From an uncultured virus (IMG/VR IMGVR_UViG_3300027847_002832) (Duplodnaviria > Heunggongvirae > Uroviricota > Caudoviricetes): a DNA stretch of 64,000 nucleotides. The notes below the pieces were generated by a model. That model saw nothing but the letters and a program-made list of their open reading frames with translations. It was not told where the DNA came from and searched no databases. The stretch lies in the IMG/VR virus record IMGVR_UViG_3300027847_002832. One strand, 5' to 3'. The position numbers and the translations under genes were made by a program. Below are positions 1-64,000 of the stretch, piece after piece (the first letter of the stretch is position 1; each line of letters opens with the position of its first letter).

Positions 1-1140
1 TCAAACCTCTCCATTTTTGATTTTGTTAACGAATTGTCGCATGTTTTTCTCATTGAAAACATGACCGAATAAATCCATCTCTGTCCAAACCTCAAATGTT
101 ATTTCCATGTCTGTCGCCTTCATATCGGCAGCGTCAATTTTGCAGGTGATCACATCATCTGTAAGCCATTTCTCGGGTTTGACTTCAACCAACTTCTGGG
201 AGCCATCCATGTATTCTATCATAAGATCAATTATGTAAGAAGACGTAATTTCCTTGACAGGATTCCAGTAATCTACAGTAATTGCTTCAACTTGATATGT
301 CTTTACAGAATCATCTTCATCAAGCTTTAAGAAAGCTTTCTTCTCATAAGATGATCGATAATAGACCTTTCCAGCTTTAGGAGATTCGTGCCAGCCCCTC
401 AGATGGTGAAGTTTAGGCTCGAATCCATTGGTGTACTGCCTGATCGTGGCCTTAGAGATGTTCTCACGGTGTTCTCGGGTAAAACCACCAGTTTCTTCAA
501 GCATCTTCTTGCGACCTTCGGAAATGTGTTGGCAATGATCTTCTGTGAAGACTTTGCCAGAGTGAGCATCTGACATTTTTTCTTTGGTTTCATCCGAGTG
601 TTGTTTGCCAAGCATTCCAGTGGAACATTTGTTTGCGAGTAAAATGGCTGTAGCCTCTTCTCTTCTCTCTGGATGAAGTTTCCAGTAATCCTTCAGCTTC
701 TTTTTGAATTCTTCGCTTTTGGGAATATCTTTAAGAGCGAGCCGAATTTTTTCCCGTTGCTCTTCGCTAATTTCTTTTCCAAGCTGGGCACAACTACCGC
801 ATACCTGAAGATATGGTTCTTCCATAGCTCCATAATAACTGTTTTTCTTCATCTTCCTAGATGGGTCGCCATCATGCTCTGGATGAGGACAAAACACATC
901 AACAACTTCTTCGGTCTGGCGGCTCTGGCCAACTCGATTCATCGGGTTATCATATTTCATAAAGCATTTGCGACAAATGAACTGATCGCCGCCATTCTTC
1001 ATGATGTTTCTTTTAGCAGGCTGTTTACCAATAGTGATAACCTCGTCCTGCGGATTGTGGTCGGGGTAATCACAAGTTATCTCAATCTTTTCGGCATCTT
1101 TGAATGCCGCATACTTCTCTTTGAATTCTTTAATGTTCAT
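1..1140 (-). CDS. NUMOD3-repeat plus TnsA-like/gp4-like PD-(D/E)XK endonuclease (probable homing endonuclease)
   Basis: N-terminal CxxC motifs; NUMOD3-like repeats (HSDETKEKMS, FTEDHCQHIS, FTREHRENIS); C-terminal YRSSYE...YIIDLMIEY...LVEVKP as in TnsA-N/T4 gp4-type nucleases. Confidence 0.75.
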   Translation of the reverse strand: MNIKEFKEKYAAFKDAEKIEITCDYPDHNPQDEVITIGKQPAKRNIMKNGGDQFICRKCFMKYDNPMNRVGQSRQTEEVVDVFCPHPEHDGDPSRKMKKNSYYGAMEEPYLQVCGSCAQLGKEISEEQREKIRLALKDIPKSEEFKKKLKDYWKLHPERREEATAILLANKCSTGMLGKQHSDETKEKMSDAHSGKVFTEDHCQHISEGRKKMLEETGGFTREHRENISKATIRQYTNGFEPKLHHLRGWHESPKAGKVYYRSSYEKKAFLKLDEDDSVKTYQVEAITVDYWNPVKEITSSYIIDLMIEYMDGSQKLVEVKPEKWLTDDVITCKIDAADMKATDMEITFEVWTEMDLFGHVFNEKNMRQFVNKIKNGEV

Positions 1141-1162
1141 GTGAAATTTCCTTTCTGTCGGG

Positions 1163-1191
1163 AATTTATCACATTATCATCGATGTGTCAA
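1163..1191 (-). promoter_or_regulatory. sigma70-type promoter for the 1..1140 nuclease
   Basis: Minus strand TTGACA (1186-1191), 17-nt spacer, TAAATT (1163-1168) preceded by TG. Confidence 0.6.
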
Positions 1192-1262
1192 GCGTAAAAC
1201 TTGAGTCTTTCTCCTTAAAATTTTCATCCATCTCGATGCTTCTTCTTACGTTATGCGCAAAC

Positions 1263-1291
1263 AAAAAGCCCGGCCATTGCTGGCCGAGCTT
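1263..1291 (-). terminator. Rho-independent terminator after the major capsid gene
   Basis: Minus strand AAGCTCGGCCA-GCAA-TGGCCGGGCTTTTTG: GC stem, GNRA loop, U tract. Confidence 0.85.
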
Positions 1292-1324
1292 ATGTTTTTC
1301 AATGTCATGCTGCTTTCTTCATCC

Positions 1325-2788
1325 TTAGATAATGAAATTCGCAATCGACATCCTTGCGTAGAATTTTGCTCCCTCTCGTAACAATTTTTTTCCGTACCGA
1401 GTAAGGATACCCTTTCTTGGGCAGAAGCTCTCTGGATCTAGTACCACTGGCGTTTGTGTCAGGGGTACATATGGACAGTAAAAATATCCCGAATCCATGT
1501 AAGAATCGCCTTTATAACCCATCAAAATCTGTCCCTGTGGGAACAGTGGGTCTTTATACAGACGCCATCTGTTGTTGATCGTTCCGACGTACTGAATACC
1601 CAACGATGAAGTGAAGGTTTCAGATGGTGCAGGAGCGAAACCAGCCGTAGCTGTTTCAAACACAGATGCAACTTCTGGAGAAGTAACAAGCCAGTTACAT
1701 CCGCCACGGAGGGTCTTACGATGAACTACGTTACTTACTTCAACGACCTTAACATAAAGAGACTCGTACTTCTCTTTAATGGTGTCGCCAAGTGCTGTAT
1801 TGAAGTCCCATACAGCGATTGTACCAGCGTTGTTACGCAAGTCAGTCAAAACTTCTCGGTCGATTTCCAAGTTGATTTCTTGTGCAAGCACAGCGGTCAA
1901 CTCAGCTTCGGCGTCGAGGTTATGTTGTGAACGAAGGTCTTGCTGTGCTTCGTAAGACCAGACAGCTTTAAGCTTTCTTGTCTTGGCAGCAATTTCTTCG
2001 GACTCGATGACCAAGTTAACTTCTGGCAAGTCTTGGTTGCATTCCATGTTGTACTCATAAGAGACAACGATGTGGTTTGCGGTAGACTGTGTTCCGTCCC
2101 ATTCAAGAACGATTTCACCAGTTACAACGTCAAGGCTTGAACCAGCAGTAACCGCAACGGCGTCTGGAGGTGTGCCAATAGCTGTGAAGGTGAATGTTCC
2201 GTCTTCAGCCACTACAAAAGTTTGGATAGCGACTGCACCGTCATAGACAGTACCAGTCATTGTGCCAGCCAAAACTGGGGTGTGCTCAAGTGGAGCGAAT
2301 ACAGAAGTTGAATCTCCACCAACATCAGTGCTGGAAACTTCATTTTGCACAAACTGGTGCGTGTAGAAGATTTCCAAGTTTCCGTCACCGGAAGCTAACT
2401 GCTGAAGTGAAGTAGCATCATCGCCGGGGAATCCGCCATTGAGGTCAGCACCTCTCATAGCTCCCTTGTTGGATGAGTATCGGAAACGCAGGTAGTAAAC
2501 CAAACCGGTTGGCCCAAGCAATGGCTGGACTGAAACGATCTTGTTTGCAATAAGCTGCGGGTAAATTCTTCGTACAAGCGGAATAGAAATTCGCTTGAAC
2601 TGAGCGATGTCGCCAGTGTCGGTCATGGCCTCGTTAATTAGACGCTGGTTTTCCAGCATAACGGCGGCTGTGGCTCTTTCGTAACGATTTGTAATACCGT
2701 GAAGCATTGACTTACCGTTAGAAAGTGGCTTCGACCATCTGGACTCAATCTCTCTTGCTTCGTTTAGATAACGTGCATTAAATGACAT
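1325..2788 (-). CDS. gp23: Major capsid protein, T4 gp23 family
   Basis: IPLVRRIYPQLIANKIVSVQPL-GPTGLVYYLRFRY, KTRKLKAVWSYEAQQDL, EINLEIDRE, GYFYCPYVPL, GILTRYG; located after protease and scaffold. Confidence 0.97.
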   Translation of the reverse strand: MSFNARYLNEAREIESRWSKPLSNGKSMLHGITNRYERATAAVMLENQRLINEAMTDTGDIAQFKRISIPLVRRIYPQLIANKIVSVQPLLGPTGLVYYLRFRYSSNKGAMRGADLNGGFPGDDATSLQQLASGDGNLEIFYTHQFVQNEVSSTDVGGDSTSVFAPLEHTPVLAGTMTGTVYDGAVAIQTFVVAEDGTFTFTAIGTPPDAVAVTAGSSLDVVTGEIVLEWDGTQSTANHIVVSYEYNMECNQDLPEVNLVIESEEIAAKTRKLKAVWSYEAQQDLRSQHNLDAEAELTAVLAQEINLEIDREVLTDLRNNAGTIAVWDFNTALGDTIKEKYESLYVKVVEVSNVVHRKTLRGGCNWLVTSPEVASVFETATAGFAPAPSETFTSSLGIQYVGTINNRWRLYKDPLFPQGQILMGYKGDSYMDSGYFYCPYVPLTQTPVVLDPESFCPRKGILTRYGKKLLREGAKFYARMSIANFII

Positions 2789-2817
2789 AATTGATTTCCT
2801 CTCTTAGAAGAGTTCTC

Positions 2818-3723
2818 TTAGCGAGACTCCTCGATACCAGATAGAACTAGAAGGTCGTTCAGCGGATTTGACCCTTCCGTCAGGGTCTCCTCTTTTTTGT
2901 TGCTGCCTTCATGTGTTGGTGCTGCGTACTCGGCAATTACCTGATCCGCAGTTACCCTTTGGCCACGCCCACTTGCATTCTTCGCTTTCTTTGCTCTTTC
3001 TTTTCTTCCGGCTTTTGTTGCTTCTGTAAGCAGTGCGTCAGCTTCGCCGACTTGCTCATTAAGCTTATTGTTTCTTGCCGACAGCTTTACATTACGTGCT
3101 TCGACGATTCGAAGCTGTCCTCTGAGTGACTCAACGGACTTGTGCGTCTCTTCAAGCTGTTTTGATGTAATGCCATTCATATCATCACGATCAATGTAGT
3201 CGGAAAGAATTTCAGCCATTTTTTCGACTGCTACTCTTTGCTCAAGTACATGTGGATCTGCGAGGATATCTTTCTTGGCAGACTCATAAATTTCTTGCTC
3301 TTGTAGTGCTAGGAATTCATCCATCTTATCGACCATGAATTCTTGCATTTCCTTAAGCTTGTTATCAAATTCTTCGTAGAGTTCGACTTCAATGTTTCCA
3401 TTTTTGCCCTTCTCTGTGTTAAGTTCATTCCATGCTTCCTCGAAACCTTCTTCGAGAGCCGTTTCGAACTCTTCACGTTGTTCATCAAGTCGTCCCATTA
3501 GAGAGGCGACACATTCGTAAGCTTGCTTATAACCCTGTTCGGCTATAGCTTCGTCTGCTTCTTTTTCTTCAGCTAGTTGTGAGTAAGCTTCTTCAAGCTT
3601 CGTCTGAAACTCTTTTTCGAGTCCTTTGACTTGCTCAGCCATCATTGATTCGACAGCTTTGGCAACCTCATTCACATGCTCAGCAGGAAGAATCTTCTTT
3701 AGTGCTTCTGTGATTGTTTTCAT
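2818..3723 (-). CDS. Prohead core scaffold protein, gp22-like
   Basis: Acidic coiled-coil protein rich in L/I-x-E sites, between prohead protease and capsid genes. Confidence 0.8.
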   Translation of the reverse strand: MKTITEALKKILPAEHVNEVAKAVESMMAEQVKGLEKEFQTKLEEAYSQLAEEKEADEAIAEQGYKQAYECVASLMGRLDEQREEFETALEEGFEEAWNELNTEKGKNGNIEVELYEEFDNKLKEMQEFMVDKMDEFLALQEQEIYESAKKDILADPHVLEQRVAVEKMAEILSDYIDRDDMNGITSKQLEETHKSVESLRGQLRIVEARNVKLSARNNKLNEQVGEADALLTEATKAGRKERAKKAKNASGRGQRVTADQVIAEYAAPTHEGSNKKEETLTEGSNPLNDLLVLSGIEESR

Positions 3724-4436
3724 TTACCTAACCTCGACATATATTTTTCTGATTGAGATTTAACAAAGCCGCCCAGACAGGCGATCAATGCTTCTTTGTT
3801 AATCATATCTATGCCGCAGGACTCGTTTTTAGTAATTCCTGCTTCTATATGATTCCCTCGTCCCTCAAGGTTTTGGCGGGGAGTTACGCTCTCTCGCTTC
3901 TTTCCTGATGGTGCATCTACTACTTTCTCTTGGAACGCTGCAAACGTAGAAGGATCGGCAACTGCGTCAAAGGTAATAAGCTTGTAGCTTTCACCAATAA
4001 CTAGGATGCCATCTTCGTTTGTAGAACCATTCCCAACACCTCTCGAACTAATTCCGACTTTTACTCCATCATTGATAAGTGCTTTAAGGACTTTACCGTG
4101 AGGAGTATTCAGAATTTCGCCTTCTCCCATTAAGACATTCCCATCCCACCAAAGGTTGGTGATAACGTGGGAAGCGTCTGCAAAGTGAATTATTGAATCC
4201 GTTGGATGGTCCAGTTCTCCGACAAGTCTTCTTTCTTCAAGAGCTTCTTGAAGACGTTTGACATTTTCATCAAGGACACCATACGGATACATGCGCTTAT
4301 TTTTGTTGATAGCTTCGGCTTCTTGAAATTTTCCTCTGAACTTCACGAGACCCCGTTCGCTTGGGGCCTCGCTTTCATTCAGTTCAAATTCAAAACCGGA
4401 GTTATTACAACAATCAATCAACAACATATTGTCCAT
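3720..4436 (-). CDS. gp21: Prohead protease, T4 gp21 family
   Basis: INKNKRMYP, GELDHP (His), GVKVGISSRGVG (Ser), LITFDAVADPS; start set at ATG 4436 behind AGGAG. Confidence 0.95.
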   Translation of the reverse strand: MDNMLLIDCCNNSGFEFELNESEAPSERGLVKFRGKFQEAEAINKNKRMYPYGVLDENVKRLQEALEERRLVGELDHPTDSIIHFADASHVITNLWWDGNVLMGEGEILNTPHGKVLKALINDGVKVGISSRGVGNGSTNEDGILVIGESYKLITFDAVADPSTFAAFQEKVVDAPSGKKRESVTPRQNLEGRGNHIEAGITKNESCGIDMINKEALIACLGGFVKSQSEKYMSRLGK

Positions 4437-4455
4437 GTAACTGCTCCTTAATAAA

Positions 4456-6195
4456 TTATTTGTCAACTACTAAATCGGTCTCAGGACCATTCTTCATCTT
4501 GTGGCCACTACCACCTTCTCCACCAGCTTCGCCCGGTACATATGGGTTCTGAAGATCAGGCCATGTATCGGATGTCTGCCATGTAGACCAGTGTTGGCCT
4601 GTAGCATCTTTATCAACGCCTTTTTCGCCCTTCATCGTGTAGTCACCAAATGGCTTCGGCACGTAAGGATTCTTAAGTTTCGGGAAGACTTCTCCACCGC
4701 CTTCTTGACCCCAACTATTGTTTCTCATAGTCTTGGCGTTTTTACCGCCTTTATAGTTGTGGTTGTCCTGACCGATTGCAGGAGCGGAATCTCCCCATTC
4801 GCCATCATGACGACCAGCAATAGCAGGAACTTTAGCGTTTCTTGCCATGTGTGGATGATCGCCTGAGACTGTCAGGTGAGGTGTATTAGAAACATCCCAC
4901 TTCTCAGAAGCATATTGGACGTTTGCTTCGACGAATTGAGCTAGCCAAGTGGCTGCTTCTTCAACGAGTAGCAAATCAGGTTTGATGTTTTCATTAAGAA
5001 CGTCAGCAAGCTCATTAAGATAACTTGCAGATTGCTTCATAATGGATTTTTCATCACGTCTCTCTGCCATCTTGTAAAGACCTTGGTAGGTTTCATACAA
5101 GTCAGAGAATACTTTTCTTTCAAGACCGAACTGTTCATCCAATGTTGGGTAGAACTGCTCAACAACGCCTTGGAAGTGTGCATAAGGATCAGTTTCCTCA
5201 TCACATCTTGAGGCACCGGCCAGATGAAGAATCTGGTTGACCTTTTCTGTGTAAGCACTGTGGGCTTTACGAAGCAGACCTTCTGCCATAAACACACAAG
5301 TTTTGTCTTCATAATTGCGGGCACCAGCAGTGTGAAGTGCTTCGGACACAATCTGAGCGAGTTCGCTTTGTGTGACATAAAGAAGACTTGGCCATGTAGA
5401 AACTACATGATCAAGAGACTCTTCCAGTGATTTCTGGTCAGAGAAAGCATTCTGTCGCTTCAGATCAGAAATTGCTTTGCAGAAATTTTGATCTTGTGGC
5501 AGAGCCGCAACACTTTCACGAACCTGATGGTTGTCAGCGTTGATTGTCTTCCACTTGAAGGACTGAACCTTGTTTTTGTTTCTTTCGTTAATGGTCGGCA
5601 TTAACATGCCTACCACGTTTCCGGCCTTATCTGTTTTCAAAGTAGACTCTCGGAGAGTCGGACCAACTTTCATGAATTCTACGTATTCAAGAACATTCTG
5701 CGAAGTCACATAAGCGTTGTCGAATCCAGCAGCCTTTGCTGCTTGAAGAACATTAGCTCTGTGATTGTCGTCCCTGTGGCTCTTGTCGTTCGTAGCTTTG
5801 TTTCGTATTTGAACATTTTCGTTCCAACGAACCATTCCTAGATAGTCTTGAAATTGAGCAGTCGCCTGTGCATGTTCATCTTTAAGAATTGAATCAAGCA
5901 TTTCCGAAAGCATTCCACGCATTTTTGTTTTGCGAGAAGATTCGTCTATGACAAGTTCTTCAATATTATTAAAGGTGATCTTGGATTCCTTCAGTTCGTA
6001 CCCAGCATGAACATAGGTGTCGTTTGGTGTTTCATAAACGACAGTGGATTCTGTGAATCCATGTAGAGCAATGTGCTCTGTTCCTAATGCTTTTGCTAAG
6101 GCCGGTGCTGCTTCAACCAATTCACGCTCAGCCGTTGTTACTGACTCATTAGTCATTCTATCGAAGGCATCTTGCTTTATGAGTTTTCTTCTCAT
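4456..6195 (-). CDS. Large hypothetical protein in the head module, possible prohead core/internal protein
   Basis: About 579 aa from ATG 6195 with GAGGAG RBS; position equivalent to T4 gp67/gp68; Gly/Pro-rich C-terminus with NPYVP twice. Confidence 0.6.
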   Translation of the reverse strand: MRRKLIKQDAFDRMTNESVTTAERELVEAAPALAKALGTEHIALHGFTESTVVYETPNDTYVHAGYELKESKITFNNIEELVIDESSRKTKMRGMLSEMLDSILKDEHAQATAQFQDYLGMVRWNENVQIRNKATNDKSHRDDNHRANVLQAAKAAGFDNAYVTSQNVLEYVEFMKVGPTLRESTLKTDKAGNVVGMLMPTINERNKNKVQSFKWKTINADNHQVRESVAALPQDQNFCKAISDLKRQNAFSDQKSLEESLDHVVSTWPSLLYVTQSELAQIVSEALHTAGARNYEDKTCVFMAEGLLRKAHSAYTEKVNQILHLAGASRCDEETDPYAHFQGVVEQFYPTLDEQFGLERKVFSDLYETYQGLYKMAERRDEKSIMKQSASYLNELADVLNENIKPDLLLVEEAATWLAQFVEANVQYASEKWDVSNTPHLTVSGDHPHMARNAKVPAIAGRHDGEWGDSAPAIGQDNHNYKGGKNAKTMRNNSWGQEGGGEVFPKLKNPYVPKPFGDYTMKGEKGVDKDATGQHWSTWQTSDTWPDLQNPYVPGEAGGEGGSGHKMKNGPETDLVVDK

Positions 6196-6362
6196 GGTTT
6201 TAACTCCTCGACTTCTAATGTGTTTGACACGTACAGCTTGCAAGTGTATGTTTTATATACTCGAATAGGCACGAAATTGACTCAGATCCACATAAATACC
6301 TTCTGCCTACTACTATCTAGTTATGCAGAGAGATGTGATTTTTGATAAGAAAGGGGTTTGTA

Positions 6363-6719
6363 ATGTCCAACTGGCGCAGATGGAGTGAAGAACGGGAAGT
6401 AAGAGAAGGGTTTGGAGAGGGCGGCGACCCTGTTTCAAACTTTAAGTTTAGTTCGGGGGAAGAAGATTACGCTGATGATTATGAACATGTTCAGCAAGAG
6501 TTATTCAGAGCCGTGCTTGATAAATATCCCGAAGAAACAATGCAATTTTTTGAAGGCATTGCGCAACGTGGAGATCAAGAGATAGCTGGTCTTTTAAGGA
6601 AGTTGCAGAGAGATATTGGTCCAACTGCCAACAAAGAGCCTGACCATCCATCTGATGGAGACGAGGTGGTACCATCCGGTGCTGACACAGGATACGGTGG
6701 TGGAGAAGGCGAAGACTAA
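6363..6719 (+). CDS. Small acidic hypothetical protein, possible internal head protein
   Basis: ORF with RBS; N-terminus MSNWRRWSEE. Confidence 0.6.
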   Translation: MSNWRRWSEEREVREGFGEGGDPVSNFKFSSGEEDYADDYEHVQQELFRAVLDKYPEETMQFFEGIAQRGDQEIAGLLRKLQRDIGPTANKEPDHPSDGDEVVPSGADTGYGGGEGED

Positions 6720-6949
6720 CTCTTAAACCAATGTTTGTTTATGGCTTCTAAGTTATCTGTCTCTGGCAAAACGGAGTCTGCATTACATTTTGGACAAATA
6801 GCCGTCTGATCATTATCAGTCCACTCTTTTATTTCACTAATATCAAATATTTCTAAACATTTGAAGCAACCGCAAGAACCTTTCAAGTTCTTGCGGTTTT
6901 TCATTGCTTGAAATGGGGCTTCTGATGGCTTCATGCTGCATTTTTCCAT
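6716..6949 (-). CDS. Small zinc-binding protein
   Basis: CGCFKC...CPKC motif. Confidence 0.65.
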   Translation of the reverse strand: MEKCSMKPSEAPFQAMKNRKNLKGSCGCFKCLEIFDISEIKEWTDNDQTAICPKCNADSVLPETDNLEAINKHWFKS

Positions 6950-7164
6950 TTGTAAGTTGAATTGAACTTTCCTTTGGCAACTTGTTTTATCATAGCCAAT
7001 AAATTAACTTTAATGGTTTCTAAATCAGTCCCATAATATTCTTCTGGATTGTATTGAGAGATAAAATTATTGACATCTTGTGATGCTGCCATTAACTCAA
7101 CCTTTTGAATGTTGCTCATTTTTGAATTTAGACTTGAGTTGGTTAATGCAGATTTTTTTTGCAT
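6931..7164 (-). CDS. Hypothetical protein (5' end possibly frameshifted at an A8 tract)
   Basis: ORF track; overlaps the next gene. Confidence 0.45.
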   Translation of the reverse strand: MQKKSALTNSSLNSKMSNIQKVELMAASQDVNNFISQYNPEEYYGTDLETIKVNLLAMIKQVAKGKFNSTYKWKNAA

Positions 7165-7276
7165 TCATCGCAATAACTTTTAGCTTTTCTAACATTCTGC
7201 TATTTTGAAACTTTTGATTTGCCAATGATTGACGATCCTGTTTTTGTTGTGTTATTATATTCATAAAAATTTTTCA

Positions 7277-9862
7277 TCATCCTTCCTCGCTCCTATCAGT
7301 TTCTTCTTCGTCCATTTCTTGGGCAAAGTCTTTGATTTCCAGATCGAATTTCTTGATATCCGTTTCTGTAGCATCAGGAATTGGGTTTCCAGAACCGGCT
7401 GCTGGAGGTGGGCCTTGATCCATTCCCATTTCTCCTCCCATGCCTTCTTCTGCGTCCATGTATTTACGCATTCCCGGAGCACCAGTTGGCATTCCGCCAG
7501 CTTCTCCTGCACCGGGAGGCATACCCATGGCATCTCCTTGCGCTCCCATCTCTGGACCAAGCATTGGATTAGGACCACCGGGTTCTGTTCCAATTTCTTC
7601 TCCATCATCTGGGCCGGGAAGACCTACACCTAACAAGGCTGGATTCTGTGCAATGATCTGTAGCTTCAACTCTTCCAATTTTTGTATTTTGAGTCGAGCT
7701 AACATTTCTTTGGCTTCATCTTCACTGTACTTGAGCCACAATACTAGAATGTCATAATCTGACATCAATTGTGAACCCTTTAAGTTGGCTGCGTTATTTA
7801 ATCGATTAGTTACAACCTCTGCTCTTGTGAGTTCACGCCAGTCAGACGGTGGAGTCATTTTTATTTCAAGGTCTTCGTAGGAATCTTCTGTGTATCCCAT
7901 TAACCTTAGATGCCTATCACAGATTTCCCAGAAAGCATCTTCGATGTGTGCTTGAAGTCTTTCGATCATTCGAGCGAATTTAATGTCTTGTGCTGATAAT
8001 GAAATTCTGGTTGCTTGTGAATCTTCGTTGTTGAAATAGTTCTTTGGGAAATTCAAAGCGGTGAACAGTTTGTTTCTGAAGTAAACTGTGTCGTCGATCT
8101 CTCCAAGATTCTGAGCACCCGGCAATGTTTCAACACGTGTGTTGGCATTAGGACGAATAGGAATCCAGTAATCTTCATCAGCCGCAGGAGCGTGCCAGCG
8201 TTCTTCAACAGCGGACGCTCCGCTGCCTCCACCTTTACCACTAGCAACTTTCTTTTTCTTAAATTGATCTTTCATACGTTCTATGAATGCTTCGGCTTTA
8301 GCCGGATTCAATTGTTGAACGTCAATATAGAACACTCTTCTTTCAGGCGCACGTGTCAGTCTGTAAACAACCATGGCATCTTCCATCAATCTTAATTGAT
8401 GTGCTGGCCCACGAGCGGCCTCAATAAGAGACACGCCGTATGGATAGAATGTCTTTCTATCGTCTCCGATCTTAAAGTGAACTACCTGTGTTGGAGCGAA
8501 CCTTACGGCTGTGGCCTGTTGAAGATCGGCCTCAGTTGCCTGAGTGACTTCCACTCTGGCCAAACTTTGATAATCTGGGCCTTCCTTAGATTGTTGATAT
8601 TCTACGATCTTGCCTTTGGTTGTTTCGATTCTGTAGATGCTGTCTGCTGGCAAAGGAATTAAACCAATAACTCCGTTCTTAGGATTTTCAATATCAATAA
8701 TCAGTTCATAAAAGAAGTCTCCGTTAATGAACAGTCTTTTTGCCAAGTCCCACATTTTCTTTTGATCGAAGTTAAGCATTTTGCGATGGAACAATAACCA
8801 TTCAACTTCTTCTTTAACTTCTTGATTTGCACACATGATATTCATCACATGACCTTCATCATCTTTTTGGCAATTGTGAACGATGCCCCAATTGGTTGCA
8901 AAGTTTTTGTGTTTCTCTACCGACATGTCATAGACATCAATTTCTTTCCATGGTTGAACACCGACCACTCGTCGGCGATCTTCTTTGTTGCCAAGCCACT
9001 TCATCTCTTTATTTGAGAATCCAGCATTTTCAATTCTGTCTCTTACTGTGACAAAATTATTTCCTGTGAGTTTTGTTATTTGCCTTACTGTCAATCCTTC
9101 AGCAATCATTTGGCAATAGCTGTTAACTGCCTTGAGTTCATCTTTGGTTTTTCCAGTAGTCCACTCATCTACGAATTGTCTTTCATGAACCCAACCTTTT
9201 TCGTGTGTCCATATTCTCGGGAATTGATTTGTTTTAATTCCCGTTAAGTCCTGTCTGGCTTCCAGATGATAGAACGGCATTAACTCATGTCCGTAATTAA
9301 GCTCGCCTGCTTCTATCCACTTTCCATCTCTCAATAGAATTTCATGATCTGTTGTGACGATAAAAGAGTTTCCATCATCAAGCATGATTTTGATAGTTGG
9401 TGCTGTCTTTACTTTTCGTGGATTGAATGCCCAACCAAGGGTGTAGTCTCTTTTATTATGATCGTAGCAATAGACCAAAAACCTTTCGGTCTCATTCTCT
9501 GCTAGGTCTTTGATTGTTCTAAATCCATGTGGCGTTGCAATTTTTGTACTGCCTGCCAAACATGCTTCGTCAGCGAAAACGGTCATGGCCATTTCAATTT
9601 CTGCCATGTTTCTTAAGCGTTCGTACTCTTTATATCTATGAATACGGTTCGTGACCGTAGACAAATCGACAAAATCGTTTGTGTCACGTAACTTAATCGC
9701 CCCACCGCCACCGCCCCAGTTGCCGTCCTGACCGGCACGAATATCCGGGATGGCATCGGGCTGGGACACACCAGCACCCATAAGGTCTTTTTGATCTCTC
9801 TTTGTAAGAGGATCATCAGTGAACGCATACGTAAAGACTTTGAAAAAATCCCACCAAGCCAT
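7277..9862 (-). CDS. gp20: Portal protein, T4 gp20 family, with intein
   Basis: QLRLMEDAMVVYRLTRAPERRVFYIDV, EDYWIP, VETLPGAQNLGEIDD, DIKFARMIERLQ. Confidence 0.95.
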   Translation of the reverse strand: MAWWDFFKVFTYAFTDDPLTKRDQKDLMGAGVSQPDAIPDIRAGQDGNWGGGGGAIKLRDTNDFVDLSTVTNRIHRYKEYERLRNMAEIEMAMTVFADEACLAGSTKIATPHGFRTIKDLAENETERFLVYCYDHNKRDYTLGWAFNPRKVKTAPTIKIMLDDGNSFIVTTDHEILLRDGKWIEAGELNYGHELMPFYHLEARQDLTGIKTNQFPRIWTHEKGWVHERQFVDEWTTGKTKDELKAVNSYCQMIAEGLTVRQITKLTGNNFVTVRDRIENAGFSNKEMKWLGNKEDRRRVVGVQPWKEIDVYDMSVEKHKNFATNWGIVHNCQKDDEGHVMNIMCANQEVKEEVEWLLFHRKMLNFDQKKMWDLAKRLFINGDFFYELIIDIENPKNGVIGLIPLPADSIYRIETTKGKIVEYQQSKEGPDYQSLARVEVTQATEADLQQATAVRFAPTQVVHFKIGDDRKTFYPYGVSLIEAARGPAHQLRLMEDAMVVYRLTRAPERRVFYIDVQQLNPAKAEAFIERMKDQFKKKKVASGKGGGSGASAVEERWHAPAADEDYWIPIRPNANTRVETLPGAQNLGEIDDTVYFRNKLFTALNFPKNYFNNEDSQATRISLSAQDIKFARMIERLQAHIEDAFWEICDRHLRLMGYTEDSYEDLEIKMTPPSDWRELTRAEVVTNRLNNAANLKGSQLMSDYDILVLWLKYSEDEAKEMLARLKIQKLEELKLQIIAQNPALLGVGLPGPDDGEEIGTEPGGPNPMLGPEMGAQGDAMGMPPGAGEAGGMPTGAPGMRKYMDAEEGMGGEMGMDQGPPPAAGSGNPIPDATETDIKKFDLEIKDFAQEMDEEETDRSEEG
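8873..9562 (-). mobile_element. 230-aa intein in the portal (aa 101-330)
   Basis: Begins CLAGSTKIATPHG, block B TTDHEILL, ends VYDMSVEKHKNFATNWGIVHN followed by Cys+1. Confidence 0.93.
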
Positions 9863-9889
9863 AATTTTACTCCTTCGGGGTATTACCCT

Positions 9890-9917
9890 AACTCATTGTT
9901 ACCTTCTGTAGTTATTA
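9890..9917 (-). promoter_or_regulatory. 28-bp element upstream of portal (copy 1)
   Basis: TAATAACTACAGAAGGTAACAATGAGTT; 27/28 identical to 14740-14767. Confidence 0.75.
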
Positions 9918-9975
9918 GGGTTGGGCACATTTTGCAATGGCTTACTTTAATTACAGTATCTAGGAGGAAGTTCCC

Positions 9976-10386
9976 ATGAAGAACTATTGGATCAAACGTA
10001 GAATTGAGAAAGAAATAAACCAAGTTGCTCAAGCTATAAAAAATAGATGGGTAGGGCTTGAACTTACACAAAACAATTGGGCTGGCCCCGGAGTAGCACA
10101 GATAATGGTTAAAGTATCACAAACTGGTCATGTTATAGGTGCTGTCAAAAGACAGAGAAATGGTGAGTGGTCTTATTTATGGAGCATTTTCTCTGTAGGA
10201 ACTGCCTTAAAAAATGGATCTACTGTGCCAACTTTTTTGGCGACAAAGACTATGATTAGTGGTAAATACAATTTTAGTGATCCAGCATTTTTAGCAGGTA
10301 TGGAATCTGTTTTTGATAAATCTATTGCAAGTTGGAAGGTTAAAATGGAGGAGTTAAAAGAATGCAAAAAAATTCTCTCTTCATAA
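9976..10386 (+). CDS. Hypothetical protein
   Basis: 136-aa ORF with AGGAGG RBS. Confidence 0.65.
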   Translation: MKNYWIKRRIEKEINQVAQAIKNRWVGLELTQNNWAGPGVAQIMVKVSQTGHVIGAVKRQRNGEWSYLWSIFSVGTALKNGSTVPTFLATKTMISGKYNFSDPAFLAGMESVFDKSIASWKVKMEELKECKKILSS

Positions 10387-10769
10387 TGACACATTTGGGA
10401 TCTGGTTGGGAATCACTTGTAGAAAAACTTAAAGAAGATCAAAGGTTTGATTTCTTCAAGACGGATTTTTATTACCATCATCCAGAAGATTTGGAGATTC
10501 TGACCAATAATGATCACAAACGAGAGAATTCTGCGTCTATTTGGTGCGATGTCATATTGCACAATAAAGACTTCACTTGCAGAGCTTTAAGAAAAAGTTG
10601 TAAGTTTGTATATTGGACTTCACCGTTTAATGCAAATATTGCACTTCCTAAGCCAGAAGACTATTACTTGAATCGACTATCTGGCATGAAGTGGTATCAC
10701 AAGAAAACAGGAGGATTGTGGAATCCTTCTTTAGAGAGCGATTCTCTCCTTAGTTCCATTCTTAGATGA
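10362..10769 (+). CDS. Hypothetical protein
   Basis: 135-aa ORF; N-terminal FIMTHLGSG weakly recalls a sulfotransferase P-loop. Confidence 0.55.
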   Translation: MQKNSLFIMTHLGSGWESLVEKLKEDQRFDFFKTDFYYHHPEDLEILTNNDHKRENSASIWCDVILHNKDFTCRALRKSCKFVYWTSPFNANIALPKPEDYYLNRLSGMKWYHKKTGGLWNPSLESDSLLSSILR

Positions 10770-11279
10770 AAAAACAATTTTGTCGCAAGAGAACTCTTTC
10801 CCTTCCCATTTGTTATTGCCTCTGTGTTTCCAGCCCTTGCCTTTTTTGACATAAGCAATTGTGATATGAGGCTTATATTCTGAGTATTTATTGGTATACT
10901 CGATGTCATCCTTCATTTTTTCATTAAAGTCAGACAAATCAGGACTATCAATCCCAATTACAACCACGTCAAATTTTAATGGGTTTGTAAATACTTCTAT
11001 TTTGCCCAGTTTGACTTTTAGTGGCTTTTCAGTAATCAGTTTTCTTACTTGTTCGGAAGTCTCTGAATGTATTCCATAAAGGATTGTGACGTGCATTTCG
11101 TCTTCTCGACCAAAAGAGGGGTCAGTCTGGCTGACAAATATTTCATTGTCTGGTATTTTCTGACTTCCCCATTTTATTATGTCCTCTGCTATTTCAGTTG
11201 GAACATCTACGTGAACTGACGAGTAGTCATATTGTGTGTTTTTCATTTCTAAGAACTTTCTAAATCTTTGCATGATCAT
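10731..11279 (-). CDS. 2H phosphoesterase, T4 gp57B/Acb1-like
   Basis: Two HxT motifs (MHVTILYG, YKPHITIAY); likely start ATG 11279 or 11273 (MQRFRKFLE). Confidence 0.85.
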   Translation of the reverse strand: MIMQRFRKFLEMKNTQYDYSSVHVDVPTEIAEDIIKWGSQKIPDNEIFVSQTDPSFGREDEMHVTILYGIHSETSEQVRKLITEKPLKVKLGKIEVFTNPLKFDVVVIGIDSPDLSDFNEKMKDDIEYTNKYSEYKPHITIAYVKKGKGWKHRGNNKWEGKEFSCDKIVFSSKNGTKERIAL

Positions 11280-11293
11280 TCTTATAAATGAAT

Positions 11294-11318
11294 AAGGCCC
11301 GAAAAAAATTCGGGCCTT
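11294..11318. terminator. Stem-loop, probable terminator
   Basis: AAGGCCCGAA-AAAAA-TTCGGGCCTT perfect 10-bp inverted repeat between genes. Confidence 0.7.
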
Positions 11319-11337
11319 GTTTGCAATTTTAGCGTCT

Positions 11338-11709
11338 TTAGTCTTGTAATAATTGGTTAGGCCCTTGATTTTGAAGAGCTTCAAGTTCTTTTAGTTTGGT
11401 TTCTTCGTCGTCAATCATCTTATCGAGTTCATTAAGGGACTTTTCGTTAGCCTCTTTTGACATTGGTGAAGCTGCCACACTAGCCACTCCTGCTTGAACA
11501 TTTCCCCACCATTGCTGATAGTCGGTTTCTGTCTGCTGGGCTTTTTTCGATTTTGATTTTGATGCCTTATCAACATTTTTCATGGCTTGTCTAATATGAG
11601 ACTTGGCCTCATCTACAGACCTGTTGCTTTTCATATTGTGATTAGCCACGCCCAATGCCTGAGACAAAAGACCTTTTATTCTTCCGAGTTGATCTGTTCC
11701 GTAATCCAT
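11338..11709 (-). CDS. Hypothetical coiled-coil protein
   Basis: 123-aa ORF, translationally coupled to the upstream ORF. Confidence 0.65.
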   Translation of the reverse strand: MDYGTDQLGRIKGLLSQALGVANHNMKSNRSVDEAKSHIRQAMKNVDKASKSKSKKAQQTETDYQQWWGNVQAGVASVAASPMSKEANEKSLNELDKMIDDEETKLKELEALQNQGPNQLLQD

Positions 11710-11846
11710 TATTTTTCCTCGCTTCCCTTATGTTCTTCTGCTAGTTCAAAATGAAAGTCTAATGTAATTGGCATATGGACCTCTTCACTAGATCGCTCCA
11801 TACGCAAAACTCCTGTTTTCATGTTTTTTATAAATTGATGACTCAT
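11709..11846 (-). CDS. Small hypothetical protein
   Basis: MSHQFIKN start with GAGG RBS; stop overlaps the next start (TAATG). Confidence 0.5.
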   Translation of the reverse strand: MSHQFIKNMKTGVLRMERSSEEVHMPITLDFHFELAEEHKGSEEK

Positions 11847-11871
11847 GTTACCTCTTATCTGTTGTTGTCTG

Positions 11872-12819
11872 TTATTTCCATGACACCTCTCTGCATATAT
11901 TGTACACATTTGAAACCGAAGTTTTCTTTAACATAGCTATCTCTTCTGCTGCTTTGGATTTTTTCATATCTCTAATTTCTTGAATATCTGTTTGGGTCAA
12001 TTTTGAAGAGTTGTTATTTCCATATGACTGATTTCCATTGTACTTTCTTTTGGGTTTATCCTCTTCTTTTGTTAATCTTTTACCACTTGCCACAAATCTA
12101 TTTCTGCAAGTTACAGAACACAATCTTTGACTTGGCTCTTTTCTGTAGAATAGTTCTTTGCACTCTAGGCATTCAAATTTTGGTTTTGATGTTATCCACT
12201 TCTTCTTAAGATCAATTCCAAGAGATTGCAAATACTTCTTATCAGCTAAAATCAAAGACTCATCAGGGTTTTCTTTTTTCCACGATTCCATTCTTGTCTT
12301 ATGCTCTGGTGTAAGCCAGCCTTTTACCTCCACCCATGTTTTGTCATCAGAAAGATAAAAATCTGGTGTATAAGCTCTGCCATCTTCAAGAACAAATGTT
12401 TTGGGTTCGTACTTCCACATTGTCCCTATCTGATTAAGATGTTCGGTATAAGCAATTTCCCAAGTGCTTCGCATGGATACTGTCTTACCGTCAGGGCACT
12501 TACACCAATGTCTTTTTCCATGATGTTTATGTTTCTTCCCAAAGTTATGATTTAACGAACCTTTTTTAGATTCGCTCATTTTAATGCGAGTTTCTTTGCT
12601 TACTGTTTTCCCTTTGTGTATCGCAGATATCTTTTTTCTTGTTTCTTCACTGTGTGTTTTTCCTTCTCTTTGTCCTGCTTTTCTTGGCTGTATTTCATGT
12701 TCTTTAATAGATTTTCTTACCCAGTAAATTGTTGTGTTTAGATTTTCGGCTATCTCTTTGTAAGTCATGCCATCTTTAACGTGTAGTTGTGTTAATTTGT
12801 TTTTGTTTATGATTGTCAT
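11872..12819 (-). CDS. Homing endonuclease: HTH + NUMOD3 + PD-(D/E)XK + zinc finger
   Basis: HSEETRKKIS NUMOD3; MRSTWE...YEPKTF...YTPDFYL...VEVKGW; CLEC...CSVTC; directly downstream of terminase. Confidence 0.85.
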   Translation of the reverse strand: MTIINKNKLTQLHVKDGMTYKEIAENLNTTIYWVRKSIKEHEIQPRKAGQREGKTHSEETRKKISAIHKGKTVSKETRIKMSESKKGSLNHNFGKKHKHHGKRHWCKCPDGKTVSMRSTWEIAYTEHLNQIGTMWKYEPKTFVLEDGRAYTPDFYLSDDKTWVEVKGWLTPEHKTRMESWKKENPDESLILADKKYLQSLGIDLKKKWITSKPKFECLECKELFYRKEPSQRLCSVTCRNRFVASGKRLTKEEDKPKRKYNGNQSYGNNNSSKLTQTDIQEIRDMKKSKAAEEIAMLKKTSVSNVYNICREVSWK

Positions 12820-12822
12820 AAA

Positions 12823-14724
12823 CTAAAATAGTGTATTGCCAACCAAATTAGTCAAAATATCATGAATTTGTCTAAAATTTACAAACATGAATGGAATTAC
12901 ACTCCATCCAAATTCTTTCAAGATAGCGTTATGTTTTCTTTTGTTTCCATGTGAAATTGATGCCATGTCTTTGTTTGCGTCTTCTAACAAATCCATATCG
13001 TCAATATTTATGTAACTTGGAGCATCCTTTGATAGTTCTCTTTTGATTTCTTCGTATATCTCTGCCTTGAAAGCCTCAGTCATATCTTCGTCTTCGTATC
13101 CAATAGGAACATTTCTGTTAGATGCACCTCTGGCATATAATGCAATACACATCGCCATAATTGCATCATCATGAAATCCCTTTGAAGCTTCTGCTCTTTT
13201 TGTTTGAGCGTTGAATATGAAACCTTTAAGTTCTTTTACGAACCGACGACTACGAATTGCCATACTGTGAGCAATAAGTCTGGTCTGCATTGTTTCTAAG
13301 AATTTCGGCCTGTTAGCCCGAGTGGTTTTAATTCCCGGTTGTGTGTTTTTGCTTTTTAGACTTGCTCCTTGTGAGCATTCAAACAGATTGTCATAGGCCA
13401 AATCGTGAATCAGTTTTTCTAAAACAGTTAGTCCAGCATTCTGAGATTCTACAACAATTAAAGCACTGTTGTAGGTTCTTCCCACCATGGACAAAATCTG
13501 AGAGAAGTTGTGCGGAGGAACGATGTTTGAATAGAACTCTGCCACTTGCTCGCAAGTCACAGCGTCTATGACTTCAAAACAACTGTTGTCGTTCTCGTCT
13601 CCCATACCTTCGGCACAGTCAACTCCAATGATGTACTCTCTGCCATCAACTGGTTCTCTCCAGATTTCCAAAGCACCTTTGATCCATGAATCTAAATCTT
13701 CAAGTCTTTGATCTTGAGCTTCGTGATGGTTGTTGTACTCTGGGAACAACCTTCTAATTGGCTCAACCTCACGTGTTACTAAATCGAGATCATTGATGAT
13801 TTCCGGGTCGATGTATGATTCACCGGCACCAAGGAAGTCACGCATAACTTCCTGTAACCAACCTTTTTCACCAAGTTGTGATCTTGTTTGCTTAACCCAA
13901 TCTTCATCATCGTAGTCAGGATGTTCCCAGTAATCCAATTCGATGATGTGGAAGTCTTTACCGAATCCTCGTCCCCTCTTAGCACCCATGAAAATGTCAT
14001 AGTACCAATTGCCGACACCGTTAACCGTAGAAATTGTGATACAGTGTCCACCAGTAGAGATAGTTGGAAACATAGCTTTCCAGTGCTTGTCCATCTGTGG
14101 AATAAACGCTGCTTCGTCCAAGATCAAATATGTGATAGAACGACCACGAGCAGCTTCCGGTGTGTAGAAGAACAATTTGCAACCAGTGTCATGAAATAGT
14201 TTCTGGTGATCGTTGTTCTTTTCCATATCAGGTTTCATCCATTCTGGAAGCTCTTGCATCGCTCTTTTGACGATTTCACCAGCGGCGATAGCTTCACGAT
14301 CAGACTTGGAAAGAACCATAAGCGTTTCATCGAGCTTAAAGAGACATCTCCATAAAGCCCAAATGGTTGTCACTGTCGTCAAGCCCCCTTGACGAAATTT
14401 TGACAAGATACAGAAACGGTTTTCATATTCTTTGATTACACGTTTCTGATACTTGTAAAGAATAAAAGGAAGGAGTCCTCGCTTCGGATGCGCAATCTTT
14501 ACATACTTATGACACCAATATGTGAAGGACATGGCACATTTAAGCATTTCCTTGTGTATTGTTACTGGGTCATATTCTTCGATTTCATCGAAGGGTTCCA
14601 TCGGATCGATTGTTTTTTCATACTTGTTGAAGCTGAAATACTTTGGATCATACTCACCGTTGTAATGATCTTCTAAAGTGTCATATTTCGACTTCCATTC
14701 TGGATCTACGTCATGAAATGGCAT
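12823..14724 (-). CDS. gp17: Terminase large subunit, T4 gp17 family
   Basis: Walker A KFRQGGLTT, Walker B LILDEAAF, ISTVNG, nuclease motifs IIGVDCAEG and HDDAIMA. Confidence 0.95.
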   Translation of the reverse strand: MPFHDVDPEWKSKYDTLEDHYNGEYDPKYFSFNKYEKTIDPMEPFDEIEEYDPVTIHKEMLKCAMSFTYWCHKYVKIAHPKRGLLPFILYKYQKRVIKEYENRFCILSKFRQGGLTTVTTIWALWRCLFKLDETLMVLSKSDREAIAAGEIVKRAMQELPEWMKPDMEKNNDHQKLFHDTGCKLFFYTPEAARGRSITYLILDEAAFIPQMDKHWKAMFPTISTGGHCITISTVNGVGNWYYDIFMGAKRGRGFGKDFHIIELDYWEHPDYDDEDWVKQTRSQLGEKGWLQEVMRDFLGAGESYIDPEIINDLDLVTREVEPIRRLFPEYNNHHEAQDQRLEDLDSWIKGALEIWREPVDGREYIIGVDCAEGMGDENDNSCFEVIDAVTCEQVAEFYSNIVPPHNFSQILSMVGRTYNSALIVVESQNAGLTVLEKLIHDLAYDNLFECSQGASLKSKNTQPGIKTTRANRPKFLETMQTRLIAHSMAIRSRRFVKELKGFIFNAQTKRAEASKGFHDDAIMAMCIALYARGASNRNVPIGYEDEDMTEAFKAEIYEEIKRELSKDAPSYINIDDMDLLEDANKDMASISHGNKRKHNAILKEFGWSVIPFMFVNFRQIHDILTNLVGNTLF

Positions 14725-14739
14725 ATTGTGTTACCTCCC

Positions 14740-14767
14740 AACTCATTGTTACCTTCTATAGTTATTA
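14740..14767 (-). promoter_or_regulatory. 28-bp element upstream of terminase (copy 2)
   Basis: TAATAACTATAGAAGGTAACAATGAGTT; matches 9890-9917. Confidence 0.75.
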
Positions 14768-14844
14768 ACTAAGTCGCAATTTTTGTACTATTTCTCTCTT
14801 TGCTTTATTACAGAAAGTAGTTACAATGCGTTTTGAGGTGAATC

Positions 14845-16032
14845 ATGAAACTTAGAAATCTGTTAACTATCGTAATTTGTGTCAACTTTGCCCTTACAGG
14901 CGTAATCGCATATAAGGTATTTCAGGATAGAAACCAGCCACCTGTAGTAGCTGAAAATCCAAAACCTGATGACACAGGACAAATTACACCGATCCCAGAG
15001 TCAAAGGAATCTACCTTTGAAGAGGCTCTAGCATCTATTACAAGCAAAGAGCTTGAAGAACATCTTCGCTATCTGGCCTCAGATGAGCTAGAAGGAAGAA
15101 TGAGTGGCAAGAAGGGCAATGTCGTTGCCGCCACTTACATTAAGGATTTTCACGAAGAGAACAATCTGGACACTGAATACCAGAAATTTAGTATTCGCAG
15201 AATGAATGCTGGCCCTAAAAACGAAAAGGGCGATGACTTTACGCAAAACATATTTGCTTGGATCGAAGGCAATGATCCAGTTTTGAAAAACGAGATTATT
15301 GTTATCGGTGCTCACATGGATCATATTGGATATGGGCCAAGTATGAGTCGATCACGACGTGTTGACATCCATAACGGAGCAGACGACAACGCATCTGGCA
15401 CTGTAGCTTTGATGGAAATTGCACAAGCATTTTCCATGCTTAAAGGAAAAGTCAAAAGAACTGTTGTCTTCCAAGCTTATAGTGCAGAGGAGATGGGATT
15501 GATCGGCAGTCGATATTATTGCGACAATCCTACGTTTCCCAGAAGTACCCCTTCTATCAAAAAACACATCGCAATGATTAACTTCGATATGGTCGGATAC
15601 TTAGGTCGGGGACAATACTTCGCTGGGTTCAATGCAGGCGACAGTTCTCCAGATATTGGTCGGATTATCGACAGTCTGAACGGCAAGTATTCTTTTGCAA
15701 AGCAGATCACCAGCAGGGGATCAGGTGGATCAGACCACGCATGTTTCTACAACAAAAGAGTTCCTATTGCTTTTTTACATACTGGAGGCCATTCTTACTA
15801 TCATACTCCAGATGACACTGCTGATAGAATTAACTACGATGGCATAGAGAAGGTTGCTAGATATGGTTTTGAATTAGCATGGCGTCTCTGTCAGGCCGAA
15901 GGCCGACCAATTTTCAATGTAGCTGAATTTAAGAAAATGCCTTATGTGCATGACCACGGACATCCAGAGGTTCCATTCCCTCATGGTTATCACAGACATG
16001 GGAATGGAGAATTGCACAAACATGACGAATAG
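14845..16032 (+). CDS. Membrane-anchored M28 metallo-aminopeptidase
   Basis: N-terminal hydrophobic helix; GAHMDH, GADDNASG, SAEEMGLIGS, NFDMVG, SDH, YHTPDD; His-rich tail. Confidence 0.92.
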   Translation: MKLRNLLTIVICVNFALTGVIAYKVFQDRNQPPVVAENPKPDDTGQITPIPESKESTFEEALASITSKELEEHLRYLASDELEGRMSGKKGNVVAATYIKDFHEENNLDTEYQKFSIRRMNAGPKNEKGDDFTQNIFAWIEGNDPVLKNEIIVIGAHMDHIGYGPSMSRSRRVDIHNGADDNASGTVALMEIAQAFSMLKGKVKRTVVFQAYSAEEMGLIGSRYYCDNPTFPRSTPSIKKHIAMINFDMVGYLGRGQYFAGFNAGDSSPDIGRIIDSLNGKYSFAKQITSRGSGGSDHACFYNKRVPIAFLHTGGHSYYHTPDDTADRINYDGIEKVARYGFELAWRLCQAEGRPIFNVAEFKKMPYVHDHGHPEVPFPHGYHRHGNGELHKHDE

Positions 16033-16456
16033 ACATCGGAAGTATTATTTGGAAAACAAAGATCATCTTAAAAAACAATCCAAAATTCACTATGAAAAAA
16101 ATCGTGACAAAATACTTGAACGAGCCAAAAAGCATCGTGAAGTAAAACGCAAATTGATCAATGAGGTGTGTTTATCTTATGGATGCAAGAACCCAGAATG
16201 TAAATGGGAAGGGGAATTTCATTCGGCGCAACTGGAATTTCATCATTTTGATCCTAAAAAGAAACAGTTTCAGATGGGACGTGGAGCAGACTATGGATAT
16301 AAGTCTGTAGCAAACGAAATGAATAAATGTGTGGTGTTGTGCGCTTGCTGTCATGCGTTGTATCATGTAGGTCTTGTCGATCTTGATGAAACTATGCTAT
16401 GCTCTGTAAATGATGACCTACAAATTCTAAACGAAGGAGATCACAATGACGAATGA
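16022..16456 (+). CDS. HNH endonuclease
   Basis: C..C, LEFHHFDP, KCVVLCACCHALYH; start at ATG 16022. Confidence 0.8.
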   Translation: MTNRHRKYYLENKDHLKKQSKIHYEKNRDKILERAKKHREVKRKLINEVCLSYGCKNPECKWEGEFHSAQLEFHHFDPKKKQFQMGRGADYGYKSVANEMNKCVVLCACCHALYHVGLVDLDETMLCSVNDDLQILNEGDHNDE

Positions 16457-16898
16457 AGATTTGGTTGCGTTGCTACAAGAAGATTTGAAGAACGAGAGAA
16501 AACACCTTGCGGCTTACACTCAGTTTGCCGTGCAAATTCGTGGACTTCATAGAAACGAACTTCGGGAGTTCTGTGAAAAACAAGCTGCTGATGAGTTGCT
16601 TCATGTAACTCAATTCTCTGAACTGATCGTCCATCTGGGCGGCGTGCCGGGCACGGATGTTAATGAATATCCAGCGGACCTGAAATGTCCCGGTGCTATC
16701 ATGAAAGCCATCGTAGTGATGGAAGATGAAGTGGCTGACAAATACACTGAGCGTCTTAACCAGACCGAGGAGTTCGATAATTCGGCCACAGCATACACGC
16801 ACCTCTTTTATGAAGAACAACTTTTGGATTCATGGAAGACGGCTCGTGAAGTTGAAAAGATGATTCCGAAGGACAAAAGTTGTTCTGAGAAGTCATAA
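16446..16898 (+). CDS. Ferritin-like (bacterioferritin-type) di-iron protein
   Basis: EDLKNE...DELLH...LGGVP...MEDE four-helix-bundle pattern. Confidence 0.8.
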   Translation: MTNEDLVALLQEDLKNERKHLAAYTQFAVQIRGLHRNELREFCEKQAADELLHVTQFSELIVHLGGVPGTDVNEYPADLKCPGAIMKAIVVMEDEVADKYTERLNQTEEFDNSATAYTHLFYEEQLLDSWKTAREVEKMIPKDKSCSEKS

Positions 16899-17416
16899 TG
16901 GTAATGAAGAGCAAAAGCAAAGGCATTGGAGGCCATACGAGAGCATACCAAGGAAGAACGGATGATTGGATTACACCTCAATTCATCTTAGATGCTCTCG
17001 GTCCATTTGACCTCGATCCTTGTTGTTCTGCCACTCAGCCTTGGAAGACGGCAGAGAATTCTTACAACATTGATGATGATGGATTCAACAAGGAGTGGTT
17101 GGGGCGAGTTTGGCTCAACCCTCCTTATGGTCCAGAGACAGGAAAGTGGATTGGCAAACTGGCTGAGCACAATCATGGAACGACTCTAATTTTTGCACGC
17201 ACGGAGACAAAGATGTTCTTCGACCATGTGTGGGATCATGCAAATTCAATTTTGTTCCTTAAAGGTCGATTGTATTTCCATTACCCAGACGGCACCAAAG
17301 CAAAACATAATTCTGGTGGGCCTTCGGTATTGATTGCTTATGGACAATATGATACAGTGAAGTTAATGAAGGCCAACAAAGATGGCCTTATTGAAGGCAA
17401 GCACGTTTTCCTTTAG
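16898..17416 (+). CDS. Phage Dam-type DNA N6-adenine methyltransferase
   Basis: DDWITP, FDLDPC, VWLNPPY, FLKGRL. Confidence 0.9.
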   Translation: MVMKSKSKGIGGHTRAYQGRTDDWITPQFILDALGPFDLDPCCSATQPWKTAENSYNIDDDGFNKEWLGRVWLNPPYGPETGKWIGKLAEHNHGTTLIFARTETKMFFDHVWDHANSILFLKGRLYFHYPDGTKAKHNSGGPSVLIAYGQYDTVKLMKANKDGLIEGKHVFL

Positions 17417-17426
17417 GGAGTGGTAG

Positions 17427-17711
17427 ATGAGCTTCTACGTTGTTACAGAACCATGTTTTGGATGCAAATACACTGATTGTGTAGTGGTATGTCCCGTCGA
17501 TTGCTTTTACGAAGGCGAGTCGATGCTTTATATCGATCCTGCCGAGTGCATCGATTGTCAGGCTTGCGTGCCAGAATGTCCGGTGGAAGCGATCTTCCGA
17601 GAAGATGAAGTTCCCGAGGAGTGGATAGACTTCATTAAACTGAATGAAGAGATGATTCCACAGTGCTCCAATATCACAGAGAAGAAGGATCCCCTTTGCG
17701 ATGCCGACTGA
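17427..17711 (+). CDS. fdxA: Ferredoxin, FdxA-like dicluster type
   Basis: [18 protein letters not shown] and [16 protein letters not shown]. Confidence 0.92.
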
Positions 17712-18255
17712 ACACGAATTCAAATACGTTCTCAATATCGTCACGAACGATTCATACTTTAAGAAACATTGCAAGAAGCACCTTGTGATTCAACAAGGAT
17801 ATCTGGCTTTCTCTAAAGGCATGACTTGTCGTGTCAGATCGTCTCGTGAAGAAGGTCAATTAGATCGAGACACCAAATGGTTCTTAACTTTCAAACAGAA
17901 AGTTCGAAAAAGAGTAATTGAAGTCGAACAACAAATGGATCAACGAGATGGAAAAGATTTGTGGTCTGTGTGTGTCGGCAAATTAAAGAAAGATCGTTAT
18001 GTTGTCGATAACAACGATAACACATGGGAAGTAGATTTCTTTAACAATGGAAATCTATACTTTGTGATGGCAGAGGTGGAACTTGAAGAAGGTTCTGCGA
18101 GGCCAGAACTTCCTTTATTTATTTCTGCCAATCTTCTTTATGAAGTGCCCTTGACAGATGATCGATTTGGGAATAAAAGATTAGGTGACGTTGAATACGC
18201 TACAGAAATTTATAACAAAATCGTTCAAGGAGAGATCGATGGAAACGAAAACTAA
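17701..18255 (+). CDS. CYTH-domain (triphosphate tunnel) protein
   Basis: EHEFKY (ExExK), QGYL, RVR, WEVDFF, AEVEL. Confidence 0.88.
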
Positions 18256-18583
18256 AAAACAAAAAGTGTATGATCTTGTTTCAAACAAGCCAGTCGCTCG
18301 ATTGTATTATCAGGGCAAACATCATACTCATCCAATACGCAGGACGCTATTGGTAATTGAAGAAACACCAACTCATCTTACTGGATATGAGTTTAGATGC
18401 GGAAACGAAGTCCGTACAAGGTCTGAGGCTGTTTCTAAAGTTCGGACATACCGCAAGGATCGAATTCCAAAATGGGGTGATTATGCTAGGCTTACAAAGT
18501 CTTCTAAGAACTTCATGAAAGACCCAGAAGATTCCACATTGGAAAGATTTCCAATCACGGTGATGTTCACCGAAGGTGCATAA
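18239..18583 (+). CDS. Stand-alone WYL-like domain protein
   Basis: LYY...RR.LL...LTGYE...VRTYRKDRI resembles the WYL RxFRxDRI signature; AGGAG RBS. Confidence 0.55.
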   Translation: METKTKKQKVYDLVSNKPVARLYYQGKHHTHPIRRTLLVIEETPTHLTGYEFRCGNEVRTRSEAVSKVRTYRKDRIPKWGDYARLTKSSKNFMKDPEDSTLERFPITVMFTEGA

Positions 18584-18604
18584 GTTTTTCAACACAATTA
18601 AATG

Positions 18605-18634
18605 AATGCCCACCTTTTTGCGTGGGCATTTTTT
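18605..18634 (+). terminator. Rho-independent terminator
   Basis: AATGCCCAC...GTGGGCATT followed by a T tract. Confidence 0.8.
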
Positions 18635-18646
18635 ATAGGGAAATAT

Positions 18647-19084
18647 ATGATGGTAGACGAGTTATATCAAGTTTTAATGAACAAAGGATTTTTGATTCAT
18701 AGTCATGATGCAAAATTTGTGTTACAAAAAATACCAACACAAACTGATCCAAGAACATCAATTACTTCAGACGTTCAACCAGATACTTCTTTCATAAAGT
18801 TTGACACTTTTGATGAAGCTTTACAGACAGCAAAAAGTCTTGTTGCTTGGAAAGATAAAAGTGCCATCATTCAACAGTCAAATTCTGTTTGGTTTATGCA
18901 ATTGATGTATCGACATAAGAGTGGACCAAAGTTTGTCGATCTTGGGGAGATGGGCTCAGTTCCTTATGATGTGGCTATTTCTGAAGCCAAGGCAAGAGCT
19001 ACTCGTTACATTGAAGAATCATGCGCAGAAGAGGATATTGAAGGGTGGGATGTAAGAGTACGCCCGACTCATCCAAAGGAGTAA
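18647..19084 (+). CDS. Hypothetical protein
   Basis: ORF starting after the terminator (MMVDEL). Confidence 0.6.
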   Translation: MMVDELYQVLMNKGFLIHSHDAKFVLQKIPTQTDPRTSITSDVQPDTSFIKFDTFDEALQTAKSLVAWKDKSAIIQQSNSVWFMQLMYRHKSGPKFVDLGEMGSVPYDVAISEAKARATRYIEESCAEEDIEGWDVRVRPTHPKE

Positions 19085-19170
19085 GCTCCTCAAACAAATC
19101 GTTTAAGTCGCTCTCCTCAGAAGAGTATTTGAAAACTGGTTTGCGAACCATCTTCCTTGTACTACTGAAA

Positions 19171-19208
19171 GAAAAATCGTGATCCCTTGAAGAGATCACG
19201 ATTTTCTT
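19171..19208. terminator. Bidirectional terminator between convergent genes
   Basis: AAAATCGTGATC...GATCACGATTTT. Confidence 0.8.
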
Positions 19209-19260
19209 ATAGGAGGGAAAGTTATGCAGACTGTATTGTTTCCAAATGTCGGCCCCTCTT

Positions 19261-19839
19261 TTACATTAAGAACATGTAGCCAAAGAATGCAAGTTGAGCA
19301 ACCAGAAGGACGCCCATAACTACGTTTGCCATTCCATCGCTTTTCTTTTTCTCAGCAACATTATTCTCGACAACAGATTGTGCATGGAACATAGGTTGTT
19401 TGTCCTCATGAACTACAGGGTGATCCATGTTGTCCATAAGAGCAGCCACGCCAGTAACAACACTGTCGGCTACAATCTGCCCAATCTCGTCTTTGCGAAC
19501 ATAGTCTCCATCAACAACTTTGTGATGATCCACTAGGCCAATGCGCTCACGCACTTGTAGTGGAACTTCTGGTTCGAGTGAACGAACTTCGATGTGAGAT
19601 ACTTCTCCATCTTTGATTGTTTCGTGAGTTTCCTTAGAGACAATTTGCTTGTGCTCTCGGATGATTCGCTTTTCCATTTTTAGCGGTCTTCGCTCTTCAG
19701 CGAAAATTTCAACTACTTCGTTGCCGCTATCATGTGATACATGACGTTCTGCTCTGCGTCCATCATCAAGAGTCAATTGTTTGACCTCTACATGGTCGCA
19801 GTCAGACTTGTTACAACAATTATTGTGATTATGAGACAT
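19261..19839 (-). CDS. Hypothetical protein with C-terminal transmembrane helix
   Basis: Ends VVMGVLLVAQLAFFGYMFLM; GGAGG RBS. Confidence 0.7.
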   Translation of the reverse strand: MSHNHNNCCNKSDCDHVEVKQLTLDDGRRAERHVSHDSGNEVVEIFAEERRPLKMEKRIIREHKQIVSKETHETIKDGEVSHIEVRSLEPEVPLQVRERIGLVDHHKVVDGDYVRKDEIGQIVADSVVTGVAALMDNMDHPVVHEDKQPMFHAQSVVENNVAEKKKSDGMANVVMGVLLVAQLAFFGYMFLM

Positions 19840-19930
19840 AAATCCCCTCCTATGGGTTCTAGCACTAGATGATTAACTGCACTCTATCTATGATTTTCAG
19901 CTTATTTTTTTTGGCAGCGATTTCGTTGTA

Positions 19931-20506
19931 TCAGAGACCCCATCTATTTTTAAGGTTTTCCCAAATGCTTCTTTTTTTTCTATCAATTGCTTCGCTTATT
20001 TCTATTTCTTCCACAGAAATGTCATCTTTGGCTCTAACTTTAGCCGCTTTATATAGTCTTTTGATCATGTCTTCCCATTCTGGAAATGGGGCGTAATTAT
20101 CAAGCTCTCCAGCAATTTCTTTGTAAACCAAAAACCCTCTGTAAGTTACTTCTAATTTATGACTACTGTGCCAATATTTTATTTCAAGGTGCATTCCACG
20201 GCTCAAGCCATCGAATACATAACCTTCTTCTTCAATGAAGTCACTGTTAGCTATTGGGAGTTCATCTTTGAATGCTAACGGTCCTTTTTGTCCACTGGCT
20301 GTAGTTGCAAATTCACTGTCTGTGAAATCTTCATAAGGATCTTCCAGAAAACTTATATCCATGAACCCACTGCCTTCTCGTATAATTGGGTGTCCAAGAG
20401 CTTTGGCAATCACTCCTAATCTTCCTGCTGGTCCCATGAAATTTTTCTTTGTGGCTTCAATTGTTCTTTTTTCTCGAATTGCATTTTCTTTTTGAGTCCA
20501 ACTCAT
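19931..20506 (-). CDS. Hypothetical protein
   Basis: 191-aa ORF with GAGG RBS. Confidence 0.7.
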   Translation of the reverse strand: MSWTQKENAIREKRTIEATKKNFMGPAGRLGVIAKALGHPIIREGSGFMDISFLEDPYEDFTDSEFATTASGQKGPLAFKDELPIANSDFIEEEGYVFDGLSRGMHLEIKYWHSSHKLEVTYRGFLVYKEIAGELDNYAPFPEWEDMIKRLYKAAKVRAKDDISVEEIEISEAIDRKKRSIWENLKNRWGL

Positions 20507-20552
20507 TTTGTTACCTCTCTTCTTAAGACTATATAGAATATGGAGGGTCTTA

Positions 20553-22061
20553 ATGAATTTACTTGATCAATTTAGAATATGTTGGATGCGGACCAAGGAA
20601 TGTGTGGCAGGTTGTTATGACAAATTTATGAATCTTATAGGATTTGAAAAAACAATGGACGCCAGCAAAAGAGTTGGCAGAAGATACAAACGCCGCCGAC
20701 CAGTGCCACGACCAGTATCAGCACCAGCACCAGTGCCCAATGCGAAGCTAATTCAATATGTCTTAAATGACATGACTACGCCTAACTTGGTTAAAAATAT
20801 ACCCCCACCGGTCATTCCTTCCAACTTGAAATTTACGGTTGTAAAATATAAAGGTGGAGGTTATCCACGAAGCTCAGTTGAGTCTCAAGCAGCCAACTGT
20901 CATGTTACTGTAGCCAATACAATCAATAACATTGCTAACCGTTTGTCTGGGAAAAAGATTCCAAGATGGGCTGGCACTCATAATTTGATCGTAAACCCAA
21001 GAGCAGGAAAAGACCTTAATGCTTTTTACAACAGAGCATCAATGCAGTTCTTTTATTATAACGATGTGTTTACTGCCGATTCATCGGACATTGTTGCTCA
21101 TGAATTAGGACATGCAATTTTAGATTCTTACAGACCTGACACTTGGGGAGCGGCCTCATTAGAAGTTTGGTCATTTCATGAAGCATTTGCTGACATGACA
21201 GCCATGCTTAACATCATGTCGCATGACGAAATTTTGCATTTTGCTTTAGTTCAAACAAATGGTGACATGAGAAAACCAAGTGTAATTACCAATCTAGCAG
21301 AACATGTTGGCCAAGCGATATTCAGAGTGACTGGGGCACAGAGTGGAAGAAACCCTCAATACCTAAGAAGCACGATCAATGACTTCAAGTATGTTAATCC
21401 GGGGACTCTTCCAAAAGCTGCACCACACCATAAACTGGCTGCTGAATGTCACAGTTTTGGTCGAGTTTTCTTGGGTGCTTTTTATGACATCTTCGTAATG
21501 GTTTATGAAGACACTGTTGCCAAGGGTCATGCTCCGTTTGAATCTATGAAACATGCCCGAGATGTTTTGGGAAGAAGAGTGTTTGCTGCTATTCAATCTG
21601 CACCTTTGAACGTGAAGTTTTATGAATCAATTGCAAAGACTATGCTCTGGGCAGAAAAGACAAAATTCAATAATGAATATCATGATCAAATAAGACAAAT
21701 CTTTTTTGACAGGAATCTCATGAGACCAGAAGTTAAGATGCTATCTGCTCCAGAATGTACCAATGATGAAGGAATCGTTTGTATTCAAAGTAAAATGAAT
21801 GTCAAGCTGGGCGATCATATGATGAGAGCACAATCAGACAATCCTTTGTACAATGTTGAAATTGAAATTCCTCATGACCAAGTGTACTTGTATGACAATG
21901 ACAAGAACATTTATGATTCCATTTTGATTTCCCAATCAGAATCATTAAGTGCTGCACAGGATGCTATCATTCATCTGCATGAAACTGGCGGCGTTGGAGA
22001 AGGAACCGACACACCATTTGAAATACAAAGTGGAAAACTTTGTCGTACACTTTTTGTTTAA
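20553..22061 (+). CDS. Zinc metalloprotease, gluzincin (M4/M36-like)
   Basis: NAFY, DIVAHELGH (HExxH), HEAFAD, ECH. Confidence 0.85.
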   Translation: MNLLDQFRICWMRTKECVAGCYDKFMNLIGFEKTMDASKRVGRRYKRRRPVPRPVSAPAPVPNAKLIQYVLNDMTTPNLVKNIPPPVIPSNLKFTVVKYKGGGYPRSSVESQAANCHVTVANTINNIANRLSGKKIPRWAGTHNLIVNPRAGKDLNAFYNRASMQFFYYNDVFTADSSDIVAHELGHAILDSYRPDTWGAASLEVWSFHEAFADMTAMLNIMSHDEILHFALVQTNGDMRKPSVITNLAEHVGQAIFRVTGAQSGRNPQYLRSTINDFKYVNPGTLPKAAPHHKLAAECHSFGRVFLGAFYDIFVMVYEDTVAKGHAPFESMKHARDVLGRRVFAAIQSAPLNVKFYESIAKTMLWAEKTKFNNEYHDQIRQIFFDRNLMRPEVKMLSAPECTNDEGIVCIQSKMNVKLGDHMMRAQSDNPLYNVEIEIPHDQVYLYDNDKNIYDSILISQSESLSAAQDAIIHLHETGGVGEGTDTPFEIQSGKLCRTLFV

Positions 22062-22070
22062 GGAGGAACT

Positions 22071-22376
22071 ATGAGTTGCAGAGGATGTGGCTCCAGTGGA
22101 TTTTCACCGGAATACAATAAGCAATTTAAGCCAGAGAACAATGCGGGTTGTGGGGTCTATGATCCAGAGACCTGTAACAAGCCCTCATTGGCCGTAGAAG
22201 GATCTGCGCTGTATGAATGGGAAAAGATACACGGCAGAGTGATTACTGTCATAGAACATATTTTGGGAGAAGATGGAAGATTCTTTCATACTTTTGAAAA
22301 AACCTTGTGTCCTTTGCCTGTTGAAAAAAGCGGACCAGTGAGATGTTGCTCTTTTCGATATAAAGTTGTTCGATAA
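22071..22376 (+). CDS. Small Cys-containing hypothetical protein
   Basis: AAGGAGG RBS; follows the metalloprotease. Confidence 0.65.
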   Translation: MSCRGCGSSGFSPEYNKQFKPENNAGCGVYDPETCNKPSLAVEGSALYEWEKIHGRVITVIEHILGEDGRFFHTFEKTLCPLPVEKSGPVRCCSFRYKVVR

Positions 22377-22466
22377 ATTTTTGGTTTTATTCTTTAAGGT
22401 ATTGCATTTTTCTTTAACTTCCTTCTAATATACTCCAATGTCTTAATTTCATCAGGAGTAAACAAC

Positions 22467-22736
22467 ATGTCTTATAAAATGCCAGATTGGATGGAAGAAG
22501 CTTATGCCTACAGTTACGATGACGAGGATAATCCGTACTACAATGATGACGATGATTATAATGATGATATCGTCATTGATGAGGAAGAGAATGACGATGA
22601 CGAGGAAGATTTAGTAGAAGATGATATAGAAGATGATATAGAATGGGATGATGAAGACGAAGATTTAGAAGACGATGATCTTCTTGATGAGGATGAAGAA
22701 GAAGATTTAGAAGACGATGATGATGATTGGGATTAA
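22467..22736 (+). CDS. Extremely acidic small protein
   Basis: About 60% Asp/Glu with spaced aromatic and aliphatic residues; AGGAG RBS. Confidence 0.7.
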   Translation: MSYKMPDWMEEAYAYSYDDEDNPYYNDDDDYNDDIVIDEEENDDDEEDLVEDDIEDDIEWDDEDEDLEDDDLLDEDEEEDLEDDDDDWD

Positions 22737-22966
22737 GCTTTCTTCATCATTTTCTTCATCATTCTACGATGTCTTATGTCTTCATAACCAGATGTAGCTG
22801 TTTTTACACTTGGTCTTATAGGCCCATCACCGCCTGTAAAATTAGCTCCCACTCCCTTTTTAGCGTCATCTCTGGCTCTAGCTTCCATATCCGCATGGGG
22901 ATCGTCAAGCGTGCCGCCGCCGCCCGGTGAGAGATTCTCTTGTTGTATCCATAATTTGAAGCGCAT
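22733..22966 (-). CDS. Small hypothetical protein, possible internal head protein
   Basis: N-terminus MRFKLWIQQE; basic C-terminus. Confidence 0.55.
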   Translation of the reverse strand: MRFKLWIQQENLSPGGGGTLDDPHADMEARARDDAKKGVGANFTGGDGPIRPSVKTATSGYEDIRHRRMMKKMMKKA

Positions 22967-22997
22967 AACACTCTATATATCACGAAGGAGAGTGATT

Positions 22998-23516
22998 ATG
23001 TGGAATGGCATATTAAAGATTATTGAAGTTAAGCACCTTGATGTTAATGGGTCTGTTCTCTGGGAAGACAATAACATCTATAACTTAATGCACCAAGATG
23101 GAGAAGAATACATCTTGAGAGCAGTGTTTACAGGTGGTCGTGTTAGTACAATTATCCCAGATTCCTATTATTTAGGTCTGGATAACAGATCATTGGTTTC
23201 AGTTGACAATACCATAGATGATCTTATTGGAGAACCGGGATCAAATGGATATGAAAGACAAGAAGTGAATTCATCTGGAGATTTTGCTATAAATTTTGAG
23301 GCAGATCATTTTATCGCCACAAGTCCTATTGTTGCTTTTAGAGCAACTGTTGGTAGCTGGGGGACAGTAAGTAACTTGTTTCTTTCTGACAAGTCAGATA
23401 ATAGTGGATTTCTTGTATCCACAGCTTCTTTAGGAACTGCTATCACAGTGGCTATTGGCGAGTCTGTAACAATGAGAATTGGAATGACTCTTAGAGATTG
23501 CCCTGATGGAACTTAA
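22998..23516 (+). CDS. Putative virion/tail-associated protein
   Basis: YYLGL...EPGSNGYERQ...WGTV pattern seen in phage tail-associated beta proteins; AAGGAG RBS. Confidence 0.55.
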   Translation: MWNGILKIIEVKHLDVNGSVLWEDNNIYNLMHQDGEEYILRAVFTGGRVSTIIPDSYYLGLDNRSLVSVDNTIDDLIGEPGSNGYERQEVNSSGDFAINFEADHFIATSPIVAFRATVGSWGTVSNLFLSDKSDNSGFLVSTASLGTAITVAIGESVTMRIGMTLRDCPDGT

Positions 23517-24001
23517 GAGATGCTTTCTGTTAAAGACTCCATTGACCCAATGTGAACAAAGTGCATGATATTTAATGTCTCATCTTCTTTGTGCGTTTTG
23601 TTGTGCTCTCTGTAATTGAGACTTGAAGATCCACCATCTTTAATATCAAGAAGGTTTTTTGAAGACACTTCTGTATCAAGGCTTTTGTACATTGCATTGA
23701 GTTTTTCTGGCTCTTTGAAACTTAAATGCCTCCAATCTTCATCAGATATAGATAACTTTTGTCCCGGTCTATTTGGCAAAGTTACTTCATATCCATTTTT
23801 CATGATTTGTATTGGCACATCTTTCTTGGGATTCTTTAAGTAGTATCGGCAAAATATCTCTTTGCCGGGTTCAGATGTGATGTTTTCCTTAAACCACACA
23901 GGAACAGAAACCCCCACGACTACTAGCTCTATCCCCTCATGAAGAGCATACCTTTGATCTCTTGTCAGAACAATGTTGTGTTGTATTGTTAATCTTATCA
24001 T
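23513..24001 (-). CDS. Hypothetical protein
   Basis: 162-aa ORF with GGAG RBS. Confidence 0.65.
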   Translation of the reverse strand: MIRLTIQHNIVLTRDQRYALHEGIELVVVGVSVPVWFKENITSEPGKEIFCRYYLKNPKKDVPIQIMKNGYEVTLPNRPGQKLSISDEDWRHLSFKEPEKLNAMYKSLDTEVSSKNLLDIKDGGSSSLNYREHNKTHKEDETLNIMHFVHIGSMESLTESIS

Positions 24002-24063
24002 TTGACTCCACCCTATATAAGAAACCTTAGTTTAACAAAAATGTATCCTCAATGGGAGGCCAA

Positions 24064-24987
24064 ATGCCAAATAAATTTCTCTTAATCAACACAGGTTTAA
24101 TGACTGTGTTGATTTGCATGATGCTTGTTGCCAAATACAGATCGCCAGACAAGCCCATTGCATATGATTTAAGAACATCTCCATGTGACAACATGCCTTT
24201 GATCGAAAACGATCCATTTGCCACATCCGCACATGGAGGCAAGCCCATTGAGCAACGTGATGCACAATATAGAAAGTGGCTTTCTAATGGATTGAAAATA
24301 TCTACAGGAAGTGCTTCTGGTTCAGGAACAATTGTTTATTACAATCCAGATGATGGTTGGGCCTACATGCAATCTTGCGGACACTTATGGAGCGGCAACA
24401 TGAGTGGCGAAGAAGGTAAAAGAAAAAACAGGACTTGTAAAGTAATCACTTGGTATCACAACAACAATAAACTAAATGACGAAAGATCATATAATGCCGA
24501 AGTTCTTTATTACAGCAACAGTGATGGAAGAGATGTTAGTTTGTTAAGATTTAAGCCAGATTGGATTCCTGAGTATCTTCCAATAGCCCCGGAAGAATGG
24601 AATTATAGAGAAGGACAAAGACTACACTCTGTTGGTTGTGATGGAGCAAGAGAAGTTGCTCATTATGACGTAGAGGTTGTTGGTCTTAGAGATGGACAAT
24701 GGCCCGATCTTGTAACAACAAGAAACAGTCCTCGACCGGGGCGATCTGGTGGTGGACTGTCAGATGAAAATTACTTCGTTGGCGTTTGTTGGGGAACGTC
24801 AGATTATTCTGGAAATGGAAACGGATACTTTACACCTTTGAAGGCAGTCCGTGCCTACAATGAAAGAAATGGATATGGTTGGCTAAATGATATTGGTCAC
24901 AGTTTGGCTCGACAAATTCCAATTCGAGATAGAAACAATCCTCAAGGAAAGTATCCTAAAAATTATATTCCTCTTCCAGTTAGGTAA
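24064..24987 (+). CDS. Membrane-anchored or secreted trypsin-like serine protease
   Basis: N-terminal hydrophobic helix; GSGT, SCGH (His), DVSLL (Asp), PGRSGGGL (Ser). Confidence 0.85.
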   Translation: MPNKFLLINTGLMTVLICMMLVAKYRSPDKPIAYDLRTSPCDNMPLIENDPFATSAHGGKPIEQRDAQYRKWLSNGLKISTGSASGSGTIVYYNPDDGWAYMQSCGHLWSGNMSGEEGKRKNRTCKVITWYHNNNKLNDERSYNAEVLYYSNSDGRDVSLLRFKPDWIPEYLPIAPEEWNYREGQRLHSVGCDGAREVAHYDVEVVGLRDGQWPDLVTTRNSPRPGRSGGGLSDENYFVGVCWGTSDYSGNGNGYFTPLKAVRAYNERNGYGWLNDIGHSLARQIPIRDRNNPQGKYPKNYIPLPVR

Positions 24988-24988
24988 T

Positions 24989-25020
24989 AAAAAAAGCCCG
25001 GCAATGCCGGGCTTTTCTTT
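24989..25020. terminator. Bidirectional Rho-independent terminator
   Basis: AAAAAAGCCCGGCA-A-TGCCGGGCTTTT between convergent genes. Confidence 0.88.
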
Positions 25021-25029
25021 TAACATCTG

Positions 25030-25368
25030 TTACCGATGATTTCGGTGATGTGGATTGTAGTAACGACTGTTATGTCGCTGATACGGATTGTAATGATTGC
25101 TGTGCCGTTGGTACGGATTATAGTAACGGATGCTTTGCCGTTGATATGGGTTGTAATATCGATAACTGTTATGTCGTTGATATTGATGACCCTGATTCAA
25201 ATGCAAGCCTAAACTTCCATTACGATGTTGGTGTAAATCAATATGAAATCCATAAGGATTTCCAAAACTGATATGACTACGAGAATGATGTGGACCAGCA
25301 GCATCAACTGTATTGACACTGAAAGCCATCAATCCCGCAACTGCAAATAATGCAAAAATTTTATACAT
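25030..25368 (-). CDS. Secreted His/Tyr-rich protein with YNPYQR repeats
   Basis: Signal-peptide-like N-terminus; four YNP(Y/H) repeats. Confidence 0.7.
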   Translation of the reverse strand: MYKIFALFAVAGLMAFSVNTVDAAGPHHSRSHISFGNPYGFHIDLHQHRNGSLGLHLNQGHQYQRHNSYRYYNPYQRQSIRYYNPYQRHSNHYNPYQRHNSRYYNPHHRNHR

Positions 25369-25400
25369 TTTTACCTCTCTTTAATTGTTAATGGGACATC

Positions 25401-26393
25401 TTATGTATGCTTGCTTGAACAAGCATCAAAAACTTCTTTAGAACGACTCAACAGAACTTCTTGAGCACTTTCTACATTTTCTGGATTACCAGCCCATTCT
25501 CTTAAAGCTGGGCCTTGAAGTGCTCGACCATAAGAGTATGTGATTCTCCATGGATGGCATGTGGCATTCATCAATCTTAGATGCTTAACAGCACTATCGT
25601 CAGGTTGTCCACCCGACAAGAATGCAATGCCCGGCACTGAGGCTGGAACGCAATTGTATAGAGTCCCCAAAGTGTAATCTGCTGCTTCTGCGAATTTGCC
25701 TTCTCCGGGGCCTTGAGCGACTTCGTGATCATAGCCCCAGAGGACCATATTTGGCTTCAGAATGATTCCTCTAAGATCGACGCCCTGCCAGTGCAAAGCA
25801 TCAAAAGTGGCGTGTAGAGCGGCTTCTGTGGCCGTTCGTGCAACTTCTATGTGATGTCCGCCATCCATAAGCACTTCAGGCTCGACAATGGGCACTAGAC
25901 CGGCTTCTTGGCACAATGCGGCATATCTTGCCAAAGCATGAGCATTGGCCTGTACGCAGGCCACAGAGGGTATTACATCGAGGACAGCACGCCACTTGGC
26001 AAACTTTAGGCCCATGGCTGCGTATTCAGCCAGACGCTCTCTGAGGCCGTCTAATCCTTCTGTGACTTTCTCCCGAGGGTAGTTGGCAAGCACCTTGGCA
26101 CCTGCATCAACTTTGATTCCGGGAATTATGCTCTTTTCGGCGAATACTTCATGAACTCCTATGCCACCGGCAGTAGTTCTTACAATGTCATCTGACAAGA
26201 TAACGCCAGATATGTATTTCTCCAAATTTTCTGTGGTTGCTAGAATCTGACGCCATTCCAATCTTCCTTTTGCTTTTTCTGTTGGAGCAACATCAATAGA
26301 CTCCAGACGTTTATTCATTGTTCCGGCACTCTCATCAGCAGCGAGAATACCTTTTTCAAGAATCGCTTTTGCTAGTTCATGTAATTTACTCAT
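25401..26393 (-). CDS. Class I fructose-bisphosphate aldolase
   Basis: KGILAADES, GIKVD, FAKWRAV, LVPIVEPEV, LKPNM (Schiff-base Lys), FLSGGQ, SYGRALQ. Confidence 0.95.
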   Translation of the reverse strand: MSKLHELAKAILEKGILAADESAGTMNKRLESIDVAPTEKAKGRLEWRQILATTENLEKYISGVILSDDIVRTTAGGIGVHEVFAEKSIIPGIKVDAGAKVLANYPREKVTEGLDGLRERLAEYAAMGLKFAKWRAVLDVIPSVACVQANAHALARYAALCQEAGLVPIVEPEVLMDGGHHIEVARTATEAALHATFDALHWQGVDLRGIILKPNMVLWGYDHEVAQGPGEGKFAEAADYTLGTLYNCVPASVPGIAFLSGGQPDDSAVKHLRLMNATCHPWRITYSYGRALQGPALREWAGNPENVESAQEVLLSRSKEVFDACSSKHT

Positions 26394-26884
26394 TTTGCCG
26401 CTTTCTGATATTTTTTGATGTCGAGCCATTGAATAGGTTTCGGACCAAATCCACCAACGTAGTAGATGTCCGTAATTTCTAGCCGGTACATGCTGAAGTC
26501 ATGAAACTGTTCAAAAATCTTGGCTTCAGGGAATCTCTTAAAGTAAAGCTTTCTGGCTTCTTCAAGTTCCTTTTTTGGAACTAAAACCATTTTCCCTATC
26601 AATGTCAATCTAGGATTATCAAACTCAACTTCTTTTGTTGGCTCGGTAACAAAGATGCTGGCTTGAGAATTCTTCTTGATGTTTTTCGTATGAACAGCCA
26701 AGTCACTTAAGAAAACAATTGGACGACCAAGATCATCCAGTGCATATGGCATCATAGACCCAAGTGGTCCATTCTTATGTGTTGTAGAAGCTGTTCCAAC
26801 TTTTGTGTCGCTGACCAACTTAAAGGCCAACTCTTCTGCTGTGGGTTCTGCCGCCAGCAGTGCAGCAATAAATAGAAATATCAT
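26390..26884 (-). CDS. HugZ/pyridoxamine 5'-phosphate oxidase-like split-barrel protein
   Basis: P.GS..PYA, LSDLAVHTKNI, PRLTLIG, HDF..YRL, YYVGGFG; start ATG 26884 with AGGAG. Confidence 0.85.
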   Translation of the reverse strand: MIFLFIAALLAAEPTAEELAFKLVSDTKVGTASTTHKNGPLGSMMPYALDDLGRPIVFLSDLAVHTKNIKKNSQASIFVTEPTKEVEFDNPRLTLIGKMVLVPKKELEEARKLYFKRFPEAKIFEQFHDFSMYRLEITDIYYVGGFGPKPIQWLDIKKYQKAAK

Positions 26885-27120
26885 GATACTCCTTTCCTGC
26901 TTAATTTTCTGTTCAACCAATAATTTCCACATCTTGGATCTTTCGGCCAAACCTTTATGAATGTGGTCCACCATGAATGATCCATCTCCATCCAAACCAC
27001 TTGGTCTTTCTCAGGTGGTTCAACAAACCTATCCAACGACACTCTTCTGCTTCCTTTGCTGTAAAGCACAGCAGAGTCTTCGTCTACCCACAGAACATAT
27101 GCCGATTCAAATACCATCAA
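26881..27120 (-). CDS. Hypothetical protein
   Basis: Overlaps both neighbours in ATGA fashion. Confidence 0.6.
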   Translation of the reverse strand: MMVFESAYVLWVDEDSAVLYSKGSRRVSLDRFVEPPEKDQVVWMEMDHSWWTTFIKVWPKDPRCGNYWLNRKLSRKGVS

Positions 27121-27956
27121 AATCCTAGTTTGGTTAGGTCGCCATCAAAAGCGTCTTGTGCTTTAGATGTAGGAGTGTAGAAAGGACACATATTTCTGTA
27201 ATCACAAAATTTGCAGTGCCATCCTACTTTTCCCCACACTTGATCAGCGTCAGCTTCTCCAATCGTTATGTGAGAATTATGTAAATCTTTCTCGACATCT
27301 TCTAATGATTGTTCGCTGTACTGACAAGCGATGAGGTTTTCTCCCTCAAGATAAAAGAGTGCTGCTTTGATGTTTTCTGCTTTGATGTCGAACTCACGTT
27401 GAACAACTCGGGAGTACATTCTCAACTGCAAATCTGTTTTGACAGTATCTTTGTTGACTCTCCATTTTCCCTTTTTCGTTGTTTTGTAGTCGATGATGAA
27501 CGCTTTGCGATCAGCCCCTTCTCCTTTAATGATCAGACGGTCAAGAAAACCTTTTGCAAATTTTTCATTTGGGGCATCGAGATCGTAGTAGAAAGGATGT
27601 TCTGTAATGCCGTCTGTCCCAATTTTGTCTGTCAGATTCTTGACAGCTTTAAGATGTTTGGGAAACTTCTTTTCGTAGTCGGCTGGCATTTCTGAGATGG
27701 GGCACATGATCTCTTTTCCATCATGAACCTCGTATACGATCTTTCCTCGAAGCAAATCTTTTGCGATGTCGCCAATGTTGTCTTCGCCATTTCTTTGCAC
27801 ATAAACTTCAGCAATGCGGTGGACAACAGAGCCGTAAGTAAAGTAAAATGGCTCTTCGCCGGGTCGAGGAACTTTAAGATGGTATCTGAATTTGTACTGT
27901 TGGGCACAAGTATCGTAACATTTTTTGCGGCTGACGCTGATGTGGTTAATGATCAT
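27117..27956 (-). CDS. Cas4/RecB-like PD-(D/E)XK exonuclease with Fe-S cysteines
   Basis: N-terminal Cys, GFLDRL, IIDYKT, QLRMY, C-terminal CKFCDYRNMC. Confidence 0.9.
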   Translation of the reverse strand: MIINHISVSRKKCYDTCAQQYKFRYHLKVPRPGEEPFYFTYGSVVHRIAEVYVQRNGEDNIGDIAKDLLRGKIVYEVHDGKEIMCPISEMPADYEKKFPKHLKAVKNLTDKIGTDGITEHPFYYDLDAPNEKFAKGFLDRLIIKGEGADRKAFIIDYKTTKKGKWRVNKDTVKTDLQLRMYSRVVQREFDIKAENIKAALFYLEGENLIACQYSEQSLEDVEKDLHNSHITIGEADADQVWGKVGWHCKFCDYRNMCPFYTPTSKAQDAFDGDLTKLGF

Positions 27957-28099
27957 TGGCTCTTCCTTCGATGATTATGTTGGTTAAAGATGCTAGATTT
28001 TCTTGCATCTCGGCTTTCATCTTTACTTATCGCAGAAAAACGGGTAAAACACAAGCTGAACTTTAAGTAACTTTAAGGATTTGCAGAGGGAACTTACAG

Positions 28100-29155
28100 A
28101 TGGCGATTGATTTTGATCTTTTTCATGATTGGTGCGTTGATCGCTTTGGCGAAACAAACATCAAGCTAAAGCACACTGCTCACGGTGATGAGATCACTAC
28201 GCATTCGTTCTTTGCTTTGGATTTGCTTGGAAAAGATGATCGCAAATATCACTTGTGGATGAACACAGAAGGTGGGAAAAAGAGACTTGATGGCGGTGCT
28301 TATCGTTGTTGGCTGACGGATTCAATGGGATCTTTAATTTCTTTAGTATCAAAAGTTGATGGCGTCACTTATGAAGAAGCAGAAGAAACCATTACAGGAA
28401 CAACTTCTCTTCGTTCTTTAGAAAAGAAAGTTGATGAATTTTTCGGTCACAAATCTGAAGTTGATGATATGCAGCCAGTTATCATCGAAGCCGAAGAAAT
28501 TGTGTTGCCCGATTATTGCTTTAAGATCGATAACATGTCAGCAAGTAATCGATGGCGAGTGCGAGCTAGAAGATATCTGGATGAGAGAAAAATACCAACA
28601 GATGGATTATATGTTTGCACTGGTGGAGACTTCGAGAATCGCATCATAGTTCCCTACTACGATAGAGAGGGAAAGCTGGTATTCTTCAATGGTCGTACAA
28701 TGAGCACGAGCAAAAAAGCGTTGCGTTACATGAAGCTCATAGAAGGTGATCAAGAAAGCGTCTTATACATGACATCTTGGCCTGCTCCGGGGTCTAAGAT
28801 TTACATCATGGAAGGTGAGTTTGACGCTATCGCTCTCAAGTTGTGTAATCTTATTGGATGTGCTGTTGGCGGCAAGTATTTATCGGATACTCAAATTGAA
28901 TTGATCCGTGGATACAAACCAGTGCTTGTCTTTGATGCAGACGAGTCTGGACTAGAAGCTCTTGTCAATGTTGGAAACACTCTTCTTGAAAGAGGATTCC
29001 ATGGACTAAGATATGTAAGACCGCCCAAAGTTTATAAGGATTGGAATAAGCTTCTTGTTAAAAGAAACACCCAAACCGTGAAAGCTTATATCGACAGATT
29101 TGAAAAACCATTCACTGCTATGACTGGTGATCTTCTTCTTTCGGATCGACTTTAA
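28100..29155 (+). CDS. DNA primase, TOPRIM (gp61-like)
   Basis: RIIVPYY...FFNGR, YIMEGEFDA, VFDADESG, KDWN. Confidence 0.88.
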   Translation: MAIDFDLFHDWCVDRFGETNIKLKHTAHGDEITTHSFFALDLLGKDDRKYHLWMNTEGGKKRLDGGAYRCWLTDSMGSLISLVSKVDGVTYEEAEETITGTTSLRSLEKKVDEFFGHKSEVDDMQPVIIEAEEIVLPDYCFKIDNMSASNRWRVRARRYLDERKIPTDGLYVCTGGDFENRIIVPYYDREGKLVFFNGRTMSTSKKALRYMKLIEGDQESVLYMTSWPAPGSKIYIMEGEFDAIALKLCNLIGCAVGGKYLSDTQIELIRGYKPVLVFDADESGLEALVNVGNTLLERGFHGLRYVRPPKVYKDWNKLLVKRNTQTVKAYIDRFEKPFTAMTGDLLLSDRL

Positions 29156-29399
29156 CTTCTTCTGGCATTTTCATTTCAATGTGACCGTTATCGATTAGCC
29201 ATTGGAAGTCTTCTCTGCTCACATATTTGACGCCATCAGCTTGCCACATAGGCACCTTGGCTGTCTCTGTGGGTTCTGAATGATATTGGGGAGTATGGAC
29301 TGGTGTTCCAAGTCCATATTTTTTTCTCCCACCTTTTTTAAGTCTTTGAGCCATTTTATCCTTTCTTGCAATCGCAACCTTCGCAATCACAGTTTTCAC
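29118..29399 (-). CDS. Hypothetical protein
   Basis: 93-aa ORF; the true start is uncertain. Confidence 0.45.
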   Translation of the reverse strand: MKTVIAKVAIARKDKMAQRLKKGGRKKYGLGTPVHTPQYHSEPTETAKVPMWQADGVKYVSREDFQWLIDNGHIEMKMPEEVKVDPKEEDHQS

Positions 29400-29532
29400 A
29401 TGTGCAGTTCACACAATCTCCATCAACACAATTTTTGCATTTGCACGAACAGTCGTTACTCATATCTACATCTTTCATAATATCTCCTTTTTGTTAGTCT
29501 AATTTATTTACGCTTCGCACTCTAATATTCAC

Positions 29533-30024
29533 ATGAATGGTAGAACCCTTGAAAAAATGCAATACTTCGTAGGCAAGGTTTGCAGCATTGTCACATCTTC
29601 AATGAATCGTGCTTTTGATGAACAAGTAAACCGAGAGCATTTTGTTATCATGGTAGAAGAGTTAGGTGCAGATGGTATTTGGGGAACGCATCCATATAAT
29701 GATGAGCTTGTGACTTTTTTCGCTATGTCTCATGTTATTTCAGTTCATGAAGAATTTGAACTTGATCCGAACAATCCAGAACATGCTTCTATGATTAAAG
29801 AATACGAAGACAAAAGTGGCAACAAGCTTGAAGGGGATATTAAAAGCACATCCGTTCCTGCCCCTAAGTCGTCAAGTGGTTTAGATATCATTGACCAAAA
29901 AGGAACGCCCTTGCCTGAAACAAATTCAGACGAGGGCGGTATGACTTTTGTTGATATTGCTAGTCTTGAAAGGCTCGCCGATCATACAAAGAAAAGTTTT
30001 ACTGCTAAAGAGATTTTATCCTAA
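29533..30024 (+). CDS. Hypothetical protein with possible Sm/LSm-like N-terminal fold
   Basis: YFVGKVCSIV...FVIMVEE...GIW...TFFAMSHVISV pattern. Confidence 0.55.
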   Translation: MNGRTLEKMQYFVGKVCSIVTSSMNRAFDEQVNREHFVIMVEELGADGIWGTHPYNDELVTFFAMSHVISVHEEFELDPNNPEHASMIKEYEDKSGNKLEGDIKSTSVPAPKSSSGLDIIDQKGTPLPETNSDEGGMTFVDIASLERLADHTKKSFTAKEILS

Positions 30025-32769
30025 GATTGTCTCTCTTTGTTTCTTGTATTTTGACTTGCCCATTTTGCTAGATTCTTTAAGTTGCTTCTTGAGCCTATTC
30101 ACCTTATGGGAAAATGATTCAATTGGCATGTATTCATCTTCATTTGGATCGTTCATCATTTCATCTGACGCATCTCCAGATAACTCTTCTTCTGCTTCTT
30201 CTAGTTCTACGTTTAGTGAGGTCGCTAAATCTGATTTTTGGCCTGATCTAATCAGTGACATCATGTCTTTCCACATTTCATTTGGATCTCCTCCTGTGGT
30301 TCTCATATCATCTTCTACACTTTGCAACATGGCATCAACGAGTTCTTGGTCTTTTTCAGCAGCGAGTTCGCCCATGGGGTCATTTGGGTCTCTTTGGTCA
30401 TACATTTTGTCTGCCAAAGCTATCATGGCAGTTTCTTGAGAATTGGATTCTGCTGCCCAATCGATTGCATCGAAATAAGGGTCTCCCTTTATTGCTGACG
30501 AGATGTCATCAGATTGCGAAGTCAACTCTGCATCTAAATCATCGTCTCCGATTTCATCGAAATCATCATCGTTGACTTCAGGTTCGTCTGTTATAGAACC
30601 TTGATTGAGTCCGGGATTAGTTAAATCATCTGGAACTCCACGATCAACTGATGGAGCTAAATCTGTATCTTCAGGACCAGCCGTGTCTAACTCTGCTTCT
30701 AGTCCCTTTGAAAGTGGAAGAGATCCTTCTGGTCGCCCTTCTCTCTCAATGTTATTGAGTTGCGCTGCTCTTCTTCCGGGCGATGTTCCGGGTGGAGCTT
30801 CTTCAACTGGTGGAGCTTCTTCAACTGGTGGAGCTTCAGTGGCTATTCCATTTTTTGCGGCATATTTTTCTGTTGTGCTAATTGCCGAATCTACAGTCAT
30901 TCCTTTTTCTTTTACGAAATGATTGATGGCATTTGATACATCTTTTTGTGTTGGAGCATGTACTGCATCTGGAGAAGTAATCATTTTTCTAAAGGCATCA
31001 TAAAGCCCACTGTCATTAAGTGCTCCAACTACACTTTTTACAGTTGTTCTTTCAGGCTGCTCTTCTGGAAGTGTGTCATCTGGAATAGCTTCTTGGCTTG
31101 CATCTTGAGCCGTTATGTGTCCTGCTGGATTCTCTGCGGCAGCTACAACAGGGTCTATTTCCGCTCCGCTGCGAGTTGATTGTTGTGGTGTAACGAAGTT
31201 TGGATTTTCATCTCTAACTTCTCCAGCAGCTTCTCCATTAGGGTCTTCTGGAAGGCCGGATGGCTCCATTGGGTCTTTTGGTTTTCTTACCGTTGGTATT
31301 TTTGTAGGCATCTGCAAATCTGGATTTATAGCCAGTCCTACTTGTTGTAATAATGATCGTCCAAATTTGTCCCAAGATGGATTTCCTCTTTCTGAAGAAG
31401 TTCCTAAAATCTTTGATATTTCTTTAGCCATGGCATTTCGAGATTTTTGTGTTGCCCCTTCACGTCCACGATATCTTTCTAGTATTTCCCCCAACGGTGG
31501 ATTATATTTTCCAATTGCTTTTCTTAACTCAGAATTACCGACTATTTTTTCTAACATACTGGGAACTTCTTTTTGTAACTTAGTGCCCTTTTCATATGCT
31601 GGAATACCTAGTGCTTCTGCTCCTGCGTCTGCTATAGATGCCATTTTTTTATTATAAGCACGTGCTCCCAAAGCAGGTCCAGCGACTCTTTCTTGATCAA
31701 CTTCTCCGGGAATAGAGTCATCTGGAATTGCTGTATCGCTGGCACCAATTGGCATAGTAGGAACTGCACCCGGATCTTCATCCGGCACAGCGTCTCCTGT
31801 TATGGGATCAATTTCATCTCCTAGCTCTTCTGAAGAACTTGGAACACTTGGTGCTCCCGGCATTCCAATATTTGTATCGATGTATCCAAGCATGTTCTTT
31901 TCAAAGTCTACAAGCAGTGGCTCTATTTGATCCCAGTTTTCTGTAATGATCTGCTCAACACTTTCTCTCTTCATGTGTTTGCCCATCTCACGTGTTGGAT
32001 CATTATGCCAGATTCTTCTAAGGGGACGAGTTGCTCTTCTAGCAAGTCTACCCATACCAGACCAAAATCCGTCTTTGGGTCTTAGCTTTCCGTAATTTGC
32101 TGGTTGGGCTCCACCTTGATCTGGTCGAGAATCTCCCTTGTAGTCACTCCAATTTGGATAATGACCACCGCCACCACCACCGGCTGCGGCTGCTGCGGGA
32201 GGTGTGTGGTCGCCAACTTGCAGATTGTCTGCTGATCCCATTGGAGCACCACCGCCACCAGCACTTCCGTTTCCAGAACTATGAGCGGCAGCAGGAGTAG
32301 GAGAGTCAACAGCAGGAGCTTCAGCAGAACCACCATCATGCGACGTAGATGCCACTGGGCCAGCAGCACCATTTTCAGGATTCAAGATAGCCCTGATCTG
32401 GTCACGAAGTTCTGACATCATTCGCTTGACTTCTTCAACTAATTTCGCTTTGAAGTTGTCCATGTCAGCCATTGGAGAGGCTGCTGCCATGTCTACTTCC
32501 ATCATAAGTTCGTCATGAAAATGAAGCTTATGTAGGTGAATTAACTCTTCAATAAAAGCTCTGTTGTATTGAAAGTCTTCTTCAACAAACAGATTGTACT
32601 CTGCTCGTTCTGCCATGCCAGCCCCTTCAGAAAGGACTTGTGGCAATTTAATGGCTTCTAAAAGCTCTAATCTTAGAATCTCAAAGTGCTTTTTGACACC
32701 TTCTTTAAGACAAACATCTTTGATGGTTTCTTTAAGCTGTTCTTTTCTATAATCTGCGAAACTTAGCAT
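30016..32769 (-). CDS. 917-aa acidic low-complexity protein, candidate internal head protein
   Basis: N-terminus MLSFADYRKEQLKE; long Pro/Gly/Ala/Asp/Glu-rich stretches; GGAGAGG RBS. Confidence 0.7.
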   Translation of the reverse strand: MLSFADYRKEQLKETIKDVCLKEGVKKHFEILRLELLEAIKLPQVLSEGAGMAERAEYNLFVEEDFQYNRAFIEELIHLHKLHFHDELMMEVDMAAASPMADMDNFKAKLVEEVKRMMSELRDQIRAILNPENGAAGPVASTSHDGGSAEAPAVDSPTPAAAHSSGNGSAGGGGAPMGSADNLQVGDHTPPAAAAAGGGGGGHYPNWSDYKGDSRPDQGGAQPANYGKLRPKDGFWSGMGRLARRATRPLRRIWHNDPTREMGKHMKRESVEQIITENWDQIEPLLVDFEKNMLGYIDTNIGMPGAPSVPSSSEELGDEIDPITGDAVPDEDPGAVPTMPIGASDTAIPDDSIPGEVDQERVAGPALGARAYNKKMASIADAGAEALGIPAYEKGTKLQKEVPSMLEKIVGNSELRKAIGKYNPPLGEILERYRGREGATQKSRNAMAKEISKILGTSSERGNPSWDKFGRSLLQQVGLAINPDLQMPTKIPTVRKPKDPMEPSGLPEDPNGEAAGEVRDENPNFVTPQQSTRSGAEIDPVVAAAENPAGHITAQDASQEAIPDDTLPEEQPERTTVKSVVGALNDSGLYDAFRKMITSPDAVHAPTQKDVSNAINHFVKEKGMTVDSAISTTEKYAAKNGIATEAPPVEEAPPVEEAPPGTSPGRRAAQLNNIEREGRPEGSLPLSKGLEAELDTAGPEDTDLAPSVDRGVPDDLTNPGLNQGSITDEPEVNDDDFDEIGDDDLDAELTSQSDDISSAIKGDPYFDAIDWAAESNSQETAMIALADKMYDQRDPNDPMGELAAEKDQELVDAMLQSVEDDMRTTGGDPNEMWKDMMSLIRSGQKSDLATSLNVELEEAEEELSGDASDEMMNDPNEDEYMPIESFSHKVNRLKKQLKESSKMGKSKYKKQRETILG
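30791..30837. repeat. 18-bp tandem repeat (about 2.6 copies) encoding EAPPVE
   Basis: GGTGGAGCTTCTTCAACT twice plus a partial copy. Confidence 0.9.
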
Positions 32770-32821
32770 TTGACCTCTCCTGCGCTATCTTGATAACGTA
32801 TATACGAAAATGGAAGTCAAA

Positions 32822-33304
32822 TTACTTGACCGGCATGTAATCGCCGATTTTCTTCAACGCCATAAGATTTGAGTCGTATGTCTGAAATGGACTGGGCAAA
32901 TAAGTGTAAGAAAGTCTCTCAAATTCTTCACTTTTTCCTTCTGGATGTTCAAAATAGACGAACTTGCCCTTTTTACCAACTACCTTTACTCCAAGGCTGT
33001 TGTCATTGTATTCTTTCATTAACAAATAAGCACCAACTCCCAAATCAGTGACGCACTTATGTAAATTATCATCTAGGTCCACTGGAACGTATTCATTGAT
33101 CTTCTTTAAGAACATCAAACATGAATCAAATGTGTAAAAGTCATTTGGTGGTTGATATTCAAAAATAAGCCTATCAAATTCTTTGACTTCATCTTCAGAA
33201 TTACATTCGAAATAAATAGACCTTCCTCTTTTTCCTACTGGGGAAAATCCGTGCATCAAAATATAAGCCGCTACTCCTAAGTCGTTCACAAACTTGTGAT
33301 CCAT
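32822..33304 (-). CDS. Protein of two tandem DUF5659-like domains
   Basis: Internal duplication DLGVAAYILM...VGKRG...YFE / DLGVGAYLLM...VGKKG...YFE. Confidence 0.7.
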   Translation of the reverse strand: MDHKFVNDLGVAAYILMHGFSPVGKRGRSIYFECNSEDEVKEFDRLIFEYQPPNDFYTFDSCLMFLKKINEYVPVDLDDNLHKCVTDLGVGAYLLMKEYNDNSLGVKVVGKKGKFVYFEHPEGKSEEFERLSYTYLPSPFQTYDSNLMALKKIGDYMPVK

Positions 33305-33308
33305 TCTT

Positions 33309-33530
33309 TTATCCTTTCAATAAGCACTGAGCATAAACTCCTTGTGCATGTTCTAATTCTGTTCTATAGATATGGAATGCCGCTTCCATCTCTACGTAAT
33401 CTTCTCTTAAAAGAGGCATTTCCTCATTATATACTTCGTCCCAGACAAGCGGCACACGTACATGATTGTCTTTGATTTCCATCCAATACTGTCTGGATTC
33501 TAAATTTTTACGCAGCCAGAAGTTTTGCAT
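33309..33530 (-). CDS. Small hypothetical protein
   Basis: 73-aa ORF in an operon-like arrangement. Confidence 0.55.
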   Translation of the reverse strand: MQNFWLRKNLESRQYWMEIKDNHVRVPLVWDEVYNEEMPLLREDYVEMEAAFHIYRTELEHAQGVYAQCLLKG

Positions 33531-33601
33531 TTTTCGATCCTTCCGCCAAATATTGGCCCAAGCCTTTTCTTGATAATCTTAGATATGATGTTTACTGGTT
33601 A

Positions 33602-34624
33602 TTAAGGATTTCCTCCAGCATTTTCCGCTGCCACCAAGCACCCTTGGGCCACGGAGTAAAGAGGCTTCTCTGGCCGAATGACTTTACCAAGATCAGCAGA
33701 GATGCCTGCGCTGTGCAACATTTTGTCAAACAGCGTGTCAAATCCCGGAGGACTTGATGTTCCGCCAGCTACCACAATGTCAATTGGGCTATCAAGTCGT
33801 GCTTGTTTGTCTTTGTTTTCTTCAAGACCTTTTTTGATACCGCCAACCGTTCTTTCGATCATTAACTCGTATTGAGTTTTGATAGCACGCTCAACAAGAT
33901 TTTGAGGTTCGGCTCCCAGATCGATCTTCTCTTTCTCATGGTTAATGAAAGCAATGCTTTCGCCAGTTGCCTTGGCAGCTTGTTTGTCAATCCAGTCACC
34001 GGAGTTGACCAAAGCAAAGCTAAAGACTTCTGCACCATAGAGTGAGAAGGCTACGTTGACCATGCCTGCACCGCAAGAAATGCCAATGCCTGTAAACATC
34101 TTGTCAGCTAACTCAGAGTAAACTAGAGCCATGCCTTCGTTGATCGGTCGAGGGTCAACTTTCCAGCCTTCTTTTGTTTCAAAAGCATTGAAGATAGCTT
34201 CAAGAAGCTTTCTGTGATAATCGGCATCGGTCTCTTCGTTGATGGCATTAGCCGGTACTGAATAATAAAGAAGCTCTCCATCTTTGGAGACTTCATCTAG
34301 CAGACTGTGTATCATGATGTTCATGATTTGGAAAGCATCTTGTTCTTTCGGGTTTACGCATCCGTCTTTCATAGGACGTTTAAGATCGACCTTGTTCATG
34401 GTGTAAGCCATTTTCAAGGCAGCATCTCCAAGAGCGTAAGCCACATTTGCATCATCATTGCGGATCAAAGGCACGCCAGCCTGCTTCATCATGTTGAATA
34501 CGAAATCGTTATCCAACGGCATTTCCAAGAATGCGTTAACTTCTCTTTTGTAGGAGAAGTTAGACTCATCTGTGCGTTTGCAAACTACTAAATTATATGT
34601 TCCGATATCGGCTCCAATTGCCAT
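33602..34624 (-). CDS. Actin-fold ATPase (MreB/ParM/MamK-like superfamily)
   Basis: Phosphate-1 IGADIGTYN, connect-1 INEGMA, phosphate-2 GISCGAGMVN, adenosine VVAGGTS, connect-2 SVAQGCL. Confidence 0.85.
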   Translation of the reverse strand: MAIGADIGTYNLVVCKRTDESNFSYKREVNAFLEMPLDNDFVFNMMKQAGVPLIRNDDANVAYALGDAALKMAYTMNKVDLKRPMKDGCVNPKEQDAFQIMNIMIHSLLDEVSKDGELLYYSVPANAINEETDADYHRKLLEAIFNAFETKEGWKVDPRPINEGMALVYSELADKMFTGIGISCGAGMVNVAFSLYGAEVFSFALVNSGDWIDKQAAKATGESIAFINHEKEKIDLGAEPQNLVERAIKTQYELMIERTVGGIKKGLEENKDKQARLDSPIDIVVAGGTSSPPGFDTLFDKMLHSAGISADLGKVIRPEKPLYSVAQGCLVAAENAGGNP

Positions 34625-35386
34625 TTATGCTCCTTTTCTCATTGCTATTTCGCTCATGAGTTGTTTGGTTTCTTTAGTGTGTTTTTGCCCTTTGCGTTTA
34701 TCGCCGATTCTTTGGCGATGCAGTTCATTAAACTGTCTTACTCCATCTTTATAAACAATTGGAATTACAGGACCACCTGTAATGTTTGTCCAACGTGTCC
34801 CATTAGATATTCTGGTTATTACCGTGCGACTAATTTGGAACAAATCTGCTATTTGTTGATGTGGCTGTCCATTTTTAAGAAGGTCCACTATTTCCAAAAC
34901 CTTTTCTTGTGTTAGTTTGGTTCTTGGATTGTTTCTGACCATTTTTAGACCAACCTCTTTTGAATACTTCTTGCCGTAATTTGGGTTGTTTTTGCCTGTG
35001 TAATTTTCTTTCTTCCACTCTGACATTTTATTTTTTGATTTATCTGTGTGTTTCTTTCCGAAGAACGGATTTCTTTCTCCTTGTAGATCATAAACTTCAA
35101 ACTGTTGATTGTACAAGATTTCTCTCGGATAACTATCAATCCACTCCTGCTCTCTTTTTGTCAATTTCTTTTTTTCACATTCTTCTATGATAAAGAAATC
35201 GAACTGTTCCAAGCCATGTTTGTTGTAACTTCTTTGTAGATGATTGTTTTTGTGTTTGTTGTTCTTCAACTCTGTCTTATGACGAACAAACCTATCACTA
35301 ACATTCACACTTTGCCCCACATACATCTTTCCATTCTTCTTATTTCGTATTCCGTAAATTCCTGTCATGCTACTCCTTTTTGCCAA
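34625..35386 (-). CDS. GIY-YIG homing endonuclease with NUMOD3 and HTH
   Basis: GIYGIRN...YVGQS, REQEWID, NPFFGKKHT, C-terminal HTH. Confidence 0.92.
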   Translation of the reverse strand: MAKRSSMTGIYGIRNKKNGKMYVGQSVNVSDRFVRHKTELKNNKHKNNHLQRSYNKHGLEQFDFFIIEECEKKKLTKREQEWIDSYPREILYNQQFEVYDLQGERNPFFGKKHTDKSKNKMSEWKKENYTGKNNPNYGKKYSKEVGLKMVRNNPRTKLTQEKVLEIVDLLKNGQPHQQIADLFQISRTVITRISNGTRWTNITGGPVIPIVYKDGVRQFNELHRQRIGDKRKGQKHTKETKQLMSEIAMRKGA

Positions 35387-35585
35387 AGTTCAATTTTTTT
35401 GCAGATGAGAAGTCTGGGATAAAGGTTGGCACCTCTTCATCTTCTTCCTTTTGCACAGACACGTCTGCGTTGTTAGCAGCCGCCGTCACAACTCCATCAA
35501 GCGATATGTTGATGTTTAATGTGATTTCAAGCTCCCCGTCACGTGGAACTATCTTTACTTTTGATTTTCTAACGTGTTGTACCAT
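35370..35585 (-). CDS. Small hypothetical protein
   Basis: Likely start MVQHV at 35585. Confidence 0.55.
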   Translation of the reverse strand: MVQHVRKSKVKIVPRDGELEITLNINISLDGVVTAAANNADVSVQKEEDEEVPTFIPDFSSAKKLNFGKKE

Positions 35586-35590
35586 ATCAC

Positions 35591-36607
35591 TTATATAGAG
35601 TCCTGCATTGGCCATTTTTCAAGCATCAAGTCCACCTTATCAAGTATCATGTCTACTGTGATTTCTGTTAGACAAGGTTTTGGATCATTGTCAGTTTTAG
35701 GGCAAGTGCCCCAGTTGTAACACGGGCCACAGGTCCAGTTAGGGTCGTCATCTCTGTGCTTTTGTACTAAGAAAAAGTCAAAGTATTTTCCATAAACATG
35801 ACCATCTACAAAGGTAAATATTCCTACAAGTGGCTTTTTCATTCCACCCGCAGCATGAAATGTCGATGTGTCTACGCTTACCACATAATCTGATTGATCG
35901 ATAACTGCTAGCCATTGTCTTAAATTCAAGTCTGATATGTAAGGAATATCATTTTTTGCCATAACCATAAGAGGGTGATTGTGTATCCCAAATGGACACA
36001 AACCTCTACTCCTCAATCCTTTGACCAATCCTAAAACTTGACTGTCTAAAAGATTTTTGTTGACCATGGCAGAAATAGGAGAAACTAACACTGTTGGCCC
36101 ATCTTTGTCTCTCGCATTTTCAATGAGTCTTTTGCCCTCTTCTTTTTCTTTTTGAGTCAACTGGAAGTGCATGTTGTGTCTTGTTAAATCAATTCCACAA
36201 TGGTTTGCCCATATATCACTTCTATGCGGACCAGAATATGGTGCCAGTCTCATTTCTGTTCTTCCGCAAGCAGTTGTTGTATTGTAAGATAAGATGTATT
36301 TGCTTTTGTCAATTTCTTCAATTGTGAGAACTTTCTCTATCAAAGGATGATCTTTAACTACATCGTGATATTGTTGTGGGCAGGCAAAATGTATTTCAGC
36401 ATCAGGCATTAGAAGCTTAATGTCTTCGAATATCATTCGGTGCATTATGATATCTCCTAATCCTCCCACACTTCGAATCATCAATATCTTATCTCTCTTT
36501 TCGTAAAACTCTTTGAGAGACATTGTTCTGACTATTTTGTCTGGACGCAATCTCTCTTTTCGTTTCCGAAGAATGTCTCTGTATTTATCGCTTCTTAAAA
36601 CTGGCAT
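35591..36607 (-). CDS. Glycosyltransferase family 9 (heptosyltransferase-like)
   Basis: RSVGGLGDI, VSVDTSTFHAAG, C-terminal CGPC...C...C; start MPVLRS at 36607. Confidence 0.85.
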   Translation of the reverse strand: MPVLRSDKYRDILRKRKERLRPDKIVRTMSLKEFYEKRDKILMIRSVGGLGDIIMHRMIFEDIKLLMPDAEIHFACPQQYHDVVKDHPLIEKVLTIEEIDKSKYILSYNTTTACGRTEMRLAPYSGPHRSDIWANHCGIDLTRHNMHFQLTQKEKEEGKRLIENARDKDGPTVLVSPISAMVNKNLLDSQVLGLVKGLRSRGLCPFGIHNHPLMVMAKNDIPYISDLNLRQWLAVIDQSDYVVSVDTSTFHAAGGMKKPLVGIFTFVDGHVYGKYFDFFLVQKHRDDDPNWTCGPCYNWGTCPKTDNDPKPCLTEITVDMILDKVDLMLEKWPMQDSI

Positions 36608-36621
36608 ACTCTTATAAGAGT
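36608..36621. promoter_or_regulatory. Perfect 14-bp palindrome between divergent genes
   Basis: ACTCTTATAAGAGT fills most of the 18-bp gap between ATGs at 36607 (-) and 36626 (+). Confidence 0.55.
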
Positions 36622-36625
36622 GATT

Positions 36626-37162
36626 ATGGCTCATTTCATGCAAAGAAGATTTATACAGTGGGTTAGAAAAATTCGCCCTCAATATTTTGGAGATGTTCGA
36701 GTATTGGACATTGGATCTCAAAATGTCAATGGGACAAATAAACCCATGTTTTATAAGGCCAAAGAGTACATTGGTCTTGATTTGGATTCTGGAGACAATG
36801 TAGATATTGTCTGCAAGGCACACGAATACAATGAGCCAGATGAATCTTTTGATACAATCATTTCAACAGAATGCTTTGAACATGACATGTATATTGAAGA
36901 CACGTTAAAGAATGTTGTAAGGCTACTAAAGCCACATGGCATGTTTGTCTTTACTTGTGCAAATAGAAAAAGACCAGAGCACGGGACATCTGCAACAAGT
37001 CCCGAGGCCAGTCCTTTTACCCTTGACTACTATCGTGGACTCGATGAATGTGATTTTCGTGAAATGATGAATTTAGAAAATGACTTTGAAGAAGTTGTGT
37101 TCCGAGACCAAGAAGAAGATTTGTATTTCTACGGAATCAAAAAGGGAATCAATTACCTGTAG
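36626..37162 (+). CDS. Class I SAM-dependent methyltransferase
   Basis: VLDIGS, YIGLD, FDTIISTECFEHD, LLKPHG. Confidence 0.9.
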   Translation: MAHFMQRRFIQWVRKIRPQYFGDVRVLDIGSQNVNGTNKPMFYKAKEYIGLDLDSGDNVDIVCKAHEYNEPDESFDTIISTECFEHDMYIEDTLKNVVRLLKPHGMFVFTCANRKRPEHGTSATSPEASPFTLDYYRGLDECDFREMMNLENDFEEVVFRDQEEDLYFYGIKKGINYL

Positions 37163-37167
37163 CGCAT

Positions 37168-37200
37168 AAAAAAGGCAAGAGCCCCAAAGGGCTCTTGCCA
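37168..37200 (-). terminator. Rho-independent terminator
   Basis: GGCAAGAGCCC-loop-GGGCTCTTGCC with an A tract on the plus strand (U tract on minus). Confidence 0.85.
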
Positions 37201-37224
37201 ACGTAAATTTCTTAGTCAATCAGA

Positions 37225-37866
37225 TTAGCTGGTGCAGGTAGAACGAATTGAAGCAATCCAACTCGCAGAAGGTGTACCTGAAGCCGATTTTAGTCGAAGC
37301 AGCGTAATTTGAAGGTCGCCAGAGTTAAAGATTTGTGTCTCTCCAGCAAGCAATGTGAATGTGACATTAGTATCAGCATTCAATTCACCAGTGATGGTGA
37401 TAGAACCGTCAAGGTTCTGAACTTGCAAGAAGCTCGCAGGGCCACCGTGTGTTGTAACAAAGTCAATTACTGTGCCGGTGAAGGCAGTCGTAAGAGTCTC
37501 GGTAGCACCAGCAGCATACGTGTTTTCTCCGGGAACGTCACTGTAAATCGAGCCATCATCTGTTACAGTTTCGATGAAAGCAAACTCTGCGGCAACTTGT
37601 GGGAAAGCAAATCGCTTCCAGTAATTGCAATCAGTGAAAGTTTCACCGTCTTTTAGAAGACGATAACTTGCGTTTGGTCCAGCGGCGAACATTTGACGCT
37701 GCAACGAAGCAGCACCAGAAGCGGCATGATCTACTCCAAACGCATCGCCCAGATGACCGTAAGTAGCTGGCGATGAACCAGAACCAGCGGCTAGAGGGTG
37801 AGTCGTTGGATCAAGATCCAATTGCCCTTGTGTCAGATGTTGAAGTCTTACCTTAAATACAGACAT
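37225..37866 (-). CDS. Putative virion structural protein, paralogue A
   Basis: Clear paralogue of 37969..38613 (MSVFKVRLQH, DGETFTDCNYWK.FAFPQV); beta-rich. Confidence 0.65.
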   Translation of the reverse strand: MSVFKVRLQHLTQGQLDLDPTTHPLAAGSGSSPATYGHLGDAFGVDHAASGAASLQRQMFAAGPNASYRLLKDGETFTDCNYWKRFAFPQVAAEFAFIETVTDDGSIYSDVPGENTYAAGATETLTTAFTGTVIDFVTTHGGPASFLQVQNLDGSITITGELNADTNVTFTLLAGETQIFNSGDLQITLLRLKSASGTPSASWIASIRSTCTS

Positions 37867-37894
37867 TTTTGCTCCAAATGTGTCTTAAGTGTTT
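37837..37894. repeat. 58-bp exact direct repeat, copy 1
   Basis: Identical to 38584-38641. Confidence 0.9.
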
Positions 37895-37920
37895 TTGTTC
37901 CGTCCGTTTAATTATCTATG

Positions 37921-37947
37921 CTTGGCTTCTTACTTTAAGAAGCCAAG
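37921..37947. other. Intergenic hairpin between the paralogues
   Basis: CTTGGCTTCTTA-CTT-TAAGAAGCCAAG. Confidence 0.7.
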
Positions 37948-37968
37948 TTTGTACAAACATGTACCGTC

Positions 37969-38613
37969 TTAACTACCGCAAACTGAATCAATTCCTGCTA
38001 TCCAAGAAATCTGAGGACTTCCAGCAGCAGCTTTGAGTCGGAATGAAGAAACAACCAATGATCCTCTTTGGAAAGCTTGAGTTTTTCCAAATGGAATTAC
38101 AAGCTCAACTGCGGCATCTCCATTTATTTCCATTGTTGCGTCGTTAGTTGCGTCTAAATTGTCTAGTTGCAGGAATCTTGCAGCCCCACCATAAGTTGTC
38201 ACAAGATCAACTGCTACAGTTGCGTAACTTGTGTTCAAAGTGGTTTCAGTGTTTCCAGCAGCAAAAGAGTTTTCTCCACTAATTGCGCTGTAAGTAGAAC
38301 CATCATCGGTCACTACTTCAATGAACGCAAATTCTTTAGCAACTTGTGGAAAAGCAAATTGCTTCCAGTAATTGCAATCAGTAAACGTCTCGCCATCAGT
38401 AAGAAGGCGATATTTTTTACTTGGCCCAGCGGCGAAAATTGAACGCTGTGGCGAAACAGCACCAGAGTTTGGGAAATCTGCACCGAACGGTTCTCCAACT
38501 TGCCCGTAAGTAGCAGCTTGTGTGCCAGTACCGGTAGCAAGCGGGTGCGTCGATGGATCGAAATCCAAAAGTCCCTGATTTATATGTTGAAGTCTTACCT
38601 TAAATACAGACAT
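37969..38613 (-). CDS. Putative virion structural protein, paralogue B
   Basis: Paralogue of 37225..37866. Confidence 0.65.
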   Translation of the reverse strand: MSVFKVRLQHINQGLLDFDPSTHPLATGTGTQAATYGQVGEPFGADFPNSGAVSPQRSIFAAGPSKKYRLLTDGETFTDCNYWKQFAFPQVAKEFAFIEVVTDDGSTYSAISGENSFAAGNTETTLNTSYATVAVDLVTTYGGAARFLQLDNLDATNDATMEINGDAAVELVIPFGKTQAFQRGSLVVSSFRLKAAAGSPQISWIAGIDSVCGS

Positions 38614-38641
38614 TTTTGCTCCAAATGTGTCTTAAGTGTTT
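38584..38641. repeat. 58-bp exact direct repeat, copy 2
   Basis: Identical to 37837-37894. Confidence 0.9.
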
Positions 38642-38774
38642 ATTCCCATCCGTTCTTTATTTATGCAGGTAGATCAATACTTTCAATATCATGTGAGCCG
38701 CAGTTCATACAAACATGTACCACTCCTTTGCCATGCTTGCCGCTTCTAAGTTGTAGGAGTGTTATGCTTCACAT

Positions 38775-39383
38775 TTATAAAACAAAAACATCAGCTTTGG
38801 GAAACATGTGCTTATAGAGTCTTGTACCGACGCCAGTTGGAACCAATGTTGTGCGTATTCCTTGAGCAGCCGCTTCGAAGAGTTGCACACTCTCAACTCC
38901 AACTACCCACCCTGCATTTTTGATATCTTTTCTAACCTCTGTTCTATATCCTTGGCTTTCGATTCGTGCTTTTAAGTTATTTAAGTTGTTTCTCTCAATT
39001 GGCATAGTTGGATGAGATCCATCTTTGATGATCACACAAAGGTCTGTCGCTTGAGGCAACACCGTGTCTCTTATTACAAAATTTGTAATGCCAGATTCTA
39101 CAAGCAAATTTTCAACTGGATGAGTTTCCGATAACTTTAGTTCTCTGATATGTGCGAAGTTGTGTCTTTTTACTTTGATTTCAGAAATTTTAAGTATCGG
39201 ACTGCATCCTTCTAAAAGATGAGTTTTGTCATCCTTGCAGCCAAAATAAAGATTGAGACCGGGAAATCTTGCTTCTATGATTGGTTTTAGAAGACGCAGT
39301 TGAACAAGATATTCGTCCGAATGTCCGAAATAACAAAGACAATAATTGTTTTTAACTTTGGCGTATTGAGATAGTTTGATCAT
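38775..39383 (-). CDS. Hypothetical protein, possibly GT-B-fold-like
   Basis: VVGVESVQLFEAAAQGIRT resembles a GT-B C-terminal motif; ATGA coupling at 39380-39383. Confidence 0.5.
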   Translation of the reverse strand: MIKLSQYAKVKNNYCLCYFGHSDEYLVQLRLLKPIIEARFPGLNLYFGCKDDKTHLLEGCSPILKISEIKVKRHNFAHIRELKLSETHPVENLLVESGITNFVIRDTVLPQATDLCVIIKDGSHPTMPIERNNLNNLKARIESQGYRTEVRKDIKNAGWVVGVESVQLFEAAAQGIRTTLVPTGVGTRLYKHMFPKADVFVL

Positions 39384-39727
39384 GTTAGATGACCGCCATT
39401 GAGATGTCGATGGCATTGCTCTAACTCTTTGTATCTCTTCCGTGATCCAAGATGGGTTCTGGCGGTTTGTTTGATTGTGCAAATCTCACATTTTCTCGAA
39501 ACATTTATTACAGGATGTTGCCCGCATTTTTGACAGAGACCGGACTCTCTTAATCTCAAGATTCTACTATGCTTCCGTTCTGTTTGCCTCTTGTGGCATT
39601 TCTGACACATTGTCTTGTTTTCAAGGGGCATCTTGCCGCAGCTTTGACATAGATTCGCCGCTTTTAATCTGGCAATTCTCTTGTTTTGTTGATCAAGTCT
39701 CTGTGATCGCTCTTTGTGTGTTTCCAT
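39380..39727 (-). CDS. CxxC-repeat basic protein, possibly a truncated endonuclease
   Basis: Four CxxC motifs in two repeats; no catalytic HNH visible. Confidence 0.5.
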   Translation of the reverse strand: METHKERSQRLDQQNKRIARLKAANLCQSCGKMPLENKTMCQKCHKRQTERKHSRILRLRESGLCQKCGQHPVINVSRKCEICTIKQTARTHLGSRKRYKELEQCHRHLNGGHLT

Positions 39728-39885
39728 GAAATAAAATAGTAACCTCATCTAACTATCTTATATTATGACCACAGAAAAAGAAAAAGCAGACTTCGGTGCT
39801 GGAACATTCAATTTGTTTTGCAATCAATTTGGAGAAGATGTGTATTCTCACATCATGCTAGAAGTTTTGCTTGAAGGAGTAATCA

Positions 39886-40251
39886 ATGCAGAGGCTTTAT
39901 TTGTACTTGGCGAGCAGGAGCAAGGAAGGGATCAAACTGATAACAGTTCTTCAGGGGAACGGCCAGCCGACGAACTCGGATCTGACGGACCTGATGGAAC
40001 TTGAACTTCCTCCAATTTGGCTTCATCACATACAACAAATTTGTCACGACAATAGAATGCTTTATCATCCAAGGATAGAGTCTTCTACCAATTACGAAGC
40101 TTTAAGAACTAGCTTGAAAGCCAGAGGATATAAGAACATTCCAATGGGCGCATCTCCTTTGTTGCATCTTTCTGGTTATGTTAAAGCTCCTGTTGCAAAC
40201 ACAAGTTCTTGTAAAGTTCAAAGAACAATGATGAGAAAGAGAAAAGACTAA
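39886..40251 (+). CDS. Hypothetical protein
   Basis: AAGGAG RBS; coupled to the next gene. Confidence 0.6.
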   Translation: MQRLYLYLASRSKEGIKLITVLQGNGQPTNSDLTDLMELELPPIWLHHIQQICHDNRMLYHPRIESSTNYEALRTSLKARGYKNIPMGASPLLHLSGYVKAPVANTSSCKVQRTMMRKRKD

Positions 40252-41099
40252 TGGAAGATAGAACACAACACCCCAAGATGGAATACTATCGACATGTTTT
40301 TGAAAACAGCAGTCGATGGGCAGGCGAAGATATCAATGGCAAGAAAGTCATTGTTTATGGCGAACAAGGATTTGGAGACATCATTCAATTTGCTCGGTAC
40401 ATTCCGCTTTTGAAACAAGGCGGATGCGAGATAATGTTCTATTGTCCTAAAGACCTTCATCGTATATTTGGATGCTTAGAAGTACAACTTTTAGACAAAG
40501 ACAATCCTGAACTTCCAGAGCATGATTACCATGTTCTGTCAATGGATTTACCTTTTGTGTTGGGAACTATTGACGCTCCTGATCCTTATATCAGAATTTC
40601 AGAAACACAAGACCTTGAAGAAGGTTTTCTGAATGTGGGAATTGCTTGGGAAGGAAGTCCTGCAAACAAGGTTGGTGGAGATCGTAATTGCCCATTAAAG
40701 CATTTCAAGTTGTTGGAAAAAGAAGGCACTCGTTTGTATTCATTGCAAAAAGTGATTCACACTCCTGAGTTGATTAAAGGGTGTGATGAGATGGATCTTT
40801 ACAGTGTTGATTTAGAAGATTTTTATGAAACCGCTAAATTGGTGGAGTCATTAGATATTGTTGTCACTATTGATACATCTGTAGCTCACCTTGCTGGAGC
40901 TATGGGAAAAACTACATATCTTATTTTAAGTACCGAACGAGATGAGAGATGGGATTCTCATCATTGGTATAAAACTATGGTTTGTATTAGAATGAAAGAC
41001 CGTAATGACTGGGAAAAATGTATGGAAACTGTAGTTTCATTAACTTCTGGTCTCGGCAAAGATTGCGATACAGATTTTTCAGAAGACATATTGAATTAA
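40251..41099 (+). CDS. Glycosyltransferase family 9-like protein
   Basis: EQGFGDIIQFARY, VGIAWEGSP, DIVVTIDTSVAHLAGAMG. Confidence 0.88.
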   Translation: MEDRTQHPKMEYYRHVFENSSRWAGEDINGKKVIVYGEQGFGDIIQFARYIPLLKQGGCEIMFYCPKDLHRIFGCLEVQLLDKDNPELPEHDYHVLSMDLPFVLGTIDAPDPYIRISETQDLEEGFLNVGIAWEGSPANKVGGDRNCPLKHFKLLEKEGTRLYSLQKVIHTPELIKGCDEMDLYSVDLEDFYETAKLVESLDIVVTIDTSVAHLAGAMGKTTYLILSTERDERWDSHHWYKTMVCIRMKDRNDWEKCMETVVSLTSGLGKDCDTDFSEDILN

Positions 41100-41140
41100 A
41101 TCTTAAATCAAAGTACAATTTAACAAGAAATGGAGGTCTT

Positions 41141-42607
41141 ATGTACCAAGGCAAAAATTATATCAACGGAGAATGGCGGGATGTAACTGAATCGTTTGAA
41201 ACAGTTAACCCCGCCACAGAAGAAGTTTATGGAACTTTTCCTAACAGAGTCGAAGAAGCAGGACTGGCAGTAAAAGCCGCTCGTAAATCTTTTGATTCAT
41301 GGAGAAAAGAAAGTCGAGTTAGAAGAGCAGAGTATTTTGATGTTCTTGCACAACTCATTAAGCGTGATCACGATAAGCTTAAAGATGCTATATCGATAGA
41401 GACAGGAAAGAATCTTAATGAGTCACATGCAGAAGTCATTGAAGCTCTCCATATGTGCCAGTTCGCCGCTGCTTCTGGACGAGAGGCATTCGGAACATGT
41501 GTGGCGTCCGAACTTCCTACGAAGGACGCATATGTCATTAGGAAGCCTAGAGGGGTTGTTGCTGTTATCTCTCCTTGGAACTTTCCTCTTGCTATCGGCT
41601 CTTTTTGGAGTTCTGCTCCTGCTCTCGTTGAGGGCAACACCGTTGTACACAAGCCATCTGAGCTTACTCCAATGGTCAACCAAATAGTCACTGAACTTTA
41701 TCATGAAGCTGGTTTCCCAGCAGGTGTTTTCAATCTTATACATGGTGAAGGTGCTGTTGGTGCTGCTCTAGTCAGAAGTGAAGTAGATGTTATTCTTTTC
41801 ACGGGATCGTCAGAAGTCGGTCAGGATATTAGAACACACTGTGCGTCTACTGATTCCAAAAGAACGTGTATTGAATGCGGTTCAAAGTCAGCAACTATTG
41901 TCTTTGATGATGGCGATATGGAATTGGCTCTTGACGCCGCTGTAGCATCTGCTTTCAAACTCTCTGGACAAAGATGTGTTTCGTCAGGACGCTTGATTGT
42001 CCAACGTAGCATCTTTGACAAGTTTGCAGAAGAATACACCAATAGAGTGTCTGCGCTTGTTACAGGCGATCCTTTCAAAGCTCCAGCCGCTTTCTATGGG
42101 CCGCTCATCAGCCACGAGCAAATGGACAAGGTAGAAGCTTTTAATCAACTTGTTCGTGAAGATAGCGATGCAGAAGTTCTTTTGAATGGTGGAAGACTTG
42201 ATCCTGATCCCGGATACTTCCTCACGCCGTTCGTCTATAAGTGCGAATGGGCCAGAGACAAGCCTTTCTTGTCTCAAGAGGTCTTCGGGCCTCATGTTGC
42301 GTTGATTCCTTTCGATGATCTGGACGATGCCATTAGAATTTACAATGATACAGATTATGGTCTTGCTTTAGGAATCGTCACAGATGACTTCCGTAAGCAC
42401 AGAAAAATCGCTCAAGAATGTATCACTGGTATGCTTTATGTCAACGGTGGTTCAATTGCAGCAGAATCTCATATTCCATTTTCTTCATGGAAGAAGAGTG
42501 GGTATGGTGCCAGTGCTGCGGGAACTTACAAAGCTGTTACTCACAGCATGTCCATAACGGTGAACTACGAAGAAGGAAAAGTGAGTTGGGCACAAGGAAT
42601 GGAGTAA
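41141..42607 (+). CDS. NAD(P)-dependent aldehyde dehydrogenase
   Basis: ISPWNFP, KPSE, FTGS, ECGSK, SGQRC, EVFGP; start ATG 41141 with GGAGG. Confidence 0.95.
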   Translation: MYQGKNYINGEWRDVTESFETVNPATEEVYGTFPNRVEEAGLAVKAARKSFDSWRKESRVRRAEYFDVLAQLIKRDHDKLKDAISIETGKNLNESHAEVIEALHMCQFAAASGREAFGTCVASELPTKDAYVIRKPRGVVAVISPWNFPLAIGSFWSSAPALVEGNTVVHKPSELTPMVNQIVTELYHEAGFPAGVFNLIHGEGAVGAALVRSEVDVILFTGSSEVGQDIRTHCASTDSKRTCIECGSKSATIVFDDGDMELALDAAVASAFKLSGQRCVSSGRLIVQRSIFDKFAEEYTNRVSALVTGDPFKAPAAFYGPLISHEQMDKVEAFNQLVREDSDAEVLLNGGRLDPDPGYFLTPFVYKCEWARDKPFLSQEVFGPHVALIPFDDLDDAIRIYNDTDYGLALGIVTDDFRKHRKIAQECITGMLYVNGGSIAAESHIPFSSWKKSGYGASAAGTYKAVTHSMSITVNYEEGKVSWAQGME

Positions 42608-42621
42608 GCATACATACTCGT

Positions 42622-42807
42622 ATGCCTGATACTCCATTTGGAATGCCGATATTCAATCCACATGATTTTCGTATCTGCGGTTGGGTGGAATCAGAAGATG
42701 TGATTCTTATTCACCGTGGAGACGAATATCATTATACGGATTTTTTAGGCGTAATTTTTCTTGATAAGCCGCCAAAAGATTTTGATTGGAGAAAGGAAGG
42801 ATTCTAG
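42622..42807 (+). CDS. Small protein ending in WRKEGF
   Basis: ORF after ALDH; C-terminus DFDWRKEGF. Confidence 0.55.
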   Translation: MPDTPFGMPIFNPHDFRICGWVESEDVILIHRGDEYHYTDFLGVIFLDKPPKDFDWRKEGF

Positions 42808-42815
42808 GAGGATAA

Positions 42816-43283
42816 TTGGAAATACATTTTACAGAACATGAAGATTTGATGAGAAGGCAAACTGTTATATCAGCATACACTCAAGTTGGTAACAGGCGTG
42901 TCCAATCTCGAATGTATGTTTCGTTAGATAACTACCGTCAAAATTACATAGACTCAGCATACCAATTGCTTAAAGATGAAGTGAGGCAAAGAGCTTTGAC
43001 AGAAATGAGGTCTCAACAGCATTACTCAAATAGAGATGCTGTGAGGGATTCAGACGATGCAAATGATGCACGTGAAGCTGCTATGACAGCATTGTTTGGA
43101 TTACCGGCTCGTAGAGTTGATGCCATGCCAGTTCCATTATATGATCTTCAAAATGGTCGTCCTGTGTTTCCGTTAGACCTAAACAGAGGGGCTTGGATAG
43201 AGAATTACAGATATTCAGAAAACAGTGGTGGCCGGGCGAAAATGACCAAGGATAAAGTGAACTGGTTGAAGGAGGGATTTTGA
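42816..43283 (+). CDS. Hypothetical protein ending in WLKEGF
   Basis: TTG start with AGGAGG RBS; C-terminus KVNWLKEGF. Confidence 0.65.
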   Translation: MEIHFTEHEDLMRRQTVISAYTQVGNRRVQSRMYVSLDNYRQNYIDSAYQLLKDEVRQRALTEMRSQQHYSNRDAVRDSDDANDAREAAMTALFGLPARRVDAMPVPLYDLQNGRPVFPLDLNRGAWIENYRYSENSGGRAKMTKDKVNWLKEGF

Positions 43284-43468
43284 CAGATCGTATATTGAAA
43301 GCAACATGGTCTCTTGAAGCCCAACAAGATTTAGAAGCGTGGCACGGTATTGCAATTGAAGAACTAACCCGTAATATAATAATAGACATGGATCGGGACT
43401 TCATACGATGGGCTAACATGGCGACTGTTGTTGAATCAACAGTCAATTGGAAGAAAGAAGGATTTTAA
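43280..43468 (+). CDS. Mini-protein carrying a gp23 capsid fragment, ending in WKKEGF
   Basis: RILKATWSLEAQQDL versus MCP RKLKAVWSYEAQQDL (12/15 identical); TTG start overlapping the previous stop. Confidence 0.7.
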   Translation: MTDRILKATWSLEAQQDLEAWHGIAIEELTRNIIIDMDRDFIRWANMATVVESTVNWKKEGF

Positions 43469-43469
43469 G

Positions 43470-44348
43470 ATGGATACAATCGGAATCATAGGACAAGGTT
43501 TTGTTGGGACAGCTATTTTCGAGGGAATGAAACACGCTTTCGAAATTTGGGCTTATGACATCAAAACAGGAGTCACAGGATGGATGGGCGGCAAGGGATT
43601 TGAGACAAGCACAGGATCAAGTGTTGAAAGTGGATTTAAGCAAATTCTTGCTAAATGCGACATCATTTTTGTTTGCCTTCCAACGCCCATGAACCCAGAT
43701 GGAACGTGTAATACAAAAATTGTGGAAGATGCTGTCAACATGCTTGATGAACTCAATCCCGGCGATCACAAAGTTATCGTGATCAAATCTACTGTGCCAC
43801 CGGGAACTACAGAAGGTCTTAATAAAACTTCTGGAGATTGGGTTTGCTTCAACCCTGAGTTCCTTACAGAGCGTACTTCTGTTGAGGATTTCAAGAACCA
43901 AGACAGAATCATCATAGGTGGACCACGAGAAGGTACTAACGTACTTAAAGCAATGTATGAAAAAGCATACCCAAACGTACCTGTCACTAAGACATCATCA
44001 ACCATTGCAGAACTCGTAAAGTACACGACTAATTGTTTTCTTGCTACAAAAGTTGCATTTGCTAACGAGGTTGCTCAAGTCTGTGATTCTTTAGATGAAG
44101 ATTATGACAAGGTTGTGGAATACGCCACTAAGGACAATCGACTGGGCAACTCACATTGGTCTGTTCCGGGGCCTGATGGCAAGAAAGGGTTTGGCGGCAG
44201 TTGTTTTCCAAAAGACCTTAACGCATTCATACAGATGGCAGGAGACCTTGATGTGTATTGTCATACTTTGCAAGGGGCATGGCAAACTAATTGTAAGGTT
44301 CGTCCAGAAAAAGATTGGGAACAACTTAAAGGCAGAGCGGTTACTTAA
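43470..44348 (+). CDS. UDP-glucose/GDP-mannose dehydrogenase family protein (short form)
   Basis: GQGFVG, CLPTP, IKSTVPPGTT, FNPEFL, AELVKY, GFGGSCFPKD. Confidence 0.9.
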   Translation: MDTIGIIGQGFVGTAIFEGMKHAFEIWAYDIKTGVTGWMGGKGFETSTGSSVESGFKQILAKCDIIFVCLPTPMNPDGTCNTKIVEDAVNMLDELNPGDHKVIVIKSTVPPGTTEGLNKTSGDWVCFNPEFLTERTSVEDFKNQDRIIIGGPREGTNVLKAMYEKAYPNVPVTKTSSTIAELVKYTTNCFLATKVAFANEVAQVCDSLDEDYDKVVEYATKDNRLGNSHWSVPGPDGKKGFGGSCFPKDLNAFIQMAGDLDVYCHTLQGAWQTNCKVRPEKDWEQLKGRAVT

Positions 44349-45089
44349 ATGGAACTTATATTAGTCACAACAACAACTGAAGACTGGAATAGTTTTGAAA
44401 GTGCAAAATCTTTTCAAGACTATGCTACATCCATAGGTTGGTGTCGTTCTACTAATCAAAGTTATGATATGTTTTTTGAAAGATTGCAGCAATGGGAAGA
44501 CAACCTGTCTCCTTCTTTCTTTGAAATTCGACATCGAATGAAAGAGATAGCTGAAAAAAATTGGGCAAGATTAGACTGCGAAATCTATCGTTCTGATAGA
44601 GGCAGTTATTTTAACAAAGACACCATCATAATTATTTCAGACGACGATGATTGGTACAATCCAGCAGTTGTAGAAGATGTCAAAGAGGCATTTAGAGAAA
44701 GAGATGACATCGATCTTATTTATTGGGATTGTTGGCAATACTCTACTTTCTCGGTTGAGAAATTCATCAAAAACAATTCTCTTATTGGAAGCAACTGCTT
44801 TGCTTTAAGAGGTGGATTTCATTGGAATTGTTATTCAGCAGGTGCTCACACCAGAGTATATGATAATTTCGATAAAGAAAAGATCATGCACCTTCCAAAC
44901 AAGGAGCTAAGCTTATGGAACGTACACTTGGCTTCTTTTAGCATGTTGCGTTCCATAGCAAAAGAAGACGGGATTGGCAAATTTGGCATTATATCTGATC
45001 AAAGAGCAGTCAGGCCCTCAAAGTTTGATTGGGCCGAAAAAGAAATTGAAGAACTTTACTGTTTGATGAGAAGTGTTAACTTTTCTTGA
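44349..45089 (+). CDS. Hypothetical protein, possible GT-A-like
   Basis: IIIISDDDDWY DxD-like motif; within the glycosylation cluster. Confidence 0.5.
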   Translation: MELILVTTTTEDWNSFESAKSFQDYATSIGWCRSTNQSYDMFFERLQQWEDNLSPSFFEIRHRMKEIAEKNWARLDCEIYRSDRGSYFNKDTIIIISDDDDWYNPAVVEDVKEAFRERDDIDLIYWDCWQYSTFSVEKFIKNNSLIGSNCFALRGGFHWNCYSAGAHTRVYDNFDKEKIMHLPNKELSLWNVHLASFSMLRSIAKEDGIGKFGIISDQRAVRPSKFDWAEKEIEELYCLMRSVNFS

Positions 45090-45408
45090 TTTTAACGCAG
45101 AATCGTGGAATGATGAATTCTCCTGAATCAACTTCAACATGAACTTTTTTGCCTTCTACGGACAAAACAGTTCCACCGTTTAGCTTAAATTCAGCAACTA
45201 ATTGCTCCGCATCATCATCACATTCTATTTTTTCAATAAGCTTGCCTTCGCTTACTTTTGATTTGACTCTATTGCCAATATATTTTTCATTAGGGTCTGC
45301 CTGAAAATTAAAGAAATCAGACATTCCATTCTGGTCTGAAAACCAGTCTTTGAAATCAGATATTGATCTGTATTTAGGTTGTTGTTGTTGTTGTTGTTGT
45401 TGTTCCAT
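45076..45408 (-). CDS. Small protein with poly-Gln N-terminus
   Basis: AAGGAG RBS before MEQQQ; SH3-like beta-rich C-terminus. Confidence 0.6.
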   Translation of the reverse strand: MEQQQQQQQQPKYRSISDFKDWFSDQNGMSDFFNFQADPNEKYIGNRVKSKVSEGKLIEKIECDDDAEQLVAEFKLNGGTVLSVEGKKVHVEVDSGEFIIPRFCVKIKKS

Positions 45409-46291
45409 TTGTGACTCCTTTCTCCTCCGATAGTTCGTCTTCAAAGAAGCGTCTTGCTTCTTCCTTACATTTTATATAGGAAGCATTAACGTATTTCGAC
45501 CCATTCGAATAGTCTGCCACTTCTACTATGGCGTCTTCTTGATTTTTAATCCAATACAAATTGGCATCTATTATTTCTTGGCTTCTTAAATGTTGTGGGT
45601 AACTCCAGAGTCCGTTGTCTAACTGAACTGCGAAATCCCTTTCTTTTTCAAAGGAATCGTCACAGCACATGAGCATCAGCTTTTTTACTTTGAATTGATA
45701 TGCAAGACCTATGGCCGCACATATAGGGTTTCTATAATCATCTATGTAATATCCAGATTTCCTGCTTGTTCCAAAACTATCTTCCGGTGATGGCTCGTAA
45801 ACATATACGTCTCCTTTGTATTTGTTTAAGAATTCGTGATTTGTTCTTGATGAAGCCAAGCAAGTAGGATAATATTGAATATCTTTTTTTGGCAGATATC
45901 TTAAACATTCTTTATAAGGGTTGTTTGCAATGTATCCATTGATGCTTCTTCTGTTTTCTGCATCAATTTTAGGAGACATCAATTCCCAAAATCTTAAAGC
46001 TCCATTTGTGGTCAGTATTGCAACATCTTTTGGGAAGTCTTGCATGTCATGATGTATTTTGCTAAAATTAAACCCATCAGACACGATCACTATCTTGTCA
46101 AATATGAGCAATTCATCTGAAACTTGAGGATACTTCACATTTCTTGAAGTATTGGAAAACACTTCTTGATAGTCTTCCTTTGTAAACATGTAGTTCAAAG
46201 AAAGAGGTTTAACATTCTTATCAAAATTGCGCACCCACAAGTCCCCAGCACGGATATATTCGTTATTCGTCGAGTGGGGTTTTATGTGCAT
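45374..46291 (-). CDS. Hypothetical protein, Maf/DUF115-like glycosyltransferase-related
   Basis: IVIVSDG..F, ILTTNGAL, AAIGLAYQF.VKKLMLMCCD. Confidence 0.55.
   Translation of the reverse strand: MHIKPHSTNNEYIRAGDLWVRNFDKNVKPLSLNYMFTKEDYQEVFSNTSRNVKYPQVSDELLIFDKIVIVSDGFNFSKIHHDMQDFPKDVAILTTNGALRFWELMSPKIDAENRRSINGYIANNPYKECLRYLPKKDIQYYPTCLASSRTNHEFLNKYKGDVYVYEPSPEDSFGTSRKSGYYIDDYRNPICAAIGLAYQFKVKKLMLMCCDDSFEKERDFAVQLDNGLWSYPQHLRSQEIIDANLYWIKNQEDAIVEVADYSNGSKYVNASYIKCKEEARRFFEDELSEEKGVTNGTTTTTTTTT
45378..45404. repeat. (GTT)9 trinucleotide microsatellite
   Basis: Seen directly; lies in the overlap of two minus-strand ORFs. Confidence 0.9.
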
Positions 46292-46335
46292 TTGTGTAAC
46301 CTGTGTTGTTTAGTATGATAAAAATAATTTTGCCA

Positions 46336-48204
46336 TCAATTAGAAATACATGGAGTTATCATAACGCAATTTCTGCCATCAGCATCTTTGTTTAGAACCT
46401 CGTCCATGGTTATTTTAACTTCTATTGGACTACCTTTCCATACCATTTCCACTTCTGGATTTTCTGGCATGATAAGTGGAATTCCAATGTTCTCTGGTAT
46501 GATAAGAGGGATTCCTTCAGGTGCTTCTAATACTATCCTGTCAGGAATTCCACTTGCGTCAATAATGATCTTTTCAGGAATAGGCTCTGGCATTTCTACC
46601 AAGATTCTTGTAGGAATTTCTTTTTCCATTTCAAGCTTGATTGACACACCTTCTGTATCAACCTTGATGCCTTTGCCTTTGTAGACCAAACCAATGTCTT
46701 CTGGCAAATCATCTCCATTAAGTCTAATAGAGTTTGGTATCGGAGTTTCTGGGCCATGAATAACGATGTCTGTCGGAATTTTGGCTTCTGTACAATCTAA
46801 TTTGATGGTGCGAGGCATGTCCGAAGAGTCCACTCTAACATTTGGCATTTTAGGAGGAATGATTCTTATCTCTTCTGGAATTCCCACTGATTCATATTCG
46901 ACTTTCATTGTTTGAGAGGCTTCAAATAAATCTGCAAACTCTTCTCCGAAGTCTCTTACAATTGCAGGATCGGCTGCAAACATCTCTGGAGTCTTAGCCA
47001 CTTTAGCCAATGTTAAAGCAACTTCCATTTCTGGAGGAGCACCCCAATCAACTTCCAGTCTTGGAAGGTCTGCCGCATCTAATGTAAGAGCGATGTTAGA
47101 TTGGGTGATAACCACAATTGTAGGAGGAATTGGTGGATCAATGATAATTGTAGGAGGCACTGGCGGATCGAACACAACAATTGAAGGAATGATGATAGGG
47201 CCACCTTCAATTGTTACAATGCTTTGCAAAATTTGTATTGGATTGTTCGAAGTTATAGTCACATTGCTGACCATGTTAATGTCTGGGCCAACAATTACAG
47301 ATGGTAATGGGCCAATTTGTCCTTCTAATGAGATACAAGGAAATATCAATGGCGGCAAGTTGATGTCCACTTCTGGTACATCACAAGGCACAAAAGTAAA
47401 ATCTGGAAATTCAGGAATTTCTGGAATTGGTATATCAAAAGACGCCAACACAAGTGCTGGTGGTTCAAGTGGGTTTATACGATTAACTGGAGTTTGAATT
47501 ATTTCACAATTGTCATTTATCACTGTGATTACTGGATCAATTTGTGCATTTACAGCATAACGATGAGTTCCCTCCAGAATAGCAGTGGTTGCTCCATCCC
47601 CGAAACTAAGTGTGATAATTGAAATCAATCCTGTTGGTGCTCCACCAGTTCCTTGTATTTCAATAAGGTATTCTGCAAGCTTGCCTGTCACTGGATCGTC
47701 TTCAATGATATTGAAAGTAAAAACTATATCAGGGCAAGTGAAGTCATCAAAGATAATTTTTAGTCCTTCAAGGTTTCTAATTCTCCAGTCTAAGGTGGCC
47801 TGTCTTGGATCAAAATTAAAGCCAATGAAATTTTCCGTATTCAAAATCCCATCTACAAGTTGGTTGTGATGCTCGGCAACTACAAAACTTCTAATCCAAG
47901 TTCCTTTTTTGTTTAATTTTGTATCTTCGCCACCTAAATTTCTTGCGCACTTTTTTAGTTTGTTTACTTTTCCGTTGACATCTTTTTCAACTGTTTCGTA
48001 ATAGAGAAGTTCTCCTTCAATGTTGGCGAATCCATTATCAGCCCATATTTCAATTGAAGTTGAAGATACAGGAACAATTTCTATTTCTTGTGACCAAGGC
48101 ACATTGTCTACACAAATTCTTGCTTCTGTTGTATTGTGAACCAAATACAACTCATGATCTGTATCAATGGCTTTTGGGAAAACTGGAACTGGAGGAAATG
48201 TCAT
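46336..48204 (-). CDS. Virion structural protein with Pro/Ile-rich repeats
   Basis: N-terminal module shared with the next two genes (FP...D...LY, AEHHN); repeated IP/PEE motifs. Confidence 0.7.
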   Translation of the reverse strand: MTFPPVPVFPKAIDTDHELYLVHNTTEARICVDNVPWSQEIEIVPVSSTSIEIWADNGFANIEGELLYYETVEKDVNGKVNKLKKCARNLGGEDTKLNKKGTWIRSFVVAEHHNQLVDGILNTENFIGFNFDPRQATLDWRIRNLEGLKIIFDDFTCPDIVFTFNIIEDDPVTGKLAEYLIEIQGTGGAPTGLISIITLSFGDGATTAILEGTHRYAVNAQIDPVITVINDNCEIIQTPVNRINPLEPPALVLASFDIPIPEIPEFPDFTFVPCDVPEVDINLPPLIFPCISLEGQIGPLPSVIVGPDINMVSNVTITSNNPIQILQSIVTIEGGPIIIPSIVVFDPPVPPTIIIDPPIPPTIVVITQSNIALTLDAADLPRLEVDWGAPPEMEVALTLAKVAKTPEMFAADPAIVRDFGEEFADLFEASQTMKVEYESVGIPEEIRIIPPKMPNVRVDSSDMPRTIKLDCTEAKIPTDIVIHGPETPIPNSIRLNGDDLPEDIGLVYKGKGIKVDTEGVSIKLEMEKEIPTRILVEMPEPIPEKIIIDASGIPDRIVLEAPEGIPLIIPENIGIPLIMPENPEVEMVWKGSPIEVKITMDEVLNKDADGRNCVMITPCISN

Positions 48205-48818
48205 TTGGTCCTACCTTTTGCACACCAATTTGATGTTTGTGTGTGACAGTTAGGACACACAAACATCAAATTGTTTGATTTGTTGTTTAAGCAGTCTCCA
48301 TCAATATGATGTACTTGCAAAGTGATTGGAGATCCCAACCAACTTTCCGAAACTAAACAGTCCTCTGCTTCACATATGTATTTTCTGCCGATTTCTATTA
48401 AGCATCTTCTTAGTATATATGGTGTAGTTCTAGTAGAACCTTCTGGTTTAACCACTAAAACTTCTTTGGGAGTTTTGCATTTGGTTCTTGGGAAAATATG
48501 TTTTTTGAAATGAGAACAGTCTATTCCAAATTCTTTTATTTTCTGCTTAACAAAAAACTGTGACCCGCCTCCGGGTTTAATCCTTAAATGCTTAGAAACT
48601 TCTGACATTGAATTGCTTTTATTAACCACAGGTTCGAGAATTTCCTTAGTGTATTTTGGTATCTTGTAATGTGATGTGTCAATTCCAAACTCTTCAACGA
48701 GATTCTTTCCTTTTCTCCAACTGTTTCCATCTGTTTTCCCATATACTTCTCGAATGAAGCTATTAAAAGAACTTGTCTCTTTGGCGATTTTGTCCAATTC
48801 TTGTTTTGTGTATTTCAT
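48201..48818 (-). CDS. HNH homing endonuclease
   Basis: Repeated YTK.EL...GIDTSH units; LQVHHIDGD..NN..NNL..VCPNCH. Confidence 0.9.
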   Translation of the reverse strand: MKYTKQELDKIAKETSSFNSFIREVYGKTDGNSWRKGKNLVEEFGIDTSHYKIPKYTKEILEPVVNKSNSMSEVSKHLRIKPGGGSQFFVKQKIKEFGIDCSHFKKHIFPRTKCKTPKEVLVVKPEGSTRTTPYILRRCLIEIGRKYICEAEDCLVSESWLGSPITLQVHHIDGDCLNNKSNNLMFVCPNCHTQTSNWCAKGRTK

Positions 48819-48850
48819 ACAATAAGAGAGTAATAGATGGCAAGAAATCG

Positions 48851-51136
48851 TCAGTAAATTCCTGCTATCCACTGCTCACCGGAAGGTCTACTTCCCATTG
48901 ATGCAAAGGTTAAGTCTGTTTCGTTAAATTTCAGTAAAGCATTTGGACTATAATCAAAACTTAAATATGCACGTTTATCACTGTCTGATACCAATAACAT
49001 TGTATTGTCTGGATTATCAAATCCACTAACAGACGTGTCTTGAAGACCACGATAAAGTAATGAGTTAGCTCCGGGGCCACCAGAACTCCATGTTAAATCT
49101 ACATCGTTAAACTTAGACACAGATCCCGAGTTGTTTAAGAAGAATATTCCTTCACTCATGTCAACAAGCTCTCCCTCTAGTTTTGTTGGACCTTGTATGT
49201 CTTGCATCTTTCTGATATTTTCAAATGGAGAACCTACACTTCCTTCTGTACGATAGAAGCTCTTAATTCTAAAGAATGGTCCGACGCCATCGTTTCTGGC
49301 AATGTATCCTGATAAATCTTTCCAAGCTGTACGATACACGCTAAAGTGTCCGTTGGTTGGATCACCATCCACATCATAAATAGCCGTGTTTTGCTCAAGC
49401 TCATTAGCTCCATTGAGATAATTGTCTGCTGACAGAAGAGCACTTGAAACAGTTAACCCAGTTAGCTCCAAGTCATCTTTTTGTACGTTTGTAAAAGATG
49501 TGTTAGGAGAATGTGAAGAAATAGCTCCAAAAACGAATGCAGATGTGCTTCCTGTGTTTATATTGGCCCAGTTCCACTGTCTTGTTATAGAAGGTCTTGT
49601 GATGTACGTGTTGTTAAATCCAACATATTCCACAACTCTAATTAACTCTGAACTAGCTGGATCAGCAGCCCCTCTTCCACTTGCCCAATAAAGAAGAGAT
49701 GCACCACCGCCTCCAGAGGTTAGAGTTCCTCTTTTGGCAAATCCTGTGTTCTTTTTGAACTCTCTTTTTTGTCTTACTTCGTCTGGCATACCTGTAAGAA
49801 AAGAATCATTTCTGGATACTGCAAGGCTGCTTGATGGAGTCAACTTAAATGTTTCGCTAATCAGTCCAAATTCATATGATCTTGCACTTGTTCCTGCATC
49901 ATCGAATAACCACATCCACATGTTTGTGTTTTCAATGATGTCAATTGAATCTTCGTAGGTTGTAATTCGGTAAGCACCAAACTCTGTGTCTACTCTTAGT
50001 CTAAGATCAAATATTCCACCAATGGAATATGCAGCTTTAGTATGTGCTGTGTTAGGATGCTGTAAGTCATCTCCAAGATTCCATGTATAAGTTTCTACAG
50101 GATCAATTGGATTTCCCATTCCATCTAATTGTTCTCCAGAGAAGCTTGTTCCCGGAGTAGAAGGGTTTTCTCCAGATTCTATTTCAATTTGAATCAATGC
50201 GTTAATTGGAGAACGAATTTTTGGAACTGTTGAAAATGGACCGTTGGGAGGAACTCCGGGAGTTGCGTCTTGTGTTGATGTATTCTCGATAAAACGAACA
50301 ATGGCATCGTCTGGAGCTTGAACTCTAGCATTGATGAAGTCGGGAAGTATAATGGTGTCTGAACCAAAATCATTTTCTACAGTTAAAGACACATCATAAA
50401 CTCCCGGTTGATGATAAGTCTTCTTTACTTTTCCGCCATCTTCATCAAGCACCAGCACTTCAACTTGATCAGTAGGCACGAAATCACTTACACTAATTGT
50501 GCTGAAGTTGGAAATTATAGATGTAGTTTGATCTCCAAAATCCCATGTGAGTTTTGTAGTTCCTGAGTTCCCATCTGTTCCGAGACGAAAGCTCATGTCT
50601 CTAAATTCAACTTCTAAAGGAATGTTTCCAATTCTTCTATCAGAAGTAAACCATGCTTTGGGAACAAGAACCAGATTTCTCAAGAAGTTGATTCTTCCTT
50701 CTAATGTTGGGCCGAAGGGCACCACATCAGTAGTTCCTTTGATCCCAACGAATTTCTCTATAGCAATCAAAGAGTCTTTAATGTGATTGTGGTGGCGTGC
50801 TGTGACATTTATTGTCACGTTGGTTATTCTCTTCAGTTTTTGTGTGTCTTCAAATCCTTCTATGATATCCAAATCTGAAAAAACCAATGTTGTGATGTCA
50901 AATGATCCATAATGAAAGGACAAAGCACGTTTATCAACATCGCTGCATTGTTCTGTTAAGGTGATGATTCCTGATGCTGGCATTAAACCAGCCACAAGAA
51001 CTTCTCCATCCGCTTCTATTGTTTTATCTCCGGGGTTGTAGTCTTTGGATAATCTTAATCTAAGCGCATCATGAACCAAAAATAGATTTTCATCATCATC
51101 AAATACGTCAGGGTAATTGGACGCTGTAGGAATCAT
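48851..51136 (-). CDS. PKD-domain virion/tail protein
   Basis: WDFGD...YHQPGVYDVSLTVENDFGSD; second PKD-like WNLGD. Confidence 0.8.
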   Translation of the reverse strand: MIPTASNYPDVFDDDENLFLVHDALRLRLSKDYNPGDKTIEADGEVLVAGLMPASGIITLTEQCSDVDKRALSFHYGSFDITTLVFSDLDIIEGFEDTQKLKRITNVTINVTARHHNHIKDSLIAIEKFVGIKGTTDVVPFGPTLEGRINFLRNLVLVPKAWFTSDRRIGNIPLEVEFRDMSFRLGTDGNSGTTKLTWDFGDQTTSIISNFSTISVSDFVPTDQVEVLVLDEDGGKVKKTYHQPGVYDVSLTVENDFGSDTIILPDFINARVQAPDDAIVRFIENTSTQDATPGVPPNGPFSTVPKIRSPINALIQIEIESGENPSTPGTSFSGEQLDGMGNPIDPVETYTWNLGDDLQHPNTAHTKAAYSIGGIFDLRLRVDTEFGAYRITTYEDSIDIIENTNMWMWLFDDAGTSARSYEFGLISETFKLTPSSSLAVSRNDSFLTGMPDEVRQKREFKKNTGFAKRGTLTSGGGGASLLYWASGRGAADPASSELIRVVEYVGFNNTYITRPSITRQWNWANINTGSTSAFVFGAISSHSPNTSFTNVQKDDLELTGLTVSSALLSADNYLNGANELEQNTAIYDVDGDPTNGHFSVYRTAWKDLSGYIARNDGVGPFFRIKSFYRTEGSVGSPFENIRKMQDIQGPTKLEGELVDMSEGIFFLNNSGSVSKFNDVDLTWSSGGPGANSLLYRGLQDTSVSGFDNPDNTMLLVSDSDKRAYLSFDYSPNALLKFNETDLTFASMGSRPSGEQWIAGIY

Positions 51137-51145
51137 TCTTTCTCC

Positions 51146-52171
51146 TTATAAAACAACCAAAGGGTCTTTGAGTTGTATTCTTTTCAATCTTCCGTTTGCG
51201 AACTGAATCAATTCAGTTACAAAATATTCTCCGGGCTTGCTATAGATGTGTGTTACATCATGAAAGTCCGAATCCTCTACTGTTGTTGATTGACCATCTC
51301 CAAACACCCAGTTTCTTTGAACAACATCTCCATCAGACTGATCAACAAACACAAACTCTTTAGGATCAGTGGCCATCTCTGTAGCGGTTTCAACAGAGTA
51401 TGGATTGCTTATTGAGTCTACATAAAAGAACGGAACTGATTCATCATTGTCGATGATGATGTATCCTTTCTTTGTTACCACTCCTTGTGCCCCTGTTGAA
51501 GTTACAACATTCAACTTTACTGTGTATTCCCCTTCTACAAGATATGTGTGAGTAGGACTTTTTTCTAAAGATGAGCCGCCATCTCCAAAGTCCCATAAGT
51601 ATCTTACAACGTGACCTGTAGAAAAGTTTTGAAACCTGACTTTCATGGGAGCATCCCCTCTAATTGGGAATGCTCTAAACAAAGGCTTGGGAGCGAGAAA
51701 CCTATTTTCTTGCTGTTTCAAAATTCCATTCAAAGAAGTTGCAAGAGGTCCAACTTTTATTCCAAGGTCCGCTTCTATTTTAATGATCGCATCTTTGATT
51801 GCGTTGTGGTGTTCAGCAACTACTGAATTTGTAACAAAGTTATTTCCTTTTGAGAATTTGGTTTGTCTCGATCCAGCAAAGCCTCTAATCAAATCTTGGA
51901 ATGTGTTACTTGTTTTCATCCCGTAATAAATCAACTCATGATTTCCAGCGACTCCAATATCTGGTCCGATTCTTATAATGCCTTCATTTGGGAATCCTTC
52001 TGTGCTGTCTATTATGACTTGACTGGCAGAATAAGTGATTGAATGTTTAAGAGGCATCTTGGAATTATTAGTGGCCTCATAAAGAATTTCTTTATCATCA
52101 ACCACATCTGGGAACAAGCTTAACATGCCTGTTGTGTATCCAGCATCTAAGCTCGAAATTTTATCTGCCAT
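51146..52171 (-). CDS. PKD-domain virion/tail protein
   Basis: YLWDFGDG...PTHTY...GEYTVKL and WVFGDG...HIYSKPGEY. Confidence 0.85.
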   Translation of the reverse strand: MADKISSLDAGYTTGMLSLFPDVVDDKEILYEATNNSKMPLKHSITYSASQVIIDSTEGFPNEGIIRIGPDIGVAGNHELIYYGMKTSNTFQDLIRGFAGSRQTKFSKGNNFVTNSVVAEHHNAIKDAIIKIEADLGIKVGPLATSLNGILKQQENRFLAPKPLFRAFPIRGDAPMKVRFQNFSTGHVVRYLWDFGDGGSSLEKSPTHTYLVEGEYTVKLNVVTSTGAQGVVTKKGYIIIDNDESVPFFYVDSISNPYSVETATEMATDPKEFVFVDQSDGDVVQRNWVFGDGQSTTVEDSDFHDVTHIYSKPGEYFVTELIQFANGRLKRIQLKDPLVVL

Positions 52172-52174
52172 GTT

Positions 52175-52882
52175 TTATCCTTGCGTGTGTGCCTTTATTT
52201 CTGCCGTGGGTCTTTTGTCAACAGGTGGTGCTTGTCTTTGTGCAATCATCTGTTGTTGTACATTTTCCAATGCTGCTGTGACATGTTTTTTTACAGCAGC
52301 ATCATCATGAAGTGACATTACAGTTTTAACAAAATCGGGATCGAGAGGACGTTTAAGAATAATTCTAAGATTGAATTCTTCTAACAATCTTTCATTCCAA
52401 TATTCTTTCTGTGCAGACTCGTCATCTAAAGATTTTACTTCTCCTACAATCTCCACAATTTTCTCGTATCCAGCAGCAAGAAAACCCATTTCTTCCAAAA
52501 CGCATTTAAGTTTGTTGTTAACTTTTCTCGATGATTTCACAAGAGCTTCTTTCTCTCTTTGTAGCTTTCTTATATTTATCTCATTTTCCTGAATATTTAA
52601 GTCTAATGAGGAATCATCTGCAAAATCCCGTATTTCTCTATTAAGTCTTTCAACCCTAATATCGAATAGTTCAAGATTGTCTTCAGCATCAGCAAGGTCT
52701 CTCTTATAGGAATCTACTGTTTCACTTCGGGCTTGCAATTCACGGGTAATCTGCCATAATTGACCTTGCGCTGTGGGTTCTTTGCCTACAATGAATTTTT
52801 CGATCTGAAAGAAAGTATGACGATCTGGCATCTCTGCATTCTTTAAGATTTTGTTTGTTTGCTCAATAATTTCTGTTGACAT
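52175..52882 (-). CDS. Coiled-coil hypothetical protein
   Basis: 235-aa helical ORF with GGAGG RBS. Confidence 0.65.
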   Translation of the reverse strand: MSTEIIEQTNKILKNAEMPDRHTFFQIEKFIVGKEPTAQGQLWQITRELQARSETVDSYKRDLADAEDNLELFDIRVERLNREIRDFADDSSLDLNIQENEINIRKLQREKEALVKSSRKVNNKLKCVLEEMGFLAAGYEKIVEIVGEVKSLDDESAQKEYWNERLLEEFNLRIILKRPLDPDFVKTVMSLHDDAAVKKHVTAALENVQQQMIAQRQAPPVDKRPTAEIKAHTQG

Positions 52883-52933
52883 TATTCCTCCGATTTGGGA
52901 TTATGTTGTGTCTTGCATAAAGGAGTGAAAATT

Positions 52934-53551
52934 ATGGGACTTTTAGATGGTGCTTGGGGTTATTTGTCAGGTCCAATGGAATATGTTGCTGATCATGGTG
53001 TTGAATGGCGTCGAAAATTCACACGTTTGGTGTATGAAGCTGAACTTGATGTTGCTTTAATTGATCCGACAGACAAGCCGGGCGGCAAAGACATCAAGAT
53101 GGGCGAAGACAAAGAAACGCAAGTTGCTTTGCAAGCCAATGGTAAGTTTAAGGAATTACAACAATATGTAGGAAAATACAGAAGATTTGACCTACGATTT
53201 GTTGATCAATCTGATTTTTCAGTTGCAGTGATAGACCCCACTGTCCCACAGTGGGGAACTGGCAATGAAGTCTACATGGGGGAAGATCAACATAAACCTG
53301 CATTCTTCATCTGTGAAGGTGGTTTGTACAATCTTCCTCGCTGGTTATTTGACGTTATTGAAAAGATCACCGAGGATGACCCTAATAAGGCTCTCAGTGA
53401 AACCAACGTCTATGAGTCGGTGGAAGATGTCATTGCAGAATTGGTGCTCTTAGACAGCGGACAGAAGCCTCTCAGCGATGAATGGGTTCTAGTCAGGCGT
53501 GAGATTGAGCGTAGGGCCGAAGAGAACAAGAAAAAATACTCAAAACCCTAA
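52934..53551 (+). CDS. Nucleoside 2-deoxyribosyltransferase-like protein
   Basis: YLSGPME...WR, DLRFVDQSD, GTGNE. Confidence 0.75.
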   Translation: MGLLDGAWGYLSGPMEYVADHGVEWRRKFTRLVYEAELDVALIDPTDKPGGKDIKMGEDKETQVALQANGKFKELQQYVGKYRRFDLRFVDQSDFSVAVIDPTVPQWGTGNEVYMGEDQHKPAFFICEGGLYNLPRWLFDVIEKITEDDPNKALSETNVYESVEDVIAELVLLDSGQKPLSDEWVLVRREIERRAEENKKKYSKP

Positions 53552-54001
53552 TTGCTTCCAATCTAATTTTTGCATTGGAGGCAATTGTCTGGGATGACGG
53601 GTAACAGTTATCCTTGGCACAGAAGCATCTCTAAATCTCCAAGTGGCTTCAAGTCTGACAGGCTCGTCTTCATGTGCAGAGTAAGACATGCTTACAAGTG
53701 TTGTATCGTGATATTCCACCGAGTGGCCTGTGCCTAGACCTACTTTAATTGTAGGTCTGGGATTTATTGGCACAGCAACATTTGGACTAACATGATGTAT
53801 TGCTGTTTCTATTAGCTCATTCACTTCTGGAAATGTAAAATGCAAATCTCCAAATCTCATTTGTTGAACCGCCAGCGGCGGCTCCATTCCTGATATTTCT
53901 GCTTCCCATTCTAATTCAAATGATTCAACTGGAAGTCTTTCTGTGATAGCAGTTTCTTCCTGAAACATTTGAAAGGTTAAATCAAAACCTGCCAAAGTCA
54001 T
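53540..54001 (-). CDS. Hypothetical protein ending in WKQLGF
   Basis: ATGA coupling to the upstream gene; C-terminus KLDWKQLGF. Confidence 0.6.
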   Translation of the reverse strand: MTLAGFDLTFQMFQEETAITERLPVESFELEWEAEISGMEPPLAVQQMRFGDLHFTFPEVNELIETAIHHVSPNVAVPINPRPTIKVGLGTGHSVEYHDTTLVSMSYSAHEDEPVRLEATWRFRDASVPRITVTRHPRQLPPMQKLDWKQLGF

Positions 54002-54531
54002 ATCACCCTCATTCCTACTATTCCCTTAAATTTAGCATCATGTTCTAAAGCAGCAGCAGTCCACAAGAACTTTGCCATTTCAAAATCATTCATTCCTTGC
54101 TTTTCCAACGCACCTTCTGTGAAGTTTCCAACCTTCTTAAAGAAGTCCCTGTTTATTAGAACTCCATTGAATGATCCAGATATGAAATCATAGCGTTTTT
54201 CTACAACTGGAAACAAGATGTCTTTTTCACTTGTTGCAAATGTTGCAAACTTTCTTTCTAAGAAAGCAGGAATTCTACTTCCTGCGAACATGATAAATCC
54301 CCATTCATGTTTAACACGCTTCATGCCAACATTGACAAGACTGGTGATTGTGTCTTTGCCCTTCCAGATAGGACAATGCTCTTTCATTTCCTTGACTTCT
54401 TTAGGAGTTGTGTCTCCCGGTACGACAGCGATGCACTCTCTGTCATATGAGTGATGACGTACACCTCCTACGCTATTCCTTAAACCCCCAGAATTTCTGT
54501 CGGGGCAAAGGATGATAAATCCTACATCCAT
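53998..54531 (-). CDS. Hypothetical protein, degenerate GT-A-like
   Basis: GFIILC, SLVNVGMKR..HEW, LINRDFFKKVGNF resemble a GT2 scaffold. Confidence 0.5.
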   Translation of the reverse strand: MDVGFIILCPDRNSGGLRNSVGGVRHHSYDRECIAVVPGDTTPKEVKEMKEHCPIWKGKDTITSLVNVGMKRVKHEWGFIMFAGSRIPAFLERKFATFATSEKDILFPVVEKRYDFISGSFNGVLINRDFFKKVGNFTEGALEKQGMNDFEMAKFLWTAAALEHDAKFKGIVGMRVI

Positions 54532-54545
54532 GATTAACTTTCTTC

Positions 54546-55325
54546 TTAGACAAGCGAGATGTCATAATCGACTTTTATGATATCATCATCTGTGATAGCC
54601 GTTGACAATTCGAATGCGCCGTTGGTGGAATCAGATGTGAAAGCAATCAATGTCCATGGATCATCAACAAGCGGACCCGGAATATAAACGCTATCATCTT
54701 CAAAGATTCTGACTCCATTGATTACAATTCTTAAAGACTCATCAATGTATGCAGAGGCAACAGAGTTGACTTTGTAATTGATGTAGTCTGGAGTCACCAG
54801 ATTGACGTGTACCGGGGTTTTTCCATAGTTATGCTGGTGAGCAGCACTGGCCGGGAACGTCATATGAAATTTAAGGATATCTGGTGCTTCGATAGAGGGA
54901 GTAATTGTACTCGACGGTTCAATTTTAACCGTGCCACTATCGAATGTAAGTAGACTACTACCATCTGAGTTTATGCGCAAGGTCAAATCTGTTGCTTCAT
55001 CAGCAACCAAGTCTACTTTGGCCGATTGTGCTGTTGACATTCTTACAAATGCTGATCCATCTGTGTGATCTTCAATGTTGTGTAATGCCGTATCAATAGC
55101 AGTTGCTTTAAGACTTCCATCTTGCTCTATTGATTGATTAAGACGATTTGCTACAGAACCGGCTGTGCCAATAGCGTCTCGCATTTCTTCAAGAACATCG
55201 TCTAAGGCCAAGTTAATGAGATTTTGGCGAGTGATAATGTTCTTTAACGGTAGATTGTCTATCTCCCAATGATACGGATCATTGGGTTGATAGAACACTT
55301 CTGGGATTAGTTCAATACGTGGCAA
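54546..55325 (-). CDS. Putative tail/baseplate structural protein
   Basis: In the tail module; C-terminal SLRIVINGVRI...IKVDY beta module. Confidence 0.6.
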   Translation of the reverse strand: MPRIELIPEVFYQPNDPYHWEIDNLPLKNIITRQNLINLALDDVLEEMRDAIGTAGSVANRLNQSIEQDGSLKATAIDTALHNIEDHTDGSAFVRMSTAQSAKVDLVADEATDLTLRINSDGSSLLTFDSGTVKIEPSSTITPSIEAPDILKFHMTFPASAAHQHNYGKTPVHVNLVTPDYINYKVNSVASAYIDESLRIVINGVRIFEDDSVYIPGPLVDDPWTLIAFTSDSTNGAFELSTAITDDDIIKVDYDISLV

Positions 55326-56398
55326 TGGTTCTCCTTCAGAACACGAGATACTGTGCTCTGATTGATATTTAGTCTTTCAGCAATAGCTTTTTGGAAAACC
55401 CCATCTTCCTTTAACAGAACAATTTGGGACTTAGTTTCCTTTGTGAGACGAGGCTTACGTTCCACATTTATCTTCTTTCCAAGATGAGACCAACGATCAC
55501 CAGAAAGTATTACAGAAATATTGGCTTGTGATATGTCAAATTTCTTAGCAATCTTCTTCTGTAGCCACCCTTTGTCTCGCAGCTTGAAAATTTGTTTGAT
55601 ATTCGCTTCTGTAAGCTTGGACAAAGAATGTGTTTCTCCTTGGTGGGGTTTCTTGTCGTAAGTCTCTGTGTCAACCTTGTACTTAAAGCAGTCCCACTCA
55701 ATGTGTGGTTTGATCATTTCCATAAAGTCAAAGTAATGATCTCTGCCAATGTAAATTTTGTATTGGTCTTTCTTGCGTGCTTTTTTCTTGTGGCTTTTGA
55801 TTCCGAGGTCTTTGTCGAGTCTTTCTATAAGGAAATCAATTTCTTCAACTGTAAACCCTTGTGTGTTCAACTCAATATTGGCATCTTTTGGATTTGCTGA
55901 TCCATCATCCATGTGCCACACACAAAGTGTGAGCGGAGTTAATTTTACATCTCGTGGGACTATTTTGGTTCTCTTCACTGTCCTTTCAATAAGTTCCATC
56001 TTATACCATCGTTCATCCACTTCATTCCAAATTTCTTCCATATGAGTTGTGAAAGTGTAGCGATGATAAGTCTTTCCTCCTACACCCTTAAATGACATCG
56101 GTTTAACACTTGACGAAAAATCTCCGAACATCTTCATGTGCCAATCCATGTATGTTTGTTTGTCGTCACCTCTGTGATCTAATTTTGATTGTGCTTTTTG
56201 AAACTTTTTGTTTGAAGTTTTAAGACTATTTTCAAACATTTCTTTAACACCAACATCTTTAAGCACTGTCGTTGTTCCTTCATTGATTATCCTTGTGGCT
56301 ATTCGATGCAAGAAATCATTATGCTTGTTCTTGGTCCAAATTGTTGCATCTCCAAGAAGAGACCCATCAATCACTTGTTTCTGTTCGTTTGTAAACAT
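55307..56398 (-). CDS. LAGLIDADG homing endonuclease with C-terminal HTH domains
   Basis: IDGSLLGDA and LCVWHMDDGS, LNTQGFT, two HTH-like segments. Confidence 0.88.
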   Translation of the reverse strand: MFTNEQKQVIDGSLLGDATIWTKNKHNDFLHRIATRIINEGTTTVLKDVGVKEMFENSLKTSNKKFQKAQSKLDHRGDDKQTYMDWHMKMFGDFSSSVKPMSFKGVGGKTYHRYTFTTHMEEIWNEVDERWYKMELIERTVKRTKIVPRDVKLTPLTLCVWHMDDGSANPKDANIELNTQGFTVEEIDFLIERLDKDLGIKSHKKKARKKDQYKIYIGRDHYFDFMEMIKPHIEWDCFKYKVDTETYDKKPHQGETHSLSKLTEANIKQIFKLRDKGWLQKKIAKKFDISQANISVILSGDRWSHLGKKINVERKPRLTKETKSQIVLLKEDGVFQKAIAERLNINQSTVSRVLKENHCHVLN

Positions 56399-56483
56399 TA
56401 CATCTCCTTTTTAAGATACTTTATTATAGTAAAAAGAATATGTAAATTACAATTAGTTTTGTATTTTTGGATAAATTTGTGAA

Positions 56484-56957
56484 TTACACAAAGTTTAACC
56501 TCCAGTTGAAACTGATCTGCATGTCTGCCGTCTTATTCAGGTCTGGAAAAGTTGTCATACTGAATAAATCGCCATTTGCCATTTGCAGGGCCATCTCATT
56601 CAATGTCAGCCCAACACCTTCACTAAACAGAATAACGGACGTGAAGATGACCTGTGCAGCCACAGAGGTATCTGAATTAGCCAACGCTGGCTTAGATACT
56701 TGAGTGACACCAAAAAGACCATTTCTTCCAGCATTTACTACTTTCTTGACCCCGCCAGTTGTTCCTGCATCTCCAAAAATCATTCTGGTGACATAGAAGT
56801 CAAAGCTGCTGCCAATCTGGTTGGCGAGACCATTGGCAAGTGCAAGACGACCAGTTGTTAACACTGTGTTGTGAACTGTTATCACTTCCCCATCGCCATC
56901 TTTGTATTCAATGCAGATATCTACTTCCCCTTGGGGTTTTACTGATTCTTTAATCAT
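56484..56957 (-). CDS. Putative baseplate/tail-fibre attachment protein
   Basis: HNTVL..GR, LNEMAL...LFSM..F...NKT...FNW motif typical of phage tail proteins. Confidence 0.65.
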   Translation of the reverse strand: MIKESVKPQGEVDICIEYKDGDGEVITVHNTVLTTGRLALANGLANQIGSSFDFYVTRMIFGDAGTTGGVKKVVNAGRNGLFGVTQVSKPALANSDTSVAAQVIFTSVILFSEGVGLTLNEMALQMANGDLFSMTTFPDLNKTADMQISFNWRLNFV

Positions 56958-59900
56958 ATTTCACCTTCTTGAGTCTCTCCATCTAATGTTTCTATCACGA
57001 ATGAGATGCTTTCTTCAGCAGAAACATTCTCTTCCATTCCACTTCCCGGATTTGTTGACAAAGCAACAATTGCAGTGTTTTGGTCTATTTGATCGAACAC
57101 TTCTCTAATAATCACGTCTTTACCATCACGATCTAAATGATCAAAAACTGTAAATCCAACATTCATTGAATCTTTGGTAAACTGAACCAGCGAATAAGCC
57201 ACCGCAGTACCTCCTGCAATCAATGTTGTCCAAGTTTGTTCTTTACCAGCTAAAACTACATTTATTCCATCCCATTCTTCAATTCTATAAAAATCATTAC
57301 CTATCTTAAACATGAAGCTTTCTTTGAATCTGTCTTCATCTGTAAGAGGGGCTACTGGATTAGTTCCGTTAATGATATTGAATTCTTGTTCGTGGTCGCT
57401 GAATGTAGTTAAATGCAACCCTTTGTAACCAAATAGTCCAGTTGCTTTATCCACTAATTTTCTTCTTGTATCTATGCTAGTTCCAACAACATCGCCATTC
57501 GTCCATTCAGCGATCCATAATTTGTCTGGATCTTGGAATTTTAGTATTTCATAGTCCAATCCATCATTGTCATAATGTAGGAAGTCGCCAGCTAAAATGA
57601 ATTTATCTCTATCCACTGCAAGATCAGGTGCTTTAAGGTTTACAAACCCACGTCGTGTCACATCTAAATCTCCAGTTGTTCCTGAATCTATTGTTGCATC
57701 AAGATCATTGAGAAGAATATAAGTGATTCCGGTTGTGTCTGTAGTGGGGAAAGTGCTTCTGCTTTCCAAAACAAGAACTCCATCTTGCACGTCTTCTATC
57801 TCATAAGCTGTGGAGTCGAATCCCGGAATTAGCACCTTCCACGCTCCACCAGTATAATCTGGAGTATGAGTGGAATCCCACTGAGACTTTACTCCTAAAG
57901 ATGAAAAGTCAACACTACTGTCTGAGAACTCAATCAAGTCATCTTGAATGATATCTGCAATGCTTTGCTTGAATAGTATGTTCCATAAATTGAATGTAAA
58001 AGGAGATTCGTTTAATGGTTCAATGGCACCGCCGCTTAGTCTTGCAACGTGTGGATTACCATCTAGCCTATTGTTTGTTTCTCCCAAGGTGTACGTGCCA
58101 GCGTTTGGAGAAGGTGCAAGAACTTCTAAAATGTGATTGAACACAGCAATACCCAATCCATCAAGTTCTATGTCTGGGGAAATGAAAGCAACGTGATCGT
58201 TATACCCAGTTCCTAACTTCCCAGAAAGCACTGTGGTCTTGGTTGCCAAATCTTCTCTATCAATTACAAATGATTGGCCGGGCAATCCACGATCCATTAT
58301 TCTGTTAAAGAAAGGATTGGATTGGCCGGATAAAATGTATTGTGTAAAGTCTATGTTGACCAACACTTCGATATCTTCTGTGGGAGATTGAACAAATTCA
58401 TTAACCTCACCAGAGAAGTTGATTGAGTGAAGTTGAGCATGAAATGGCATGTATTCATCAAGAATATCTTGTGCTTCTATCAATCTGTCATTATTTAACT
58501 CTTCAATTCCAACATCAACCATGTAGCTGCTACTTATACAAGCACCACATGGATCAAGGAAATCACGATTTATTTGACACGCATCAAATGATGGGCGAGT
58601 GCTTCCATTGTATTCTTCCATATTGTAGATGTTTTCTGAATATGGGAATTCAGTTCTAATGAACCCAAATACAATGGGATCAGCAAAAGGATGTCTTACA
58701 GGTATAAGAACATCAAACAATGGATCTTCCTCCTCGATCAATCTTACATTCCAATTTTTAGGAGGATACTTTTGACTTCCTTCATCTCTTTGATCTTGAA
58801 GAGGCAATGAAAGAATATAATCTTGAAGAGTTTGTTCTGAGGTATCGGGAACTTCTTTGTATTCGTATTTAACTCTAAGAACATCTCCTTTGATTATGGT
58901 AAGAGGGCTTGATAGTTGCTCTCCAATCCATGTCATTTTTACAATACAGTCTTCTACTGAAAAACTGACATAATCTTTGTTCAAAACAGTGTATGTGCTA
59001 GAGCCTTCTTCCCTTAAGTATAATGCAAAATTTGCATCGTCAATTGGAAGAACTATATCGTCTTTCTCTAGTTGGAATACTGTGTCTGCTGTACTGTCAA
59101 CATCAAAAGATTCTTCCCATGTATAAGGAGATGTTAATTGCCAGAATTGAGTGTATTTATTTAACTCCATTCCGCACATTGCGTAAGCGTCTTCCAGTCC
59201 TTCAAGAGTTCCCTTTTTCTTAAACACAGGTATGGCTTCTTTGATTTGACGACGCCAAAGCGTAGGATCGGAAGACCTTAACCTAACATCAAACAAATTA
59301 GACAAATATGCGAGCATCGATTCATGTAAAGCATTTGAATCAAACAAGTCAATGATTTGATTTGTTAGGTCTTCAAGGAAAGTAAATCCCTTGGCAACAG
59401 CTTGATTCAGTTTATCAGTAGAGTCTGGAGTTAGGTCTCCTTCACATATGACGTTTTTATACATCTCTGGAAGGTATCTCTCCAGTAGTATCTCGTATTT
59501 GTCTGTTGCTGTAACATGTGTTGGAATTGATGTCACTGCACGTGGATCACCATCAATTTTGAATGGCAAATGAGCCGACAAGCTGCTTCCTGCTGGAAGC
59601 GGAGTCCAAGTCCAGCAGATGAAGTAGTCTCCTTCACGGACCTTTCCCATTGGATGCCACTCATATGTAAAGTGACCAAATTGTGGATTGCCATCAGCGT
59701 CTTCTGGAACTAAATCCAAGTACGCATTAGTTGTATCTGTAGAAAGCCAAGCTGGAAACTCATATGTCCCTACAATTTCTACAGGTGTTCTTTCTTTGTA
59801 AAAGAACTTGCTGACTTGTGTTGTGGCAGCTAGATTTGCTTGAGCTTGATCCAAGAGTTTTTTGTTAGCGACTGTAGGGTCTCCACAAAACGCTTCTTGC

Positions 59901-60118
59901 GCAACTTGAACAGCGACTACAAGGTTTTCATCTTGAGCCGAACTATCATATTCCCCAAAATTTGTTCCCAGAAAATCTCGTTCTATAAAGTAGATGGTTA
60001 CATTGTCTACTTTATACGGATCAGCGGTAAAACAATTTGAGCTATCAGGTGTCTCCAATTCAAATAGGATAACATCTGTAGTTTTAGGATTTTCTGTTAT
60101 TTTTTTTGCTGTTGTCAT
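56954..60118 (-). CDS. Large baseplate wedge protein (gp7/P2 gpI-like domain)
   Basis: LAYLSNLF...WRRQIKEAIPVFKKKGT; follows the gp6-like gene. Confidence 0.7.
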   Translation of the reverse strand: MTTAKKITENPKTTDVILFELETPDSSNCFTADPYKVDNVTIYFIERDFLGTNFGEYDSSAQDENLVVAVQVAQEAFCGDPTVANKKLLDQAQANLAATTQVSKFFYKERTPVEIVGTYEFPAWLSTDTTNAYLDLVPEDADGNPQFGHFTYEWHPMGKVREGDYFICWTWTPLPAGSSLSAHLPFKIDGDPRAVTSIPTHVTATDKYEILLERYLPEMYKNVICEGDLTPDSTDKLNQAVAKGFTFLEDLTNQIIDLFDSNALHESMLAYLSNLFDVRLRSSDPTLWRRQIKEAIPVFKKKGTLEGLEDAYAMCGMELNKYTQFWQLTSPYTWEESFDVDSTADTVFQLEKDDIVLPIDDANFALYLREEGSSTYTVLNKDYVSFSVEDCIVKMTWIGEQLSSPLTIIKGDVLRVKYEYKEVPDTSEQTLQDYILSLPLQDQRDEGSQKYPPKNWNVRLIEEEDPLFDVLIPVRHPFADPIVFGFIRTEFPYSENIYNMEEYNGSTRPSFDACQINRDFLDPCGACISSSYMVDVGIEELNNDRLIEAQDILDEYMPFHAQLHSINFSGEVNEFVQSPTEDIEVLVNIDFTQYILSGQSNPFFNRIMDRGLPGQSFVIDREDLATKTTVLSGKLGTGYNDHVAFISPDIELDGLGIAVFNHILEVLAPSPNAGTYTLGETNNRLDGNPHVARLSGGAIEPLNESPFTFNLWNILFKQSIADIIQDDLIEFSDSSVDFSSLGVKSQWDSTHTPDYTGGAWKVLIPGFDSTAYEIEDVQDGVLVLESRSTFPTTDTTGITYILLNDLDATIDSGTTGDLDVTRRGFVNLKAPDLAVDRDKFILAGDFLHYDNDGLDYEILKFQDPDKLWIAEWTNGDVVGTSIDTRRKLVDKATGLFGYKGLHLTTFSDHEQEFNIINGTNPVAPLTDEDRFKESFMFKIGNDFYRIEEWDGINVVLAGKEQTWTTLIAGGTAVAYSLVQFTKDSMNVGFTVFDHLDRDGKDVIIREVFDQIDQNTAIVALSTNPGSGMEENVSAEESISFVIETLDGETQEGEI

Positions 60119-61674
60119 TATTCAAATTCAAAATTTATTTCAATTGATACAGGTCTAATTATTTCAAAGAACTTTGTAGTCACAGTCTCTCCAGAGTTGG
60201 TTGCAACATCTGTTTGGAAATTGAAATCAATACTAGCAATTTCTTTAATATCAGAAAGTTCTTTAAGCAAATCTACTGATCTGAGTGTTTTTTCATAATC
60301 CCAATTAGGTAGTAAGAAAAATCCGACAGTTTTTCTGTCTACTCTTTCTCTGTATTCATCTTCAAATTTTCTGTAGAATTTATCCATAGTGACATCGATA
60401 GTCACATCTACTTCTACAACAACTCCATCTCGAATACAAACTTTGTCTGTAATCATTTTTTTGGCATCTATTGATTCTTGTAGTTCAATTTTTAATTCGT
60501 TGTTTGTTTCTGCTAAACCATCATCTCCGTCTGCCCCAAGAATGTATAAATCTACAACATTGGCGGCACATCCATAGTTTCTTAGTATTGCTTTTGACTT
60601 ACCAATTTTTCCATTGAACTCTGTAGAGAATTGATCAGTAAATGCTTCATAATCATCTCCTGCCACAACACGATTTTGAGTTCTTAACCAAGCGGGAAGA
60701 TTCCTTTTGATATCTTCAATAGAGTCTCCTTCATATCCAAATTCTCCTCGTGTGAAGTTCACAAATGAAACAGGAACATTGAAATCAAAACCTGTTGCAG
60801 AAAAGTTTCTTTGTAATGCAACTGCATTAGTTACAATGTTTCCAGATACTCCTCCACCAGTTCTGTATGTGATTCTTATTTGAGACGAATCTGATGGTAT
60901 TTGACCCGCTCTATTGTTTCCAAAGAGTACAAATGCGTTGTACAAGGAATCGTATTCAACACGAAATTCTTTACGAGGTTGTGAGTCTGTAAAGAAATTA
61001 ACTTGCTTCCATTCATTGCCATCTATGTTAACTCTAATTGAGTTCCAAATTACAGGGCCATCTGTAAGATTTACGAATTGATTGACACTGCCGTCTCCAG
61101 TTTCACTCTGAACTACTGTTAATCCTTCAAGTCCAATAACACTTGTGTTCAAAAAATTACCGGCTGTAATCAATATGTCTTCGCCAAAAATTGCATTGTT
61201 GTTTTGATCAGCAGGAAATAGTTCAATTGTTTTAGGACCATCTTCTGTACTGATATCAATTAGTTGTGGTGCAGGTATTACTAAATCTGTTGCCAAGACG
61301 TTGTTTATGGATACAGACCAAAGTGATCTCGCACCAATTGGAGGTTGAGGCTTAAATCCAACTAGAATAGATAATCTAAATGCGTTGTCTATTTCACTAA
61401 CTGTGTCAATGAATATTTCATTTGCAATTTGATCCATCTTAAAGGATAAAGTGTCTGCAATAAACGCCCAATTTTCAATTAACATAATTGCTAAATCAGA
61501 CTCTACGAAGTCACCAAAATCATTTTCAAATTTTTCTTGAATGAAATCAAGCAAACGAGATTTCATTGACCAAAAATCTTGATTAGTGTAATTAAGATTG
61601 TTCAAGTTTGGAGTCTTAATTAAATTTGATTTATCAAATGGTGTAATGTCAAAAGGACAATTCTGAAATGCCAT
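60118..61674 (-). CDS. Baseplate wedge protein, T4 gp6/BaseplateJ-like
   Basis: DFWSMKSRL, DTLSFKMD, FGNNRAGQIP, YRTGGG..GN, QNRVVAGDDY. Confidence 0.88.
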   Translation of the reverse strand: MAFQNCPFDITPFDKSNLIKTPNLNNLNYTNQDFWSMKSRLLDFIQEKFENDFGDFVESDLAIMLIENWAFIADTLSFKMDQIANEIFIDTVSEIDNAFRLSILVGFKPQPPIGARSLWSVSINNVLATDLVIPAPQLIDISTEDGPKTIELFPADQNNNAIFGEDILITAGNFLNTSVIGLEGLTVVQSETGDGSVNQFVNLTDGPVIWNSIRVNIDGNEWKQVNFFTDSQPRKEFRVEYDSLYNAFVLFGNNRAGQIPSDSSQIRITYRTGGGVSGNIVTNAVALQRNFSATGFDFNVPVSFVNFTRGEFGYEGDSIEDIKRNLPAWLRTQNRVVAGDDYEAFTDQFSTEFNGKIGKSKAILRNYGCAANVVDLYILGADGDDGLAETNNELKIELQESIDAKKMITDKVCIRDGVVVEVDVTIDVTMDKFYRKFEDEYRERVDRKTVGFFLLPNWDYEKTLRSVDLLKELSDIKEIASIDFNFQTDVATNSGETVTTKFFEIIRPVSIEINFEFE

Positions 61675-61682
61675 CTAATCTC

Positions 61683-62102
61683 CTATGCAATTGGAAGTTG
61701 TAATGTTAAAGCTTCTAATTCGGTTATATTCTCTGGATCGAAAAATTCTATCTTAATTGACAATATATGTTCTAAATCATCTTTTGGATCATCAGGATGT
61801 AAATCCTCTGTATCTATGCTGTTTGACACTTGTATGTTTTCTAATACTATTCTTGGTTCCCAATCTGATATAGCTTTTGATATCATATTTCTGGCTTTGT
61901 TTTTTAAGTCAAAGTCGTTTGGGTCAAAGAACAACTCTCTTAAAGGAGTCCCAAATGTTGGTAACATCACCCTCTCTCCGGGATTTGTAAGCAAAAGTTG
62001 TAATAAATCAGCTTTTATCTGATCTACTCCCTTCTTTTGAGCAAGTAATCCCCGATTTGTTTTAACTAATGGGTACTGTAATCCTAAAAATTTGTTTTCC
62101 AT
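61683..62102 (-). CDS. gp25: Baseplate wedge protein gp25 family
   Basis: LLLTNPGERVMLPTFGT.L..L.FDP, WEPRI. Confidence 0.93.
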   Translation of the reverse strand: MENKFLGLQYPLVKTNRGLLAQKKGVDQIKADLLQLLLTNPGERVMLPTFGTPLRELFFDPNDFDLKNKARNMISKAISDWEPRIVLENIQVSNSIDTEDLHPDDPKDDLEHILSIKIEFFDPENITELEALTLQLPIA

Positions 62103-62110
62103 GATTCTCC

Positions 62111-64000
62111 TTAAATTTGAGGAACTCCTCCACCGGGTGGATCAATTTCGCCAATTGTTCCTCCAGTGTTTGGATCAACATTGTTTCCTTCAGGCTGTTC
62201 CATAGCGTGTCCCGGAGGTGCTTGAGCTTCTGGTGGTAGTGTTGTTGATCCTCCTTCGTCTTCTACACAACCTTTGCCCTCACATTTTGCCATAGCCGCA
62301 GAGTAAGCAGCACAATCGCCGCCACAAGGAACTTGACATGGATGATAGGCTGAAGCAAACACACGTTCGCTCATAGCTTTTTCAGTCCAGTGTAATATCC
62401 CAGTTAATGGACAAAATACAGGACAACGAGCCACGATGACGTTGTAAAGACAAGGCCCACAACACTTCTTCCCCGGAGGTGGAGGACAATCACGTCCAGC
62501 CATAAGGAGAATTTGTTTTTCTGCGAAAAATATATGTAGTTCTCCACTGTAGCGAAAATGAATATCTTCCGTAGCTGTAATGAATTTCTTAGATACATAA
62601 GTGAATTTATCTGAAGGATTACATTCTAGGTCTCCAACAATAACAATATCCATATCATGTGTTTGTCTAATTGAGTGGCCACCAGCACGTAGGAACACGA
62701 TTCCCGGCTCTCCTTTAGGTCTTCCTTGGAATCTTAGGATGTGAGGCCCTCTACAAGCCTTGCAGTCATCACAAGCATTACACTTCTCATCTGTTTGAGG
62801 ATCAACGCACTGAGGATGCAAAATTTGTATCCACTGACTTTGAGTTTCTTCTTGTGAGAAATCATCGTTGAATCTCATCTCTAATCCATATCCAGATCGG
62901 ATTTGAACGTAAGCCTTTGCTGCTTTGGCTTGCGGTATTCCACCTTCGCAACGACAAGGGCCACATTGAAGATTCAATTCATCAACCATATTGATTTGAT
63001 GGTTGCTTGTACTTTGCATCCATATGCCACGCTTTTCTCCAGCACAATCTGGAGGGCATCTTTGGCAACCATCATCACTGGAATGAGTTCTGACAGTGTG
63101 ATCGTTCATCTCAATCTTGTTGCCATTACCAGTTTTGAGCTTAATGAAGTTTTGGATTCCTCTAACTTTTGAAGGCTCTTCAACATCTGTCATTGCAAAT
63201 GAATGACCTGTTGCTGACTTTTGCCAAAACATTCCAAGGTACTTGTCGTTACAGCCAAAATCAAATGGTTTAGTTGATCTTTGCCATTCTGGTTTTCCTC
63301 GTGGCTCTTCTACTGAGTCATCCATGACCATTGTGTGGCCACTGATGGACAGAAATTGAATTCCCGTTTGTGGCAAAGTGCATTTATTGTTCTGAGGAGT
63401 TCCGGGACCGGTGTATGCTCTGCATTCATTCCAGTGTTTATAGCTTTTGTTTTTGCCACCTTGTGACCCTGTGTATTTTGTTCCATCTGGAATAACTCCT
63501 GCAAACTCTGCTCCACATCCTTCTTTTCCGGGAGTTCTTGAATGTCCCCCAAGAATCTTAGAACATTGAGTAGGGTCGTCGCCTTCACAATTTGGCTCAC
63601 ATTGAGAAGCACCTTCTTTTGGCTTACCATGAATATCTGTAAAATATGGTTTGTCTCCATCATGATCAGAACAGGGATTTATACTACTAGAACTTGATCC
63701 ACCAGTTTCTCCTGCTGGACAAAGAGGATTGGTCCATTGACCACCATAATGAAGATGGTCGTCCTTGAAGATCATCCAGTTGCCGCAACCTGATTGAAGC
63801 TCCAATCTTTTCCAGCGACGGTTGCATTTGGCATTGCCGTCCACCATTTTAAGCATATGCTTTTCTGGTGTTTTGAAACCATAGATGTGAGGATAAGTTA
63901 TGTTTCTTTGTTCTTCGGTGTCTTCAATGAATTGCTTACTATCATCTATATCCAGACCGTTATAATTTTCTGTATTCCAAGGTGGAAGGACTTGATGACC
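62111..64000 (-). CDS. Cys-rich baseplate hub/spike (gp5/VgrG-like) protein, 5' truncated by the window
   Basis: Frame stays open to the window end; repeated SISGH.M.MDD, KSATGH, KTGNGN.IEMND beta repeats; upstream of gp25. Confidence 0.6.
   Translation of the reverse strand, partial: GHQVLPPWNTENYNGLDIDDSKQFIEDTEEQRNITYPHIYGFKTPEKHMLKMVDGNAKCNRRWKRLELQSGCGNWMIFKDDHLHYGGQWTNPLCPAGETGGSSSSSINPCSDHDGDKPYFTDIHGKPKEGASQCEPNCEGDDPTQCSKILGGHSRTPGKEGCGAEFAGVIPDGTKYTGSQGGKNKSYKHWNECRAYTGPGTPQNNKCTLPQTGIQFLSISGHTMVMDDSVEEPRGKPEWQRSTKPFDFGCNDKYLGMFWQKSATGHSFAMTDVEEPSKVRGIQNFIKLKTGNGNKIEMNDHTVRTHSSDDGCQRCPPDCAGEKRGIWMQSTSNHQINMVDELNLQCGPCRCEGGIPQAKAAKAYVQIRSGYGLEMRFNDDFSQEETQSQWIQILHPQCVDPQTDEKCNACDDCKACRGPHILRFQGRPKGEPGIVFLRAGGHSIRQTHDMDIVIVGDLECNPSDKFTYVSKKFITATEDIHFRYSGELHIFFAEKQILLMAGRDCPPPPGKKCCGPCLYNVIVARCPVFCPLTGILHWTEKAMSERVFASAYHPCQVPCGGDCAAYSAAMAKCEGKGCVEDEGGSTTLPPEAQAPPGHAMEQPEGNNVDPNTGGTIGEIDPPGGGVPQI

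Follow-up and report, generated by a model that had tools for sequence, protein, structure and literature searches.

A 64,000-nucleotide stretch of DNA from an uncultured virus of the Caudoviricetes (IMG/VR record IMGVR_UViG_3300027847_002832), here called the window, encodes three consecutive small proteins that carry different bodies and end in one short tail, W-x-K-E-G-F followed directly by the stop codon. This tail is real, under selection, and widespread in one phage clade and beyond, and it is without a match in the literature searched. Judged from sequence, it looks like a handle for one partner protein, undescribed so far. Neither the tail (including the form WKKEGF) nor tagged capsid fragments were found described in a search of openly accessible article text, and the accessible parts of PMC7824862, PMC12373910, PMC12409349 and PMC10981675 likewise describe neither.

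Tagged genes in the window

The window comes from a huge phage of the T4-like type, with the portal, protease, scaffold and major capsid genes at its left end. Its capsid protein shares 76.7% identity with the capsid of LR756511.1, a phage of 595 kb, and 90% with that of the 459-kb contig G003. The features discussed below are collected in Table 1. Counted from the Trp codon to the stop, the three tails lie at 42787-42807, 43263-43283 and 43448-43468 on the plus strand, with a fourth at 53540-53560 on the minus strand, just where the preliminary description had placed them. The start assigned to ORF1, at 42622, is backed by a 63-codon open frame of the orthologue in L016/L017.

Table 1. Coordinates of the tagged genes, their tails and the neighbouring or source genes in the window
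Feature	Position	Strand	Description
ORF1	42622..42807	+	61 aa, ends FDWRKEGF; body strongly conserved and of no known family
Tail 1	42781..42807	+	8 codons + TAG
ORF2	42816..43283	+	155 aa; N-terminal beta3-alpha domain (residues 1-70), low-confidence rest including a diverged capsid piece, ends VNWLKEGF
ORF2 residues 87-141	43074..43238	+	Diverged copy of major capsid residues 60-112 (T4 Gol-equivalent region)
Tail 2	43257..43283	+	8 codons + TGA; overlaps TTG start of ORF3, contains AAGGAGG upstream of that start
ORF3	43280..43468	+	62 aa; capsid piece (residues 4-54) + VNWKKEGF
Tail 3	43442..43468	+	8 codons + TAA
ORF4	53540..54001	-	153 aa, no known family, variant tail LDWKQLGF
T4-type major capsid gene, intact	1325..2788	-	Source family of the pieces; residues 60-112 at ~2453-2611, residues 271-314 at ~1847-1978
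Aldehyde dehydrogenase gene	41141..42607	+	Left flank of the variable tagged-gene slot, conserved
UDP-glucose/GDP-mannose dehydrogenase-family gene	43470..44348	+	Right flank of the slot, conserved

The pattern W-x-K-E-G-F-stop matches the window three times, against a mean of 0.03 in 100 dinucleotide shuffles, none of which reached three; residue frequencies predict 0.0003 WxxEGF ends among the 81 window ORFs. Pairwise, the three genes share 15-18 of 24 nucleotides inside the tails, compared with background levels of 12, 12 and 21 of 57 upstream and 4 of 15 downstream. Contrary to the earlier claim, the bodies are not wholly unrelated, since ORF2 and ORF3 both hold pieces, though different ones, of the major capsid protein. 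Relative to the L017 orthologues, dN/dS is 0.03 for ORF1, 0.36 for ORF2 and 0.40 for ORF3, without a single non-synonymous change in the last eight codons, and by this measure all three genes are under purifying selection; the near-identical records L047 and L069 are not independent support and were excluded from the count. The tails persist while the bodies diverge to 47% identity.

The slot between the aldehyde dehydrogenase and sugar dehydrogenase genes holds one to three tagged genes with differing bodies in six relatives. Three are present in the window, L017 and L064, two stand beside the aldehyde dehydrogenase gene in L288, and one longer capsid-piece gene fills the slot in L028, L053 and L031. 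The slot is a variable cassette site with a constant tail. The fourth tail, KLDWKQLGF at the end of ORF4, is a credible variant lacking the Glu, since the G003 gene after the orthologue of 53998-54531 ends VNWSLLGF, though its body has no BLAST similarity to ORF4. A Cas4-like exonuclease at 27117-27956 (-), which ends DLTKLGF, is not counted as tagged, as its G003 orthologue extends beyond the equivalent residues.

Three RNA runs contained small shares. A 154-nt contig from one of them, X1, matches 42646-42799 without mismatch, although DNA carry-over is possible, and covers neither ORF2 nor ORF3; a promoter and terminator scan gave no more than the shuffle level. The best structural match to the ORF2 model (Z 7.5, rmsd 2.1 over 71 residues) is LptE-like, a common arrangement, and no viral structure matched at E 0.001; the C-terminal half and the tail are modelled at low confidence. 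Homology of the ORF2 N-terminal domain to the N-terminal domains in L028, L053 and L033 was rejected (hhalign probability 0.2).

Some further genes of the window and of G003 deserve mention in their own right. The product of 45076-45444 (-) in the window begins with a poly-Gln run, after which come KYRSISD and a segment resembling the capsid-targeting sequence (CTS) of T-even phages; it is the sole match to KYRSI[DS] in five proteomes, and the motif lies near its N-terminus. In G003, an Acb1-like anti-CBASS gene (L453:14387-14905) lies directly upstream of the portal gene, and L452:15617-16627 encodes a volactin (actin-like protein), of which window gene 33602-34624 (-), similar in size and in the same region, is probably the orthologue.

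Spread of the tail and level of selection

In IMG/VR, the pattern with the Asn/Asp position is found before a stop in 54 stretches (29 before TAA/TAG and 25 before TGA) and before a Tyr codon in 2, near-identical contigs each being counted. Raw counts without that position are not enriched (87 stop against 77 Tyr stretches), and many of these matches lie in frames of <40 codons. Within five clade proteomes, WxxEGF closes 15 ORFs and lies inside the protein in two further cases, so that the strict C-terminal position claimed at the outset holds. Metagenomes contain at least 125 stretches, and among the matches listed 109 of the 141 distinct ends in WxxEGF-stop belong to frames of at least 40 codons. 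The 137 distinct tagged ORFs, a set chosen on Glu before Gly-Phe, fall into 101 BLAST clusters, 87 of them singletons, which bears out the modular body-plus-tail design first suggested. Asn or Asp is present in 29 of 35 tails outside the seeding patterns, giving the consensus [VIH]-[ND]-W-x-[KQ]-E-G-F. The residues before the tail are enriched in Lys (2.7-fold), Pro (1.7-fold) and Glu (1.6-fold), forming a linker. A profile built from the tail alignment retrieved one match from 1.84 billion proteins, itself another tagged ORF.

Distribution within the clade is uneven. G002 has eight pattern matches in 158 kb against one control match, and G003 (91% complete) has seven tagged ORFs, all small proteins without known function, whose endings drift to DGF, FGF and LGF. 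G415 has two tagged ORFs and G413 one strict tail; no strict match was found in G411, G412 or G414, no tail in LR756511.1, and no WxxxGF-stop match in two contigs of the clade, each 135-137 kb long. The tail is missing from core structural and replication genes, and none of the sigma-like and other core proteins of G002 and G003 ends in it. A membrane helix is predicted in 12 of 154 tagged and 130 of 1684 untagged ORFs, and is thus not enriched among carriers. In a tandem array in L224/L225, 18 tagged paralogues of 145-220 aa with 12-28% identity follow each other. The model of an array protein (pLDDT 72.6) shows an alpha/beta fold of two lobes that resembles no known structure clearly (best Z 4.9), with no viral match at E 0.001. 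Separately, in a phage group unrelated to the clade and with 52% GC (L013, L032, L051, L066, L068, L071, L077), a DnaB helicase ends KWKKEGF; lacking the Asn/Asp, this ending may have arisen by chance or be a separate use of the tail.

Across the 137 tails, the Gly is encoded by each of its four codons (55/40/24/18) and the Phe by either of its two (79/58), and the Glu is GAA in 16 of the 18 array genes, where GAG would be optimal for a Shine-Dalgarno sequence. Because all wobble positions vary, selection acts on the peptide rather than on the DNA or a ribosome-binding site, as the preliminary description had argued. It had also named two findings that would speak against it, a want of C-terminal enrichment and an explanation by Shine-Dalgarno sequences alone; instead, the tail is enriched at C-termini and the Shine-Dalgarno sequence is insufficient to account for it. 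It is accordingly very improbable, and largely refuted, that the capsid pieces described below are relics of recombination or homing and the tail region a nucleic-acid signal such as a Shine-Dalgarno sequence, a frameshift site or a cassette junction. The existence of untagged capsid pieces would suit this explanation, as would the overlap of the stop with the next ATG in 61 of 137 tagged ORFs and the fact that two of the three window tails could serve also as ribosome-binding sites; yet a core Shine-Dalgarno sequence occurs in just 14 of 137 tails, slip-compatible codons in 40 and 79 of 137, conservation does not extend beyond the start of the next gene, and dN/dS of the bodies is below 1. 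Frameshifting or read-through at the tail was ruled out, there being no common slippery context, and the 'RRFLM' at array N-termini is the upstream tail translated in the next frame. The overlaps with the next ATG indicate that the tail often also joins one gene to the next, an arrangement that may favour the growth of arrays. A contrast is offered by G003 at 289923-357613 (L446-L449, plus strand), where twelve genes end in [DN]-T-N-stop on a near-fixed T-R-A-T-A-C-Y-A-A-C-T-A-R string, with AAC in 12/12, TAG in 10/12 and a Shine-Dalgarno sequence often next. These fixed codons have the look of a nucleic-acid motif, perhaps a DNA- or RNA-level junction motif acting as a promoter or processing site, unlike the tail, whose codons follow genome usage.

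Capsid pieces among the tagged bodies

The preliminary description had taken at least one body to be copied from a virion protein, and two of the three window proteins in fact contain capsid pieces. ORF3 matches Pfam Gp23 (PF07068) at positions 148-205 of 376 with an E-value of 1.6e-6, and its piece is 45% identical to residues 271-314 of the window's own capsid protein. For ORF2, hhalign of its family against 66 clade capsids gave a probability of 95.9 and an E-value of 6e-9, pairing residues 87-141 with capsid residues 60-112. Its homologues P0010 and P0011 match the capsid HMM at 5e-15 and 6e-7, while window ORF2 by itself has no match to that HMM; the segment is near-perfect in P0010 and drifted in the window. 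Such drift past HMM detection fits relaxed mimicry and counts against the adaptor proposal set out below. ORF1 was rejected as a capsid piece (hhalign probability 0.2). The window pieces span ~45-55 residues and are not full-length HK97-fold subunits, the intact gene being that at 1325-2788.

Capsid residues 58-113 align to mature T4 gp23 residues 20-75 and so cover the Gol peptide, if this corresponds, as we assume, to residues 94-122 of the gp23 precursor. Gol comprises 29 residues within the first quarter of gp23, the most conserved part of that protein; it binds EF-Tu and triggers Lit according to the accessible text of PMC3014915.

The association extends beyond the window. Using a profile of the 66 clade capsids (domain E <0.01), pieces were detected in 19 of the 154 tagged ORFs and, among 1684 small ORFs lacking the tail, in 7, an odds ratio of 34 that is inflated because the tagged set was seeded by motif search and includes orthologues. 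The pieces derive from four separate capsid regions, one of them the Gol-equivalent region, and one tagged body matches the tail sheath. In a Pfam and PHROGs search with 147 of the 154 tagged ORFs, which omitted near-duplicates and two doubtful frames, Gp23 was the sole recurring family. About seven in eight tagged bodies (~88%) have no detectable virion origin and no annotation. LR756511.1 accounts for five of the seven untagged pieces (at 125926, 195953, 306665, 430481 and 588014), which lie in small ORFs with no tail and no common ending.

Virion-derived bodies raise the question of whether the tail targets phage assembly (prohead core, scaffold or portal), either for head packaging as in T4 internal proteins or to poison the assembly of competitors with capsid pieces. 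The design, with diverse bodies and one targeting sequence, is that of the T-even internal proteins (accessible part of PMC3012670), capsid pieces and one tail-sheath piece are among the bodies, and the CTS-like leaders at N-termini in the clade have a core similar to that of the tail, [DN]-W-x-K-E. Such leaders, however, occur in 26/1128, 17/707 and 9/231 clade ORFs and in 0/154 tagged ORFs, a difference of moderate weight, as ~4 were expected and many tagged ORFs are cut at locus edges. The tail is also found on membrane proteins (the 12 carriers with a membrane helix), in unrelated phages and in prophage-like elements. We therefore regard assembly targeting as unlikely, the tail as an unlikely head-packaging signal, and the assembly site, one of the hubs first suggested, as disfavoured.

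A simpler role would be that of a cis-acting degron, which would make early or toxic phage proteins short-lived and involve no adaptor function. The free hydrophobic C-terminus on a disordered linker, in soluble and membrane proteins alike, and its absence from core structural and replication genes are what such a role would predict. The tail nevertheless conserves five positions over eight residues, more than typical non-polar C-degrons need, and a degron leaves the frequent capsid-piece bodies unexplained; we give this role slightly less credence than assembly targeting.

Carriers, candidate partner and known systems

Among 94 tagged loci, 39 lack a clade homologue, many of them being only 0.6 kb long. 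L019, from a small phage of different gene content, carries two tails, and the genes around them look like terminase subunits of a small phage; L187 has three tails in succession, and G009 has two in a prophage-like stretch. Bacterial genomes gave 93 matches, nine of which close frames of at least 40 codons, three of the nine in named planctomycetes, one of them in a finished Novipirellula chromosome between a replication-like and an HNH-like gene. Within 401 Planctomycetota genomes, the tail was found in 3, against 5 control matches (TAA/TGA only), and no conserved protein of the host was seen to end in this way. The tail is not a general host feature. Its presence in unrelated phages and planctomycete prophage-like DNA, taken with this, points to a host partner, as a motif common to unrelated mobile elements would best be read by a host protein. 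The phage host itself is probably a planctomycete, which is a lean only, resting on one gene and a few prophage-like matches: the ClpX of G003 matched 26 of 30 genomes tested, a panel drawn from motif matches, and the best four were Novipirellula, Pirellulaceae, Schlesneria and Planctomycetota by a small margin (449-460 bits versus 436).

We propose that the tail would act as a short linear docking motif with a free carboxyl end, [VIH]-[ND]-W-x-[KQ]-E-G-F-COOH, on a flexible Lys/Pro/Glu linker. It would probably form one helical turn with Trp and Phe exposed as a hydrophobic plug; helix-capping rules, with an Asn/Asp cap and a Gly cap packing Phe on Trp, fit such a turn. The tail would dock on one conserved protein of the (probably planctomycete) host, and the phage would join it to a fast-changing library of bodies serving as baits or binders, the capsid pieces capturing host sensors or factors that recognise the capsid. 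The likeliest hub would be an AAA+ protease system of the Clp type, with each tagged protein acting as an adaptor that hands over its catch for removal. That these bait-plus-handle adaptors bring targets to a host AAA+ protease is a tentative but plausible reading; the binding, the host location of the hub, its identity as a protease and the bait function are what we infer from the patterns above.

The lean towards a protease comes from the adaptor-like architecture (a Lys/Pro/Glu linker before the terminal motif and the low-confidence C-terminal half of the ORF2 model), from variant tails ending LGF or FGF in ORF4 and G003, which resemble the loop by which ClpX docks on ClpP (IGF/LGF in the phage and host proteins), from the clade's own ClpP and ClpX, and from the precedent of Gp53 discussed below. 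Two observations count against it. ClpP-docking loops require Ile or Leu before Gly-Phe, where the commonest tail has Glu and only a few variants have Leu or Phe, and LR756511.1 has ClpP and ClpX but no tails; with its five capsid pieces, the latter genome also shows that such pieces occur without the handle. One co-folding job, which combined a tail of 30 residues (92-row alignment), three ClpP chains of a planctomycete and two zinc-binding domains of ClpX, scored 0.00 without controls and favours neither side. The clade encodes a divergent ClpP, a ClpX whose loop reads IGF and an AAA ATPase that has IGF/LGF close to its end, in G003 at 115435-116103, 250065-251381 and 123975-126065 and in LR756511.1 at 193145-194503 and 340155-341219, and the G003-type ClpP family has 58 loci in IMG/VR.

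The evidence for a terminal, host-read, peptide-level motif applies equally to a non-protease host hub, such as a chaperone, RNA polymerase, a ribosome or elongation factor, or the replication clamp, on which the tail would localise or stabilise the bodies. That the Gol region itself binds EF-Tu (accessible text of PMC3014915) fits this alternative, and so would the DnaB ending noted above, if it is not chance, given its missing Asn/Asp; the tailless sigma-like and other core proteins of G002 and G003 weigh against it, and we consider it rather unlikely, though less so than the degron or assembly targeting. Returning to the protease adaptor, a bolder form of it, which we hold to be doubtful, is that planctomycete phages carry a targeted-degradation library, in which immune-trigger pieces (capsid regions including Gol, and tail sheath) and other binders share one eight-residue host-protease handle, sensors that grab the bait are destroyed, and lineages converge with different handles.

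If the tail recruits one host machine, it would be a new bacterial short linear motif, and >100 phage proteins could be recognised by a simple pattern as acting in a single pathway. Evolution would then have drawn, in the capsid pieces, a map of the capsid surfaces read by host immunity, and a protease handle would provide an eight-residue tool for targeted degradation in planctomycetes. Even without a protease link, selected capsid-piece mini-genes with a common tail are unmatched in the literature searched.

Several known systems share single features with the tail. T4 gp43, gp55 and gp33 carry sliding-clamp-binding tails, which are likewise short, aromatic and C-terminal on unrelated phage proteins; these, however, sit on core replication and transcription proteins, whereas none of the annotated core proteins of G003 is tagged and its polymerase and sigma proteins have other endings. 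The ClpP-docking IGF/LGF loops of ClpX share the xGF ending, most closely with the LGF/FGF variants of ORF4 and G003, but the loop is internal to an ATPase, while the tail is a free C-terminus with an invariant Trp and mostly Glu before Gly-Phe. SspB is a protease adaptor with a binder, a linker and a short docking element, the order predicted here, although the tail does not match the SspB tail. SPO1 Gp53, a phage adaptor for host ClpCP (accessible part of PMC6873191), provides an example of phage steering of host proteolysis. SspB and Gp53 are single proteins, in contrast to ~100 unrelated bodies with one tail and a Clp docking that is predicted.

Capsid proteins are known immune triggers, as exemplified by the Gol peptide and Lit (accessible text of PMC3014915), and phages make decoys of immune triggers, such as DSAD1 for DSR2 and Ocr (accessible part of PMC12409349). 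One class of tagged bodies similarly copies the Gol-equivalent region, whereas these inhibitors stand alone without a common tail and, in the parts of the sources available, none is a capsid fragment. The closest design is that of the T-even internal proteins. Their CTS is an N-terminal leader cut off by the prohead protease. They too are highly diverse small proteins with one short common peptide, and their bodies act against host defence (accessible part of PMC3012670). The tail differs in being C-terminal, in sharing its genomes with a distinct class of CTS-like leaders, and in its presence on membrane proteins and in unrelated phages.

Follow-up and report, generated by a model that had tools for sequence, protein, structure and literature searches.

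The major capsid protein (MCP) of phage T4, gp23 (PF07068, PHROG 138; PDB 6uzc, 5vf3, 7vs5), adopts a full HK97-type fold, which comprises an A domain, a P domain, and an insertion domain. Short terminal docking motifs are found on other proteins, such as the C-terminal ClpX-binding peptide of SspB and the clamp-binding tails of T4, and the genomes of huge phages contain small orphan genes by the hundred, which offer no handle on function. A short linear piece of gp23, Gol, is bound by host EF-Tu and triggers exclusion via the e14 Lit protease, according to the accessible part of PMC3014915. Capsid proteins also trigger Thoeris, CapRel, and other defenses, as documented in the accessible part of PMC13728456, which bears out the statement in a first-pass annotation of this locus that capsid proteins are triggers of some anti-phage sensors; as reviewed there, the capsid triggers in one screen need oligomerization.

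The mini-gene described here lies in the window (the whole 64,000-nt stretch of DNA that was analyzed), and joins a gp23-derived segment to a short C-terminal tag. Its likeness to gp23 covers residues 4-51, and passes the Pfam cut-off, but extends over about 50 of the 376 profile positions, with which no fold can be completed; the HK97-type fold is replaced by two helices in the model of the 62-aa mini-protein. gp23 lacks the tag, whereas the mini-gene has it, and evolves fast where the MCP is frozen. By these comparisons, the mini-gene is a derivative of gp23 but not a capsid protein. Unlike Gol, which is part of the full capsid protein, it is a separate gene, and it matches a different region of the MCP (271-314, against about 58-113 for Gol). 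The likeness to Gol lies in eight tagged ORFs that carry the matching region, with tagged ORF 2 carrying it in eroded form. Like the SspB peptide and the clamp-binding tails, the tag is short and portable, and stands at the C-terminus of proteins that are otherwise unrelated, but its sequence is different and it sits on far more, and more varied, proteins. In the accessible part of PMC8569155, the SaPI protein Ccm offers another parallel, as the product of a gene that derives from a capsid gene and now acts on, or against, the assembly of capsids; however, Ccm is a whole, satellite-encoded homologue found in pentamers, whereas the mini-gene is a tagged fragment in the phage's own genome. A search of the full-text literature, mainly of papers that need no subscription, found neither the tag, nor its six letters, nor tagged capsid-fragment genes, and a gene of this kind is apparently undescribed in print.

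Make-up and setting of the mini-gene

The first-pass annotation had reported a 62-aa ORF with a TTG start (43280-43468), 40 kb from the capsid gene, that aligns with MCP residues ~271-314 and shares 12/15 core residues. The same ORF was recovered (Table 1), at a measured distance of 40.5 kb from the MCP gene, and BLASTP aligned its residues 4-42 with 271-314 of the window's own MCP (20/44 identical, pairwise E 3e-8), the core being identical at 12 of 15 positions. The comparison with gp23 that the annotation had proposed gave further matches to Pfam Gp23 (PF07068; 28.3 bits against a cut-off of 24.4, profile positions 148-205 of 376) and to PHROG 138 (E 2.5e-7). Apart from this core, and outside the MCP gene, the best ungapped 15-mer against the MCP, in all six frames of the window, was identical at 8/15 positions. 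An NCBIfam scan of the mini-gene found no family, and the ESM Atlas gave sub-threshold leads, YoeB-like for the mini-gene (0.87), and one for the protein P0038 (0.76, TM under 0.4). A 121-aa minus-strand ORF that overlaps the mini-gene was rejected as a gene candidate; in the L005 orthologue, a stop codon interrupts its frame.

Table 1. Features of the tagged locus and of the source gene (positions within the window)
Feature	Position	Strand	Remarks
Own gp23-type MCP, 487 aa	1325..2788	-	source segment aa 271-314 at nt 1847-1978
Aldehyde dehydrogenase (ALDH) gene	41141..42607	+	left anchor of tagged array
Tagged ORF 1, 61 aa	42622..42807	+	no gp23 match; dN/dS 0.03
Tagged ORF 2, 155 aa	42816..43283	+	carries the shared N-terminal domain, a Gol-region piece of gp23 that is strongly eroded, and the tag
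SD-like AAGGAGG (43269-43275) to TTG start	43269..43283	+	inside upstream ORF tail codons
Mini-gene	43280..43468	+	62 aa, TTG start; made up of a segment from gp23, a linker that varies, and the C-terminal tag
Conserved gp23 core, aa 4-22 (P-domain strand, short helix)	43289..43345	+	= own MCP 271-289, T4 gp23 264-282
Eroded spine-helix part and linker, aa 23-54	43346..43441	+	dN/dS 0.57; helix modeled at aa 26-48
C-terminal tag V-N-W-K-K-E-G-F and stop	43442..43468	+	invariant in 4/5 orthologues; fifth has one K->E
UDP-glucose dehydrogenase-like (UGD) gene	43470..44348	+	right anchor of tagged array

The window comprises the structural region of a T4-like phage, with protease, portal, terminase, and baseplate genes. 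The contigs that carry the nearest relatives of its MCP reach 673 kb, and the source is therefore most likely a huge phage. The true MCP, not the mini-gene, holds the head-cluster place after the protease and scaffold; the mini-gene lies between the ALDH and UGD genes, where the only three ORFs of the window with a W-x-x-E-G-F ending are found. The Gol-region piece of tagged ORF 2 is almost beyond recognition, but is still plain in a 49% identical orthologue. Tagged ORF 1 has orthologues, 65-70% identical, at the same place in two other loci (L213 and L283), and shows no family match. In a close relative, a 180-aa ORF (L004 2805-3347) separates the ALDH gene from the first tagged gene.

An own RBS had also been ascribed to the mini-gene. 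This part of the annotation did not stand: the AAGGAGG motif, 4 nt before the TTG, is formed by the codons for K-E-G in the tail of the upstream ORF, whose stop is overlapped by the TTG (TTGA), so that the mini-gene is translationally coupled, rather than independently equipped. Promoter and terminator scans showed no excess over shuffled sequence (12 versus 13.3, and 1 versus 4.5, respectively). Four metatranscriptome runs contained short contigs, 99% or more alike, over the ALDH gene, tagged ORF 1, the UGD gene, and a downstream gene; the mini-gene had no contig in these runs, in which cover was sparse (3-10 of 30 bins) and the contigs may be DNA.

In T4 terms, mini-gene residues 4-51 align with gp23 263-316, which places A8 at T4 A268, and Q15 at T4 A275. 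By the HK97 fold, the aligned stretch would comprise a P-domain strand, a short helix, and the spine helix. In T4, capsomers touch near the quasi-threefold axes, the contact being made by the short acidic helix of the P-domain and by its basic strands; A268V and A275T are intercapsomer contact changes that alter T4 head length (accessible part of PMC9546572). Because the strand and short helix lie at the T4 capsomer edge and make contacts between capsomers, this surface should be open on unassembled gp23. In 98 of the 120 clade MCPs, this segment has exactly the same letters, whereas the mini-gene is 41-45% identical to it. A model of the mini-protein, built from 22 sequences, has helices at residues 12-22 and 26-48, and coil at both ends (pLDDT 70, pTM 0.33); that the kept strand is modeled as coil in the free protein suggests a binding role, rather than a folding one. 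A complex prediction for MCP 55-487 with the mini-gene scored 0.00, which answers neither way, and a single-sequence fold of the MCP (pLDDT 35) was left unused.

Orthologues, selection, and distribution

A search for proteins of near length gave five candidates, all of them accounted for by the query's own cluster and four others, which align end to end with the mini-gene at 85, 74, 57, and 53% identity. The frame is open in all five homologues found (53-100% identity), and residues L6-W10, E13-L18, and the V, N, W, K, E, G, and F of the tail are invariant. Comparison with the L005 orthologue, a single pair, gave a dN/dS of 0.36 (dS 0.47, Fisher p 0.011), and values of 0.03-0.37 for the flanking genes (dS 0.16-0.58). 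Within the mini-gene, the same pair gave 0.15 for the core (aa 2-22), 0.57 for the middle, and a tail without replacement; replacements fell on 3/50 sites of the core, versus 19/75 of the middle (p 0.007). Both ends of the mini-gene are thus, by substitution pattern, under purifying selection, and the gene is not a decaying copy.

Identity to the own MCP by codon position is 0.58/0.74/0.26, which rules out a recent capture from that gene, and indicates that the copy is old, with its likeness kept at the protein level. The capsid segment is the same in the four clade MCPs compared, making an own and a foreign source of the mini-gene look alike.

A gene with segment and tag is present in all eight distinct ALDH-UGD intervals among the loci collected, in which the ALDH gene, where present, is 66-100% identical, and the UGD gene 62-100%. 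Seven of the eight match the core pattern; the eighth, L044, where the gp23 segment is worn and the ALDH gene falls outside the locus, matches MCP 273-322 by BLAST. The gp23 cores of T006 and T036 are likewise worn. No tail, and no segment-plus-tag gene, was found in the complete 595-kb genome LR756511.1 (MCP 77-79% identical), and neither a segment-bearing mini-gene nor a UGD gene was found in G005 (459 kb, 91% complete; MCP 90% identical), which has three tail matches. The mini-gene is an accessory gene, patchy among relatives.

The first-pass annotation had named dN/dS below 1 and recurrence in relatives as what to look for, and a neutral duplicate of part of the capsid gene, in decay, as the competing explanation. 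The fast divergence from the MCP, and the erosion of some family members, are what such a duplicate would show. However, the frame is open in 5/5 homologues, third codon positions are saturated while residues are kept, dN/dS is 0.36 in the one pair, and the position is conserved in 8/8 intervals; a neutral duplicate is therefore very improbable, and this reading is largely refuted already.

The tag and its cargo

The spread of the tag was surveyed by scanning viral and metagenome contigs, as well as ten phage records, for its pattern. At least 182 distinct frames end in the tail, and at least 169 of them are open for 40 residues or more; eight viral loci with a 234-458-aa DnaB-like ORF, and all loci from cellular genomes (L120-L208), were kept out of the 169. 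The consensus, E-K-V-N/D-W-K-K-E-G-F, stands at a free C-terminus. In the 169 listed ORFs it is written with every synonymous codon of Val and Gly (four each) and of Glu and Phe (two each), and with all three stops, and 55 tails found only as neighbors follow the same codon and stop pattern. The listed ORFs have a median length of 98 aa, 24/169 have a membrane-like stretch, and in 76/169 the next ATG overlaps the stop. Two phage records hold 8 (G002) and 10 (G003) copies, against 0 for the reversed pattern. By its codon usage and its carriers, the tail is a portable protein-level C-terminal tag on unrelated small proteins. The shared module that the first-pass annotation saw in the WKKEGF tail thus recurs on at least 169 distinct small ORFs, often in arrays.

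Other natures of the tag were considered and set aside. A DNA or SD element was rejected on the free use of synonymous codons (GAA 107, GAG 62). The tail of a core planctomycete protein found no support, with 7 matches, versus 8 for the reversed control, in 401 genomes; five chosen planctomycete genomes have 1-4 pattern matches each. A capsid-packaging signal is disfavored by the 24/169 listed carriers that look membrane-anchored. The same six terminal residues also occur on a protein read by eye as DnaB-like (L012, L013, L017, L023, L030, L031, L033, and L035), where the V-N/D lead-in is missing, and the shared ending is probably due to chance. The arrays include 13 tagged ORFs at L218 48-5999, 10 at L278 371-5175, and 6 at L277 204-1462; those of L218 have cargoes, 145-220 aa long and without PHROG match, that resemble paralogues which have diverged.

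The cargo was searched with a profile of four clade MCPs. Pieces of gp23 were found in 23 of the 169 listed ORFs, and in none of the reversed controls, the 23 carriers being non-independent, as synteny links many of them and the mini-gene itself was the seed of the first searches. Eleven of the pieces come from MCP about 240-325, the region of the mini-gene, and eight from MCP about 52-113, the region of the Gol peptide; one is N-terminal, two are C-terminal, and one is a weak match from MCP 160-243. The remaining 146/169 have no gp23 piece. PHROGs, run on 150 tagged ORFs, showed no recurring family except major-head-protein families. Among the other window proteins, only the portal matched a tagged ORF, besides the orthologues of the window's own tagged ORFs, and did so once and weakly (L244 2331-2471 against portal 720-749, E 3e-4).

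An all-against profile search gave 47 matches, mostly to proteins of 60-150 aa with the mini-gene's segment. In 40 proteins with segment and tail, a set biased by having been found through likeness to the motif, R271, L273, A275, W277, E280, and D284 are kept in 92-97%, while the flanks differ; the ends of these proteins are varied, and their identity to the MCP is 27-81%. The motif also occurs with another tail, or with none. In the L037 array, N-terminal, middle, and C-terminal gp23 pieces stand side by side. An N-terminal domain is common to the segment carriers and the Gol-region carriers (hhalign 97%), and as judged from these alignments the tagged locus is modular, consisting of N-terminal domain, gp23 piece, and tail. 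The mini-gene is one member of a larger system of tagged genes that captures several gp23 pieces, which the first-pass annotation had missed.

Some arrangements fall outside this scheme. A second tail, R-S-I-x-D, follows the mini-gene's gp23 segment in P0023, P0025, P0037, and P0039, and a similar motif follows a poly-Q run in a 122-aa ORF of the window, near 45372 on the minus strand. Two gp23 pieces, across a large gap or permuted, are present in P0019, P0029, P0040, P0042, and L037 2668-3024. The tagless LR756511.1 has stand-alone gp23-piece ORFs (L306, L307, and L308), of which one has C-terminal strands (99 aa), one MCP 134-204 (227 aa), and one, at a distance of about 1.6 kb from clpX, MCP 318-438 (168 aa).

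Candidate functions and host

From the conservation of its two ends, we infer that each end of the mini-protein binds something. The reading that we favor, tentatively and with the greater weight of probability still elsewhere, is that of a two-part bait, in which the capsid motif occupies a host factor that recognizes gp23, and the tail docks on a common hub. Expression of the mini-protein would come from the ALDH-UGD operon, separately from that of the structural genes, and probably earlier. The gp23 motif would then occupy the factor without triggering it, the factor being either an anti-phage sensor or a binder of nascent gp23, in the way that EF-Tu binds the Gol peptide. The tag would dock the complex on the hub, which would sequester or destroy the factor. 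As a speculative choice, the hub could be ClpX, reading the tag like an adaptor tail; ClpX is a lead only, by analogy, and is present in 4/5 clade records searched, each copy with an N-terminal pair of CxxC motifs, but LR756511.1 has ClpX and no tag. The four phage ClpX copies L322-L325 all end in E-A-A.

The bait is favored because a host system recognizes a linear piece of gp23 (Gol, EF-Tu, and Lit), because capsid proteins trigger several defenses, and because the mini-gene is patchy, which fits a counter-defense gene. The second capture hot spot (8/23) is the Gol region, a host-recognized gp23 trigger, and the segment residues are kept in 92-97% of the 40 proteins of the biased set, with differing flanks. 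Against it, the need of capsid triggers for oligomerization means that a short piece may not mimic them, and a faithful decoy might be expected to track the near-frozen MCP segment, to which the mini-gene is 41-45% identical. The Gol piece of tagged ORF 2 is eroded, and T006 and T036 have worn cores; 146/169 listed tagged ORFs have no gp23 piece, the dN/dS comes from one pair, and the tag pattern is no commoner than its reversed control in 401 planctomycete genomes.

The 146/169 listed ORFs without a gp23 piece, together with the appearance of only major-head-protein families among the 150 ORFs searched, would be expected if the tag did the work, for example by titrating a host hub, or redirecting it, through mass action, with the gp23 piece as a soluble carrier. 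The loss of most of the Gol piece from tagged ORF 2, which kept its N-domain and tag, points the same way, as do the membrane-like segments in 24/169 listed ORFs, and the dN/dS of 0.57 in the middle of the mini-gene. However, constraint is tighter on the core than on the middle (3/50 versus 19/75, p 0.007), the gp23 core is kept in 8/8 syntenic intervals, and the motif is found with another tail or none. We regard a carrier role as possible but doubtful, and give the same standing to its corollary, that the frequent capture of gp23 reflects the capsid gene's having the highest expression. The nature of the piece, an intercapsomer module, would fit a target in the capsid itself. The mini-protein might bind the capsomer edges or the nascent gp23 of a co-infecting phage, and cap or misfold them, with the tag handing the product to a protease; arrays such as L037, with N-terminal, middle, and C-terminal pieces together, and the existence of capsid homologues that redirect assembly (Ccm, accessible part of PMC8569155) are in keeping with this. 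It is nevertheless unlikely: the segment is identical in most clade MCPs (98/120), such that self would be hit too, and Ccm is a whole capsid homologue, not a piece of 20-40 residues. The inability of such an inhibitor to tell self from kin is a further reason why the bait is favored.

A still less likely alternative is that the mini-protein helps the phage's own head assembly, by shielding the capsomer edge or removing misfolded gp23, and may tune head size. Both T4 length-mutation positions lie inside the piece, and the clade encodes its own ClpX, but the gene is missing from a complete relative and from one that is 91% complete (MCP 90% identical), and lies 40 kb off, on the other strand, among metabolic genes. 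Mechanisms beyond those listed share a small remainder of the probability.

A broader form of the bait reading, in which huge planctomycete phages copy capsid pieces into tag-supplying slots, as a bait library that delivers sensors to a hub such as ClpX, is improbable, but would, if true, amount to a natural targeted-degradation system with swappable bait, and a modular counter-immunity kit. A constant tag marks a large set of small orphan huge-phage genes, of which the gp23 pieces are one recognizable cargo class. If the pieces are baits, each would be a probe for a capsid-sensing defense protein, and the captured regions would map what hosts watch. Should the tag have a single reader, its discovery would give a large share of the dark genes a common mechanism in one step. 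The arrays also show, even with the cargo as no more than a carrier, a route to the birth of phage genes from fragments of core genes.

The host is likely a planctomycete, as judged from sequence comparisons. Among the matches listed, the tail ends an ORF of at least 50 aa in 6/11 Planctomycetota loci, versus 3/69 others (p 1e-4). Of 22 genomes taken from tail loci, six of them planctomycetes, four planctomycetes gave the best scores with the ClpX of G003, and a Brocadiaceae genome gave the best score with the window ALDH (433 bits, next 299). In the sample of 401 planctomycete genomes, the loose tag pattern showed no excess (7, versus 8 in the reversed control). The host table in the accessible part of PMC7162821 leaves the host unresolved for a genome that putatively matches LR756511.1, with Planctomycetes in third place. 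Tagged ORFs of 55-208 aa occur in planctomycete genomes at L137, L138, L149, L187, and L199, and an NCBIfam scan of five planctomycete tagged ORFs gave no match. Three planctomycete tagged ORFs stand beside methylase-like ORFs (read by eye as DNA methylases), and the presence of such tagged ORFs in planctomycete genomes points to a host-side reader.

Further genes of the window deserve mention. A 340-aa actin-like protein (33602-34624, minus strand; Pfam Volactin, 233 bits) is 74-79% identical in two related phage records (2/5 records), and had no sequence match in the PDB. The tag has a likeness to the end of the villin headpiece, by which this phage actin-like protein would be a possible hub. 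An Acb1-like 2H phosphoesterase (10731-11384, minus strand) scores above the Pfam cut-off, and is a probable anti-CBASS gene. The T4-type portal gene (7277-9862, minus strand) contains an intein.
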